DNA of 63,306 nucleotides, counting the filler, from Licmophora abbreviata (Eukaryota): NCBI GenBank assembly GCA_900291995.1. It is 16 parts of 16 records of this genome, joined end to end, with 100 filler letters (N's around TTAATTAATTAA, not from the genome) between each part and the next. Parts side by side here need not be neighbours in the genome. Positions count along the whole stretch, not along the records: positions 40,521 to 47,530 come from OLMU01002131.1; 15 more parts are not named here. One strand, given 5' to 3'. Below, in pieces: positions 1 through 63,306 of this stretch; the stretch's first letter is position 1, and every line of letters begins with the position of its first letter. The notes beneath the pieces are model-generated. The model saw only the letters and a program-made list of their open reading frames with translations. It made no database searches and had not been told where the DNA came from. The position numbers were made by a program, and so were the translations under genes.

Positions 1-545
1 TCAAGGCCATTCCATCTTGACGAGAATACTCCGGGAAGAACCTCCAGGTTGTTCTTTCTGGGATTGATCAAGACCCGATACTTAAAGGGTTCTCGTTGAT
101 GCTTATGGGTGGTTGTCAGAAAGGCCTTGACATCCCTGTTCCACACTTACTTTCGATATCTACATTTCGGGCAAACTATGCTCTAATCTTAACAAGTAAA
201 GCAAACGAACAACAACGTTATCAACATCCTTTGAACCCTTCGAACACTAAACCCTACTCCAGTGCTACGCAATATACCGTCACACTCGAGTATTTCAACA
301 CGCATTGCGCAATCGCGCGCTGAGAATATTTGGCGCGACGGTCCGTAAAGCGTCCGTGTCGGAAGGAAACTTCACGCAAAGTTTCAGTACTAAATTTCGG
401 TAGAATTCACGTAGAATGGAGAAAGATGCATGTTTTGTTTGAAACACAAGATTGGAGAGCCATGAAGAACGCGTCGAGTGTGAATGGCGTTTAGAACACG
501 AGTCTACAGCGGTATGAGAAGTGTACTGCCGACTGTTCAAATGCA

Positions 546-1570
546 ATGAATCGTTTTAGAAAGAAGCGCGAGAAAAAGCAAGTGCAGGAGACGGAAGCGC
601 CAAAAAAGATTGTGAGGAGAACTATCACTACCACCGTGAAACGAGAACCACGTGAACCCGAGCAAATTCGTTCCGGAGCGGAAATAGGAAGAGACTCAAA
701 GCTTCAGATGTTGCGAGCTCAAGCTGTGTCACAGCTCGAGGAGATGCTGGCTGTCAAGATGGAGGAAGTGGCCATCATTGAGGAACAGCTTGCCGCACTG
801 AGCTCAAAACATGTAAAGGAAACTCACATGGTCGATCCTTATGGAGACACAGGATTGTACACGGGACAAGTAGATGAGAATAGACCCCACGGTACCGGAA
901 CAATGAAATATGAAGATGGGAGGTAAGCTTATCTTGTGAATCTCGTATCATTTTGTGTCGAACCCTCTCCATGGGCTATGCTTATTCCACACTAATCGAT
1001 GCGACCCTTCTTCTGCACGAAGACTCTATGTCGGCGGGTGGAGTCAAGGGCGTTGGCACGGAGCTGGTCGAGCCAATTTCACCAACCGTGATAGCTATGT
1101 GGGTCACTATCGTTTTGACCAAAGACATGGGGAAGGGACCTACTCGTGGTCTGATGGAAGAGTATACAAAGGAGAATTCAGCGACGATCGACGTCACGGA
1201 CGCGGGCTCTACACCTGGCCCGATGGTGCATCTTATGAAGGCGGCTTCAAGGTGAGTCTAAATGGTGGACCTAAAAGGTTCTCTGGATGATAGAAGTTGG
1301 TATCTTATGTGTTACGTTGTTCGCTTCAAACAGGAAGGCCAGCACGACGGCTATGGTGTTTACAAGTTCGCAGATGGAAGTGTATATAAAGGCGAATGGG
1401 AAAGCGGACAGTATAACGGTAATGGAACGTGTGTATGGAGTGATGGGCGGATCTACTCTGGCGAATGGAGGATGGGACAGGCCCATGGCCACGGAAAAGA
1501 GACCAATCCAGATGGAAGCGTTCGACACGACGGAGATTGGTCTTATGACACACCTTTGCCTAGCACATAG
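546..1570 (+). CDS. MORN-repeat protein (3 exons: 546-922, 1023-1251, 1334-1570)
   Basis: Repeated YxGxW/F...xHGxGxYxW(P/S)DG units. GT-AG introns at 923-1022 and 1252-1333 join three ORFs in frame. N-terminal coiled-coil-like segment. Confidence 0.9.
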
Positions 1571-1700
1571 TTGGCAGTCGCTCTTCCGTGTGTGCAATCT
1601 GATGTCGGTCTGACAAAAATCAATTCGCTGTGCAAAGTAATAGTGAACCATAGTAAGGCGTTGGTCTGATTTTAGCGATGTGTGTACTACTTCTCCTATG

Positions 1701-3006
1701 CTAGAAGCTGAATCCACCGATTCCGGTAGTCAAGAAATAAGGGTGAAGCAGAAGCTGAGCTTGTGAAGGCCGTCGCTTGGGATTGATCCGGAGGCACTGG
1801 GATACCAAGTCTCGAAGCTTGGGATCGGGAACGGCCGAGACGTCCACCTCGAATCCATCAACACTAAGAGTCTTGGTAATTTGAGATTGACTCTGTCCCT
1901 TGAAGGCGCTCCGGCCGGTGCTGATTTCGAAAAGCAGAATTCCAAAGGACCAGATATCGTAACTGTAGTCCAACACAAAGTACGGTCCTTCTCCGTCGAG
2001 CAAAGCTTTGGCAAACTCAGGTGGGGTGGCCTCGGGACTGTAATCGATTGGATTACCCTTCACTGGGATGGCGCTCTCCAGATCGATGCCCTTGACGATA
2101 ATTCCGTTGGAAAGATCGTCTGGGTCGGAGCACACCACAAAGTTCTCAGGTTTCATATCGGTCCAGACAAGTCTGGAACGGTGAATGGCCCCAATACACT
2201 CAATCGTTGCGACGGCAGCATCGCGGAGTGCCTTTCCTTCAAGAGGCTTCCGGCGCAAGTCAATGAGCTCCCTAAGATTCAGTCCTCCGCTTTCAATGAC
2301 TAAAGCCGCCTGAGAGGCGAACTTACCAGAGTTTCCAGCCTTTGGGAGGTACTCGAAAGACTTGACAAATTTGCCGCTGGATACTTTACGGTAGTTGGCC
2401 GCCTCGACCTTCAACTTGTCTCGATTGTTGGAGAGTTTAATCTTAAGTGCATCTCCAGTTGGATTTCCTTGCGTATCTGCCTTATAAGCAGTCCAGATCT
2501 GACTCTTTCCAGAAGTACTTCGCTGAGGAACGCCTGCCAGGAGGTAGTTTCCAATTTGGTCACCATTTAGACGGTACTCTTTCTTGATTGCCGCCTGTGT
2601 AGCATCGCTTTTCACCTTCTTTGCAGGCGCCTGTTTGCCATTTTTCCTTGCTTGCGGTTTGGTCAGAGGGGTTCCCAGTCGGTATTTGGATCCAGACTCG
2701 GTAACGACAATCTTTCGAGCTGCTACGTTGTCAGGGGCTTGCAGTCGACTGGTCGTGATGGTATCGCCGTCATCAATTTCGCGGTCGGGGTGGTTCTTGA
2801 CTATCCCCATGACAGCACCATTTTTCAATATCTTCCAGTTGTCCAGAGTCGGGGGGACCTGCCATGAAGAGCTGAGAGGAGGTCAGTGCGGATGGGGACG
2901 ACGCCGCGGGGCCGCTCGATGCGGGTATCCAAGCACGACCCGACCGGCTCAGGGCCAAGAGGAGGAAGCAGGCCAAAAGGCAGTTCGCAGTTCTCCAAGA
3001 CGACAT
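1701..3006 (-). CDS. Atypical Ser/Thr protein kinase with putative bipartite plastid presequence; apparent +1 frameshift at the G6 run 2851-2856
   Basis: Kinase subdomains LKIK, VWTDMKPEN, GIDLES, YSPEATPPE, DIWSFG, RRPS. Signal peptide MSSWRTANCLLACFLLLALSRSGRA-W from the ATG at 3006 joins the kinase frame if one base is removed from the homopolymer. Confidence 0.8.
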
Positions 3007-3346
3007 TTTTTCTCTATTTTGATAACTAAAATGAAACAAATGCCGACTTTCTTTCCACTTGCTCCAACTAACCGATCAGATAGCCCAGTGGATGATGCGA
3101 GCGCGATGTGTGGAGTGAATGAAGTCAACAGCATCGTCGCGTCGAGATCGAGGCGCGGCGGTTGGAGCGTTCGATGATGTGCGGCGCGCAAAACACGCAC
3201 GCACGGAATCTTGCCGCCCACACAATAAGCGATCTTTCGATCTTTCAAGACACCCCGAAATTTTGGAAGATCGGATTCCGTTCTTGACGTCATGCTGAGT
3301 TGAAGCTCTGAAAATTGATCACACTCTAAAAAATCTTGGCTTGACC

Positions 3347-4843
3347 ATGACGTTCCGACGGGCCGTTCTGATACTCTTGTCGCTTTGCGGGAGAGGAGTG
3401 GGTGGGTTCTCCGTCTCTTTACCAGCACGACGCTCTGACTCGCCATCAATAGCTTTATCCCTTTCCGCCATCAGCGGTAGTAGCAATGTTGACACGCCTT
3501 CAGCTTCCGCATCAGCATCATCACTCGATGACTCACAGCTCGACTTTGTCATGGGATACACGAACAAGCATCATTCGGATCTCATGGCAAAATTCGCTGA
3601 AGCCTTCTCAGATATTGGTCGGACTCAGTCGAAACGTAATGCCTTTAGTGGTGGGTCATACAAAATTCAGGAAGCAAAGCTCGTCGATGTGAATTCAGAA
3701 AAGCTGGAGCTCCAAGTGACTGTAAACGATCGAAACGAAAAGGAACCCGTGGTAGAACGAGTGTCAGTTGACTTAGATGCCGATCCACTCTCAACTCGTG
3801 AGTACAAGCTCATCCCGGCTATTCCCCGAACTGACGGCGCTGCGGCGAACCCTGTCGACGACATGGTACGTCGACTGAGTCGACTTGCTTGGATGGTCAA
3901 GATGCCAGAAGTCACTGGAAAGTTCACTCAACTGGGCATTCAGATTGGAGGTTCCGGTGTGGGCGGACTCAAGGAGGATATGTATCTGAATCAGGTACCG
4001 CACAATCGCTATGTGCGCAAATACTTTTACGAAATGGCTGCCGATGCCGCTCTCGAAGCAGTGATTTTGTGTTCGGAGCACAAGATTACGAACCGCATGG
4101 AAATGACGTGCATGTTTCCTGAAATGAACCCGTCCATGGACTCGTATCGTATTGGAACATTGCTGGAGTTGGCGAGAACGGTAGCAATCCGACTGGCAGA
4201 GCAGAATCTTCGAGTGCGTATCTGCATCCAGGGATCCATGGGAGTTGGTATCTTCACCGGTGTGCCCAAGCAACTGAACGGCGTGTCAAAGCTATTGCGA
4301 ATGATGGATTGGCAATCCGAAGAGGGTGAGGAGAATGAAGGAATGGTTGGAAATTACGTCAACTTTGGGGAGATTGGAAGCGAACATGTCGTAAATGCGC
4401 ATACTGACGCTGATGGGAATCAAGTGGAGCAGGACGACGTCTTTATTCTTCTATGTCCTCAGTCGATGGTTGGTGTCGACTCTTCCATCATGGGAAACCT
4501 ACAAGCAATGGTGGATGCTGCCGGCGATCGTCCAGTCATTTTGATAAACCCAGACCTAGACGACAAGGTCAGTGCGCAAGGCCAACAGAGCGTTCGGGGG
4601 AGAAAGGAAAGAATGGACTTTGCCGCCAGCTTCAAGCCGATCTTTCACTTTCAAAATATCTACGTGAGCGGCACGTCTTACTTTCCCATCCTTGGCGCCA
4701 TTTGCAAGCTGAGGCCGACGGAGCCCTGGGTAGCTCATCAACGCAGAGACCGAGTGAATGGCGCGGGTGAAGTATATGTCCCCGTTCTATCGTCGGAAAC
4801 AAAACCCGATGGCGAAGTCATTCTAAATACATTTGAAATGTGA
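3347..4843 (+). CDS. Plastid-targeted DUF1995 (LPA3-like) protein with N-terminal DUF2470-like domain
   Basis: Signal peptide ending VGG-F followed by a Ser-rich transit peptide. MGYTNKHHSDL...AKLVDV resembles DUF2470. FPEMNPSMDSYRIGTLLELAR and RPVILINPDL resemble DUF1995. Confidence 0.75.
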   Translation: MTFRRAVLILLSLCGRGVGGFSVSLPARRSDSPSIALSLSAISGSSNVDTPSASASASSLDDSQLDFVMGYTNKHHSDLMAKFAEAFSDIGRTQSKRNAFSGGSYKIQEAKLVDVNSEKLELQVTVNDRNEKEPVVERVSVDLDADPLSTREYKLIPAIPRTDGAAANPVDDMVRRLSRLAWMVKMPEVTGKFTQLGIQIGGSGVGGLKEDMYLNQVPHNRYVRKYFYEMAADAALEAVILCSEHKITNRMEMTCMFPEMNPSMDSYRIGTLLELARTVAIRLAEQNLRVRICIQGSMGVGIFTGVPKQLNGVSKLLRMMDWQSEEGEENEGMVGNYVNFGEIGSEHVVNAHTDADGNQVEQDDVFILLCPQSMVGVDSSIMGNLQAMVDAAGDRPVILINPDLDDKVSAQGQQSVRGRKERMDFAASFKPIFHFQNIYVSGTSYFPILGAICKLRPTEPWVAHQRRDRVNGAGEVYVPVLSSETKPDGEVILNTFEM

Positions 4844-4883
4844 AGTGGCTGGATCATACACGTTGGATTCATCTTAAAGATTT

Positions 4884-4983
4884 NNNNNNNNNNNNNNNNN
4901 NNNNNNNNNNNNNNNNNNNNNNNNNNNTTAATTAATTAANNNNNNNNNNNNNNNNNNNNNNNNNNNNNNNNNNNNNNNNNNNN
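4884..4983. other. Artificial scaffold spacer (44 N + TTAATTAATTAA + 44 N). Identical spacers at 10720-10819, 13908-14007, 17654-17753, 20351-20450, 29220-29319, 32510-32609, 33811-33910, 35193-35292, 40421-40520, 47531-47630, 54904-55003, 57094-57193, 58328-58427, 59839-59938
   Basis: Identical 100-nt layout 15 times. The core gives stop codons in all six frames. Confidence 0.98.
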
Positions 4984-5475
4984 CAAGCTCTGCACTCTGC
5001 CAATATGGTATGGACCGACTTGAAGACGGAGAATTTCATTGTCATTGAGGACGGTAGTACAAGCGAGAATAGCAGCATATTGGTCAAAGGGATTGATCTG
5101 GAGAGTGCCATGCCAGCCAAGGACAATCCAGTCGACTACTCCCCCGAAGCGTGTCCACCGGAGTTCGCACAGTCTTTTCTGAGTGGCCATGGACAGTACT
5201 TTGAACTCGATTATAGCTACGACGTGTGGTCGTATGGCATGATGTTACACGAGATCGCGACAGGCGACGGCATCTTTGACGGTCAAAACCCAACTCAGGT
5301 CACGAAGAATCTGGCAGATCCAGCATATGAGATCAACGTGGACAAGATAGCAGACAAACGACTGCGAAATCTTGCCAAGGCATGTCTGCGAAAGGATCCC
5401 AACAGGCGACCGTCGGTAACACAAATCATGTTGCATTCGTACTTTCTGACCACATACAGGCCATTCAAGTTTTAA
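4984..5475 (+). CDS. C-terminal part of a paralogous atypical protein kinase (5' end lost in the gap)
   Basis: VWTDLKTENF, ILVKGIDLESAMP, DYSPEACPPEFA and DVWSYG are colinear with the kinase at 1701-3006. Confidence 0.85.
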   Translation, partial: QALHSANMVWTDLKTENFIVIEDGSTSENSSILVKGIDLESAMPAKDNPVDYSPEACPPEFAQSFLSGHGQYFELDYSYDVWSYGMMLHEIATGDGIFDGQNPTQVTKNLADPAYEINVDKIADKRLRNLAKACLRKDPNRRPSVTQIMLHSYFLTTYRPFKF

Positions 5476-5674
5476 TTTCAAGTGACCGTCCTATGGGAAT
5501 GAATATCAGGTTTAACACATGATGATGATGCTCAATATGGTATCTACAAAAAGACAATGGTATGATACTCTAATCGCGTATCATATTCGGCTACTATCAT
5601 GTCACCACATCTCTAGTTATTTTATAGCTGTACCGGTTAAACGTGAAAGGGATGGAGTATCATCTCTCTCATCA

Positions 5675-6724
5675 TCACTGCGATCGAGAGAATCGCTTAC
5701 CAAACACTCCACCGAATCGCGTTGCCATAGACGATCGCGTTGGTGCTGATGACATCGCCGATGACGCCGCCGCGACACTGCCGACCGGTACCACTTTCTG
5801 TTTTTGATTTTTCGACGATGCAAACGCGGACGGCATTGGCTTGTCCGGTGCCGCTTCACTTTCCTTCTTGACCCAATGCGTGGCCTGCTTCAAGGCTGAC
5901 TTGCTAATGAAATTCAAGACGGGTCCTGGTACGGATCCTCGCATTTTGATATCGCAGGCATAAAAGACGCGAGTGCAACCCGGTTTGGAGGGATGGTCCT
6001 CGAGATGCCAGTGTCCGGCAACGTCGTCAAAGTCACTCGTTTTGTCATAGTCCAAGGACCACACCATGGAATCGTCCTTGGAATGAAACGTATGGTCGTA
6101 ATAGTTCGTGTACTGATACGGGAATTGAGTAAATGGTTGGTGAGTAAGATCACACAACGCAACCGAAACGGCCTTGCCTGTCATCTCCACGAATGACAGA
6201 AAGATTTCTCCCACCCATCATGCCATTACGTTTCGACTCTCATCAAATCCATCACTCACCGAATATCCCGGCATGATGCCTAGTTTCATGACCGTCTTGA
6301 TGGTAGTACTACTTCCATCCCGATTTTTCCGTTCGACATAATTTTTACACTCCTTGACTTTCGGAACCTTGCCCGTGTAGGATTGCAACCCCAAAATTTG
6401 ATTCCACACGGCCCCCTTGGGCGCCTGGACGTCTTGAACGCAAATGGCAGTACCACCCTCTTCCGGCTTGTCCGCAGGAGGCAAGGTCTGCTTCATGACA
6501 GGTTTCCCCTGCAGCAAGTGAGATTCGTCCTTTTTCGAGAGAGACAGGTTGCTGAAGCGACCAGGCTTGTAGGGAGTGAGTACTCCGCGGTGGTGATGAG
6601 GCGCATTGCGATTCTTCTTGGCAGACACGACGGTATGAGTAGTCAAAGTGCTGAATATAGTGAGAAAGAGGACGATTGCGGATGCCGTCAAGAGCCTTTG
6701 CATCAGCGAGAATCTACGACTCAT
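5675..6724 (-). CDS. Signal-peptide-bearing SRPBCC/START (polyketide cyclase-like) domain protein (intron 6113-6259)
   Basis: N-terminal hydrophobic segment. Motifs CVQDVQAPKGAVWNQI, VWSLDY...DDVAGHW, TRVFY and a C-terminal helix fit the SRPBCC fold. The GT-AG intron joins in frame. Confidence 0.75.
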
Positions 6725-7022
6725 ACTACTGTCAACACAAGTTCGGAGGCACGTAAGGGACAGCAGCGAAGGCAATGCGGCGACACGAGACAGGGTTTTC
6801 GGCATTACACTTGGCAGTTCGTGTGTGATGCCGTCGAAACGTGATGGACGCAACGCTGCCGGCGAGGACCGGCGCCGATTTGAGACGCGCTGAACACGTA
6901 CTTTGTGGTGTGACGGATGGACCGTCGCGCCTTTTTTACGCAAACCACAAAATCCGGTTTGGACTTTTGGACCATGGTGAAAAACACAGGCCGTCACTCA
7001 ATAACTTCGGCGCCCCTGACTG

Positions 7023-10000
7023 ATGAAGCGGCCCATCATGCAGGCGGAATCCAATAGAACCAACGATCCCATCAGTAGCGCTGTCTCGATTGGACCGGAT
7101 GTGAACTCCTCCAAGCCTCCGTTGGACAAGAAACTGTATCGACAGATTCTACTCCCCAATGGACTGCGGGCCGTCTTGATCAGTGACACAGTCGCGATAC
7201 ATCAGAATCACGCGGAAGGAGGAGGTGGGGGGTACTATTCGGAGAGCAGTGAGGATGAAGATGATGACGAGAGTCAGGATATGGAAACCGACGATGACGA
7301 CGATGCTTCTGCAGGAGGAGATGGATTGAGAGAGGCGGCTGCAGCCATGGTGGTCGGCGTCGGCTCGCTCTACGATCCACCCTTCGCACAAGGCATGGCT
7401 CATTTTCTGGAGCACATGCTCTTCATGGGAACGACCAAGTTTCCAGAGGAGAATGCTTACAGCGCCTTTCTTAGCAAGCACGGTGGGTCCGACAATGCCT
7501 GGACGGAGAGTGAGCACACGGCCTACTATTTGGAAATTTCACAAGAGGATCTCTTTCCGGCCCTTGACATGTTTTCACAATTCTTTGTGGAACCACTCTT
7601 GTTGGAGGATGCAGTGGACCGAGAACTGCATAGCATCGAATCCGAGTTTCAACTCAGCAAGAACTCAGACACCTGTCGTGCCGAACAACTTATGAGCTAC
7701 ACGAATGGAAAGAGCATGAGTGAACACCCATTTGGAAAGTTCTCCTGGGGCAACCTCAAGAGTCTCATCGATGAGCCCAAATCTCACCAGAAAGACATGA
7801 TGAAGGAACTGTGGACGTTTTATCATCAGTATTATTATGCTCAAAACATGAGACTGGTGGTTATGGGAGCCTATTCGCTGGAGACGCTGCAAGAGCGAGT
7901 GCTGCAGTACTTTGGTGAGATTCCAGCGTTGCCACGCGAGTCGTCGCCCTTGCAAGCGACGCATCTCCACCCACATTTTTGGGATCAATATCAGTACGAA
8001 TCGAAGATGGCATCCTTTGGACCGCCGCTGTCCGACTGCTCGCTGAGAACGATTTTTCGAATGGTCCCCGTGCAGGAACGACACACGTTGAGCATCACCT
8101 GGCAAGTTCCGTCTCAATTTTCCAACTGGGGGTCCAAGCCTTGTGATTATATTGCTCATTTAGTTGGGCACGAAGCGCAGGGATCTATATTGTCGTCTCT
8201 GAAAGAAAAGTCGTGGGCCTTTGGATGTGTGGCAGGAACTGGTGATGGGGGACTAGAGGTGAGCCTTGTTGGGAATTGACCTCCGTCTGCAACTGTTGCA
8301 CGACTTGCCAAGCTCACATGTATTTACTTACGTCACCCTTGGTTGGTCAGAATGCATCATCGCATGCCTTGTTTACTGTGTCCTTCACATTATCGGAGCA
8401 AGGTGTTGCGCATTGGTCGGAGGTTGTGGCGGAAGTGTATCGGTATATTGGAATTTTGAGACATTATTGCGCTTCCTCCGATGGTTTGCCAGCATGGATT
8501 TATGAGGAGCTTCGGAATATTCACGAAGTCTCGTATCGATATAGTGATGAGCTGGCTTCCGACGATCTGGTGCAGGAAATGGCGGAAGCGTTGGCGCCGC
8601 AATGGGCTCTGCCTCCGGAACGACTGCTGGACGGAGGGGACCTCTTGTTCGACTACGAACCGGATGCCATCAAGAGACTTTTAGACACTTTCTTGACGCC
8701 TCAGAATTCACGCGTTGACCTGATGTCGTCAGCATTTGGACGTGCGGGTGATTTCGAAACGGAGGAGAAACAGGTCGATCCTGTCATCGCAGAGAACGGA
8801 ATGGTCGATGAGCATAGTAGCATTGCGTTTGAGGTTGGTACAGCTGGTCCGCCTGAGGTCGAACCGTTCTTTGGCACCCGCTTTTGGCGAAGGCAAATAC
8901 CCTCGTCGGTGATTTTGGAATGGTCAGAGGCATTTGCTCCAGCTATTCCTTCTCCGGAATCGCCTCTCAGCCTTCCACCGAAGAATCCATTTGTGCCCGA
9001 AAGCTACGCGCTCAAGCCTCTCCCGGCAGACGATGCGGACCATCCGTTGGTTCATTGTGCACTGAAAGTGTGCGTGACAGTCGGCAAGAAAAAGGTAAGC
9101 CTTACACGCTGCTCTCGCATTGCCTATGTGCGATGACAGCCCAAGTCGCTAATCGCTCTTCCATTTCAGGCTTGGTTCCCGGCGACTGCGACAAAGTACA
9201 ATGGCGTGAAGAACCAGCTACTGTTGACGTACGAGGATGAAGACGAAAAGTGGCATGTCGTCGACAATGACGTTACCTCCTTTGCGACGAACATAGTTTC
9301 ACCCGGTTACGAAGGAACTCTCGATGGCATGACTATCAAGTATCGGGTGGTGACTGTCGCCAATGGAAAAGGACCGCAGCTGAAGTATGGCGATGAAAGT
9401 GACTACTACGTAGGAGACGGAGCGCTGTTTCCTCCAATTCCTCCCGCCCTATCAGCGTCGCGGCTTCCTAAATTGTTTCATGATACGCAGGTGCGCACCG
9501 TGTTGCGGCCCTCGACCGCTGCTACTCAGTTGTATACGGTTGCCTCATTGACGACGCCATATGTATCTTACACTGTTTCTAGGTTTTAAAGCTTTGGCAT
9601 GTACAGGACCGAACATTCAAGCGACCGATTGCCGAGCTTCGGCTCAGTCTAGTTTGTGGCGACGCCAACAAGTCGGCGCTTCATCGAGCGTGTGCGGATT
9701 TGCTTGTGCAGCTATGTAACGACGCCGTCACAGAAACGTCGTATCTTGCATGCGTTTGCGAACTCGGTAGCTCGATAGAATCGTCGGATCAAGGATTCTT
9801 CATTCGAGTTCATGGATTTGACGATAAGCTGCTTGATCTGTTTGAGCTCATCTTTGGTGTGTTCTTGAGCTTCCGGGGGCAGTCTGAGCTACCCGACGCC
9901 ATCAAACCAGGACGATTCGAAGCATGCTTGGAATTGCAGAGGCGGAAGTATGCGAACTCGGGGATGAAAGCCTCTAAGTTCTGCTCGTCTGGACGATACC

Positions 10001-11195
10001 TATGTCTTCTGGCGTCCTCTCGATCATCGGAAGCAAAATCTAGAGCGCTTGAGAACATTGATAAGGTTATCTTCTGCACGACCATATCGGAGGTACTGTC
10101 GCGGCTCGGTATGGTAGCTCTATACCATGGCAACGTCGATCGCTCAGATGCCAAGTTTGGTCAAGACCTCCTCGTGAATATGATTCAGCGGTCTGGAGAG
10201 GCCGGACTGCCCCGGAAGAAGTACCCTCCTGAGTTTGTGACCAAAATTCCTCTAGCAAACACATCCTTTGATGTTGTGTTGCCTTCTCGCGATTCTACCG
10301 AGCCAAACTCAGCTGTCGAAGTGTATTTTCAGATTGGCAAGGATAGCCTTGTAGAACGAGTGATTCTTGATCTGATTGCACATGTTATGGATGAACCGTT
10401 TTATGATCAGGTTCGCACGAAGGATCAGTTTGGTTACGAGGTATGGTGCGACTGCAGGTGGACTTGCGGTGTCATGGGTTTGTACTTTGGTGTTGTGTCG
10501 TCTGTCAAGAGTGCGGTAAGTTGCTTCGTCGAGGGCTAGCACCGTGATAGTCTACGAGGGGATGCGCGACGATTTGGAATTAATCATTGCGCTCACTTTG
10601 CGTGTTCTTCCTTTTGTCCGCTCGCCGATCCTTACAGGCGGAATCCGTCGAGAGAGTCGAACGGTTCCTTGTCGACTACTACAAGGAGCTTACAGACATG
10701 TCACAGGAGGACTTTCTAGNNNNNNNNNNNNNNNNNNNNNNNNNNNNNNNNNNNNNNNNNNNNTTAATTAATTAANNNNNNNNNNNNNNNNNNNNNNNNN
10801 NNNNNNNNNNNNNNNNNNNAGTCGAGGTTGTTGGGTTGGCCACCAGGAAGCTGGATGCGCATGACTCGCTTGCCGACGCCTGCGACTCTTTCTGGTCGGA
10901 GATCAGCGATAGGCGGTACAAGTGGCAGGTCGAACGAGAAGAAGTGCTATCGCTGCGCCACGTTACAAAGACGCAAGTATTGGCTGCCTACGAAGACTGG
11001 CTCTTGCCTACCAAAAACGGAGTTCCGAACAAGCGTCGCTTGATGACGGTACAGGTGATTGGAACGGGTGACGACGGGACTGCTTCGGAAGGTCGTCCTG
11101 TTGTGGAGGCCTCTCGTGTGGGACAGTATGCTGACCAGTGCATCGATTCATTCCACAAGTCCGTAGGTCATCAAACCTGGGGTCGTATCTACTAG
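7023..11195 (+). CDS. Nardilysin/insulysin-like M16A metallopeptidase (introns 8259-8350, 9095-9169, 9491-9582, 10516-10637; spans gap 10720-10819)
   Basis: Inverted zinc motif HFLEH, acidic N-terminal insert typical of nardilysin, HPFGKFSWGN, GHEAQGS, FYDQVRTKDQFGY. All introns keep the frame. Confidence 0.92.
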
Positions 11196-11732
11196 CTTGC
11201 GTTGCGCAGAGTGCCGCTTAACTATTAGGAAACGAATGGATGTACTTTATCAGGTTCTATATGACTATCACAGAGGGGCCTGCAAAACCTACGACGCAAA
11301 TACTATACAAGAAGAAGGTCTTCATGAGCGTCAGTGCAAAAGGAGACAAGCGCACGAATAAAAGAAAATGTCGGGCCAAAGTCACTTCTCTCGTCACAAA
11401 TCTTTGTCACGTGACACCTTATTATCGATGGCCTCCCGTACAGAACAATAATTCCATACAGTTCATGTAGGCGCAAAGAGCACAGGACTCTTACAAAACT
11501 GAGGGAAAAGTAGGTCCCGTGCTCCCGTTCCTTCCACACACAAAAGTCCTCGGGAAGGAACCGCAGAGGCATTCACTGGAGAGAGAAAGTAATGATCGAC
11601 GTGGCTGGATCAACTCCAGCGTCGTCGTCATCATTGCTCCAGAGAACATTCCACTGCTGGATGCCATTGTCCAAATTCATACACTACGAGTATAAAATAA
11701 ATACTAGAGTTTGCGCCCAGTCAACTCACCGT

Positions 11733-12359
11733 TCACCAAACACAAGCCACCAGAGCTCCAACAGCAAATCCAATCGAAGCCGTCCGTTCCTCCTTGGCGA
11801 GTGCTTCCAATGACTCGCGAATATCTTCCGGAGGACTGACCGTGGACGTCACTTGCGTCGCAACATACTGGAGCATACTGGCAAAGGCGTCGCTGATGGT
11901 CTGCACCACTCCCATTTCCAGTACGCCAGAATAGCGAAGGAGTTCCATGCTGATGTCACAAAAAAGACATGATGAGCGATATCAAATGAATGCGAACGAC
12001 CTTATATGCTGCAACAACAAGACGAAGCAATCGACACGAACAGTAACTCACATGACGAATGCGGCAATACAGAGTTTGATCGTATTGACAACTTGATAGA
12101 GAACGAGTTTGGTCATCATGTATCCCACGAGTATACCCGTAAGAAACTTGCCCATGAGCGGCAAGTCATCGTAGGTTTGTAGCATTTGCCTCAAGAGGCC
12201 ATCGTCGTCGTCAACGCTGCGGGCTGTTTGAGTGTATGTGTTCGTGTTGGAATCAGCATCATCCTCCGCGGCGGCAGTGCACAGGAAATTGTCAGCAACA
12301 GTAGAAGGACTGCATGGAGAACGAAACAGAGTTGCCGGCGGCAAGCGGATGTAAGACAT
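11733..12359 (-). CDS. Small membrane protein, FUN14-like (intron 11950-12051)
   Basis: GKFLTGILVGYMMTK...AFVIMELLRYSG...ASIGFAVGALVA pattern of short hydrophobic helices. The GT-AG intron joins in frame. Confidence 0.55.
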
Positions 12360-13116
12360 GCTCCGCGGAAGAGTGTCGTCATGCTGATTTTACTACACTA
12401 GAGGATGATGATTCGCTTGTTCCTCACTAAAATGGAAGGGACACGCGGCTGTTTCTCAATATATGATACAATAAAACTGGCGAGGATCCGAGACGGATCG
12501 CGATGGTCGTTATGCTGAAACTTTGCAGTGATGGTGATGGAGGATTGTTGTTACTAGTCTCTTTTGTTTTGGATTTTGGATTTTTGTATGCCGGAGAATG
12601 TGCGAGCTTTCGGCGGGAAAAAGCTTCCCGCCAAAGTTGAGAGACCTCGAATAAACAACTTAGCGTGCTAAATGAGATATACAAGTCACAACCGTATTTT
12701 ATGTGGAGCTATACGAACGTTGGGAAATGAGTCGCCCGTCTTCGTCCAACAAAGACAAAAGATACGCATGTTCCTTCATTGTGCTGCTACTGTACTGTGT
12801 GTGCCATCTAGATGCGGCTGTGAGGCGAAACAGCGATCGAGTCGAGTCGCCGACCGTCTTTGTGTGTAATGGCGAGGATGATGATTCGATATTCGATGAT
12901 ACCTTTTCGGTACGTTCGGATGTGTGATGATGATGATGATGATGCTTGGTAGTGAAATGTGTAGGTTTCCACGTACGACACTCCGATCGGTAGAAAAGTT
13001 TCGCGCCAAAAGTTTCCCCCTCACACACAAAACGCGTGCGACGCCGCTCATCGTGGATAGACTCTTCATCACTCACTTTCGTGTACCGCAATCGCTCTTT
13101 TCACGTTGCTGCAACC

Positions 13117-15758
13117 ATGTCGAGAAAGGCTCTACATCAGCGTCGTCCGTATCATTGGGAACTACTACTAAAGTCGTGGCAAGAAGACAACAGCAGCAGC
13201 AATGATGGCAATGACACGGACTCATCAGAAGAGTCACGGCAGGAAGCATCCTTGTCGCCAGCACCACTCCACGATCTTCTTGCCACGGACTCGTCGAATG
13301 GCAATCACAAGCGCAATCACCCCGAGGACATGCTTTCGCCTCATCCCAAGAGGAAGCGACCCAAGTGTAAGCACACGCACCACCACTACGGCAGTCGACG
13401 CGACCCGCAGCACGGCTCGGACACCCACTTCCACGTCTCCTCCTCTCCTGCTTTTTTCGGACTGATTGAAGGCATTGTCTCCCACGAATCCTCGCTAGAC
13501 GACTCCTACGTGCACAATGTCTTTCTCAATGGTCGTGTCGACTGCATCCCCCACACGGGTCGTCTCCTCGAACTGCCGGGCGAAGTCAGGGTGGGACCAT
13601 GGAAGGCCCACATTCTCCATCCCACCAAGGGACTTTTGCGGGACAGGATGGCTGCACTGAAGAATCTTAGAATTCGACTGCGTCATGTCGACTCCAGACC
13701 ACAACAAACCACCGACGACACGACAGTCTCCATGGTCCATGTATCGACGGGTCGTCTGGGTAGTTTTGTGTCACAAGGTGTTGCTGCGGCACTACGGAAG
13801 GATCCAGTCCTACCGCAGGTGGGATCCATTTCGATTGTGGGCTTTGATGGATTCACCTCTTCCTCCGATGCCTTGACAAAGGCTGCCACTGTGGCGAGTG
13901 ACCACTTNNNNNNNNNNNNNNNNNNNNNNNNNNNNNNNNNNNNNNNNNNNNTTAATTAATTAANNNNNNNNNNNNNNNNNNNNNNNNNNNNNNNNNNNNN
14001 NNNNNNNGCGTGTCGCGCATATGCTGTGCAAGAGACAACACGCAAGGATAAGACCTACCAGCAGGTCGTGGAAGGGCTCTTGCCTGTTCCGCCAAAACAG
14101 GACGAGACAGGTCACGTGGGAGTGTCCTTTCTTTGTCAGTTGCAAATGAAGGATGACTATCACTTGTTGCTTGCGCGTGATGAGGAAGGTCGCATTGTCG
14201 CCATGGACGGTACGTGGACTCTGCGATACTTGTGTGCGCCAATACTACCATGTCCTGTACAACGTTTCCAGTACCAACTTCATTCGCTTCAAATCTCCTT
14301 GTTGTATCAGTTGTCTTTGACACGTCGCCAGTCGATCGTCGTTCGTGTCCCGACAGCTCACGAACACAAATGCCATTGGGGCCGCTGACGGAAGAACTCT
14401 TACGCGAGCACTCCCGAGACTTGAATCCAACGTTGTCCGACACTGGCGACTTGAGCCCGTCCAGTCAAGGTACACACTTCAGCATGCTAAAAGACATGGT
14501 CGCTCACGATCCTCCTGCTGGACCAATGGAAAATACAGTACCTGCTCCCGACACCACATTTGAGCAAGAACATCAGGACGCCAATAAGCTCGTTTCGCAC
14601 ATCCCCAAGGCTACGCCCACTCCTCGGACTCATCGATCGAAAGAGCATCCGATGGAACGGCTGCTGGCTGATGCTGACGGAAAAGTCAAAGACCCAGAAG
14701 AATGTATGAACGAGGGAGCCAAGCCTAATGGTACCCTGTCATTGGTCACACCAGGTGCCTTGACGGCTCAAAAGTCGGCGCTCATTGGTCTCCCACAGAT
14801 TGCGCCTGACATGTCACCCACCGGCGTCAAGAAGAAACTCCTTTCTCCACTCGAACGGACTTTGGCGTCACGTGATACCATTGTGGAATCAGCGTCGAGT
14901 GCATCCTCCGGCAGCTCCGAGGGTAGCTACCAGCTTTCGAAACTGTCGTCTCGGAAACGAACAACTCTCGTGATTCAAGACAGCGAATCAGAGACAGAGT
15001 CTGATTCGGAAAGTGACAGATTGAGCGAGGCGTCGACTTCGTCGTATGCATTCGATGCTGGTGGGAGACGTTCGTGGCTTGCGAAACGCAGATTGGCGAG
15101 TGCCGCGAAAGCATCCGCGCGCATGAGTATGGGTCCCGGTATTGTCGAAGGGAGGAACGGGGTAGACGTCAAAGATGACGAGGATCTAACTGAGGAGAAG
15201 TCCGATGTCGAGGAACAATCCCTGTCCGATGAGGAGAACGAAAGCGATGGAACTGACCCGACTAGCGACGAAGAATTCCATTCGGACTACGAGCTTAGCT
15301 CCACCGTAGAGTCGGACGACGAAGACCGTGTTGTTGGCGATGACGCTGATGGGGCGGAGCTTGTTGCATTTGACGACGACTACGACATCGGTGACCCTCT
15401 CGTGTACGTTTTGTTGGAAGACGACGTTCGCGATCTCGAATCTGCAGTAGCGTGCCGGTGGCCCTCCATCCACGATGTCTTCTATGGTGTTCACGATGAT
15501 CAAGAGCATTGTGAATACTCCGCCGAAGAGATGCTGAATATGCCGATCGACGATGACCTTCTGGAGCTTGACGACGAATCCATGGGAAACCTTGTCTCGA
15601 TGCCCAGACGTTTTTTGCACGCACTCCAGCTTTTCACTCTCTTTTCCATTGCTTTATGGGCGCTCTCGGTTCCACCACCGCCGTATCCGGTGGAACCTGC
15701 TCTCCCTGTGTTTGCAAAGATGACGCTAACGGTTGACGATATCCAAAAGGGTGGGTGA
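13117..15758 (+). CDS. Uncharacterised protein with long acidic/Ser-rich region and C-terminal transmembrane helix (spans gap 13908-14007; intron 14210-14310)
   Basis: Same-strand ORFs on both sides of the gap. A GTACGT...CAG intron links the 14008 frame to the 14214 frame. C-terminal LQLFTLFSIALWAL. Confidence 0.6.
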
Positions 15759-15934
15759 TGCACTATCTTCCATGGGACCAGTTGAGCGCATGCATTCAAT
15801 CGATAGTATTCGTGGCGATACCTCAGACGCGAACTAGTAAGACGGCACATTTCACGAGAGTTGACAGGATGCCTGCTTTTTTTAGAAAACTTGTACTAGC
15901 ATAATGTTTCTGTTGCTTGCCGTGTTTACCGCTG

Positions 15935-16095
15935 CTTGCAGGGCTTTGGCCCTTGAATATTGCATCTGATGTCAATCCCGAAAATCCCACCCACGCTGTC
16001 CCTCCATTTTTGTCTTAAGATTGCTGTTCCCGCCATGTTGATGGCAGCGTCCCTGTCCGATACACAAGTCCACTGTGCAATGGTCCGCGACCTGC
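15935..16095 (-). pseudogene. Degenerate tandem duplicate of the 3' end of the adjacent aspartyl protease gene
   Basis: Translates VSDRDAAINMAGTAILRQKWRDSVGGIFGIDI versus VSDRGAAIDIGEIAVLAQMWRDNVAGILGIDI in the gene. Shared DNA blocks such as ccctgtccgatac, tgtccctcca and tcaatcccga, with indels. Confidence 0.8.
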
Positions 16096-16128
16096 TGCTT
16101 GTGTTTCTTGCCGTCCGTACCGCTTCAG

Positions 16129-17475
16129 CTAGTTCATCAGGGTTATGCGCGGCACCGGTCCCTTGAAGCTCATACGCACCACTGCACATCGCATCATGAT
16201 ATCAATCCCGAGAATTCCAGCCACATTGTCCCTCCACATTTGTGCCAAAACTGCTATCTCACCGATATCGATCGCAGCGCCCCTGTCCGATACCGACAGT
16301 CCAGTGTGCGATGGTCTGCGGCCTAGATTTACGGTCTCTTCCACCGTCAGTCGATGCGTGAGTTTCATGGCGATGTTATCGGAGCCCATGGCGCCGGTAG
16401 GCACGGTAATGGGCTTCATCAACGGAGAGTCGCGTGACAGCCCCAAGTCGGAGGCACCCTTCCAATGTAGCAGTGTGTTGGACGCACCGCTGTCTACAAG
16501 CATCTTGATTGGCCCACGCCCATCAAGAAGCACATCGCATATCCAAATGCCAAGGCTAGTTTTTGACATTTCAGCTTCGGCAATCACCTCGAGATTCTCT
16601 GGAACTGGCGGCTTTCGTTCAACTTTGTACAAGGTCAGGGTGCCGGTGCGAAAGTCCATTTCGACGCATGCAAACTGACTGAGAAACGAAAGACCGATAA
16701 TCCCATCGAGACTCGACGGCAGAGCACCGATGTCTTGGACCGCTGCCGGCATGGGGCCGAAGGTCTCTCCCCCGAATTCGACGCGATCTAGTTGCGTGAG
16801 TCCAGTCGCACCAGTTGTAGTACCTCCTGCTCCCGTCATGGTGACTGGATTGTTATACGATCGCAAATCGTATTGCTTCACGACTGAGGGTCGCAAGACT
16901 AAACCCGAGCAAGCCGTATCTAGCAAAAGAGATAATGTGAAATCGGGCCCGGAAGAATTCTCGACTGCCAACTGAATGGTTGCAAATGGTTGCTCGCTTG
17001 GGTTGATGGTTAGTCCCGCATCGTTAAGAGCTGCTATCATTCTTCCTGCGTCCATGGACGTAAAGAACAAGGGCCCACGGATAGCATTGGAAGGGACGTC
17101 TCTATAGGATGACGTCGGCGACCACAGTGGACTCCTTGGGGCCTTGACGCCGTTGGATGTTGTGGATTTTGGCGGCGGTGAAGCTGCTTTTGGCTCCTCC
17201 CGTCTGGCTTTAAACAATCTCTGCACCAGCTCTTCCTTCTCAAAGGCATCCGCCGATGAGACCTGCATCGACGATAGTTCCGCTTTTATTTCCTTGACGC
17301 GCATGGACCGAATCTCCTCCAATTCATCGGTATCTACTACCTGCAATCTTGTCCTTGGGCGGGAATATGAGGGCAATCGGCTGATCGACTGAGATTGAGG
17401 GCCCAGTCGAAACGCGGAAGTCGCAACAATGATCAAAAGTGGCACTGTCAGCCTGCACAGTTTCGGGGGCGCCAT
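16129..17475 (-). CDS. Plastid-targeted two-domain retropepsin-like aspartyl protease (Asp_protease_2 type) with SAP/LEM-like helical domain
   Basis: Presequence ending ATSA-F. SMRVKEIKAELSS...AFEKEELVQRL helical motif. Two protease halves: LLDTAC...DGIIGLSFL and MLVDSGA...AGILGIDIM. Confidence 0.85.
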   Translation of the reverse strand: MAPPKLCRLTVPLLIIVATSAFRLGPQSQSISRLPSYSRPRTRLQVVDTDELEEIRSMRVKEIKAELSSMQVSSADAFEKEELVQRLFKARREEPKAASPPPKSTTSNGVKAPRSPLWSPTSSYRDVPSNAIRGPLFFTSMDAGRMIAALNDAGLTINPSEQPFATIQLAVENSSGPDFTLSLLLDTACSGLVLRPSVVKQYDLRSYNNPVTMTGAGGTTTGATGLTQLDRVEFGGETFGPMPAAVQDIGALPSSLDGIIGLSFLSQFACVEMDFRTGTLTLYKVERKPPVPENLEVIAEAEMSKTSLGIWICDVLLDGRGPIKMLVDSGASNTLLHWKGASDLGLSRDSPLMKPITVPTGAMGSDNIAMKLTHRLTVEETVNLGRRPSHTGLSVSDRGAAIDIGEIAVLAQMWRDNVAGILGIDIMMRCAVVRMSFKGPVPRITLMN

Positions 17476-17952
17476 GCTTTTGCGGTTTCAGCCTCAAGAA
17501 CGGCAGCGGTGTCGAGTGGCCATCGTCGAGAATGTTGAAGATAATTGGCCGGCGAAGAGCAGGCCAAGCACGGTCAATTTGTGGATTCAAAACGAGCCTT
17601 GCCACGTACGCGCCACACGTTTAGTCAACCACGACTGCAAATTTGAGTCGAGTNNNNNNNNNNNNNNNNNNNNNNNNNNNNNNNNNNNNNNNNNNNNTTA
17701 ATTAATTAANNNNNNNNNNNNNNNNNNNNNNNNNNNNNNNNNNNNNNNNNNNNAGTCGAGTCCTGCGTGACGTTGCACGACACTGCGCGAACACTTTGTG
17801 ATTGAATTTGGTTTCGCGCACGAAATTACCGATGGCTCACATAATACCGCGGCACGGCTATGTCATTCATTCCAGGATTGCGAACAGCTTACCCTCGCAT
17901 GAAAGGCTCAATCTATTTGATGTCGATGCGAATATCATGGAGTCTAGCTATT

Positions 17953-17984
17953 TATATATATAGAGAGAGAGAGAAAGAGAGAGA
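17953..17984. repeat. (TA)n(GA)n microsatellite
   Basis: tatatatatagagagagagagaaagagagaga. Confidence 0.85.
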
Positions 17985-18006
17985 TGTAGGTAGCTTGTTG
18001 CTTGGT

Positions 18007-21000
18007 CTAATTGGCTCTGTTCGAGTTCTGTTTGCGTCGAAGGGCTTCCTGACGTTTGGCATCGATCAAAGCCCGCTGTTCTTTCGAGAGGCCGGTGCTC
18101 TGGACTGAATTCACAAAAGGCACATTTTCTTCATCCGAATCATTCTCCGAGTCGGAAGCCACATACTTCATGACAACAGGGCCACTAGGGTCGCGTGGAG
18201 CCTCCAGATGCCGAGCTTCGTCCTCGCTCGACTCGTGTTCGTCAGCCACCTGGTTGTAGAGCGCTTCGATCTCGTCTGCTTCTCCACCATTCCGATGATG
18301 CTCTAGGACACTTCGAATGAAATGCATATTCCCCAATCCCTTTTGCGATGATGGTGCCGACGCTGGCGTGGGCTCATCCCACTCATGATGAGAGGCCGGC
18401 GTTTCAGATTGCTGGGTGTTACGACTTTGCTTCTTCATGCGTCTGTTGAACACAGGGGTAGCAAATTGATTCATGCGCTCTTTTTCGTTATCAAACGCCC
18501 GATACACAGTGACAGATTCGTCCACACGATCCAAATCATCTTGCGTAGCAGCTCCAAGCTGCGACGAATCGTTGATGAAGCTGTTGTAGAACTCCTCTTC
18601 CTCTTCAATGCGACGAAGACACTCTTCGTCCTCCATGTCGCCGTCCACGTCATCGTCTGAGTCGATCTCGGCTTCATCCGCCAGAAATTTACATCCCAAT
18701 ATGCCGCGGTGGCGCTGTTTGAGTCGATCCCGAATACGCTGCCGTTTCAACTCTCGCTCGTCGTCGTCCGTGTCGGCCCGCTCGTCGTCGCTCGCGTCGA
18801 CGGGCGATGTCGTCTCTAACTCAATAGTTGACTTCTTCTGAAGTCGTTTACGCTTTGGTTTCTCTGGAAGTTCCATGTCGCGATCGCCATTGTCTGCCAA
18901 CGTCTCGTCTCTCACATCTTTACGCGGTTCGTCGGTCTGAAATGAAACGTATCGCGGAAGAACGCGAGCGGCTTGTCGGTCATCGCCACCAATCCGAAGA
19001 ATGGAGCGGGCTTCGCTTTCGTGTCTGTGACAGAACAGTAAATCCTGGAGGCCCTTCTCCGATTCAAAGGCATGGATAGCTACCCAGGGTTCCTCAACCG
19101 AACTTAACGCACAATGAGGATGAGCGCATGCGGTACACGACTCTACCGAGCATCCGACTGCGCCAATGGAAGCGCAGTACTGACAGGACAATGAAGATCT
19201 GTCGGTCGCCCACGGCCGACAATAAGGATGAACCCAGCCAGAGGTGTCACAGCTAATGCAAAGTTTGCGGGCCCCTTCCTTCTTTCCACATACGAGGCAG
19301 CTCGTGTCGCTATCCGTGACGTCCTGTGTCGTCTCACATGAGTCGCAACGCCAGTGATCAAGTCCGTCCAAGCAAATCGATATCGGATAGCAACGCTTAT
19401 GAACAGCTACGTTACAGCTGAGATCGTTGTGTGGTCCATCACACAGAACTATGGGATCTATCTCTGAGGTCTCGCCTGAGTGGCATACCACGCAAACCAC
19501 TTCATCAATGACGGCAAGCGATGCAGGAGCGATTTTGTTCGGTGGCGTATCTACAAGACAGTCGCCTTCGCTTGCTTGTGCGGGAGTTGCCTCCACACGT
19601 TGACTCATAGATAGAGTGGCAGGAGTTGATTGCGTTTGAAGGACATTTTTGCGATGGTTGGATGCTGCCTTGCTCTTAAGAATCGGTGTGGCTTCTGGAG
19701 AAGAATTTGCTCTTGAGAAAGAAGCATGGGGTGCCTCGTCGCCGGTGCCCAATGGGTTCTTCGAAATGAGTTGGGAGCTCGGAGTACCTGCGAGATCAAT
19801 CAAATCGATCGGTCGAGTAGGATGGCTTTGGGTTTCGCATTTGTCGTTGGCACGACCGTCATCAACGGTCGGGATGCTCACTACCGATTCCTCATCCGAC
19901 GACGAGTCTTGGGTTGGAAGGCGTAGATCCTGAAGTGGAATGCCGTCGTCCTCGTCGTCTGTTTCTGGGTTTCCTCGGTCAAGGGATTGTTCTGTAGCGA
20001 TACGGTGCTTTGGCGAATGATTCTCCGCTCTACGGTTGTCTTCATTGTCGAGTCCTTCTCGCCTTGCATCTACAGACAAAGTCTCCACGGCTTCGTCTTC
20101 CGAGGAGCTGTCTTCGCACGAAGATTCTGCGGGTGTCGGGAGAATGAATTCCGCGTTGTCGTCCACCGACATATCCATCTCGGAACCCTCGCAAGCTGCG
20201 GTTTCATTTTCAAAGGCCACTTTCGGCGTCTCGGGTACTGCGAATCGTTCTGGACGATGAAGACTTTCACGAAAAGATTGGTCCGTTGCAATATGTGCGG
20301 TTGGTATATCGGCTCGTGATCGAGCAACATACGATCCATGCTGCAAGGGANNNNNNNNNNNNNNNNNNNNNNNNNNNNNNNNNNNNNNNNNNNNTTAATT
20401 AATTAANNNNNNNNNNNNNNNNNNNNNNNNNNNNNNNNNNNNNNNNNNNNAATTCATCCTCAACACTCGTGGACTCGCCCTCAATCTCGATAACTTCTTT
20501 GGAACAGGAAAGAGTCTCGCCGGATGATGCCGCAAGTGAGAGATTCGTAGAATTACCAATACGGTTGCTCGCAGGCAGTAGATCAAACGGGAACAGTCGA
20601 CCCACAACATTCAAGTCCCGAAGTGATCGCACAGTAGCACGTCTCCGAGTTCGTTTCGATTCTTTCGCATGTTGACGTTCGAGCACAGCAAGTATCTTTC
20701 GTGTCGCTCCAAAGCCGAACGTATCATTCTGTTCCTGATGGCTCGAAAGCGCTCGTGATCTCCCCCGAACGAAACGCCCCCGAAGAGCGGAAGGAAGGCG
20801 ACCGTCAGGACTCTTCAACTCGCTGCAAGTAGCGTACTTCAAATCTCCAAACATGGCTTGTCGCTTTTCTTCCTGGACACTAGTCAATCGCCAAGCATTA
20901 GCAGCCTCCAGCGCCTCTCGCCTTTTCTTTCCAGAGTCCAGCCTCTCCTCTCGACTACGCGTCGGTGGGCCGAGGCCTCCCACTTGCGACATGTGAAAGC

Positions 21001-23368
21001 TGGCCGATACTGACATGTCAACCTTTCGTAGCTCGGGGGCTTGCGGAAACATGGGATCATTCCTTGAAAAGACAAACGAGCTGGGTTTCTTGAGTGCCCG
21101 TCCAAGGGTCTTCTCAGCAGCCTTGGATGCCCTCATCGTCTTCTCCTCCTGTCCCTCGGATACCAAGCACACGACTCGCCCGTCTCGCTTACGACCAGTC
21201 CGTCCCACGCGTTGGATCATTCGGATCGGTGATCGCAATGTGTCGTAGTTCACGATGAGATCGACCTCGCCAATGTCGAGACCCTCCTCACCAATACACG
21301 TGCATACAAGAACGTTAAAGCGGCCTTCCTGAAAATCCTTAATGACTTGTTGTTGCTCCTTCTGTTTCATGCCCTTGAGCGAGACGCAGTTCTGGTCTAC
21401 CGTGCCATTCTGCGTCTTGGATCCTCCCGACGACTTGCCCTGGCCGACAAAGTGTCTCGGTCTCAACAGCGGCTCTCCCGTCGACAAGACAGAAACGATC
21501 TCACTGACACTCTCTCTCCACTGCGAAAATACAATAGCACGCGACGACTCCCCACATGCTCGAGCTCTCTCAAAGTGCTCCTTCAGAATCTCGTCCAGCT
21601 TGAACAGTTTCGGATTGTTCAACATGCGATCCTCGGCCGTTTCATTGACGTGACCGTCGGACGACGCCATCAGAACGGCACTCATGACTTCACGCAGCTC
21701 CTTGCTTCGCATGACCGATGACAACAATCCACGAGACGAATTCTGAATCGCCAGCATCTTGCTCCGAACCATCCCTATTCCTGTTCTCCGCAAATGACAA
21801 CGAATCTCAACAAACTTGAGCGCCGTGAAGAAATAACAATCCAGTCTTCGATCACCACCGGTCCTCTCCAAATAAGCGTCCTTGGCCTTGAGCAAACAAA
21901 AGGGTGTCAATGTCGCGTTCCCACGCACATGCGTCAACGCGTTCTCCTTTCTCAGTCGATCTAATACGGGAGAAATGACGTTACTCAAGAGCCGTTCAAT
22001 CGTCGTAATAGCCGAACCCTGCTTGACCACAACGAGTTCGTCGTGACGTTCATGAATATACTTTTTGACTGTCGGATCATCGTCGAGTCGTACTTCAATC
22101 TTACAAATACGCAATGCAGTAATGACTTTCTGAATCGCCTTAATTTCGCTTCCCGGCGTCGCACTCAAACCCAACACACGAAATTTCGCCTGCGCGTGTT
22201 GCAACTGCTGCATAACTTGCACATATGCATAGGCACCGCACGCTTTATGAGCTTCGTCCAGTACGACGCATACAATCTGCGTTGCGGGACAGCGGTCGTG
22301 TTCAATGTCACGCTGGACCGTCTGTGGCGTACAGAAAAAGACACGTCGCTCCTGCCAGAGCAGTGTCCGTTCCTTGGCGGAAACGCGGCCGGTAAGAATG
22401 GCCGTGTCTTGGGCCGGGATTCCCATGATATCATAGCAGGCCTTCACTTGCTGATGGACCAGGGGTAGAGTCGGAGCGAGGAAGACAACCTTTCCAGTAG
22501 GGAACCATCGATAATAATTGTAGAGTACCACGGCGGCAATGAGCGTCTTGCCCAAGCCTGTCGGCAAGGATACAAGCGTATCGTAGAGGACCGCCGTCTT
22601 GCTAATTTCCAACTGATAGTCGCGAATGGGGTAACTCTTATGAATGGGATAAATCCAGTCGTGGCGGGTGGCAGGACACAGTGGGACCGGACCAGGGGCA
22701 AAGGCAATGGGTTGGGGTCGTATCGAACGCGTCCAAATGTCTTGTTTCTGTGGTGGCGGTGGCGAGTGGCGTTGTTGTTGCTTTTGCTGGGGCGGATGTT
22801 GTGTTGGATGATGAGACAGCGTAGTTGATGAAGGTTTCTCTATCGTTGCACCAGTGTTGGTAGTACTCGTGCTGGAGCGATGATTCGTCGTCGTTGGTTT
22901 GGCACGAGACTGGTGAGACACCACCGTCCCAGCAGCAACAACGACACCAGTACGAACATTCGAACTGTCAGCGACTGGTGGTGGCACCTTCTTCTGACTC
23001 TGATTGTTCTTTGCATAAGGATTCCGACAGACGGGAGGGACTGACTGGGGGCAATACATCGTCGCTGCTGCTGCTGCTGCTGCTGCTGTACTTTCGCGGC
23101 TGCTTGTCGTCGAAGTAAAACTTGCCCCAGCCGCCAGCATCCCAGAGGAAGTACCGGCACGATCCTCATGCTGGTGACTCATATCGCTCGATAACTTCGC
23201 TGTCACTGCGACATCGTCCCCTCGCTTTCGAATCGTCTTTCCCAATACAAAATCACGCATTTCCTCCTTGGATACACGCAGATTGTCGCACATGACACAG
23301 CGCGTACCCGGTGCAGCGTGGTAGAAGGTGCACTTGGCGCACTCCCATCCGACGCCTCCTCCTGCCAT
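18007..23368 (-). CDS. FANCM: FANCM/Mph1 DEAH helicase with N-terminal RanBP2 zinc finger and C-terminal PHD fingers (spans gap 20351-20450)
   Basis: WIYP...IRDYQ, LPTGLGKT, VLDEAHKA, LSATPG, IGEEGLDIGEVDLIV, QRVGRTGRKRDG. Direct joining of the gap flanks reads GAA TTT CCC TTG CAG in frame into the 779-aa ORF. Confidence 0.9.
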
Positions 23369-23858
23369 TGGGACTTCTCTTCTCTAGAATCCCTGTCTCG
23401 TACTCTCTACTATAGACTGTCCACAATCGACGTGAGTGAGACTGATGCAATCCCTTCATTCGTCCACAGCGAACAGATCGCCGCCGGTCGTAGGATCGTC
23501 GTCGTCGTCATTGTCCATCAGGTTTCGCCGGCGAATCGGTATCTCACTAAATCTGCGAGCTCTTCTTTGCAGATCGATAGGAGACCTCCCATTCCTTTCC
23601 TATTCAAAATAGTTCAACATACAAACCGCCGGAGTGACACACTCTACTTATGCAAAACGTCCTCTTCGGATTGGCTTGCTCGGATCATGAAGTTTTTGGA
23701 AATTTGCGACGTGACACCCCCACCACACACAAAACGCACACTTTCAACTTGCATCACACTTTCTTCATCATCGCGACACCACCGCTCCTCCTCTCCTTGA
23801 CACTTGCGTGATTCGTTTGATCCATTCATTCATTCATTCATTCTCTCTTGGATGGAGC

Positions 23859-25397
23859 ATGACGAGGATGGCGCCTCAAGAACAGAAACAACCTCGTTCT
23901 GATCCTTCGTCCTCGTCGTCTTTGAAGAACTACAGCAAGATGAAAAGAAACAGCACTACTTCTACGATTTCTAGTAGTGAAAGTTGTGGTAGTAGTAGTA
24001 GTAGTAGCTGCCATGACAATCACGACCTTCGCCGTCGTCGTCGACACTGCTCTTCTTCATGTAAGACTACTACTGCTACTGCTACTACTACTGTCACTAC
24101 TTCTCATCCTCGGACAATCACGAGTATTGGCAGTACTACTACGAAACACGGTCGTCCGACTTCCGTAATCACGTACATGGCTTTGATTCTGACATTGCTC
24201 TCGGCTTTCTTGCTACGTCAAGACGACGCCGGTGGAGTCCTGGCCACTACGAACGAACTCATTGCATCTTCCAATTCTCATTCTAATAATTACAACAGAA
24301 TACGGGGACAAGTCATATCCAAAGACACTTCGGGAGAAGAACTCTTTCGTGTCTACCAACGCATACAGCGCGACTATCAAGACAAGGCCTTCCATCCAAA
24401 GAATACCAAGGGATGGAAGACACTCAATCAAAAAGACGGTGTACAAGTCAAGATATTACATCATCCCTCCGACCCCTCCTGCCCCTATGTACAAATGAAG
24501 GCAGTCTTCCCGGTATCTCTGGACGATTGTTGGTCCTTTCTCAAATTGGATCGCTGGGATGAAACCATGAAGATCATGGATCCCTTCTATGAGGGAGTTC
24601 ACATACTCGGAGAGTACCGACACAAGGGAGCGCATATGCTATTGGCACGGAAACGAACGCAGCGCATGTTGACCTTTGGAAAGCGTGATTTTGTATTTGT
24701 CAGTGTCAGTGACACGCCACTCGCCGATGGCACTTGGGTCTCGGGAACGGTCAGTGTCATTTCCGATGCGGTCCCTCGACAGAAGCACTATACGCGTGCC
24801 TATCAAGATTCCATTGCATTCTACAAGCCGCTGGCTTCGGAAAAGACGGAACTCACGATTGTTTGTAGGATGGATTTGAACGATCACGGTGAGGATGGTG
24901 CTGGTGGATCGATGCCCATGTGGTTGTACGTCAAGACGATTGGAAGCACGGGAGCGAGGAGTGTCATCAACATGCGGGAGCATCTTATCCAACAAGTGCA
25001 AACGCGAAAGCAAGAAGAACAGCAACAACAAGCGGAACGACGACGTGTTGTGCATGTATCCCGTGAATCGAAACTGCGGGAGCAAGTCTTGCCGTGGATG
25101 GAATGGCCCATCTTGACGGCAACCACAACAACGACAACGGTTCCATCGCTAATGATTAAGCGTCGAAAGAGGCATGCGATCTTTGCAACTGAGGAGGAGG
25201 TGGGGGTGACTGACGAAGTTATGTCTATTGAATCTGTTTCCATCGGGAGAAAGCTACATCAGTTCGCCTTGCCGTGGATGGAGTGGCCCGCCAAGCAGGA
25301 GTTCAACGAGCCACTACCAGGAAAGAAAAAGACTTTGAAACAGAAAATACACGAGAAAGTGTTGCCGTGGATGGAGTGGTCGGGCGACCAGAGCTAA
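23859..25397 (+). CDS. START-domain lipid-binding protein with N-terminal TM segment and C-terminal LPWMEW repeats
   Basis: GWKTLNQKDGVQV, RWDE, GKRDFVFVS, GGSMPMW START motifs. TM segment ITYMALILTLLSAFLL. Confidence 0.8.
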   Translation: MTRMAPQEQKQPRSDPSSSSSLKNYSKMKRNSTTSTISSSESCGSSSSSSCHDNHDLRRRRRHCSSSCKTTTATATTTVTTSHPRTITSIGSTTTKHGRPTSVITYMALILTLLSAFLLRQDDAGGVLATTNELIASSNSHSNNYNRIRGQVISKDTSGEELFRVYQRIQRDYQDKAFHPKNTKGWKTLNQKDGVQVKILHHPSDPSCPYVQMKAVFPVSLDDCWSFLKLDRWDETMKIMDPFYEGVHILGEYRHKGAHMLLARKRTQRMLTFGKRDFVFVSVSDTPLADGTWVSGTVSVISDAVPRQKHYTRAYQDSIAFYKPLASEKTELTIVCRMDLNDHGEDGAGGSMPMWLYVKTIGSTGARSVINMREHLIQQVQTRKQEEQQQQAERRRVVHVSRESKLREQVLPWMEWPILTATTTTTTVPSLMIKRRKRHAIFATEEEVGVTDEVMSIESVSIGRKLHQFALPWMEWPAKQEFNEPLPGKKKTLKQKIHEKVLPWMEWSGDQS

Positions 25398-25614
25398 TAT
25401 ACATATCTTCAATACAGAATACAGGTGACGCGTTCGGAGAGTCGATAGAGGCGGGAATGAAGTGGGACCGTTGGAGAATGCCTCTCATTGTGTTGCCATA
25501 GAGCTAGCTATTTTTTAAAAGTTAAAGCGCAATAAAACGCTCAAGCTATCATCATTTTTTGATAAAGTTGTCTGCGGTGACTGCAAAGACACCTCGTCGA
25601 TGGAGTGCATCTCC

Positions 25615-26800
25615 TCATTTCTTCGTCGATCCATGTTTGGATGGAAACTTGGGCATGAGCCGAGGGTGAGTTGGCGTCGGCTGCTCACTAAAGTATGGAT
25701 CTTCCAACGCTTCGCCTGCAGACCCTCGTTTCGATGGATCGTAGCTGAGAAGTCGCGAGAGGAACGAGAGACCCCCACTTGACAAGTATCCGAATCTATC
25801 CAGCAGCGACGTATCTTTGGGTGGCACCGATACCTCTTGAGGGATTGAGACTGTGCCATCCTTAATGAGAGGCATGTCGAAAAGGTCCTGTCGCAGAGAA
25901 CGAGCAAATATGTATGATACGTAAGAATGTTAGTTGTAACGACGGTTGTTCGTGCTGTTGCCTCGACGTCCTGCGTGCTGCCAGACTCACCGGCCAAGCA
26001 GAAGCCTCGGGTTTTCCCAACAAATCAAACATCTTTCGAATTTGTTCCATCTCGTCCTTTCCATTCATGAGCGGAACCCCAGAAAGAAGCTCAGCAAGGA
26101 CGCAGCCTGTGCCGTAAACGTCGACGGCAGCGGAATACTCGAGAGCACCAAACAAAAGTTCAGGCGGGCGATACCACAATGACACTACTTTCGGAGTTAA
26201 TGCCGGACCCAATGTCCTTGAAAGTCCAAAATCTGCTAATTTCAATTCTCCCCCATTGCTGTACAGCAGGTTGCTCATTTTGATGTCACGATGGATGATG
26301 TGTCTCGTGTGTAGAAAAGTCAAGGCCGACAGGAGCTGCTGCAATAAGCGCTTCACTTCGGGCTCTCGAAAAGGCGACTTGCGCTGAATACGGTAATGAT
26401 CGTCCACCAAGTGAGCCAAGTCATGAGGGCAGTACTCGAATACCAAAAAGACGCCGCTGCGAGACGACGACACGGCAATGTCCAGCAAGGACACAATGTT
26501 GGTGTGGTGCCGCGAGGCGTTCCGCAATGTCTGAATCTCTCTCAATGTCGTCACAGGAAAGCCATCGGTAGATTCGTGGTGAGGCAAGCATCGCTTGAGA
26601 GCCACCAGCTGACCTGTTTCCTTGTCACGTGCTTGATAAACAACGCCGTAGGTCCCCTCTCCGATCCTCCCAAGCTTGCTGTAGCGCTCCGACACATTCG
26701 GGCAATTTCCGAAGCCCGCAGTCTTTTTCGAGCCATCAGAGGGCGCCGCCGTTGAATCGGGTCGCTTCCTCTTCGGGGGATGCGGTCCGGTGGATGTCAT
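25615..26800 (-). CDS. CDK10: Cyclin-dependent kinase, CDK10/CDK11 family (intron 25888-25990)
   Basis: IGEGTYGVVY, VALK, GFPVTTLREI, HRDIKMSN, LADFGLSR, TPKVVSLWYRPPELL, C-terminal PRLMPKFP. Confidence 0.85.
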
Positions 26801-27151
26801 GAGGTCACAGTACTGTATATGGACTCCGTCAGGCCGTCAGGAGACGACAAGCAACGAACAACAGCAACAACGCCCGGTATCCTTCGTCCTTCTGTGATGT
26901 GATGACTCGAGACGTCGCGGCGCGGGAAAATCTCGATAAGCGCGCGAGCTAATGTGCACCGACCCGAATCGACTCAGCGCAGGGTCCAACCACCAATATG
27001 AAAGGAAGACTACATACCCAAACTACGAGTAGACTAGTCGATGTCATGTGATCATGCAGTCCTAGCGGTACGTATTTTTCACTGCGAACGTACCACTGAT
27101 CCACCGGAACATGTAACGAAATTGAGAGGTCAATCTCTGGTACGACAAAGA

Positions 27152-29060
27152 CTAGGGCGCCTCAGGGCAGGTCGGTAGGCTGAAGGAACTCAACGCGGCG
27201 TAGTTACCCGCGCGGAATCCCATGTAGCCCTTGTTGGAGCTGGTCACCCAGTTGGGCTTCGAGACTCTCACCGTCTGTCCCACAATGACAGCAGAGGAAA
27301 ACACGCCTGGATCCAGAGTGACGAAGGTCAAATCAAGACCACTCATGCTGAAGTCGAGAACGGCTTCCGGGGTGTCGAATCCGACGTTCATTCCAGCCCA
27401 GTAGGGATTCTGTCCCTGGAATGTGATGTCGCAGTTGGGGCTGCTAACTCCACCACCTCCACCACCACCGGGTGGAGCTGGATCTTCAATGACCAAGAAG
27501 GCGCTGATGACGCCTTCACCGCTCAAGGCGTAAATATGGTTATTGGTGTCGTCCCACTCGGCCGTGACCACGTCCGTATTCGCATCCAGCACACCAATCA
27601 CGATTGGAGCGTTCGTTGGAATGGATTCGGCGAGATGAAACGGCCAGTTGGAGGCCCACCGATTGCTGCTCGTCAACACAAGACCGTTCGAGGGGTAGGA
27701 CGTTTCACCGGCGCCGTCAACGGTGAGAACAGAAATGGTCGTTCCAACGTCCAGGTGCTGGTTGGGCGTGGAGATGAGTGGACCCAGATCAATGTAGAGA
27801 CTAGGAGTTGTGGGAGTATGAAGGAACTGGAAGTCATCGGTACTCGTGTATCCGAGGGTATCCGTCACCAAGAGACGAATCGAGACTTGCTGTTCGGCTG
27901 CAGGAGGCGAGAGCGTCAATGTTGTCGTCGAGGCGGCGAAGTCACCAATGGAGTACACTGTACCGTCGCCCATGGTCGATACGGACCAGACATAGCTCTG
28001 GATGGCACCTTCGGAGGCCGATGCATCCAAAGTGAGAGTAGCCGCGGCCACAATGACGCCTCCAGGGTTTGGGGTGATGCTAATCACAGCATTGACCGGC
28101 GGCGGTGGGGCTTGAGTTGGGAGGGGCGTGGGTACCACCGCACCAGGAGTAGGTTGAGGGGTAGGTGTAGCAGGAGTCAGAGCTGGCGTGGGGCTAGAGT
28201 CACCCAGGAACACGGCGTCGATGCAGCCATGGAAGCGCTCGTAGGTCCACTCATTCCGACCCCACTGTGTGTATACACAGCACAAATTTTAAGTTAGTAT
28301 CTGAACACGGTATCGCGACATCTTACAAGCAAATCAACAGTGTTCTCACTTCTCCGTAAATGACATGACGTCCTACACGGTCTGGAACCTCACAGTACGT
28401 GTCAAACCTGGCGGCGTTGACATCCGGAACAACATCTGGGTTGGCGTTGGGGCTGTTGTTGTTGTAAGGCAAAAAGCAGAAGGGAGTGCTTTCAAAGTCG
28501 TCCCACGTCAATGGGGCATTCGCATTGTACTGAAAGTCGGATTTGGTAATCCAATATCGAAACTCTTCCGTATCAGTGAAGTGTGAGCCCCACGAAATGT
28601 TCCACTTGATCTTGGTGCGTCCAGGAGTCAAGGTGTTGGTGGGCCAGTTGACGCCAGTGGCGTCCCATGGTGTGGATCCTCCGTTCCAAGTCTCGCTGTC
28701 AAAGCCGCAGACGTTGGTCGGAAGTGTGCTTACGCCATTTCTTCCTACATCATGCGTCAAGACACTCATGTACCAGTATCCCCCTTCGCCCGTGAAGTCA
28801 AAGGCGCCCTTGCACTCGGGATACGCGCCTCCTCCGCCATTGGCCTCGTGTGGCTTGGTGATTTCACCGCAGAACCTTGGAGGTGAGACGAAGAAGAAAG
28901 TGGTAAGATGCAAAATCTGATTTGATAAACTCTCGAGTCTCTAGTTGGATTGAACTTACCAGTTACGGGAGGGGGGTTCCTCCATCAGGCCGTGTCCATG
29001 GGTGTGGGCGACGACTCCGAACGCCACTACCAGACGCAACAACGCACCTCGACCGATCAT
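27152..29060 (-). CDS. Secreted multi-domain AA10 lytic polysaccharide monooxygenase (exons 29060-28960, 28875-28350, 28264-27152)
   Basis: Signal peptide followed by mature HGLMEEPPSRNWFCG, second His in WGSHF, FRYWITK, LTWDDFE, GRHVIYGEWGR, ERFHGCIDAVF. Two GT-AG introns (28876-28959, 28265-28349) join in frame. Confidence 0.9.
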
Positions 29061-29957
29061 GTTTGCTCTGCCTTCGGAAGGTAAAAATAAAATGAGGCGA
29101 AGAAAAGTGAGACTCTGATAAATCTGAAGGGACGAGAAATGAAGAGACATTAATAGAAAAGACCGAAGAGTGACGTCGTTGTTCTCGTGGTTGGATGTTG
29201 TATCTACTTGGTACATGCGNNNNNNNNNNNNNNNNNNNNNNNNNNNNNNNNNNNNNNNNNNNNTTAATTAATTAANNNNNNNNNNNNNNNNNNNNNNNNN
29301 NNNNNNNNNNNNNNNNNNNACCATGCTCTCCACGGCTATGATAGCACAAGACGACACGCCCAGCACCTCGACCCTCGACCCTCGACGCTAAGGAGCCACC
29401 CTTCTCCACGCTGTTAGCCTCGCAGCTGTCCTCGAAGGCATAGAGCCCCTCACCTTTCAATTTGTACCTTGCTGGCAACAACAGGGCGAACTTGTGGAAG
29501 ATTCGAAATTGAAAATGCTCACAACGAAAGAATGAGACTCCCTCTCGTAAGTTGATACGGAGTTGCACGCCGCGGGACCCAATGACCTTTGAATGAGAAT
29601 GTCTTTTGGCGTGGCAGAATGTCATGATATTCTCGTCATATGACGTCACTCAACTGATATTGGCTCATAGCCCAAACTCTGTGCTCCACGTGTTCAGAGA
29701 CAAACCAACTTCAACCTGCTACTGAGTCTCAGTACAAAATCTACGTAGCAATCTTCCATCGCGGGAGCCGCAGATTTCGCGCGCAAACAAACTCTCGTCG
29801 TCGGAAAGCACATCAACCTCTCTCATCCATCACATCGCGACGTTCTGCTCAGCGAAGCTTTGTGTGGCCTCTCTCGTCCTGTCGGCCTTTCCACATTTGG
29901 CAAAGTTCCCTTGATAAGAATCATTTTCCACAGCGTCTCATTGGAAACCTCGAAAAA

Positions 29958-31035
29958 ATGCAGATTTACGTTGTATGCCTTCTGGCACTCATTTCGTCGG
30001 TAGCAGCCTTTGCTCCGACATCACGCTCGGCAAGCCAGTCCAACCTATTTCGAAGTGAGTCCTTGGCGGGCATCCTGTCTCTGGGAAGGGAACTACAGCT
30101 CTGCAATATCTTGTACCACAATTTCGAACATCACTGGACTCTCCTTCCCCGCTTTCGTAGCTACAACTAGTCTCACATTTTTTCCAATTCTCGACGGACC
30201 TCACCTTGTTTCCAACAGCACAATCGCCACTGTCTGCCACACCCATACACGCAGCAGCGGCGGCTGTCCCGAATCCATTCAAGAAGCTTCCATGGAATGC
30301 CAAGAAAGAAAGGGAGCGCGAGGCTCGTCGTCTCAAGCAGGAAAGTGCTCGATTGCACCGCGAACTGGGAATTACCGAAGATGCCACGTACGAGGAAATC
30401 ACTGCTGCGACGGACAACCTCATCATGAAGGCAGGAGACGACATGAAGGCGAAAATCAAGGTAGAAGTCGCCAAAGACAAGATTCTACAGATTCGACTCA
30501 ATGCACGCCTGGCGGGTTTGACGACGGCCACCAAGGATGCACGTGCTCAATCAAACTTTGAGATAGAAGGGGCGGACGATGCGGAAGACGTAGTGGGAAC
30601 CAAGAAGCAAGCGCAAGAATGGAATTCCCCTCAGTGGATGCAGGGTATTGTGGTCAAACCTGATGGCAAACAAGTGAAACGACAGCTTCAGATTTGGGGT
30701 GGACTCTCCTTTTTGGGATTGTGTTTTTCGCCTGCAATCGAAAAGATGCAGCTGTTCAACTGGATGGTGTGCGTCGGTCAGTTGATCTTTCGCGGCATGC
30801 CCGTCGAAGAATCCGAGGCCGCTGGGTTCGGCGCTTTTGGACGAGGATCGGGTGGAAGTCACAAGAAAGTGGCGTGGCTGATTGGTCTGACGCTTTGGAT
30901 CTCGTCCAAGATTCTGATTTACGGTCTCATGCCGCAGGGTCTTCGCGGCAAAGATACACTCCCATCGTTGCCTTTACGGCTGAGAATACCATTTTCGGGC
31001 TCGCGGCGTGTTACCTACAGCCCTACAAGGGATAA
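29958..31035 (+). CDS. Plastid CPP1-like (chaperone-like protein of POR1/DUF3353) J-like membrane protein (intron 30055-30218; probable 1-nt deletion at A-run 30950-30952)
   Basis: Presequence VAA-FAP. ELGITEDATYEEI...KIKVEVAKDKIL J-like domain followed by TM helices. The alternative frame supplies a final TM helix ending YLQPYKG. Confidence 0.75.
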
Positions 31036-31158
31036 GGAATGTAAAATGGCCCTTGCTAGTGTTTGAATCGCTGCGATATGACGTGGTCTATGCTAGATCT
31101 GAAAAAGCTGGCACCTACAGTATCTTCCTTCTCGCCGTGCTACTTCACAGCGGCATGT

Positions 31159-32383
31159 TTACGGATCCGTTTTCCACAATCGAATTGTCCCATCTTCGGA
31201 TCCTGTCGCATATGTCTTGCCGTCAGGGGCATACCGGACGCACCGTATCGGCCCATGGTGTCCCTTGTTGCATTCCAGCTCGTTGCCCGAGTCAAAGTCA
31301 AACACACGGACCCACAGGTCGCTTCCGCCAGCGACAAATTTCTTGCCACTGGGATGCAGCGAAGCACCTCCCTCCTGTGATGCATCCGGGCCAAACCCAT
31401 TGATACGAAATCGAAATAGAGCATGTGAGTGTCGTTAGTTACTGGCCTCGGGTCTTCATTCCGCCACCGAGCACAAACACACACACACACACACACACAT
31501 GATGCACGTAGTAGTAGCTCATGACATACCTCTCGAAAGTGAATTGGCATGTCGTACGCATGAATCAATGTCATTTCGTTCACATCGAAGAACGAAACTT
31601 TATTCCCGGCTGCGACGGTTAATGTCGCCTTGTCGGAACTCAGTTCCATGTCTCGTACTTGGGCATCGACCTTTAATGTTCCCTCCACCTTCTTGCGATC
31701 AACATTCCAAAAGCGAACCAAGCCATCGTTCCCTGCCACCAAAACGACTTGGTCGCTGAGCCAGCTGCATTTGGAAATTATGATTTTCTTTCCTGATTCC
31801 CCACTGTCCTGCACTAATTCGACGGGATCGTCCTGTTCCGGGTGCGGCGAGGTGAGGGTATAGATACGCAGGATGCCCTCGTGTCCTCCCGTTGCCAGTT
31901 TCGTGGCGTTCGGCGAGAAGTCACACGTCTTGACGATGTGCTTGTGCTGAAACTCCCACAGACAATTTCCTGTAATGGCATCCCACACCTTGGCGCTGAA
32001 ATCACCGCTCGCTGTCGCACAGAGCAGTCCGTGTGGATCCAACCGACAGCTCCAGACGGCACCCTTGTGACCGGCCCAAGTGCCAATCCAGTCGCCACTC
32101 TGACCGTCGCGCATCATGGGCATCTTGTCTGGTGACGATGGAACGAGAGAAGAGGACGAGAAAGTGTGTAAGAGGCAACGTAGACAGAGATATATGACAG
32201 TACAGACATACGACGGTCGCCCCAAGAAGAGCAATCGCGCGTTGTCGGTCTCTCACCATGACAGGCAGAGACTAAAAAAGTCCGCTCCTCATCGGATTCG
32301 TGAACACTGCAGAACTGCAGTTCTGCCAAGGGACGCGTATGTCCAGGACACACAATGGGGATCTGTCGACCAGAGGTGCTCAT
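31159..32383 (-). CDS. STRAP: Serine-threonine kinase receptor-associated protein (STRAP/UNRIP), WD40 (introns 32129-32256, 31375-31529)
   Basis: [71 protein letters not shown]. Confidence 0.93.
31477..31499. repeat. (CA)n microsatellite inside a STRAP intron
   Basis: acacacacacacacacacacaca. Confidence 0.9.
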
Positions 32384-32649
32384 CGTCGCCGCCGCCGTCG
32401 TCGTCGTCGTAACAATCCAAATGGCTGTGGTACAGTGGTGAGTTCGCCGCCATCATTCTGTGTCTCGAAGATCCTGAACATCTAACATTTGGAATGATCA
32501 CTGAGGTTCNNNNNNNNNNNNNNNNNNNNNNNNNNNNNNNNNNNNNNNNNNNNTTAATTAATTAANNNNNNNNNNNNNNNNNNNNNNNNNNNNNNNNNNN
32601 NNNNNNNNNCAGATTCCTCTTTTAAAATCGAGCATCGCGCGAGTTCGCC

Positions 32650-33810
32650 ATGAGATATCGAGATTTCGCATTCATGCACTCTTGCCGTCCATTTCGATCG
32701 ATTCTTCCTGTCCATACTGTTGCTGCTGATTTGAGAATGACCGTAGACGTGGGCAAGAGTGAGAAAGTGACGGATGAGCCTGCTGGCGTGGCAGATGCCC
32801 TCATGAACCGAGGCGAGTATTTGCGACAGCTTCGAAATTTGGAACGGGCGGATCAAGCCGAGCGAGAGCAACATTTGGATGAAGAAGAAGAGAGTGGTGG
32901 CGATTCAATGCTCTTTGATCAGATTGACGTCTTACCCAACACTCTGCGGACGGTTCTCCGGTATGATTCCTATTTACGTCATCAGCGTTACTACGACGAT
33001 CTCAAACATGTCGACTGTGATTTCATTGATTTCGGGTGCATCGGTGACCGAGACCAGAAGATTGAGGGGAGACTCGTTGTACAGCAAGACAAGAGCCTCG
33101 GAAAGGGTGGGTTGGTATGTATCTACACAAAAGGGATCATTGTATAGCAGATGTGTCGCGTCTCTCTAATCCATCAATCGTCGCATATTTATCCAACAGT
33201 GTTGGGATGCTGCTTTTATTCTTGGCGAACACTTGATAAGCACACAAGAGGTATGGGAAGGTGTTGCAAACCCCAAAAAGGCCCGAGTCGTCGAATTGGG
33301 ATCGGGTACCGGCCTTTGCGGTCTAATGATTGCTAAAGCAGTCTCAAATTGTCATGTTGAAATTACAGACTTGCCCGAGCTGCTTCCGCTCATGCAACGA
33401 AATGCTGCCTTGAATTTCGACGAGTGTATGTGTAAAGAAAGGTCCATGGACGATGACGATTGGAAGATATTACTGGGAGAACAGACGACTGCACAAGCTT
33501 GTCGGTCGAAAGGAACCGTCTCGGCGCGAGTATTGCGATGGGGTGTGACAGAGGACTATGGAGGTGGACCCTACGATGTGGTTGTGGGCGCTGATGTCGT
33601 CGCGTCCCTGTATGATCCAGTCGCCTTGGCACACACTCTGCATGTCTTGTGTCACGAAAATTCCATTGTTTATGTGAGCTACAAGGGGCGTCTCACGGGA
33701 CCACATCAACAGTTTGAGGCGACGCTATCGAATTTGTTTAGAAAAGTCGAGAGAATACGACCTTCATCAGCAAGTCGGAATCGTAATCCAAAAGTATGGA
33801 TCATCGTGGC
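32650..33810 (+). CDS. METTL21-like protein lysine methyltransferase (Methyltransf_16); intron 33115-33199; 3' end in gap
   Basis: GKGGLCWDAAFIL, RVVELGSGTGLCGL, ITDL, LRWG, DVVVGADVV. Confidence 0.88.
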
Positions 33811-34204
33811 NNNNNNNNNNNNNNNNNNNNNNNNNNNNNNNNNNNNNNNNNNNNTTAATTAATTAANNNNNNNNNNNNNNNNNNNNNNNNNNNNNNNNNN
33901 NNNNNNNNNNAACAGGCAAAACACAGGACGGGGGGAGGTGACTTAACATATGATATTGTGTACTTACCCGAATCGAGTCGACTGCCATCATTCACTGAAC
34001 TCCAACGGGAGAGTACGACGATGGTTGGCGTCGTATCATAGTTGGCATCGGCTATTGTTTTCGACGTCGATAAGTAAGTGGTGGTCATGGTCACTGAAAT
34101 GACCTGTCATTTCGACTGTGACGGTCACAGCTCACATCAACGCAACTATACTCTCACAAAACAGATTCTATTTGGACTCGCCAGACCTGCGAAACAGGAC
34201 CACC

Positions 34205-37200
34205 ATGGAGTCCGCTGCTGACGATATTGAATCAAGGGCGCCCGCTCATACGAGAGATGGCGACCATGACGTTCCCAAAGAAGCAGGACCGAGAGCTCTC
34301 GTGAAGAACGAAACGAGAGCAATCAGTTTGCTTCGTGGCATCCTCATTGGAGTATTGGTGGTGGCGGTCATCGCTGCGGCAGCGTCGACTTACAAGATTT
34401 CCTCGAAGTGGGAGCAGGATCAGTTCGCCGATGACTTTGAATCAGTGGCGACTAGCATCACAGAGGCGTTCTTACAAGGTGTTAGCGTCAAACTGTGGCA
34501 TGGCTACAGCGTAAGCCTCCTGATATCAAATGCGCTTCACGACACTGGAAATTTCACCGGTTTGACAGTGAGCAACTTTGAAGACTTGTCGCACTCTACG
34601 AGAATTTCGGCTCGTGCATGGAGCATAGTGTGGGCTCCTCTGCTGTGGAGTGACCAAGAAAGAGCATTGTGGGAGGCGGCTTCAACCTCTCAGAATACGT
34701 CGATCGAAAGCACTGACACTGTGACGTGTTCTATTTGTGGAAGCGATGATCTCGAACCTGGTGCTCCGGACGCTCAACTCGAAATCCCTGGGTATGGAAT
34801 AACTACGTGTTCGGGTATTGATATGGCGCTGAGCGACGCCGCCATTGTAAAGCCCGCAGAATGCATCTATCTCCAGACGCTTGCAAGCAGTATATGTCAG
34901 TGCCAAGGATCACAGTCCCCTGTGAGCACGTGGACTGACAATAGAACTACCAGTGACCGCATTTTTCGAATCGAAAACGATGAGATGGTTGATGAGACGG
35001 GGCCTGCCCCGTACTCTCCGACATGGCAGATCGCGCCGCTACAAGGAAAAGGACAAGCCATTCTCTTTAATCAAATGTCAGTGCCCCTTCGAAGTCGCGC
35101 CTTGTTGGCTATGGTGGACTCAAGATTACCGATAGTATCGGAGATGACATGGGACCGTGCTAGCGACGCATTTCGAAATCTCAATGGAATTANNNNNNNN
35201 NNNNNNNNNNNNNNNNNNNNNNNNNNNNNNNNNNNNTTAATTAATTAANNNNNNNNNNNNNNNNNNNNNNNNNNNNNNNNNNNNNNNNNNNNACGTTGAT
35301 ACATTGGGGTCGACGCTGTTCTACCCTGTGTTCGACGAACAGAAGAACGTTGTCGGCTCAACCTCGTTTGGCTTCTCCTGGACCTCGGTTTTTGATTTAC
35401 ACTATCCGCCTCGAAGTGATGGTGTTGTCATTGTAATCGAGAACACATCTGGGCAAATGTTCACTTGCAAGGTTGGAGATGGTGGTCTTATTGCACTAGG
35501 TGAGGGTGACCTTCATGAAGCGCGGTACAACCGTTTTCAGCAGATGTCGAGCTATGAATCATTTTCCAGACACCAGAGACGGACCGCCCCTCTTTCGAAT
35601 GAAGGGGACGATAGTTCTGATTGCCTCTTTCGAGTTCGAGTGTACCCATCTCAAATCGTCGAGAATCACTACACATCAAACCGACCGATGGTGTACACGT
35701 GTCTAGTGACGCTGATCTTCGTGTTCACTACATCAGTCTTTCTCTTGTATGACTATGCTGTCCGACGAAGGCAGAATAAGGTCATGGAATCAGCGGTACG
35801 CACCGAAGCTATCGTATCTTCTCTGTACCCCGACGGCGTGCGCGAGCGACTTTTCCGATGGGATGTAGGAGCAGGAGCCACAACGCGCAACCGCAAAAAG
35901 TTTATGCCTCGTCTGGAGACACCAAAGGTACTTCTTCGTCATTTTCTGGCGAACTCTCGATCGAACAAAGACGGCGTGAAACCTGGCAGTGAACCGATTG
36001 CGGACTTTTTCTCCAACACCACAATTCTATTTGCCGACATCGCTGGGTTCACGGCGTGGAGTTCGGAACGTGAGCCAACGCAGGTCTTCACTCTTCTCGA
36101 GAGCCTGTACCACTCCTTTGACGAGATCGCCCAACAGACTGGTATCTTCAAAGTGGAGACGATCGGGGACAGTTACGTCGCTGTCTCTGGTTTGCCGGAA
36201 GCAAGGGATGACCACGCAGTCGCCATGTCCCTGTTTGCTTCTCGTGTCATGAGCGCGATGCACAGTCTTGCTAGAAAGCTAGAGGAATCTCTTGGTCCCG
36301 GAACCGGTGATCTGTCGCTTCGTATCGGTCTGCATTCGGGCCCCGTCACCGCCGGCGTTTTGAGAGGTGCAAAGTCTCGCTTCCAACTGTTTGGCGATAC
36401 AGTTAATTGTGCAAGTCGGGTAAGTGTCGCATGTTTACTTTCGTCGAGTGCTGGTTGAACGGGACTCCCATGCTGACACCCGCTATCTGCCCTTGTCAGA
36501 TGGAGAGTACAGGTTCCGTTGGAAGGATTCAAGTCAGTGCTGAGACTGCCAATCTTCTAGTCGAGGCAGGGAAAGTTTCTTGGATATCGAGAAGAGAAGA
36601 GTTGGTCCCTGTCAAGGGTAAAGGCGAACTACAAACCTACTGGGTTCAACCGACTGTGTCCGACCAGCATACCAGTTCTCAGAGGTCTGCGTCATGTTCG
36701 TCGTCCAAGTACACAAACGGGGTGATTTGGGGCTCCGCAAGTATTGAAGATTCTTTTTCGAGCAACGCAAACGAGCCAGACAAGTGGAAACGTATGGTCG
36801 AATGGAATGTCGACGTTCTAGTTGGTATTTTAAAGAAAGTTGTTGCGAAACGTCAGGCAGCTGCCAACCGAGCTACATTCAGAGCGAGTCGCAACAAGAG
36901 GAAGCCATCGATTGCGAAGGGTACAGCCGCCGTTCTGCGGCATGAGATTGACCCTGAATCAATCGATCTTGGGCCGGAAGTCCGTTCACAACTTCGAGAC
37001 TACGTGACACGAATCGCGAGCCTTTACCAGGACGTCCCTTTCCATGATTTTGACCATGCTAGCCACGTCCTCATGTCGGCAAACAAGCTCTTGAATCGTA
37101 TTGTTCGACCAGATGACGTTGAACACAAGACAAGGTCAAAGCGACCGAAGAAGCAGCATCGCTCTCTTGCACGAGAGATACACAAATCAACATTTGGGAT

Positions 37201-37990
37201 TAGTTCAGATCCATTGATGCAGTTGGCGGTCGTCCTCTCTGCGCTTGTTCACGACGTGAAGCACCCTGGTGTCCCAAATGCGCAGCTTATTAAGGAAGGC
37301 GATCCAGTTGCTATCAAATTTAACGGCAGGAGTGTTCTGGAGAATCAATCTGTCCAGTGCGCTCTGGACATGCTAATGGAAGATGCGTATACGGATCTGC
37401 AGGCATGCATTTACGATTCGGAAAGCGAGAGGCTACAATTCAGTGATCTTGTCGTAACCGCAATCATTTCTACGGACATTGCTGACAAGGAGTTGAACAA
37501 CGCGCGCAAAAGACGATGGAATGAGGTATTCCACACAGACGATGAAGAGTCGACCAGTGATGAACTCGTACACCGGAAAGCTATGATTGTCTTTGAGCAC
37601 ATCATCCAGGCGTCTGATGTTGCTCATACGATGCAGCACTGGCACATCTTTTTGAAGTGGAATGAACGCTTGTTCGAGGAGAGGTACTCTGCATTTATGG
37701 AAGGTCGTGCGGAAGACCCGTCGACTGACTGGTATCAAGGAGAGATCGCGTTCTTTGATTTTTACGTGATTCCCCTGGCGAAGAAATTGAGAGAATGTGG
37801 CGTCTTTGGGGTCTCAGGCGACGAGTACCTCAACTACGCCGTCGAGAATCGAAGAGAGTGGGAGATCAAAGGGAAGGGGATTACGAAGGAAATGATTGCA
37901 CGTTACAGTAGTAGGGCAGCTCTGAAGCAAGAGATCAACACCAATGCTCAGAGTTTACGTCGCCTGAGTATGAATGCTGCTCAGGCTTAA
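34205..37990 (+). CDS. Receptor-type nucleotide cyclase-phosphodiesterase fusion (TM-CHASE-like-TM-cyclase-PDE); spans gap 35193-35292; intron 36420-36499
   Basis: Two TM helices. Cyclase motifs TILFADIAGFT, KVETIGDSY, RIGLHSGPV, FQLFGDTVNCASRMES. PDE motifs PFHDFDHASHV, HDVKHPG, QASDVAH. Gap flanks join in frame. Confidence 0.92.
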
Positions 37991-38448
37991 CGTACAGAAT
38001 AGATCGAATTCTGCCCATATGTCACAGTATAGCCTGTTCAACCGCTAGATTGGTGCCCGATACTGCGGTTTCGAAGCGACGTAGCTACTTGTTTTTCTCC
38101 AGAGTGAGAGGGTGTGATTGCTGCTTTATCGTGGTTCGGGTGCAGCTGAAACGTCAGCTGCGACACTGTCTAGAATCATGCATAAATCTGAACACATCAA
38201 TCGAGCCCAAGTCACTTTCGCCACCCTGGCGCGCCATTTCTCATTCCATGAGGCACGCTCGAGCTATCATCGAACCTTCCTCAGCAATCCATGGCGTCGT
38301 CGAAGACAACCCTGTTCATTGCGCCTCCTTTACTGCATTCGGAACCTGATTCTCGTCCATTATCGTCAATTGGATCTCTGATCTCATAGATACGATAGTG
38401 ACCACGTCAAACGCTTCCACGGTTGCTTCCAATCAGTTCGAAAAAGAG

Positions 38449-41400
38449 ATGACTCCGACAACCATCGAGCCCATGGAGGAGAGCTCTGTGCAGCGAATCG
38501 TCGCGGGGCAAGCCGTGACGGATCTTGCGAGTGCTGTGAAGGAACTAGTCGATAACGCACTCGATGCCGGAGCGAAGAGCATTAACAGTGAGTTTCTGAA
38601 TTTTGTGAAATTCCCTGTGAAACTTGAACTTTCGATTTGACTGCTCATGCCGCTCGCCACACGCTGCCGTTCTCTCTTCATTTCACAGTTCGTCTTTTTA
38701 ACCAAGGAATCGACGTTGTGGAAGTGTCTGACGATGGGTCTGGCGTACCGATGTCATCTCGTCCGTACTTGGCAATGAAGCATGCGACTTCCAAGATTCG
38801 CTCCTTTGATGACATCTACAGCGGCGTGTCGCATTCCCTCGGGTTTCGAGGAGAGGCACTTTTTTGCCTTGCCAATATCAGTCAGAGTCTCGTTATTGCC
38901 ACACGAACAGCTCAAGATCCCATTGGACAAAAGTTGACCTTTCAGTCCGATGGGACGATGGATGCGGATTCAGTGACAAGCCTTGCGCGAAAAATTGGAA
39001 CTACCGTCGCAGTCGTCAAACTGTTTCACAACCTGCCGGTCCGAAGAAACGACATGATCAAGCGAATCAAGGCACAGCGAGGCAAACTTATAAGCCTGAT
39101 TCAGGGATGTAAGTCATTAATTCTTGTCAACGTATGAAGAGTCCTTCGTCGGTTGTGTACTCACCACCCAGCCGTGTTGCCATGTCTCCGTTAGACGCCA
39201 TTCTCTGTACGGGGGTGCGATTTAATCTCATTGACATTGTGGGAAATTCATTTCGCGAAGACGTCAAATTGTGCACTAGTAGCTCAAGTACTACCGTGGA
39301 GCAAACATTGAGCAGCGTGATGGGAAGCAAGTTTCTTGCCGGCATGACGCCCATTTCTGTAGATCTTTCGACGGCGTTGCCGGGCGGTCAGATGAAAGGA
39401 TTGATTAGCAAAGCACCCGCCTTGACCGCTCGAGACGGATCTGTTGCGAGGGATGCACAGTTCTTCAGCATAAATGGCCGTCCTGTTGAGGTGCCCAAGC
39501 TGTCCCGTGCCTTGAGCGAGGCATGGCGTACAATGGAAGGAAGCAAGAAGCGACCAGCGTGTGTGCTGTGTCTGACACTTCCGTTTTCCGAATACGACGT
39601 CAATCTGTCGCCCAACAAGCGAGAAGTATTACTGACGCACGAGTCCGCCCTTTGTACTGCGGTTCATGATGCGGTGGCATCCTTGTGGGCGAGTCAGAGC
39701 CATGGGAGCTTTGCGGCCAATGAGGTGAATGTGGCGACAACGGCGCGTCCAAGTGTGACTGTTTCCGACAAACCGGTGGACGTTTTGGCACCTCCAACCG
39801 ATAATTCTCCCCGAGCGTCTCCAGGAAAGAGCCCTTCGCGTCGAGCTAGGCGCCGTAACGCGTTTGTACATGATTTTCGGAACGCTCGTATGCAACATGA
39901 TATCGACGAGCCGCATGAGTCTGAAACGCCCGTCACTGGACAGCCGGTGCTCGAGCACGAAGGTGTTGCGGAGAGGGAGACGGTTCGCCCCGTAATGGAA
40001 CCGCTTCCTCGACCGCCTCGCATCGATACTGGATATGATGAAGCAAGTGACGACGAAAGGATCCAATGGGCGACCGCAAAGTTCAGGTTCAATCAGTCGA
40101 ATCGACAAAGCCAACGAGACGAAATTGAGAGCCTGAGCGGAATCCGAAAGCGCCATGTAGATGATCCCATCGCGGGCGCTGCGATGGCACCGCTGGAGAG
40201 AGTGTCGAAGACTGACTCATCACACTCTCGCAATGGAGACGCCCTGTCTAATCTACCACTGGAAAACGAAGTGGACGGTCCACAACGGAAAAAAGCGTTC
40301 ACGCTTGAAGACTTCTCGTTCCGTTCAATTGGCGGCGCAAGTGCCCTAGTGACGAAGCGGATAGGGACAACGTCTCAGCTAAATGCAGTAGTCGATGGTG
40401 CCACTCAGACGGAAATGGAANNNNNNNNNNNNNNNNNNNNNNNNNNNNNNNNNNNNNNNNNNNNTTAATTAATTAANNNNNNNNNNNNNNNNNNNNNNNN
40501 NNNNNNNNNNNNNNNNNNNNGGAAATGGAAGAGTCGACAGGTGATGCTCACAATTCATTGCCACCTGCTCACTCATCAAAGAAGGTTGGCACTCCCGCGA
40601 ACAGTCAATCTATCCTCGCCCAGGCGTCAACGCGGAAGAGTCCCCAAAGCGTGGAGACCACGATCGTCAGCAACGTCCGTCCAGAAGTATCGGAGGTGAC
40701 TAGCCCCAGTACTGAAGAGATAGACGACGCGACACCATGTCCGGAAGCCGTCGTATGGAGGTCGTTCGGCGCGACTGATGCTGTCGTTGATGAAGCGAGG
40801 AAAGCGCGATTGGAGACGAGGCGTACAAAGGAGAAGCTCAGGGCTCTTGCCAGGGTGCGCAGGAATTCATCGGCCCAAGACAATGAGGCTTCCGAGGCTG
40901 GCGTCGGTGATACCGTCGGCATTAACGACGATGACTCCGACAGCGATATCAGTATCAGTGGCGTTGTACACCTGTCTAAGGACGACTTTGCCGATATGCA
41001 AGTTATTGGACAGTTCAACCTTGGTTTTATTCTCGCCAGGTGTCGCAACAACCACTTGTGGATTCTAGACCAGCACGCATGCGATGAGAAGTTCAACTTT
41101 GAGCGGCTCTGTCACGAAACTGTCATTCACGAGCAGAAACTCCTGACCCCCATGTCTCTGGAACTGAGTGTCTCAGAGGAAAGCTGCATTCTGGAACACT
41201 TGGACGTTTTTGAGAAGAATGGCTTTCGCTTCCAGCATGATTCGGACAAGCCGCCTCGACATCGGCTGTCCCTCACCGCACTGCCGCACAGCGGTGCCCA
41301 AGACGGCCGCAAAGCGGTTCAATTCGGAAAGGATGATGTACAAGCCCTCTGTGCTCTTCTAGGAAACCAAGATGCAGACTACGAGAGTCAGGACGGGGGA

Positions 41401-41853
41401 ACTGGGGTCGATGGTACCGGACTCCAAGGCAACAATGCTGTTCGGCGATATGCAGGCAAGCAGTCGCAACTTACGCAGGGGTCTGCCAGTTGCGACAGGA
41501 ACAACGCAGACAAGGCGATCGCTCGACTTCCCAAGGCGATTGCCATGTTTGCCAATCGTGCTTGCCGGGGGAGCATAATGATCGGAACGGCACTTTCGTC
41601 CAAGGAGATGGTGTCGGTTGTGCGGCGATTGTCAGACGTTTGTCACCCATGGAACTGTCCACACGGGCGGCCTACGATGCGCCATGTGCGGGACATTCAG
41701 GGAACACTAAGCAGAGATGAAGTTCGAGCTGCCGAGTATATTGCAGCACCCACTGTTACGTTCCTGACGCAAGAGCCCTTGAGTCAAGAGGACGACGGTG
41801 ACGAGAACAATGCTGAACAGGAGCAAGACACGAGTTCTATAATCCGCAAATAA
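38449..41853 (+). CDS. PMS2: MutL homolog PMS2/PMS1 mismatch-repair endonuclease (introns 38588-38688, 39109-39194; spans gap 40421-40520)
   Basis: AVKELVDNALDAGA, DDGSG, KHATSK, LGFRGEAL, DVNLSPNKR, GQFNLGFI, DQHACDEKFNFE, ACR, PWNCPHGRP. Confidence 0.93.
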
Positions 41854-41896
41854 TCTAAGGTGTTAGCATAGAAATCATGACACGATAGTGCTGCTA

Positions 41897-42292
41897 TCAT
41901 ACATAAACTATCAGAAAAAGCAGAACGACCACCACTGCAGTGAGTGTGAGAATAAGAAGGAAGTTTTTGGTGCCCCCGGCTTTTTGTATCATTTCCCTCG
42001 TTTTCCGCGTGACAAGATCCAGGTTCTCCGTGGCAGTCTCCAAATCGTGCTCCATGTCGTCGAGCATCTTATTCTGATGACCCAGCTCTTCGGAGATCGT
42101 AGCAGACATCTGACCCAGTCGGTCCGCACTCTGACTGAGCATTTCAAGACCTTGGTCTTGGCGCCGTATCTGCTCCTTCTGGGAACGCATGTGTCGCTGC
42201 ATGAAATCCTCTCCTTCGTCGCTGCTGTCGTCGCTGAACTCCTGAGGAGGGACTTGCCGATAGCTCCCGTTCCCGTCGCTCCTTGAAAACAT
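41897..42292 (-). CDS. Qc-SNARE (syntaxin-6/8-like), tail-anchored
   Basis: QDQGLEMLSQSADRLGQMSATISEELGHQNKMLDDM SNARE heptads followed by a C-terminal TM helix. Confidence 0.85.
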   Translation of the reverse strand: MFSRSDGNGSYRQVPPQEFSDDSSDEGEDFMQRHMRSQKEQIRRQDQGLEMLSQSADRLGQMSATISEELGHQNKMLDDMEHDLETATENLDLVTRKTREMIQKAGGTKNFLLILTLTAVVVVLLFLIVYV

Positions 42293-42747
42293 GATAGACG
42301 TCGTTTCTACGTAGGCGAATCAGTATTGTGAAGAAAGACTCAGAACAGGAGGGGCACGAGTCGAGTCCTCGTGTTCTCAGTTGGGCCAATGGGCACTTTG
42401 AGATGGATCGCAAGATGGCAGCGTCCTCACTTGGAGCAAGACCAACTATGAGATTTTTTATCAACGTGAGATATGACAGAAGACTATTGTTCTTGTGCAC
42501 AGAAGACAAGACGAGTCCTGGAGACGCTGTGGTCACGCCATGGTCGGCGTTGCGAAAAAGTGAGCGTCGCCGGTCATTCCGGATAAAAGGGAATTCGGAA
42601 TCTTGACTGCGGTCGGTCAGGGAGCGACGTGGAACTTCAGTTGGTTTCGTGCTTGAGGAGATGGATAGCTACAAGAAACAAGTACCGATTGCTACAACTG
42701 TCGTATCGATTGAGTTGACTACGTTCTTAGGATATACATCAATGAGG

Positions 42748-45700
42748 TCACAGATCGTCGTACGTTGGAAGTCGCTTGGACGGATCTTGGGCGTCCCAGT
42801 GGATTCCCTGCCGCTCGAAGAAGTAGTCTGGATCCGCTGGGGGGTAGGGCTGCGTTAGCGTTTCGATCAAGCCATCGACATTGTCCTTTGTGATTTCGGC
42901 AATGTACACAGAAACGACTAGTCGCATTTCTCCAGTGAAGCGATGATCAGCTTCAGCAGTGCCATGATAGGTCTCGTCTCCCATCACAGCGGCGACATCG
43001 TATTCGTATTTGTAGCCTCCCTTGTTCGAGCCCTCTTCTCCGTCCAACACAAACAGCTCTGGCTTGGAATCATTTGCTAGAATCAACGGCACGATCACGT
43101 TGAACACCTTTCCATCTGGATCTGTAAAGTCTTTGTGAACGAAGCCCTTGTTGCAGTGAGATACCGTCATGAAGGACAAATGGTAGCATTGTAGAGCTTC
43201 AAGACCAAACCGCTGGCCAATCGCAGACAGAATTTCGTCAAACCCCGACGAGCCCAGCATACGGAGGAAGTCAACCTGTGCTTCCTCATCATTTGGACTA
43301 AGCCAGTGCATGTCGCTCTGGTAATGAGCTGCCGTTCGCTGGATAAACCAGTTGAAGCCCTCAAACGTTTCGAATTCGTCTCCGCTGGGTTCAAGACCTT
43401 CCCCTTCAACCACCAACGAGTGCGACAAGTCGATGATGCCCATGCGATCAGCGTAGGCCATGATTCCTTCAGAGAGTTCAGGCCTGAGTCCAATTCGGAA
43501 TCCATATTCGGTCAGTATTTCGTTTGTGTCCGCCCATTGGAAGGGCTCGATCTCGTTTGGCTCCAGAGAACGACTAGCAAAGTCGTTAACAACCCGACCA
43601 CGCGGTAGCTTCTTGCTCGGATCATCTCGTTTCCAGTGACGACCAGCGTTATCGTAAAAGAACCGGGCGTCGTCGTTGGGCGGAAAAGATTGATTGATCC
43701 ATTTCATCACCTCTTCAATGTTCGAATTGTCAACGTCAGTAATGTAGACCGACATCATTAGCCGCAACTCGCCGTCGTCGCGATAGTTATTAGCGGCAGT
43801 TGCGTGGTCCGCATCGTCACCCATAACTGCGGCTACGTCAAACTCAAAGTTGTATTCGCCAATCATGGTTCCTTCGTCATTGCGAATGAGAAGCTCAGGA
43901 TCGGAGTCTTCGACCAGCACAAGAGGGAAAATCAAGTTATATGTCGCGTTTCCGCTCTCGGTAAAATCGTAGTGCATAAATGATTCACTGCACTCCGACA
44001 CGACCATCAACGAGAGCTGGAAACAAAAGAGACCATCCAGATTGAAATGATTCCCGATACTTTCAAGAACCTGGTCGAATCCACCGTCCCCGAGCACCCG
44101 AAGGAAGTCCTCTTGTGCTTCTTCGTCGTCGGGTGATATCCAGTGCATGTTCGAGTTGTAGTGTGGGCTTGGACGTGTCACGTACCAGTTGTACCCACCA
44201 AAGGTGAGATCGGCGTCTCCATTCGGTGGGAGGGCATTGCCGTCGATCACCAACGAGCGAGACTTTTTTATTATTCCCATTCGCTCACAGTAGGAAAGCA
44301 CTGCGCTAGTCAGACCAGCTGGAAGTCCGATCCGAAATGCGTTTTCAGACAATACTTTTCGTAACTTCTCCCACTTGAAAACTGCAATCTCCCCGGGCTC
44401 CACATCATTGATCTCGATTTCGAAAACCTCTTCGTTCCGTTCTGGTCTGAAATCTGACATCCACTCTGCCGGGAAAAATCCGGGAGGGGTAGCAATTGGT
44501 TGACGAAAGGCCTTCCGCACATGCATGTCTGTAGTGTATGGGGCGTCCACGAAGCGAATCATGTGTCGGGGCACTCCTGTCACGATGGCGTCATCTTGGC
44601 TAAGCCGGCAGAATGGAGAGTCGTGAAGCTCGTTCATTTGCCAGACACGAACCCGGTAGAGTTCCTCTTGGCTCTCTTTAGGAGGGATTCTTTTGACAAT
44701 CTCACATGGACGGAGGCAGTCGTGGACTTCGTTTCGCCATTTATGCCATCCAGGATGCTCGCCATCTTCGACCTTCATTTCCCATAAGCATGCAGTCATT
44801 ATGTTGTCTGGATAAGGATCAGCTTCCTGCTCAGCACTGGTACGGACACTCTCGCTCCCATGTTCGGCCTCAAACTCGGTAGCAGCCACGTACTCTTTCG
44901 AACCTGCCATTTTTGGCCAAGCTCGCTCCCTCCACGACCATAAGGCTTCCCAAGTCTCGCCGTAGTCCAGAAAAATCTCCTCACCTTCCGCGACATCACG
45001 AAGTGCGACATACTCAATATATGGAGCCTGTTCTGTTTTGAGGAGTTCGTGGAACGGCTCTTCAAGCAGCTCTTCGGTGTCCCCCAGGGAAGACCATTGA
45101 ATCTTGACGTTTGCCATTGAGACATTGTGGTTGATGAAGTTGACCACAGGCGCGGAAGGCAGCAACACAATTTCAGAGTGGGGGTCTCCAAGGACGTAGT
45201 TCTTGAGCAGCTGATAAGCCTTCCGCTTGCTTTGGAAAAGCAGTCGACCCTCGTCGTCTCCCTCTGTTGCAATAGCCTGTTCCATGACGTCTAGGTCCCG
45301 TCGGCGCATTGGAATGACAGGGGCGGGAGCAACGACACTGCCTTTAGGAAGAAACCGCGACGCCAACGCCCCTCGACCGGCTCCAGGGATCGTGCTGGAT
45401 TGAGGATATAGATTATCAATACAATGGCAACTCGTCTTGAGCCAGTCTGGGTTACGTGGAAAGGGCCGCCTCCGGACAGGCTGGTCCTCATGTCCAGGAC
45501 AGTCAATGAAGAGCTCGTCGCCGGCACGAATGTTTGTGGAAGCAAATTTAGTAAAGTTGTGGTAATAGGAAAACGACCCTGCCGAAGAGTCCTTGTGTCG
45601 ATGCACTCCATCACTGTCGTGGTGGATTCCGGAATCGGGCCTTACATTTTGAAGCTCCTGTGTGGACACGACGAAGTGAGGGGCACATATAGTATGATGA

Positions 45701-46202
45701 TGATGAGATTTGTGTCAATACAGGTACGCACTGCTTAGTGCAATATAGAGGCACGTACCGCATGACACTGAATTGGCCAGCCAAAGCCAGGCGCAAAGAC
45801 GCGCAAGTTATAATCGCTCTCAAACGAAATCTCAGGGATGAAATCGGCACCCCAGAATCTGTCATGCCAGAGCTGAGGCTCGTTCAAATTGGGATCAACC
45901 ATGGGGATGACAATGTCAGGCTGCCCCACGTCGTCGCCTTCTATAATATCGATACCAGAAAAGATACCTAATCCTCCCAGTCTGGATTCGGCAAGGTACA
46001 GTCGACACGGTGGAGCTTGCGTGTCTAGTGACGCCTGCTTTGTAGTCAATGAAGCCGCAGTGCCATTGTCGTCGCCCTCGACACAGAAATCGTCATCGGA
46101 AGCAAGGCACTCATTTTCTCCTACACATTGAACTGTGTACACAGCCGTTGATGCCACCAGGGCGGCTAGCAACCACCGCTTCCCACCGCCAATCATCGTC
46201 AT
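42748..46202 (-). CDS. Secretory-pathway tandem SET-domain protein fused to two 2OG/Fe(II)-oxygenase-like repeats (intron 45658-45758)
   Basis: Signal peptide. SET1 CRLYLAES..GLGIFSG...IRAGDELFID. SET2 STIPGAGRGALA...FINHN...ALRDVAEGEEIFLDYG. Two ~265-aa repeats with HxD...H...RLxxSVY. C-terminus YDDL. Confidence 0.85.
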
Positions 46203-46603
46203 GGGCACAGCGTCGAGGAATTATGACGGAACCATGAAAATATACTCGTGACTGAACGGCGCGCCAAACCGAACTTTGAACTTTCCCGCAATCCAGATGT
46301 CTCTGCGAGCTCCGCACACGGAACGCGCACCGTCGGAAGACATCAGAGAAAGTTCGAAAGTGGTGTGCTTCTGCCGTGTTTGAGGCTACCGTAGTTAGAG
46401 AGTCTAAACGTCCTGTTAGCTAGTGTTTCATCTTTGCTGCTAGAGCCTGTAATGGCATTTTAGTTCATTGTTCGTATTGTGGTACACATTCAAAGTAAGC
46501 TGCGCGCGTCGACGATAATCTACCATTTCCGCAGAAACAAGATCGATGAGATGCACTCCAGCCGAGCTGTCGCATGCCATCACAGTAGCCGACCTGCATG
46601 CTT

Positions 46604-47503
46604 TTACTGGCTACTCTGCTGCAAATGCGAACATCCAATCCAGAAAGAAATGCCAATCAGTACGCCGACCACTGTGTAGGGGATGACAGCCAGTACAACC
46701 AGAATCGTAACCAAAATGACGCAAACACCACAGACTGCAACGTGACGATTCCTCTGTCGTCTCCTGAGGCGAATTTGAGCATGCGTCGTTGGAAGATTTT
46801 GTGCTGGCGAATCGGCAGAAGCAGTGTCGTCGTCGGGACTTGGATTCACATTCTGTCCGACTCTCCTCCGTTCCGACGTGGCCATGGAGTCTTTCCATCG
46901 ACGGATCGAAGGATGCAAGGAGTCGTCCGTACGATCCTTTTCGTCTTGAATGAGATCGTAGAGAGCATTGTTCTGTCGGAGAGCCGATAGAGCAAGTTGA
47001 CTTCGTGTCATGGGCGACACTCCGTTGGCCCGAATCCAATTTTCGATCGCATCATGCTCGTAGCTGTACCCTTCCGGACTAATGACTGGGTCGACCATGA
47101 GTTCACACGTAATGGGACAGTAGTAAGAAGGCGGCAGCGGACGGTGCTCAATGGCAAAGGCAGACTGTTCCACCAAGCGACCCCATCCGTTCTTCAAAGT
47201 TTCATCGAGACGGCGGATGCTGCCGCGCATACTGTTGGAAGCCAGATCCAGCTCTCGTTCGATAATGGACTTGAGGGCCCGGTTCTTGTAGTAGGAAGAC
47301 TGTTCATTCTGTTGATCCGACATGTCGTCCACGGTGGATTGATCGTAGGAATCTCCTGCAGCATTGACGACCGGATCGACCATGATCTTGCCCGTCATGG
47401 GATCGTAAAAGGCGTTCGGGAACGCGCGCTCTTGTGTGTCGCCGGACACTCCTTCCATGTCTATTTCTTCTTCCTTTTCATCCTCGACTTCATTGACTGT
47501 CAT
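46604..47503 (-). CDS. Double U-box domain protein with C-terminal TM helices
   Basis: PNAFYDPMTGKIMVDPVV..GDSYD...NRALK and PPSYYCPITCELMVDPVISPEGYSYEHDAIENW...SPMTR...NNAL. Hydrophobic C-terminus. Confidence 0.88.
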   Translation of the reverse strand: MTVNEVEDEKEEEIDMEGVSGDTQERAFPNAFYDPMTGKIMVDPVVNAAGDSYDQSTVDDMSDQQNEQSSYYKNRALKSIIERELDLASNSMRGSIRRLDETLKNGWGRLVEQSAFAIEHRPLPPSYYCPITCELMVDPVISPEGYSYEHDAIENWIRANGVSPMTRSQLALSALRQNNALYDLIQDEKDRTDDSLHPSIRRWKDSMATSERRRVGQNVNPSPDDDTASADSPAQNLPTTHAQIRLRRRQRNRHVAVCGVCVILVTILVVLAVIPYTVVGVLIGISFWIGCSHLQQSSQ

Positions 47504-47505
47504 GC

Positions 47506-47648
47506 TGGTGGTGGTGGTGGTGGTGGTGGTNNNNNNNNNNNNNNNNNNNNNNNNNNNNNNNNNNNNNNNNNNNNTTAATTAATTAANNNNNNNNNNNNNN
47601 NNNNNNNNNNNNNNNNNNNNNNNNNNNNNNTGCTGCTGCTGCTGCTGG
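47506..47648. repeat. (GGT)n and (TGC)n microsatellites flanking an assembly gap
   Basis: tggtggtgg... before the gap and tgctgctgc... after it. Confidence 0.85.
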
Positions 47649-47853
47649 TGAAGTGAGATGACGTTACATGTTACTTGTATGAAAAACGCAAAAACGCGCC
47701 GCTCACCTCTATCGCGCGGCGGTGACAAAATGGCAAAATGGCAACAGGCTTGCAGGTGGCACATCACATGGCGTCGCGGCCATGCAGCATGGCACTACTA
47801 CGAGTAGTATGATACACTACAGTAAGCATAGTATACTACGAAGTGACGAAGAC

Positions 47854-49907
47854 ATGACGGAGCTACCCAACGAGACTCAGCCGCAGCAGCAGTCGGTGGA
47901 CACGGAAGATACTCGCCGTCCATCACCGCATCAACACCGCCATCCCGTCATGATTCGACGTCGCGAAAAGCGTAGACACGTATCGTCCGCGTCTGTCGAT
48001 ATGAGAGACCCCTTGGAAGTCTTGTCCTTGGCGATTCGATTGGACGAAGCGACGGGGAATGCGGCACTCCTCGAGGCACCTCTGGAGGACGGCGGCCGTC
48101 TCTATGCCTCGCAAGACACCTTTCTCAAAGCCATGGCCTACTTGGAGGACCAGACCAAGCCTTTATCGAGGACCCGAAGCGGACATGCTTCTGCCAAGAA
48201 CTGGTCGGGTCGCGTCGTCCAGCCTTGACTCCCATTATCTTGTCGGGACTCATTGCTGGGCAGCTGGCGCTGCAGCAAGAGTCCATCACTACTACTACTA
48301 CTCATACTACACTTCCATCGCCATCGGAAATGCTACTCTTTTGTGATACTGGGCGCCGTCAGGCTTTGAATAGAATCAACTCACGACGGCGACGAGCCTA
48401 TATGCGAAATATGACGATTGTCTGTTGCCTCGTTGGTCTCCTGGTTGGATCGCACTATCAGGCCATGGCTCGAGTCCAGACTGCCCTCATGGAACTGGGC
48501 TATGTGGGACTTGTACAAACGTCAGACTACTTGACTCGAAATTGCACGACGAACAACAACAACAACAACAACCAGTTGGAAGAGATTCTTGGACTGCAGC
48601 CGTGCGAGACCTTCGCGACCCGTGGCTACGAGACGGCCTGTCGCGTCGCCGAGGCGCGGCTCTGGGCATTCACCAAGGATTATGCACTCCCCTACTCGTC
48701 GCAGCATCGTCAGTGCAACTACAATCGTTGTGGGGCCACAGACGGGCGATCTATCATTCGACACCAGCTGTCCAATCTGCCCGGACGAGCCCAAGAGTTT
48801 CCGTTGGGACATGCGCCGTATGCAATGCATACGGTCGCGGTACGGGAGGAAACGATCTTGGATCAAAAGAACAATCGCAGAAAACATACAAACGCCCGAC
48901 ACGGAGAACTTGGGTGGCTTGGTGACAGTCTCGTCAATCGCCGCACCAGAGCAGCCATGGAAGAGTTGGCGGAGGACCGAACGCAAAATGACATCACTAT
49001 TCGTGTTCTCGATGTCGGGTGCGGTATTGGGGGCATGATGTATGCACTTTTGCCTTTCGAACAACGAGGAAAGACTCGTCGGTCTAACTTGCATTACGAC
49101 TATACCGGCATCTCGTTGGCTGCTTCCGAGATTCAGAATGCACGTCTACTGCGAGACGAGCACAAAGTCGATCCCTCGAGAGCTCGATTTCTGCAAATGA
49201 GTTTCGACGACGCTCGACTGCCGGATACAGGCCCATACGATGCGATCGTTGCGACCGAGGTGCTTTCCTTTTCGACAAATATCACGGCAACGCTGACGAA
49301 CTTGGTGCGATCCTTGCACCATGGTGGAAGTCTGATCATTCATGAAGATGTAGTGCATGGACCGCGAAGAGCGCGACCGGCGGAGAATAGCGATAGGAAT
49401 TTGCAATCTCGGATGAATGAGTTTTCCGAACTTACGGCTCGGCCTTCCTTGTACACCCACGCGCAGTGGATGGACCTGTTCAAAGAGTTCAATCTAGAAG
49501 TCGTTCGAGCGACGGACTGGGGCCTCCACGACAAACTGCCTCTACTTGTGACGGAAGGTCAGGAAAAATCATTCCATCTGTGGGATTGGATGTTACGACT
49601 CCGAGTGGTACTTTTAAGTTGGACTGAACGATGGGATGCGTGGAACCCCTTGCTCCGTCAAGATATCATTCACAATCTCCTACAACGCTGGGAGGATTGG
49701 AAGTGGCACGCCGTGTCAGCCGGTGTTAGTGCGGGTGCTCCTTTTGGAAAGTATCGGTTGAAAGCGATGGCTGCTGTTCGTACGGTCCAGCTCATTCGAG
49801 GAGATGCGAGAGTCTCTCGTGCCGATCAGCTACGTAGCCAGGCGCACGAACGAGTCGATTTGACGTACAACATGTACGTTAGTAAACGGAGTGACGACGA
49901 CACTTAA
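47854..49907 (+). CDS. Membrane-anchored class I SAM-dependent methyltransferase (probable frameshift near 48155)
   Basis: IRVLDVGCGIGG, YTGISL, FLQMSFD, YDAIVATE, LHHGGSLIIHE. TM segment IVCCLVGLLVG. The upstream ORF from 47854 overlaps in another frame. Confidence 0.75.
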
Positions 49908-50489
49908 CCTAACTTGTAGTCCTTGCACGAGGAACGAAGAACCCTAATAGACGCAAACTATGGTAAGTTGATGGCTACCGGTAGCGGCTACTCGTCGTCG
50001 TACCTAGTCTAAGGTATGATGGCACCGGTACCAGTTACTAGTTAGCTCGTATGTTGTATGGCGAGTATCGAGCTCTCGAGTCTTAGCCGCAAGCTATGTG
50101 ATACAACCGCTGACACCCGAGGAAATCCCCACGTCACATGTGTGACGCTCTTTCTTTGTCGGTGTCAGCAAGGGGAAACATCTGAAGAGGATGTCTTCGT
50201 GCGTCGACAGCTGGACAGAGCATCATGATGACGCAGGGATGCCACGTATGAATTCCACGAGATCTGTCACGACGTCAGCTTTTCATAGGGTTGAGGTTGA
50301 GGTTCCTAAATGAGGTGTCAATTTAGAAATATTCACACACGATGAAAGTATTCGAGATTCGCAGCAGAACCCTGCAACGTGGCCTGAAACTGGACGAATT
50401 GGAGCTTGATGACCACCGCATTCCGAAGCTCATCAAGCAAAGCGTTCTGGTTCCGTTCATTTTTCTCACATCAGACTTGAAACTGACAC

Positions 50490-51314
50490 ATGGCGCTCCG
50501 TACTGTCCCACCACCGCTACAGGGGAAAAAGCTTCTGGCTCGCAGTGCGGCTGAATTCCTGGTCGACATGTCCAACCAGCCATTGCCGAAACGAGCGCGA
50601 GTCGAGCCGACCAAGACGATGGACAAGCCCAAAGCCGTAGTCTCTACTAGATGCTCTCTGCTCGAAAGCCTTCCGTCAGAACTGTTCGGCCAAGTACTGT
50701 CGTTCATAGGACCGACATCCAACGGCCTTACCGCTCTTTCCCAGGTCAATCAGAACTTACAAACGACGTTGACGAGGGCCGCTCGAGCAATGCTTCCAAA
50801 GGCCACGCTACACTTTCGAGATCCCCTACCACGGATGCCCAATGAATCATGCACTTCTCTCTTTCTTCGACACACCCGTGCTTGTACACGAGTCGTTGAA
50901 GAGCTGAAAGAGTTGCGCGCTTGTGTCGACAAGGACGTGAGCGACCTCTCGGTCAAAGAGTCTGAACATAACATGGACAAGGCTATGGCATTGCTACATG
51001 TGTCCCCTACTTTGTCCGTCTCTTTGGAAAACGTGGTCCTCGCCGTGTGCGGCAAGTGCGGTGGCAAAGCTTTCAAGCTCAACAAGCGAGCGCTTCTTGT
51101 CGGCATGGGGCAGCCGTCTGCTGACACATCGGTGTCGGGATTGCAGAGGCGTCGGAAAATGCTGGCGCGCCACCAAGAACGACTAGACCTCTCTTGTCTC
51201 ATCATGCAGATGGTTCTCTTCCGAAAGTTGCAGCTCGCCCGAAAGGCGCGTGCTCCATCATGCCCACCGACGCGTGTTGCGGTGAATCCACCGATCGTGA
51301 CCAACTGGCATTGA
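50490..51314 (+). CDS. F-box-like domain protein
   Basis: LLESLPSELFGQVLSFIGP...LTALSQVNQNL resembles an F-box. The rest is helical and unrecognised. Confidence 0.6.
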   Translation: MALRTVPPPLQGKKLLARSAAEFLVDMSNQPLPKRARVEPTKTMDKPKAVVSTRCSLLESLPSELFGQVLSFIGPTSNGLTALSQVNQNLQTTLTRAARAMLPKATLHFRDPLPRMPNESCTSLFLRHTRACTRVVEELKELRACVDKDVSDLSVKESEHNMDKAMALLHVSPTLSVSLENVVLAVCGKCGGKAFKLNKRALLVGMGQPSADTSVSGLQRRRKMLARHQERLDLSCLIMQMVLFRKLQLARKARAPSCPPTRVAVNPPIVTNWH

Positions 51315-51560
51315 GAAGAATGTGGCTCGGGATATATTTTGTGACGCATGTGTTCGGCGTCGCTCTTTGTACATATCGCTGTGCATGCCTTTAGAGAATA
51401 TGGCACATGCTTTGTCCCGTGGAATGACTAATTTAGACACAAGATAGAATATATTACATGTAATGTGCAATATCTACATACACACTACCAGGTAAAGGGT
51501 ATGATTTAATAGAATCGAGTGAGGTTGCGTGTTTCTTCCCTTGCGCATCGATCCATTCTC

Positions 51561-54356
51561 CTACAAGAACTTTCCGGAGACAGCGGAATGCCTGCGCCGA
51601 AGATCGCCGCCCTTCTTCACGACGGAAAGAAAGTTCTCGGCTTCCCCATTCCGTTTTGCAGAAGATCCAACCACGTCATCCTTCAGATCACTTGGTAGCT
51701 TACCGAGGACGCTCTCCAGCTCCTCTGACTTTAGCTCGTCTGGGTGCTCATCAAGGTCACAATGAGCAACGCCATGAATGCTCTTTTCGATTGTCTCCAG
51801 GTACACTCGTCCTTCCCGCTCCTGGAGAAGTCCTGCTTCCAAGAGCTTCTCAATGTACCTCGCACCACTATTGAGCAAATCGCTACACAGCAGGTGTGAA
51901 AGCGTTGATTTTACGACTTGTCCATCGAACGACGTCAAGAGGGCCTCGGCCTTTTGCACCTCCCCCTCGCTTTCTTCCAGGATGATCTGCTCTGACCGTA
52001 GTGTGGGTCTGCCTGTCTCCGTAAAGTGCTTGCGAAATTTTTTCTCGGCTTCTCGGTGCGCGTAGATGAAAACAATCGATCGAAGAACGTCAAGCCCGGA
52101 CTGATATTTCTCAAGACTTGCTCGATCGATCAGATCAAGCTGAGCGCACATTCCTGCGACCTTCTTCTTCCCCGATGCGGCCTTGGTCTTGCCAGCCTGT
52201 ATCCATTTGTTCAGGTCGATCTGGGCATGGTTCCAATCGTTCAGAAGACCTCCACGAGACGCCTCGTCAGAGGCGAAATCAAGACTCTGGTCGAGAGAAT
52301 ACACGAGGAGGCCATCAAACTGACGTGCATCAATTTGCCCGTCATTCACGGCTTCGGCGTAGGCAGCCCGAACAAGCTCGATGAAAGCCAAGCGAAGTTC
52401 TTTGGCCTGATCGACAATCTCGGGGGAGTCATCTAGTGACATCAAGCCAGCTTCCTCTTCAGCGGGGCTCTCCTCGTCCGGGGCTTTCGCATGTTCATCC
52501 GTTGTAGATTCTGGTTGTCCCACATTGTCGACACCTCCGTCTTCGACGAAGGAGGAAGTTATGGCGGCACGTTCCGCTTCTGACGAGCCTGCGTCGAACA
52601 AGTATGGAAGAACATGCGCAAAATTTGGGGGCGAATAATTCTTTGGGTGAATTTCGTCCTTTCGCCTTTGAGCAGCCTGTCTCAGCTCTTCGATCGTCAA
52701 GTCACCGACATACGGCACATGGTGCTTAACCAAGGCGAAGTCGGTTTGGCAGAAGCGCGAGTCTGTCATCCTTTCAACAAAGACATCAATGATGTGTTTC
52801 CTGAGCCCTTGTTCGAAGCACTTGACGAGGCGCTTTCGTGTCTCAGTCGACTTGACAAGGCCAAGCTTGAACAGGATTGGACCGGCGGTTGTCCCGTTGA
52901 TGCACAGCGTGAGGAAGGCGATTCCGCCGACCAAACCAAATAGTTTGGTTGTGTCCTTTCGCGCGACTGGGTCGTCAGTCGCCGACCAAACGTCATTATC
53001 GAGGGCAATTGCAAGTGAAAGGCCTACAGCACCGCGAAGCCCTCCCCACCACATGAAGATCGACTCTTTCGGGTTCGAACCTAGACCCATTCGCGAGTAG
53101 ATCGGATAGAAGGAAACGATCAGCACGGCTCGGATGGCCAAAACAAGAATGAAGAGGAGAAAGAGGTACCCCCAGTCAGTTCCAGTCCACAAGTCCTCTC
53201 CGTCTTGTGACCTATTGAGTACAGAGCCCCACACAACTCCGCCGAGGGCAAAGAGCAGCGTGTTCAGCAAATGCTCAAGGAGGACCCAGAAGCTCTCCAT
53301 CATTTCAGGATTGTTGATTATCCCAGAGCCAAAGGCCCTCGTCGTGATGCCACAACAGACGACGGCTATGGCACCAGACATACCGGCGCTCGTGTCTGCA
53401 GAGTAGAATGAAAGGTAAGCGACGGTGACGGTCGCGGCGACTTGCAAGACATTCTCTTCGTTGTCAAGCCTTCGATTCAAGACAGACAAGAGACATAGAA
53501 GACCCAGAGCGAAGGCGATGCCAACGGCAGCTCCACCTCCCGCCATTCGACAGAAAATAGCGACGCCTCGCGCCAGGTCTACATCTTCACCTCCAGGAAG
53601 TCCCTCTTCGTACAAGTATAGGGAGCTAAAGATAGTATAGAACACAATGGCAGATCCGTCGTTGAACATGGATTCACCAGAAATGAGCATCTTGAGGCGC
53701 GGTGGGGCTCCTACTTCATTCATTAGAGCTGCGACAGCAACAGGGTCTGTCGCGCTCAGAATAGACCCGAACGTCATGGCGAGGTGGAAGGACCAATCGT
53801 ACGGAAGAACATACTTGGCGACAACAGCTGTGAGCGCCGTTCCGGCCAGCACCATAGGGAAGGCCATGACGATGATCTGACCCAGAGCGACAGTGAAGAG
53901 GTAGAAGTTAATGTTGAAGGCGTCGCGAAAAAGAAGACCTGGGAGGAAAATAAGCAGCAGAACTTCGCTGTTGATCTGGCTCCACTGGATGATGGATGTG
54001 GTCAGCTGATCGTCGAGTCCAGATTCTGACGCCCCGATGCCCATCACCACGCCCACTAGAAACATGACGGCCGTGTAGGGGAGACCGTGAAGACGTCGCG
54101 ATAAGATAAAGAAGACTGCGATTCCCACCGCCTCGACGAGCCATGGACTGACAATAAGCGGAACAAAGGATTTCGGTTAGAAGAAAGAATGCAGAAGTAG
54201 TTATATAGTTCGAAAGTTTGCCTGTCCAAATTATTCGGGTCTGATTTTCACTCACAAGAGAACGGCATAAGCTGGTTCGCTCTCTTCTTCACCAGAGTGC
54301 TCGTCGGCCAGGACGGAAGCCACTCCGAAGAGCAACATTGCTAGGAAGAAACGCAT
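51561..54356 (-). CDS. CPA1 Na+/H+ antiporter, SOS1/NHX7-like (intron 54148-54255)
   Basis: Signal peptide MRFFLAMLLFGVASVLA, LPYT, FLPGLLF, ILSATDPVAV, ISGESMFNDG, WGGLRGAVGLSLA, INGTT. Confidence 0.92.
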
Positions 54357-54787
54357 CGTTCCCATCGTCAAAGAAGTTGACTTCACGAAGATCTTTTTGC
54401 GTGCAGATGGGCGTGGTTTTCATTTTGGAGTTCGCATCTTTGATCACGGCAGATGGCGGAGTTCGGAGTTTAGAATCTGGCATTCCATCATGTATTCCTG
54501 GTATCTTTTTTACGAATATTCGTGGTGCGTGATGGTATAGTACGACCCAGCTAGCCAGGTACCGGTATGCGACATGGGTCTAAATCATACAGTACTCCTA
54601 TAGTACCGGTACCGATAATATGGTACCAGGTCCCGGGTATGCTGGTAACATCGAAGTTCATCTCTATACAAAGTCCCGCCACTGGCGTGTCGATATCGAG
54701 GGTGACGAGCAAGTTTGTGCCCTGAGCAATCGCCTCCACGTACGTCAGAGCTGAAGGCACAACCCTGTCACATAGCAAACACTTACT

Positions 54788-55119
54788 ATCTCCCAGCAAC
54801 AATCTTCTGGATGTTTTACTCTTAGAATGGTGTATTTATCTACTACATATGCATCATCAAATGTGTTAACTCTCTTCGGTGGGTCTGTTACGACATTGCT
54901 TCGNNNNNNNNNNNNNNNNNNNNNNNNNNNNNNNNNNNNNNNNNNNNTTAATTAATTAANNNNNNNNNNNNNNNNNNNNNNNNNNNNNNNNNNNNNNNNN
55001 NNNATTTCCCAGCAACAATCTTCTGGATGTTTTACTCTTAGAATGGTTTATTCATCTACTACATGTGCATCATCAAGTGTCTTAACTCTCTTCGGTGGGT
55101 CTGTTACGACATTGCCTCG
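54788..55119. repeat. 116-nt direct duplication either side of the gap (54788-54903 vs 55004-55119) with about 7 substitutions
   Basis: Manual alignment of the flanks. Confidence 0.9.
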
Positions 55120-56453
55120 CGATCCGCATTGTCGGAGTCTTCCAAGTCGTTTTGCAATTGGTTGCCACCGCCATCGTTGATCGCGGCCATATTCTCCTCC
55201 ATACTACGACGTGCCTTGTGCTCTTCCAACACCATCCATGCTTTGATAGACAGTAACAAGAGCGCAAACAGTCCTACATACAACCCAAACCATGGAGAAG
55301 CGCTTGTCGCGTTGTAGTTCTCCGCAAACAGGTCGAGTCCACTGTGAATCTGGTAGATGCCCATGATCAGCATGACGATTCCAGCCGCTCGATGAGCCAG
55401 ATGCCATTTCTTACGGGGTGTATCAGGTAGCTTCACTATGCGATCGTCGTGTTGGTACTGGTTTGGGTCGTAGGCATCCTTCGGTTCGACCGGGGGACGG
55501 GTGAAACCGTTCGTAACTTGGAATATCATGATAATGAACAGGAAAAGCCCAACCCAGTGGTGCGGATGGTCAAAGTGTGAGGCTTTCTCTTCCATACTAA
55601 CTCCTGCAAGAGCCACGAGCACCGCAAGGAATGTAAACACAAGCGATACGACATTTGCAAAGACGTGAATGTAGATCCAGCTGCTGGGGACAAGTGTCCG
55701 GAACCAAGCTACCGTCATGGCAAACGGTGTCGCAATGCCCCACGCCAGGACAGCCATGGTACCATGGGCAGCAAACACTCCCATGTGACCCCATGTGGTT
55801 ACTTCCTCGCATGTCTGTAGGTTCACGCGGAACGAACCTCGATGCTGGTGGTACCCGACGTCGTTGCTGGCCCCTGCCGCAAAGATAAATGTGTTGAGAC
55901 CTTCTTGCGTAATGATAGGTTCATCGCTGCTGTCTTCCAGTAGCTTTGTAAATCTCATTTGCGTCGTGCCTCCTTCCTGTATGATGGAGGTCTCCGTAAG
56001 GGTCTGGGCGTTGGACATTGGCACGATCGACGAAACGAGCTTGTCTTGCAGGGCGTACTTTTGAACTAGTCCGGAGTCGGGATAGCCAAGGACGGCAGTA
56101 GATCCAATCATAGTTCCAGTGAAGGAGAGTCCAAATCCTAACCATCCTTCCCCGTCAAAATGCAAAAGCCCCGACATGGTTAGTGGGTTTACGTCCTGGT
56201 TGACCTTCCAATGAAACGAAAGCTTGGGCGTAAGCTGAACCATCGAGTCTAGTTCTGGGTCGAGGTTGGAACCGCAGGTGGATGTCACTACCGGAGCGGT
56301 GTTGATATGCGCGCTCTGTCCGCCATTTAGGTCAGTGATGACACCTTTCTCTGCTGTGGCACGTGCAGTCATCTGATTTTGTCGTTCGGAAGACATCGCA
56401 GCAGCAGAAGCGGCGACCGCACAGGAAATGAATGACGTAACGAGGAGTCTCAT
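55104..56453 (-). CDS. DOMON + cytochrome b561 domain protein
   Basis: Signal peptide. GWLGFGLS..GTMIGS, YHQHRG (DOMON). AHGTMAVLAWG, WIYIH, HPHHWVG, WHLAHR heme-ligand His residues in TM helices. Confidence 0.92.
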   Translation of the reverse strand: MRLLVTSFISCAVAASAAAMSSERQNQMTARATAEKGVITDLNGGQSAHINTAPVVTSTCGSNLDPELDSMVQLTPKLSFHWKVNQDVNPLTMSGLLHFDGEGWLGFGLSFTGTMIGSTAVLGYPDSGLVQKYALQDKLVSSIVPMSNAQTLTETSIIQEGGTTQMRFTKLLEDSSDEPIITQEGLNTFIFAAGASNDVGYHQHRGSFRVNLQTCEEVTTWGHMGVFAAHGTMAVLAWGIATPFAMTVAWFRTLVPSSWIYIHVFANVVSLVFTFLAVLVALAGVSMEEKASHFDHPHHWVGLFLFIIMIFQVTNGFTRPPVEPKDAYDPNQYQHDDRIVKLPDTPRKKWHLAHRAAGIVMLIMGIYQIHSGLDLFAENYNATSASPWFGLYVGLFALLLLSIKAWMVLEEHKARRSMEENMAAINDGGGNQLQNDLEDSDNADREAMS

Positions 56454-57464
56454 GGTCCGATTGATATTTCGAGTCTTTCAATCAGTGATACAGAGAAAAG
56501 TGAGGAAATAGCACGCGAACAAGCCTTTGACAACAACAGCCTGCTTTGAAGAAAAGTGAGCAGAAAGGGCGGTTCTCTTGGTCACGCCAGTTTGGATTTA
56601 TCAGAAGCGCTTTGGGCGTCATCCTACGGCATTTTATCAGATCGTTGCACGTAGCAGGTCATTTCTGGAGTCATTGGACATCAGAATCTCCGACTCCTTC
56701 GACTATTGAATATTGGCGCGCCAAATTGAAAATTGAAGATGACGCACGCAAGCGAGACAGGCCGTCAGACCCAAGCATTCAGCACACCCGGTCATTGCTC
56801 TCCCTTGCTTTCTCATCACGTGCTCACACACATCAACGAAAGGGGAGTGAGAACAAATTCTGACCTCAAACGTCGACATCATCGTGTCAACAGCATTCAA
56901 GAGACTCATTGAATATTGTTTGGCTTTGACCTTCGCTCTTCACAGGAAGCCTCTCGGTGTGTCCTCCTTGCGATCCAGTCGAGTCTCACGACAGAACAAA
57001 ATTTGGCGGGAATTCTGAATTCTGAGAATTTGACCACAAAATTAGACTATCATCTCTTGTCTCTTTCCACTCTACCCAATCATGCACGTCAATNNNNNNN
57101 NNNNNNNNNNNNNNNNNNNNNNNNNNNNNNNNNNNNNTTAATTAATTAANNNNNNNNNNNNNNNNNNNNNNNNNNNNNNNNNNNNNNNNNNNNGGGCATT
57201 GAACACGCTTCTTCTATATTCATTGCGATTGACTACCTAAAAGTTCGCACGATTGTGATCGGGAATCCTGGGTGGTCTCTAATCGGGACGATTGATTCCT
57301 CTGGTTTTTTAAGAGATTCATTGAGCAGGGTTCTCACTCAATACAGCACCACTACTAAACATTTGAATATTCTGCACTTGTGACCCGTCTCACGGGTATT
57401 CCTATTACACAGGCCAATGGTCCTCGCTCACATCGCACCAGCTATTACTGTAGGAGGAGAAGCC

Positions 57465-58830
57465 CTACCCAAAGCAAAGAATGTCCGTCCAGCCGGGGAT
57501 ATTCTGCACCTCAGATGGCAATAGGTCTCCATTCTTGTCCCTCCATCGATTGTGAGGTCCGACGGATTGCACCATGTCATCAAACGTCGCCGTCACCGCA
57601 TCTCCGAGTATGAGCTCTGGCGTCCCTACCATTTTGTACCCGAACTTGGAGTCTTTCTTGTGGACAGGATGATGGTACGCGAGATGAGTACACACGTATC
57701 CGGCATCGTAAATCATTTCAAGAATGGTTTTTGGTTCCGTGTTAGCCATGTGTAAGAGGATATGCGAATACTCGACCAAAAGAAAGCGGGGGCGGTGCTT
57801 TCCGTGCAGCAAGTCGTGTGCCCCTCGAATGACAGCCTCTTCATTTCCTTGTGTGTCGGTTTTGAATAGGTGCACGCGCTCGAGCATCGACGAGTCGATA
57901 AACTTGTGCACGGGTCCTGTCCGTACAGTAGTCATGACATGAGCTTCCTCCGCCTTGGGATCGATCAAGTGGTAAGACTGCGAGCCGGGGTCATGCGTGC
58001 CGACGTATCCAAACGTCTTGAGCGCTTCTGTGCCGTCCAGACCAACACAGTTAACGTGAACGCGATCTTGTAGCTTTTCCTTTTGGACGTTCAGCTTCAG
58101 CGTTTCGCAAGTCTCCTCCACAGGCTCGAAGGAGAAGACAGTGTGTCCTTCTTTTGCAAGGGGTAGGCCGAACTGGCCAATATTTGCCCCAATGTCGACC
58201 ACAGTGGCCTTCTTTCCCGACCCAAGGAGGATACTCATGACGTTTTCTGGCATATCGAGAGGCAAAATGTGATCCAGATAGGATTGTTTGACGACCATAT
58301 CGTGAAACTTGCTGCTGCCCGCTTGCTNNNNNNNNNNNNNNNNNNNNNNNNNNNNNNNNNNNNNNNNNNNNTTAATTAATTAANNNNNNNNNNNNNNNNN
58401 NNNNNNNNNNNNNNNNNNNNNNNNNNNGTTGTTGTTGTTGTTGTTGTTGTTGTTGTTGCAAACCGTCGCACCTTTGAATGACGGAAGGATACTTGTCCGC
58501 CATTGGGTTCATGAGTGCGTACTCGGCCTTTGCCAATGCCAGTGTCTCAGACAGTGACGCGTTCTCTCGAATGCCCCCGACAAAAAGTGGCGACTTGATG
58601 AATTCCAATACCGCCTCCTTGGTGCAGACCATGGCACCAGTAGTAGCACCGCGTCGCAATGAGTTCATTTCCTCAATCAAGCCACGCGCCATCATTCCAT
58701 CGTATTTGTGGTTGCTAAAAGAGGCACGAAGCGCGACCAAGAGAATCACCATGACGGAGCAGAAAGTACCCAAGGTTGGACGGCGGTATCTTGTCGCCCT
58801 CTTGTGTGCGGGTCGGAAAGCCAAGGTCAT
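57465..58830 (-). CDS. Type II membrane FkbM-family methyltransferase (spans gap 58328-58427, poly-Q tract)
   Basis: VVDIGANIGQF, VFSFEP, LFKTDTQGNE. N-terminal TM segment. Gap flanks join in frame (CAA CAG CAA GCG). Confidence 0.85.
58428..58458. repeat. (GTT)n microsatellite encoding poly-Q
   Basis: gttgttgtt... next to the gap. Confidence 0.9.
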
Positions 58831-59455
58831 GGTTGATATTAATCGACACAGCACTATGAATGACAACGTGGTGGCTTGCAATCACCTGATGTTCAAAGTA
58901 AGGTATGCATAGCGACTGTGAACTAGATGTTGGCGCAATTCACGAACTGCCTTGGATACCCACAAAGAGGAGGATGACATCTCGATATGATTGAATAACT
59001 CGTGCTTAATTTTGCCATCACGAGCATCCGAATTGTGTTCCCGAGAAGAGGACACAACAAGCCCCCAGATTGAATGTGCAACGCAACGGATTTTTGAGAC
59101 GAATGGTCACTTCGGCACCCCCGTGATCAGACTACGTATCATAACAAACACGCAAACGGGAGAATGCCGACAACAACATTCATTGTGTCGCCGATCACGA
59201 CGACAAAACCGAGATTGAAGGTGTGTGAGCTTTGAATTCTGAATCTGTACTAATTCAGCTCCAATCGCGTGCTCTGAGCTCGGATAAAAAAGGGCGCGCC
59301 GCCGGACGGATGAGATTGCCTCGTCGTGTCGCGCGGTTTATGAATACGACCATGGCGACACACATCACGACCACAGCAAAAAAGCAGGCGATGCGCAGCG
59401 GCATTCTGAAGGGCCATGACGCCGTTGTGTCAAACGCGATGAGCTATCTGTCACG

Positions 59456-59838
59456 ATGAGGAGAAGAATGTTCCAGAAGAGCAGTGTGAAGCGAAGAAGG
59501 CCAATCTGTTGCCTTCTGTTTGCTACAGCATGTAGTCTCTTGGTAGGGATCGAGACGATTCGACTGAACATTCTTCAACGCGACGTTTTGCCGTCAACGT
59601 CGATCTCTAGTGGAAACGAGAGCAACAGTCAGTCCAACATTCAGCAGAATTCTGTACTTCGCTGGAAAGAACAAGCGAAACCTCAGCCATTGGAGTTTGT
59701 ACATATTACCAAGACAGGCGGCACTGCGGTGGAGATGGCAGCCGCAAACTCCGGGATCACGTGGGGCGTTTGTCACTTTCAGACCGACGAGGGCTGTTTG
59801 CCGCTTGCTGACAAGAAGGATAGAAAGTACCCTTTGAA
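59456..59838 (+). CDS. Type II membrane sulfotransferase-family protein, N-terminal part (truncated by gap)
   Basis: TM segment ICCLLFATACSLLVGI. 5'-PAPS-binding motif LEFVHITKTGGTAVE. Confidence 0.75.
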
Positions 59839-59938
59839 NNNNNNNNNNNNNNNNNNNNNNNNNNNNNNNNNNNNNNNNNNNNTTAATTAATTAANNNNNN
59901 NNNNNNNNNNNNNNNNNNNNNNNNNNNNNNNNNNNNNN

Positions 59939-60201
59939 GGTGCCAGCTTTGTGATTGGTTTGACAAAGGAGGGAAACTCCTCGATTGCTGCATTTGCCGT
60001 TGTACATGGGGAAGGAATCAAAATACCACCGCCGGCGGTCCCAGCGGTAGATCTCAGCCAATCGCGTCGTGTCGTTATCTGATGACTGGAGGCACCACTT
60101 TCAGCATTCCTTAATGACGGTGCAGGACGTGTCGTACTCCACCCGATGACAGGGCTTCCCTGAGCCGAGAGGACAATCGCTAGAAGCCGAAGAGACAGCA
60201 T
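59939..60201 (-). CDS. N-terminus of a putative thylakoid-lumen protein (signal + transit + Tat signal), truncated by gap
   Basis: MLSLRLLAIVLSAQGSPVIG-W, then TTRRDWL...ANA twin-arginine/AxA motif. Confidence 0.65.
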
Positions 60202-60530
60202 ACAGCATCTTCGGGGATATTGTGATGGCGATCGACGTTGCAGTCGTCGCGTCACTCTTTTACTTTTGTTACACCGTGAGATACTATTCGTACCGCCGGT
60301 ACCATCAAAGTTCAAAGTTCGCGGATTGAGTCACGCGTGAGTGAGTCATCAGTCACACAGTCATCTTTCTTGCGAAGAACGCATCCAAATTTCAAATTGA
60401 AGCAAATTGATGATGCGATGTGGTACGTGTTCAGGTATGCGTACGCACTCGAATAGTTTCTCACAAGATCACAGCTCACAACAATTGAGAACGCTGCACT
60501 GTTGCCGTTTGCCATATCAACTTTTCTACG

Positions 60531-61284
60531 ATGAAGTTCACCGCCACCGTCATTGCTCTCGTCGGCTCTGCGTCCGCGTTTGCTCCGGCTCCATCCCAGA
60601 AGGCCTCCAGTGCCCTGAAGGTATGTTGTTCCAGTCTCGAATTCAATGTAGTCTAGTACGGCGCTGTTCGAGATCTGAAGGATACGCCTCAGCCAAGATA
60701 TTCGTAATCTCCTCACACGCCCGTCCCCTTTTGCCTCTTCACAGTTCTCGATTGATGACCTGCCGGGAGCTCTTCCTCCGGTCGGACTCTTTGATCCGCT
60801 TGGATTTGCCGACCAGGCTGATGGACCCACCCTCAAGCGCTACCGCGAGGCCGAACTCGCCCATGGACGTGTCTCCATGCTTGCCGTCGTTGGTTTCCTC
60901 GTCGGAGAGAAGGTCGAAGGAAGTTCCTTCCTCTTTGACGCCCAGGTCTCTGGACCTGCCATTACTCACCTTGGACAGGTCCCTCCCGTCTTCTGGGCCT
61001 TGCTCACCATCGCCATTGGCGCCGCCGAGCAGAAGCGTCTCGTCACGGGCTGGACCGACCCCGCCGACGTCCCCGTCTCCCAGCCCGGTCTTCTCAACGA
61101 GGACTACTACCCTGGGGACATTGGTTTTGACCCACTCGGCCTCAAGCCAACCGATCCGGAGGAACTCGAGACGATTCAGACCAAGGAGCTCCAGAACGGA
61201 CGCCTTGCGATGCTCGCCGCTGCGGGTTTCATGGCTCAGGAGTTGGTGAACGGAAAGGGCATCCTTGAGAACCTCCAGGGCTAA
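60531..61284 (+). CDS. LHCX: Light-harvesting complex stress-related protein LHCX (intron 60621-60744)
   Basis: ASA-FAP presequence, FDPLG, YREAELAHGRVSMLA, GEKVEGSSFLFDAQVSGPAITHL, PGDIGFDPLG, KELQNGRLAML. Confidence 0.95.
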
Positions 61285-61641
61285 GCACAACTACCGAGCA
61301 AGCGATGATTGTACGATTGTGAAACCTACCTAGACTATAACATAGCTAGCCAAGTCGTAGTTACTCGCTAAGACATTGAGACCGTCTCATGTCTTATCTA
61401 TTTACACAGGGGTACATACCCCCTGCTATTTACCCGCAGCAATCTAAGGCGAGAACTCGTGCGGAGCGCGTGCCCTGAAATGATGTGGGTTCTGATGGTT
61501 TTTGGAGCGACTTATGACGCCGACGTTGAGACGAGAGAGGTAGCCACATCGACGATGGTTGAGGAGAATACGGTGTCCTGGTCTCGCTAGATTGCTATAG
61601 ATTGCGATACGGTACACATCGACGAAATCGAAAACACGTGT

Positions 61642-63130
61642 ATGATGAGCGAGATCGAGACGGAAGCGGAGCGGAACATGCGACAATCCGCGTCTGTTCC
61701 ATTTTACAAGATCTGCTTGACGGGCGGTCCTTGTGCAGGAAAGGTAAAGGCTTTCTTGTTACAGGAGTAGTACCTATGTCCCCTTTTCGTGTCTCACTTT
61801 CCGGTTTTGTATCATACGTAGACGACGGCCCTTGCGCGTGTCTCCAGCTATCTGCGAGAACGAGGTTTCGAGTGCTTCACGGCGCCAGAAGGTATGGCTT
61901 GCAAGTCAGCCTGCTTCCATTTGGAACAATAACCGTTCATGATCGATACACATTAACAAGCTCCTTACCTTCTTCTCCCACACAGTATTTTCCGTTGTTG
62001 TTAAAAATGGCTTTACACTGGATTACTTTTCCACAGAGGGAATGGACGTTGTCTGTCAGAACACCGTCTTTGATCTGCAGCTTAGCGTGGAGGACGGGAT
62101 GGAAAACTTGCTAAGGGCCAGGGGCATGCCTGCTGTGCTCCTGTGTGATCGCGGATTGATGGATGGGGCCGCGTACATGCCCGCAGAATCGTGGAACAAC
62201 CTGCTAAAAGAGCGGAAGACGGATGTGACCGAGTTTCGTGAAGGTCGCTACAATGCGGTCTACTGCATGGTGACGGCAGCCGAGGGAGCCGAACAGTACT
62301 ACACATTGGAAAATAACGAGGTCAGATCTGAAACGCCTGAAGAAGCCCGTGTTATGGATCTTAAAACGCAAAAGGCATGGGTTGGACATCCTGCCATGTA
62401 TGTCATTGACAACTCGACCGACTTTGAGGGCAAGCTGCAAAGATTAGTCGAGTCTGTTGCCCGTTTCGTGGGCTTGCCATCGAACCTGTCTAGGACAACC
62501 GCAAAATTTTTGTTGCGGGGACGGCCTAGGCTCGATAGCTTTCCCAATGACGTGGCCTACCACGTCTTTGATGTGGAAAAGGTATACTTGGTCAGTCAGG
62601 TCTCTCCCGTAGGACAAGACGATGCTGGCGAAGAATACACGTTCATGCGAAAGCGTACCAACGTTGCGAGAGACGGAACTCGTTTGGGATCAGTGTATGG
62701 ATTGACGACTTTGCAGCGCACAGTGGAGGGTCAGACGATTGAGCGAAAACGTATTATTTCGGCGCGAGAGTATGCCTCATCGTGGAAACAGCGAGACTTG
62801 TCGCGACATATTGTGAAGCAGCAGCGCATTAGCTTCCTATACAAGCTGCAGGCGTTTAACATTCACGTGAGTCGAGGATGAGCTGTAGGGAGCATCGGTT
62901 GAGTGGGAGCTGGTGTGTCTCACTCTGTGTTGTTTCTCACGTAGATCTACGAAGAGCCCGTATCGGATGTTTGCATTCTGCATGCACAAGTGGAAACGCG
63001 CGAGAATGATGATTGCAAGGTGGAGCTTCCTCCATTCTTAGAAGTGGCACGACAGCTACAAGATACGCGTGAGGATACTGAAAAGTACGGTGCGTTTAGC
63101 ATATCGGTGATTGACAAGGAGGAAGAGTAG
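61642..63130 (+). CDS. AAA_28 (NadR/Ttd14-like) P-loop protein with CYTH-like C-terminus (introns 61744-61821, 61892-61985, 62867-62944)
   Basis: KICLTGGPCAGKTT, LLCDRGLMDG, RYNAV..MVTAAEGA, NNEVRSET, AWVGHP, IDNSTDFEGK, VELPPFL. Introns keep the frame. Confidence 0.88.
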
Positions 63131-63193
63131 GAGACTAATATAGCTATATGATGGGAACGTAAGAACAAGCAACTAGCGGGAAGGTTCTCGTCC

Positions 63194-63306
63194 TTACTTG
63201 TCATCCTTTTCGACAAACTCGGCATCGATCACGTCGTTCCTATTCTCTGGATTCTTGCCCAAGCTGGATGATGGCTTCCCAGAAGCAAAGGGACTTGCGC
63301 TCGTGC
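63194..63306 (-). CDS. C-terminal end of a gene running off the window (...NDVIDAEFVEKDDK*)
   Basis: Open frame ending in a DVIDAEF-type acidic tail and TAA, convergent with the previous gene. Confidence 0.5.
   Translation of the reverse strand, partial: TSASPFASGKPSSSLGKNPENRNDVIDAEFVEKDDK

Follow-up and report, generated by a model that had tools for sequence, protein, structure and literature searches.

Among the described systems close to the locus analyzed here are the BacSETs, which are reportedly diatom-specific, ER-targeted SET-domain protein methyltransferases, as Nemoto et al. 2020 (Mar Biotechnol 22:551) are said to have described them. In the available text of PMC11151724, PMC11554505 and bioRxiv 10.1101/2020.11.23.393678, diatom SET proteins carrying an ER signal are proposed to act as cell-wall protein methyltransferases, and the last of these states that 24 BacSETs of Seminavis robusta reach their expression peak at the same time as cell-wall genes. 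The available parts of a review (PMC4557024) relate that trimethyl-delta-hydroxylysine was found in 1970 as an amino acid of diatom walls, that the lysines of silaffins are methylated after import into the ER, and that silica precipitation requires these lysine modifications; the sole silaffin-modifying enzyme mentioned there is the kinase tpSTK1. Our literature search retrieved no 2OG-oxygenase domain in diatom SET proteins, no diatom lysine hydroxylase and no description of an architecture that combines a signal peptide, SET and a 2OG oxygenase; Nemoto 2020 and Poulsen 2013 may bear on these points.

The gene in question lies in a window of 63,306 nt from Licmophora abbreviata (GCA_900291995.1), by which we mean the whole stretch of DNA that was analyzed and along which all coordinates are counted, in the part that comes from OLMU01002131.1. 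It occupies 46202..42748 on the minus strand in two exons, and its ORF and translation give a product of 1,117 aa. The N-terminus of this product resembles a signal peptide; then come two SET-related domains, the first degenerate (SET-like) and the second canonical, a linker rich in beta structure and, in tandem, two domains of ~275 aa each. Exon 1 (45759..46202, minus strand; 148 aa), delimited by ORF, translation and the alignment of homologues over its 3' end, begins with the ATG at 46202, carries the N-terminal two thirds of SET-like domain 1 and closes with the residues ...IQCHA. It is followed by a phase-0 intron of 101 nt (45658..45758, minus strand; GTACGT...CAG), and the unspliced reading frame terminates at VRASILH*. 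The predicted exon junction is supported by homology, in that the step from residue 148 to 149 is spanned by 58 of 141 BLASTP HSPs to homologues and the alignment with P0004 runs over it free of gaps. Exon 2, likewise defined by ORF and translation, encodes 969 aa (minus strand; coding 45657..42751, stop codon 42750..42748). The preliminary description of this DNA did not include the intron.

A segment resembling a signal peptide occupies residues ~1-26 (MTMIGGGKRWLLAALVASTAVYTVQC; 46125..46202, minus strand), as judged by a hydrophobicity heuristic: a single hydrophobic stretch covers ~residues 10-24, reaches a Kyte-Doolittle value of 2.3 (11-aa window from residue 11) and is preceded by K8/R9, and the Kyte-Doolittle scan found no second TM-like window in the whole protein. 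By hydrophobicity, an N-terminus of this kind is also present in 66 of the 107 long homologues that begin with M, and to this extent the signal peptide claimed for the protein beforehand holds up. The other end of the protein, ...LPTYDDL, had been likened through its final YDDL to an xDEL retention signal. We reject ER retention by this route: the sequence is neither [KH]DEL nor [DE]EL and falls outside the [KHDE][DE]EL pattern, and it aligns with an ordinary domain end, as seen in P0008, where RLPTYDAL closes the last oxygenase copy (residues 498-776 of 795) ahead of a 19-residue tail. A [DE]EL terminus does occur in six of the 182 family proteins, where composition would predict 0.15, so that some relatives may be retained in the ER; the window protein itself is probably secreted.

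For catalysis, SET domains rely on a cofactor motif, NH(x)nN, and on a Tyr that belongs to a ...DY motif. Both are present in SET domain 2 (44917..45429, minus strand; exon-2 residues ~77-247), as N176-H177...N183 and D231-Y232, at positions that are invariant or at least 90% conserved in 28 sequences (H177, N183 and G233 invariant, Y232 at least 90%). This domain scores 48.9 bits with Pfam PF00856, whose cut-off is 22.4, and its AF2 model (pLDDT 82) resembles vSET, SET8 and MLL1 in Foldseek (E 6e-7) as well as PFL0690c (Z 13.0) and SET7/9 (Z 12.3) in VIA-align. Judging from its residues, we propose it as a putative lysine N-methyltransferase that is equipped for catalysis. SET-like domain 1 (45499..46016, minus strand; protein residues ~63-201), which the intron interrupts, gave no Pfam match when exon 1 was searched alone; the profile of its homologues aligns with that of SET2 in HHalign with a probability of 96.6% (E 5.7e-10, 148 columns). 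Its motifs are altered, CH replacing NH in IQCHA (C for N) and DC replacing DY in LFIDC (C for Y), and P0004 and P0016 likewise have C at the Tyr position. It is homologous to SET but probably non-catalytic, and the two SET domains of the preliminary description therefore stand as homologues, whereas the catalytic motifs are kept in SET2 only. The beta-rich linker behind SET2 (44422..44916, minus strand; exon-2 residues 248-412) was defined from AF2 secondary structure, with block pLDDT mostly 72-96, and the region is conserved among homologues.

Two tandem copies make up the rest of the protein, R1 (43603..44421, minus strand; 273 aa) and R2 (42751..43602, minus strand; 284 aa), which are identical at 125 of 268 residues (47%, E 5e-97). 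They had been anticipated as tandem repeats at coordinates near these, and the motifs cited for them, MHYDF, DHATA and RLMMSVY in R1 and VHKDF, YHGTA and RLVVSVY in R2, are found in their expected places. The prediction that they would lack standard annotation has also come true, as Pfam searches of both repeats at E<=10 returned no family, including no JmjC or other demethylase. A profile of 25 repeat domains found no oxygenase among PDB sequences and gave chance matches only (best E 0.051, SUMO), and local HHalign of the repeat profile against the P4H (PF13640) domains of P0010, P0012, P0049 and P0092 gave a probability of 0.2%, a comparison that is uninformative because the P4H profile comprises four sequences only. 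Since Pfam, PDB profile and HHalign matched them to no curated family (PF13640, PF03171, PF05721, PF02668, JmjC and others), the repeats appear to form an unmodeled family within the 2OG-oxygenase superfamily. The language-model neighbors of R1 and R2 (Atlas) are 2OG-oxygenase clusters or clan families, with scores of 0.91-0.96.

The AF2 model of R2 (pLDDT 94.5, pTM 0.93) matched 443 PDB chains at E<=1e-3 in Foldseek, and the matches listed are all Fe/2OG oxygenases, halogenases or epimerases (P4H 4iw3, CurA halogenase, PHD2, SnoN, AsqJ, OGFOD1). In VIA-align against 48,161 chains, 94 reached Z>=8, headed by SnoK, with Z 12.8 over 211 aligned residues (rmsd 3.6), and by CurA Hal, with Z 12.4, and 47 of the best 50 of these 94 are named Fe/2OG-type oxygenases. 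The modeling supports a DSBH fold for the repeats and their place in the Fe(II)/2OG-oxygenase superfamily; this is the fold that had been forecast for an AlphaFold and Foldseek check. The more particular likeness to lysyl hydroxylases is a different matter: membership of the same superfamily stands, but no special closeness was found, with mimivirus L230 (6ax6) at Z 9.8 (rmsd 3.3, 154 aligned; rank 50 among the matches listed, behind many unrelated 2OG oxygenases) against 12.8 for SnoK. TauD-like enzymes of the trimethyllysine hydroxylase type do not occur among the VIA-align matches listed.

Motifs and conservation point to the same metal- and 2OG-binding residues in both copies, namely H562 (43974-43972), D564 (43968-43966), H618 (43806-43804) and R632 (43764-43762) in R1 (43762..43974, minus strand), and H841 (43137-43135), D843 (43131-43129), H898 (42966-42964) and R912 (42924-42922) in R2 (42922..43137, minus strand), all in exon-2 numbering. 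In the domain numbering of R2, an alignment of 25 domains shows no variation at H156, D158 or H213 and a conservation of at least 90% at R227 (that is, R912, and R632 in R1). The AF2 model of R2 has HxD following strand 136-150, the distal His within strand 212-215 and R227, 14 residues past that His, opening strand 227-235. These positions match those of DSBH enzymes, where likewise a long strand precedes HxD, the distal His lies in a strand and an Arg opens the next one, and R227 may be the basic residue that binds the C5 carboxylate of 2OG. Halogenases have Gly or Ala at the Asp position of HxD; because this Asp is present in the repeats, we regard the site as hydroxylase-type rather than halogenase-type, and a halogenase reading was rejected. 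The conservation of the triad and the Arg in homologues is borne out in 183 family proteins, whose 203 domain copies covering all four columns keep H-D-H-R in 176 cases, both window copies being intact. At least one intact copy is found in 166 of the 172 proteins that have a fully covered copy. Of the 27 degenerate copies, 20 have lost at least two of the four, and R774, H784, D807, P857, H953 and W954 are conserved even in degenerate copies.

The family of the oxygenase domain comprises 751 sequence clusters, and the domain is habitually fused to SET: a Pfam SET match occurs in 48 of the 150 best representatives and in 46 of the 65 that have at least 600 aa, and one to four copies of the oxygenase domain make up the C-terminal half of the SET-oxygenase proteins. 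Fusion to a prolyl 4-hydroxylase (PF13640) and ShK is seen in P0010, P0012, P0049 and P0092 (2 P4H fusions versus 48 SET fusions among the 150 representatives), and fusion to PhyH in P0165. P0161 (Nitzschia sp. RCC80) combines ankyrin, SET, oxygenase and MBD and is devoid of a signal peptide; P0114 also has an MBD, and the H-D-H-R sets of both are intact. From the P4H and ShK, PhyH, and ankyrin and MBD fusions we conclude that the module is not exclusive to the silaffin pathway and, with P0161 as an example, that wall-protein lysine is not the sole conceivable target. Looking up 20 clusters, a sparse taxonomic sampling, gave three organism names among the homologues, all of them diatoms. With respect to prokaryotic relatives, a pattern scan of genome contigs returned 8 stretches, 0 of which were confirmed by tblastn, and this null result is weak evidence because a single peptide pattern was used.

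Taken together, we consider the case evenly balanced that the locus encodes a secretory-pathway SET-oxygenase multi-enzyme of the diatom BacSET group, which methylates and hydroxylates lysines of secreted substrates. In such an enzyme, SET2 would work in the ER/Golgi lumen and, with SAM as the methyl donor, modify lysines at their epsilon-amino groups in secreted substrates rich in this residue. The oxygenase domains would each bind Fe(II) via His-x-Asp...His and 2OG via the Arg on the next strand and, with O2, would hydroxylate a C-H bond on the substrates of SET2; the likeliest target would be the (methylated) lysine side chain, and the product would be the epsilon-N,N,N-trimethyl-delta-hydroxylysine that diatom walls contain. 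More tentatively, we entertain a bolder version, in which this one lumenal polypeptide would both trimethylate and delta-hydroxylate lysines by means of a new family of 2OG oxygenases, and the SET-oxygenase family would be what makes the epsilon-N,N,N-trimethyl-delta-hydroxylysine of biosilica proteins, the tandem and partly degenerate copies forming a pseudo-dimer for clustered lysines.

The oxygenases could instead hydroxylate residues other than lysine on the shared secreted substrates, for example hydroxylating proline a second time to 3,4-dihydroxyproline or acting on Asp or Asn, with the SET fusion reflecting a shared substrate only. We consider this unlikely, even though the domain is joined to a bona fide P4H and ShK in four family members, the leading fold matches include bacterial P4H, PHD2 and OGFOD1, the Atlas neighbors of R1 include Asp_Arg_Hydrox and PF13640 clusters, and 3,4-dihydroxyproline is a known amino acid of diatom walls according to the available text of PMC4557024. 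SET fusions far outnumber P4H fusions in the count given above, and the HHalign probability against the family's own P4H domains, a four-sequence profile, was negligible. Nor does the protein look much like a pair of writer and eraser that would set how far its substrates are methylated and whose oxygenases would be oxidative N-methyl-lysine demethylases that hydroxylate the N-methyl carbon in the manner of JmjC or AlkB. There would be no use in joining a methyltransferase to an enzyme that erases the mark it sets, the majority of members look secretory, and the Pfam search gave no demethylase match. P0161 and P0114, with their intact H-D-H-R, do look as if they belonged to chromatin, a setting in which writer/eraser combinations are usual, and AlkB, ALKBH1, ALKBH7 and NMAD-1 are among the fold matches (Z 10.0-10.4), but the demethylases match no better than the hydroxylases do, and we judge such a function decidedly unlikely.

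A small molecule or polyamine (free lysine, ornithine or long-chain polyamines) as the substrate of the oxygenases, with SET methylating the same amine, is very improbable in our view. In the available text of PMC11151724 and PMC11554505, BacSETs are linked to long-chain polyamines by way of speculation. Tailoring enzymes of small molecules lead the fold matches (SnoK, CurA Hal, AviO1, AsqJ, AndA, and HalB at Z 11.2), and the Atlas neighbors of R2 include HalD (PF23169) clusters at 0.93; however, fold rank within the 2OG oxygenases is no predictor of substrate. To our knowledge, all characterized SET domains are protein-lysine methyltransferases, and a secretory, multi-domain build that includes ShK and P4H partners is characteristic of protein-modifying enzymes. 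We lend hardly any credence to the idea that the repeats are pseudo-oxygenases, that is, non-catalytic binding or scaffold domains that offer substrates to SET. It would fit the retention of the 27 copies that have lost H-D-H-R in part or in full, and the conservation in degenerate copies of the six residues named above, but both window copies have all four catalytic residues, and the presence of at least one intact copy in nearly all proteins is the pattern expected under selection on catalysis.

Should the preferred reading of a lysine-methylating and lysine-hydroxylating SET-oxygenase prove true, it would allow enzymatic production of fully modified silaffin peptides for biomimetic silica. 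The gene offers a clonable candidate for both of the remaining lysine steps on silaffins, methylation and hydroxylation, and the repeats point to a family that is new to the 2OG-oxygenase superfamily and has no Pfam model.

With P4H/PHD2/OGFOD1/PhyH-like enzymes (4iw3, 2g19, 4nhx, 2a1x), the repeats share the DSBH, the HxD...H and a basic residue on the next strand, and these structures match the R2 model with Foldseek E of ~1e-7 to 1e-6 and VIA Z of 10-12; membership of their sequence families is not detectable (identity 7-16%), and the window domain differs from them in its extra N-terminal segment, its tandem repeats and its fusion to SET. PLOD/LH3 and mimivirus L230 carry out the chemistry proposed here, lumenal Fe/2OG peptidyl-lysine 5-hydroxylation, on a DSBH, but specific structural or sequence kinship to them was not seen (compare the rank of L230 above), and the window protein has no glycosyltransferase domains and a proposed substrate that would be methylated lysine in non-collagen proteins. 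TMLHE, the Fe/2OG oxygenase of carnitine synthesis, resembles the proposed activity in that it hydroxylates trimethyllysine, and differs from it in acting on free epsilon-N-trimethyllysine, at C3, and in being TauD-like. The ER/Golgi silaffin kinase tpSTK1 of Thalassiosira pseudonana, as presented in the available text of PMC4557024, bears a signal peptide and modifies silaffins in the secretory pathway, as is proposed for the window protein, whereas as a kinase it is unrelated in fold and chemistry. The BacSETs, finally, resemble the window protein in the signal-peptide-like N-terminus, the SET domain and the diatom origin of the organism-named relatives, and going by how citing papers describe the group, the window protein would be one of its members. 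Those papers, in their available text, describe SET only, whereas the family of the window protein adds C-terminal copies of a 2OG/Fe(II) oxygenase.

The gene for the SET and oxygenase protein occupies the minus strand from 46202 to 42748 and has two exons. From the ORF reading, exon 1 begins with the ATG at 46202, runs for 148 codons and ends in ...WPIQCHA; GTACGT follows directly 3' of this frame, which if left unspliced reaches a stop after seven codons. A 969-codon open frame, closed by the stop codon at 42750-42748, is preceded by CAG at 45660-45658, and removal of the phase 0 intron of 101 nt (45758..45658) fuses the two frames, which together encode 1,117 aa. When the spliced product was compared with its homologues, 58 of the 141 BLASTP HSPs spanned the junction between residues 148 and 149, and the alignment with the homologue P0004 (1,379 aa; 359 residues at 42% identity) continued through it ungapped. 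That this predicted junction represents the correct gene model rests on homology.

Two tandem oxygenase copies, R1 (44421..43603) and R2 (43602..42751, both on the minus strand), are identical at 125 of 268 residues (E 5e-97). As the preliminary description had anticipated, the repeats escape standard annotation: Pfam returned no family for either of them even at E<=10, and a 25-domain profile found no meaningful match among PDB sequences. An AlphaFold2 model of R2 built from the 25-domain alignment (pLDDT 94.5, pTM 0.93) matched 443 PDB chains by Foldseek at E<=1e-3, those listed being without exception Fe(II)/2OG oxygenases or close mechanistic relatives, among them Pseudomonas P4H, CurA halogenase, PHD2, SnoN, AsqJ and OGFOD1. 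An independent VIA-align run of the R2 model over 48,161 chains gave 94 at Z>=8, led by SnoK (Z 12.8, rmsd 3.6, 211 aligned), CurA Hal (12.4), and AviO1 and AsqJ (both 12.2); 47 of the 50 matches listed were named Fe/2OG-type oxygenases. The protein-language-model neighbours of R1 and R2 likewise fell into 2OG-oxygenase clusters, with scores of 0.91-0.96. Given the model and these three kinds of match, the DSBH fold proposed earlier for the repeats is borne out.

The arrangement of the presumptive active site agrees with this fold. The 25-domain alignment shows no variation at H156, D158 and H213 (R2 numbering) and at least 90% conservation at R227; in the R2 model the HxD comes after the long strand 136-150, strand 212-215 contains H213 and strand 227-235 begins with R227. 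2OG oxygenases place the HxD, the distal His and the Arg on their strands in the same way, and we infer that the four residues cluster in space. When all domain copies of 183 family proteins were aligned to the profile, the four catalytic columns were covered in 203 of 237 copies, 176 of which read H-D-H-R. A fully covered copy was present in 172 proteins, and 166 of these had at least one intact copy. Of the 27 degenerate copies, 20 lack at least two of the four (reading, for example, WSSM, TTSR or RSTM), and other conserved positions are retained in the degenerate copies, a pattern of loss and retention that is what a joint catalytic site would be expected to give. Both copies of the window protein are intact, as had been read from their HxD...H and Arg residues.

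For the methyltransferase part, Pfam recognizes a single SET domain, SET2, at exon-2 residues 94-233, which scores 48.9 bits where the cut-off is 22.4. Exon-2 residues 1-412, modelled with AlphaFold2 from an alignment of 28 sequences, reached pLDDT 82; with this model Foldseek retrieved vSET, SET8 and MLL1 (E 6e-7 to 1e-5), and VIA-align retrieved PFL0690c (Z 13.0, rmsd 2.5, 110 aligned) and SET7/9 (Z 12.3), the VIA-align matches covering model residues about 77-247. SET2 retains N176-H177, N183 and D231-Y232 (exon-2 numbering), positions at which the 28 sequences show either no variation or a conservation of 90% or more. The first domain, SET1, comprises protein residues about 63-201 and is interrupted by the intron; Pfam on exon 1 alone gave no match for the SET1 part. 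Its profile (27 homologues) nevertheless aligned with that of SET2 in HHalign (probability 96.6%, E 5.7e-10, 148 columns), and there are therefore two SET-derived domains, as claimed before. SET1 lacks the NH and DY motifs, with Cys in place of both the Asn of NH and the Tyr of DY (the latter also in the homologues P0004 and P0016), and we regard it as a degenerate, probably non-catalytic copy. Between SET2 and R1 lies a conserved, beta-rich linker of ~165 aa (44422-44916, minus strand), modelled with moderate to high confidence, which may serve to bind substrate or methyl-lysine.

In the N-terminus (MTMIGGGKRWLLAALVASTAVYTVQC...) a single hydrophobic stretch comes after two basic residues, and a crude hydrophobicity scan of the whole 1,117-aa protein found no second TM-like window; this fits the signal peptide previously suggested. 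By the same test, such a stretch is present in 66 of 107 homologues of at least 600 aa that start with Met, the remainder including evident fragments. The C-terminus, ...RLPTYDDL, had been likened to an xDEL retention signal, a reading that we reject: it does not match the K/HDEL type, and in the homologue P0008 the equivalent RLPTYDAL forms the end of the last domain copy (residues 498-776 of 795), with a 19-residue tail after it. Some relatives are probably ER-retained, since [DE]EL is the C-terminus of 6 of the 182 family proteins, where composition would predict 0.15.

Searched exhaustively against 1.84 billion representatives, the domain profile retrieved 751 clusters at E<=1e-3, of which 318 reached E<=1e-30; each protein has one to four copies of the oxygenase domain. 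Among the 150 best representatives, Pfam SET (E<=1e-4) occurs in 48, including 46 of the 65 that are at least 600 aa long. A PF13640 prolyl 4-hydroxylase domain together with ShK is found in two, and in two more proteins (P0010 and P0012) from a word-index search; three have ShK alone, and one (P0165) has a downstream PhyH-type 2OG oxygenase domain, its own copy being degenerate (QDYR). Signal peptides, ShK/P4H partners and [DE]EL tails would place most members in the secretory pathway. MBD domains occur in two: P0161 (Nitzschia sp. RCC80), which combines ankyrin, SET, oxygenase and methyl-CpG-binding domains, and P0114, with oxygenase and MBD. Both are without a signal peptide, retain H-D-H-R and look like a chromatin-associated branch of the module. 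The three homologues that could be named from 20 clusters looked up are all from diatoms (Stauroneis constricta, Nitzschia sp. RCC80 and Mayamaea pseudoterrestris), and in prokaryotic genomes, scanned with a limited pattern, no relative was confirmed.

The window contains a chlorophyll-binding antenna gene and has the look of nuclear DNA from a photosynthetic eukaryote. The immediate neighbours of the SET-oxygenase gene (MutL, a SNARE and a U-box protein) are unrelated to it, and no link to it was seen in the window for three further methyltransferase genes, of the Methyltransf_16 (class I lysine methyltransferase family; 33170-33811, plus), Methyltransf_23/12 (47976-49904, plus) and FkbM (57468-58325, minus) types. 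What is apparently one gene (35295-37987, plus) encodes a guanylate/adenylate cyclase catalytic domain and, after it, a 3',5'-cyclic nucleotide phosphodiesterase domain. Adjacent ORFs with LPMO_10 (AA10 lytic polysaccharide monooxygenase) and GbpA_2 chitin-binding domains (27155-28940, minus) are probably a single gene for a chitin-active LPMO, and another ORF (16132-17487, minus), which has aspartyl protease domains of retroviral type (Asp_protease_2, gag-asp_proteas), may be a DDI1-like gene or what is left of a retroelement. At 15 places (e.g. 4884-4983, 40421-40520 and 47531-47630) two runs of 44 N stand 12 bases apart, 1,320 N in total, and break several ORFs; they look like masked stretches, and the 16 joined records have filler at their 15 joins.

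PMC4557024 reports that diatom walls contain epsilon-N,N,N-trimethyl-delta-hydroxylysine, and that silaffins pass into the ER and bear di- and trimethylated lysines. For the diatom-specific ER SET proteins called "BacSETs", methylation of wall proteins or polyamines has been proposed (PMC11151724 and PMC11554505, citing Nemoto 2020); in Seminavis robusta their expression peaks together with that of wall genes (bioRxiv 10.1101/2020.11.23.393678). Full-text searches gave neither a description of an oxygenase domain in diatom SET proteins nor a diatom lysine hydroxylase, points on which Nemoto 2020 and Poulsen 2013 may bear. The repeats form a family within the 2OG-oxygenase superfamily for which there is no model, and their combination with SET is a new architecture; this finding makes an old question directly testable.

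The recurrence of the SET-oxygenase fusion argues that oxygenase and lysine methyltransferase would act on the same substrates, and the gene product is best read as a candidate lumenal lysine methyltransferase plus hydroxylase. We give this combined activity about an even chance, because the family itself sustains live alternatives: the P4H-fused members leave room for hydroxylation of proline or another residue by the oxygenase domains, and those with MBD or ankyrin domains for a demethylase, or a chromatin function of the module. A further reason is the fold: the lysyl hydroxylase 6ax6 matched the R2 model at Z 9.8, rank 50 among the VIA-align matches listed, and is no closer to it than other oxygenases are.
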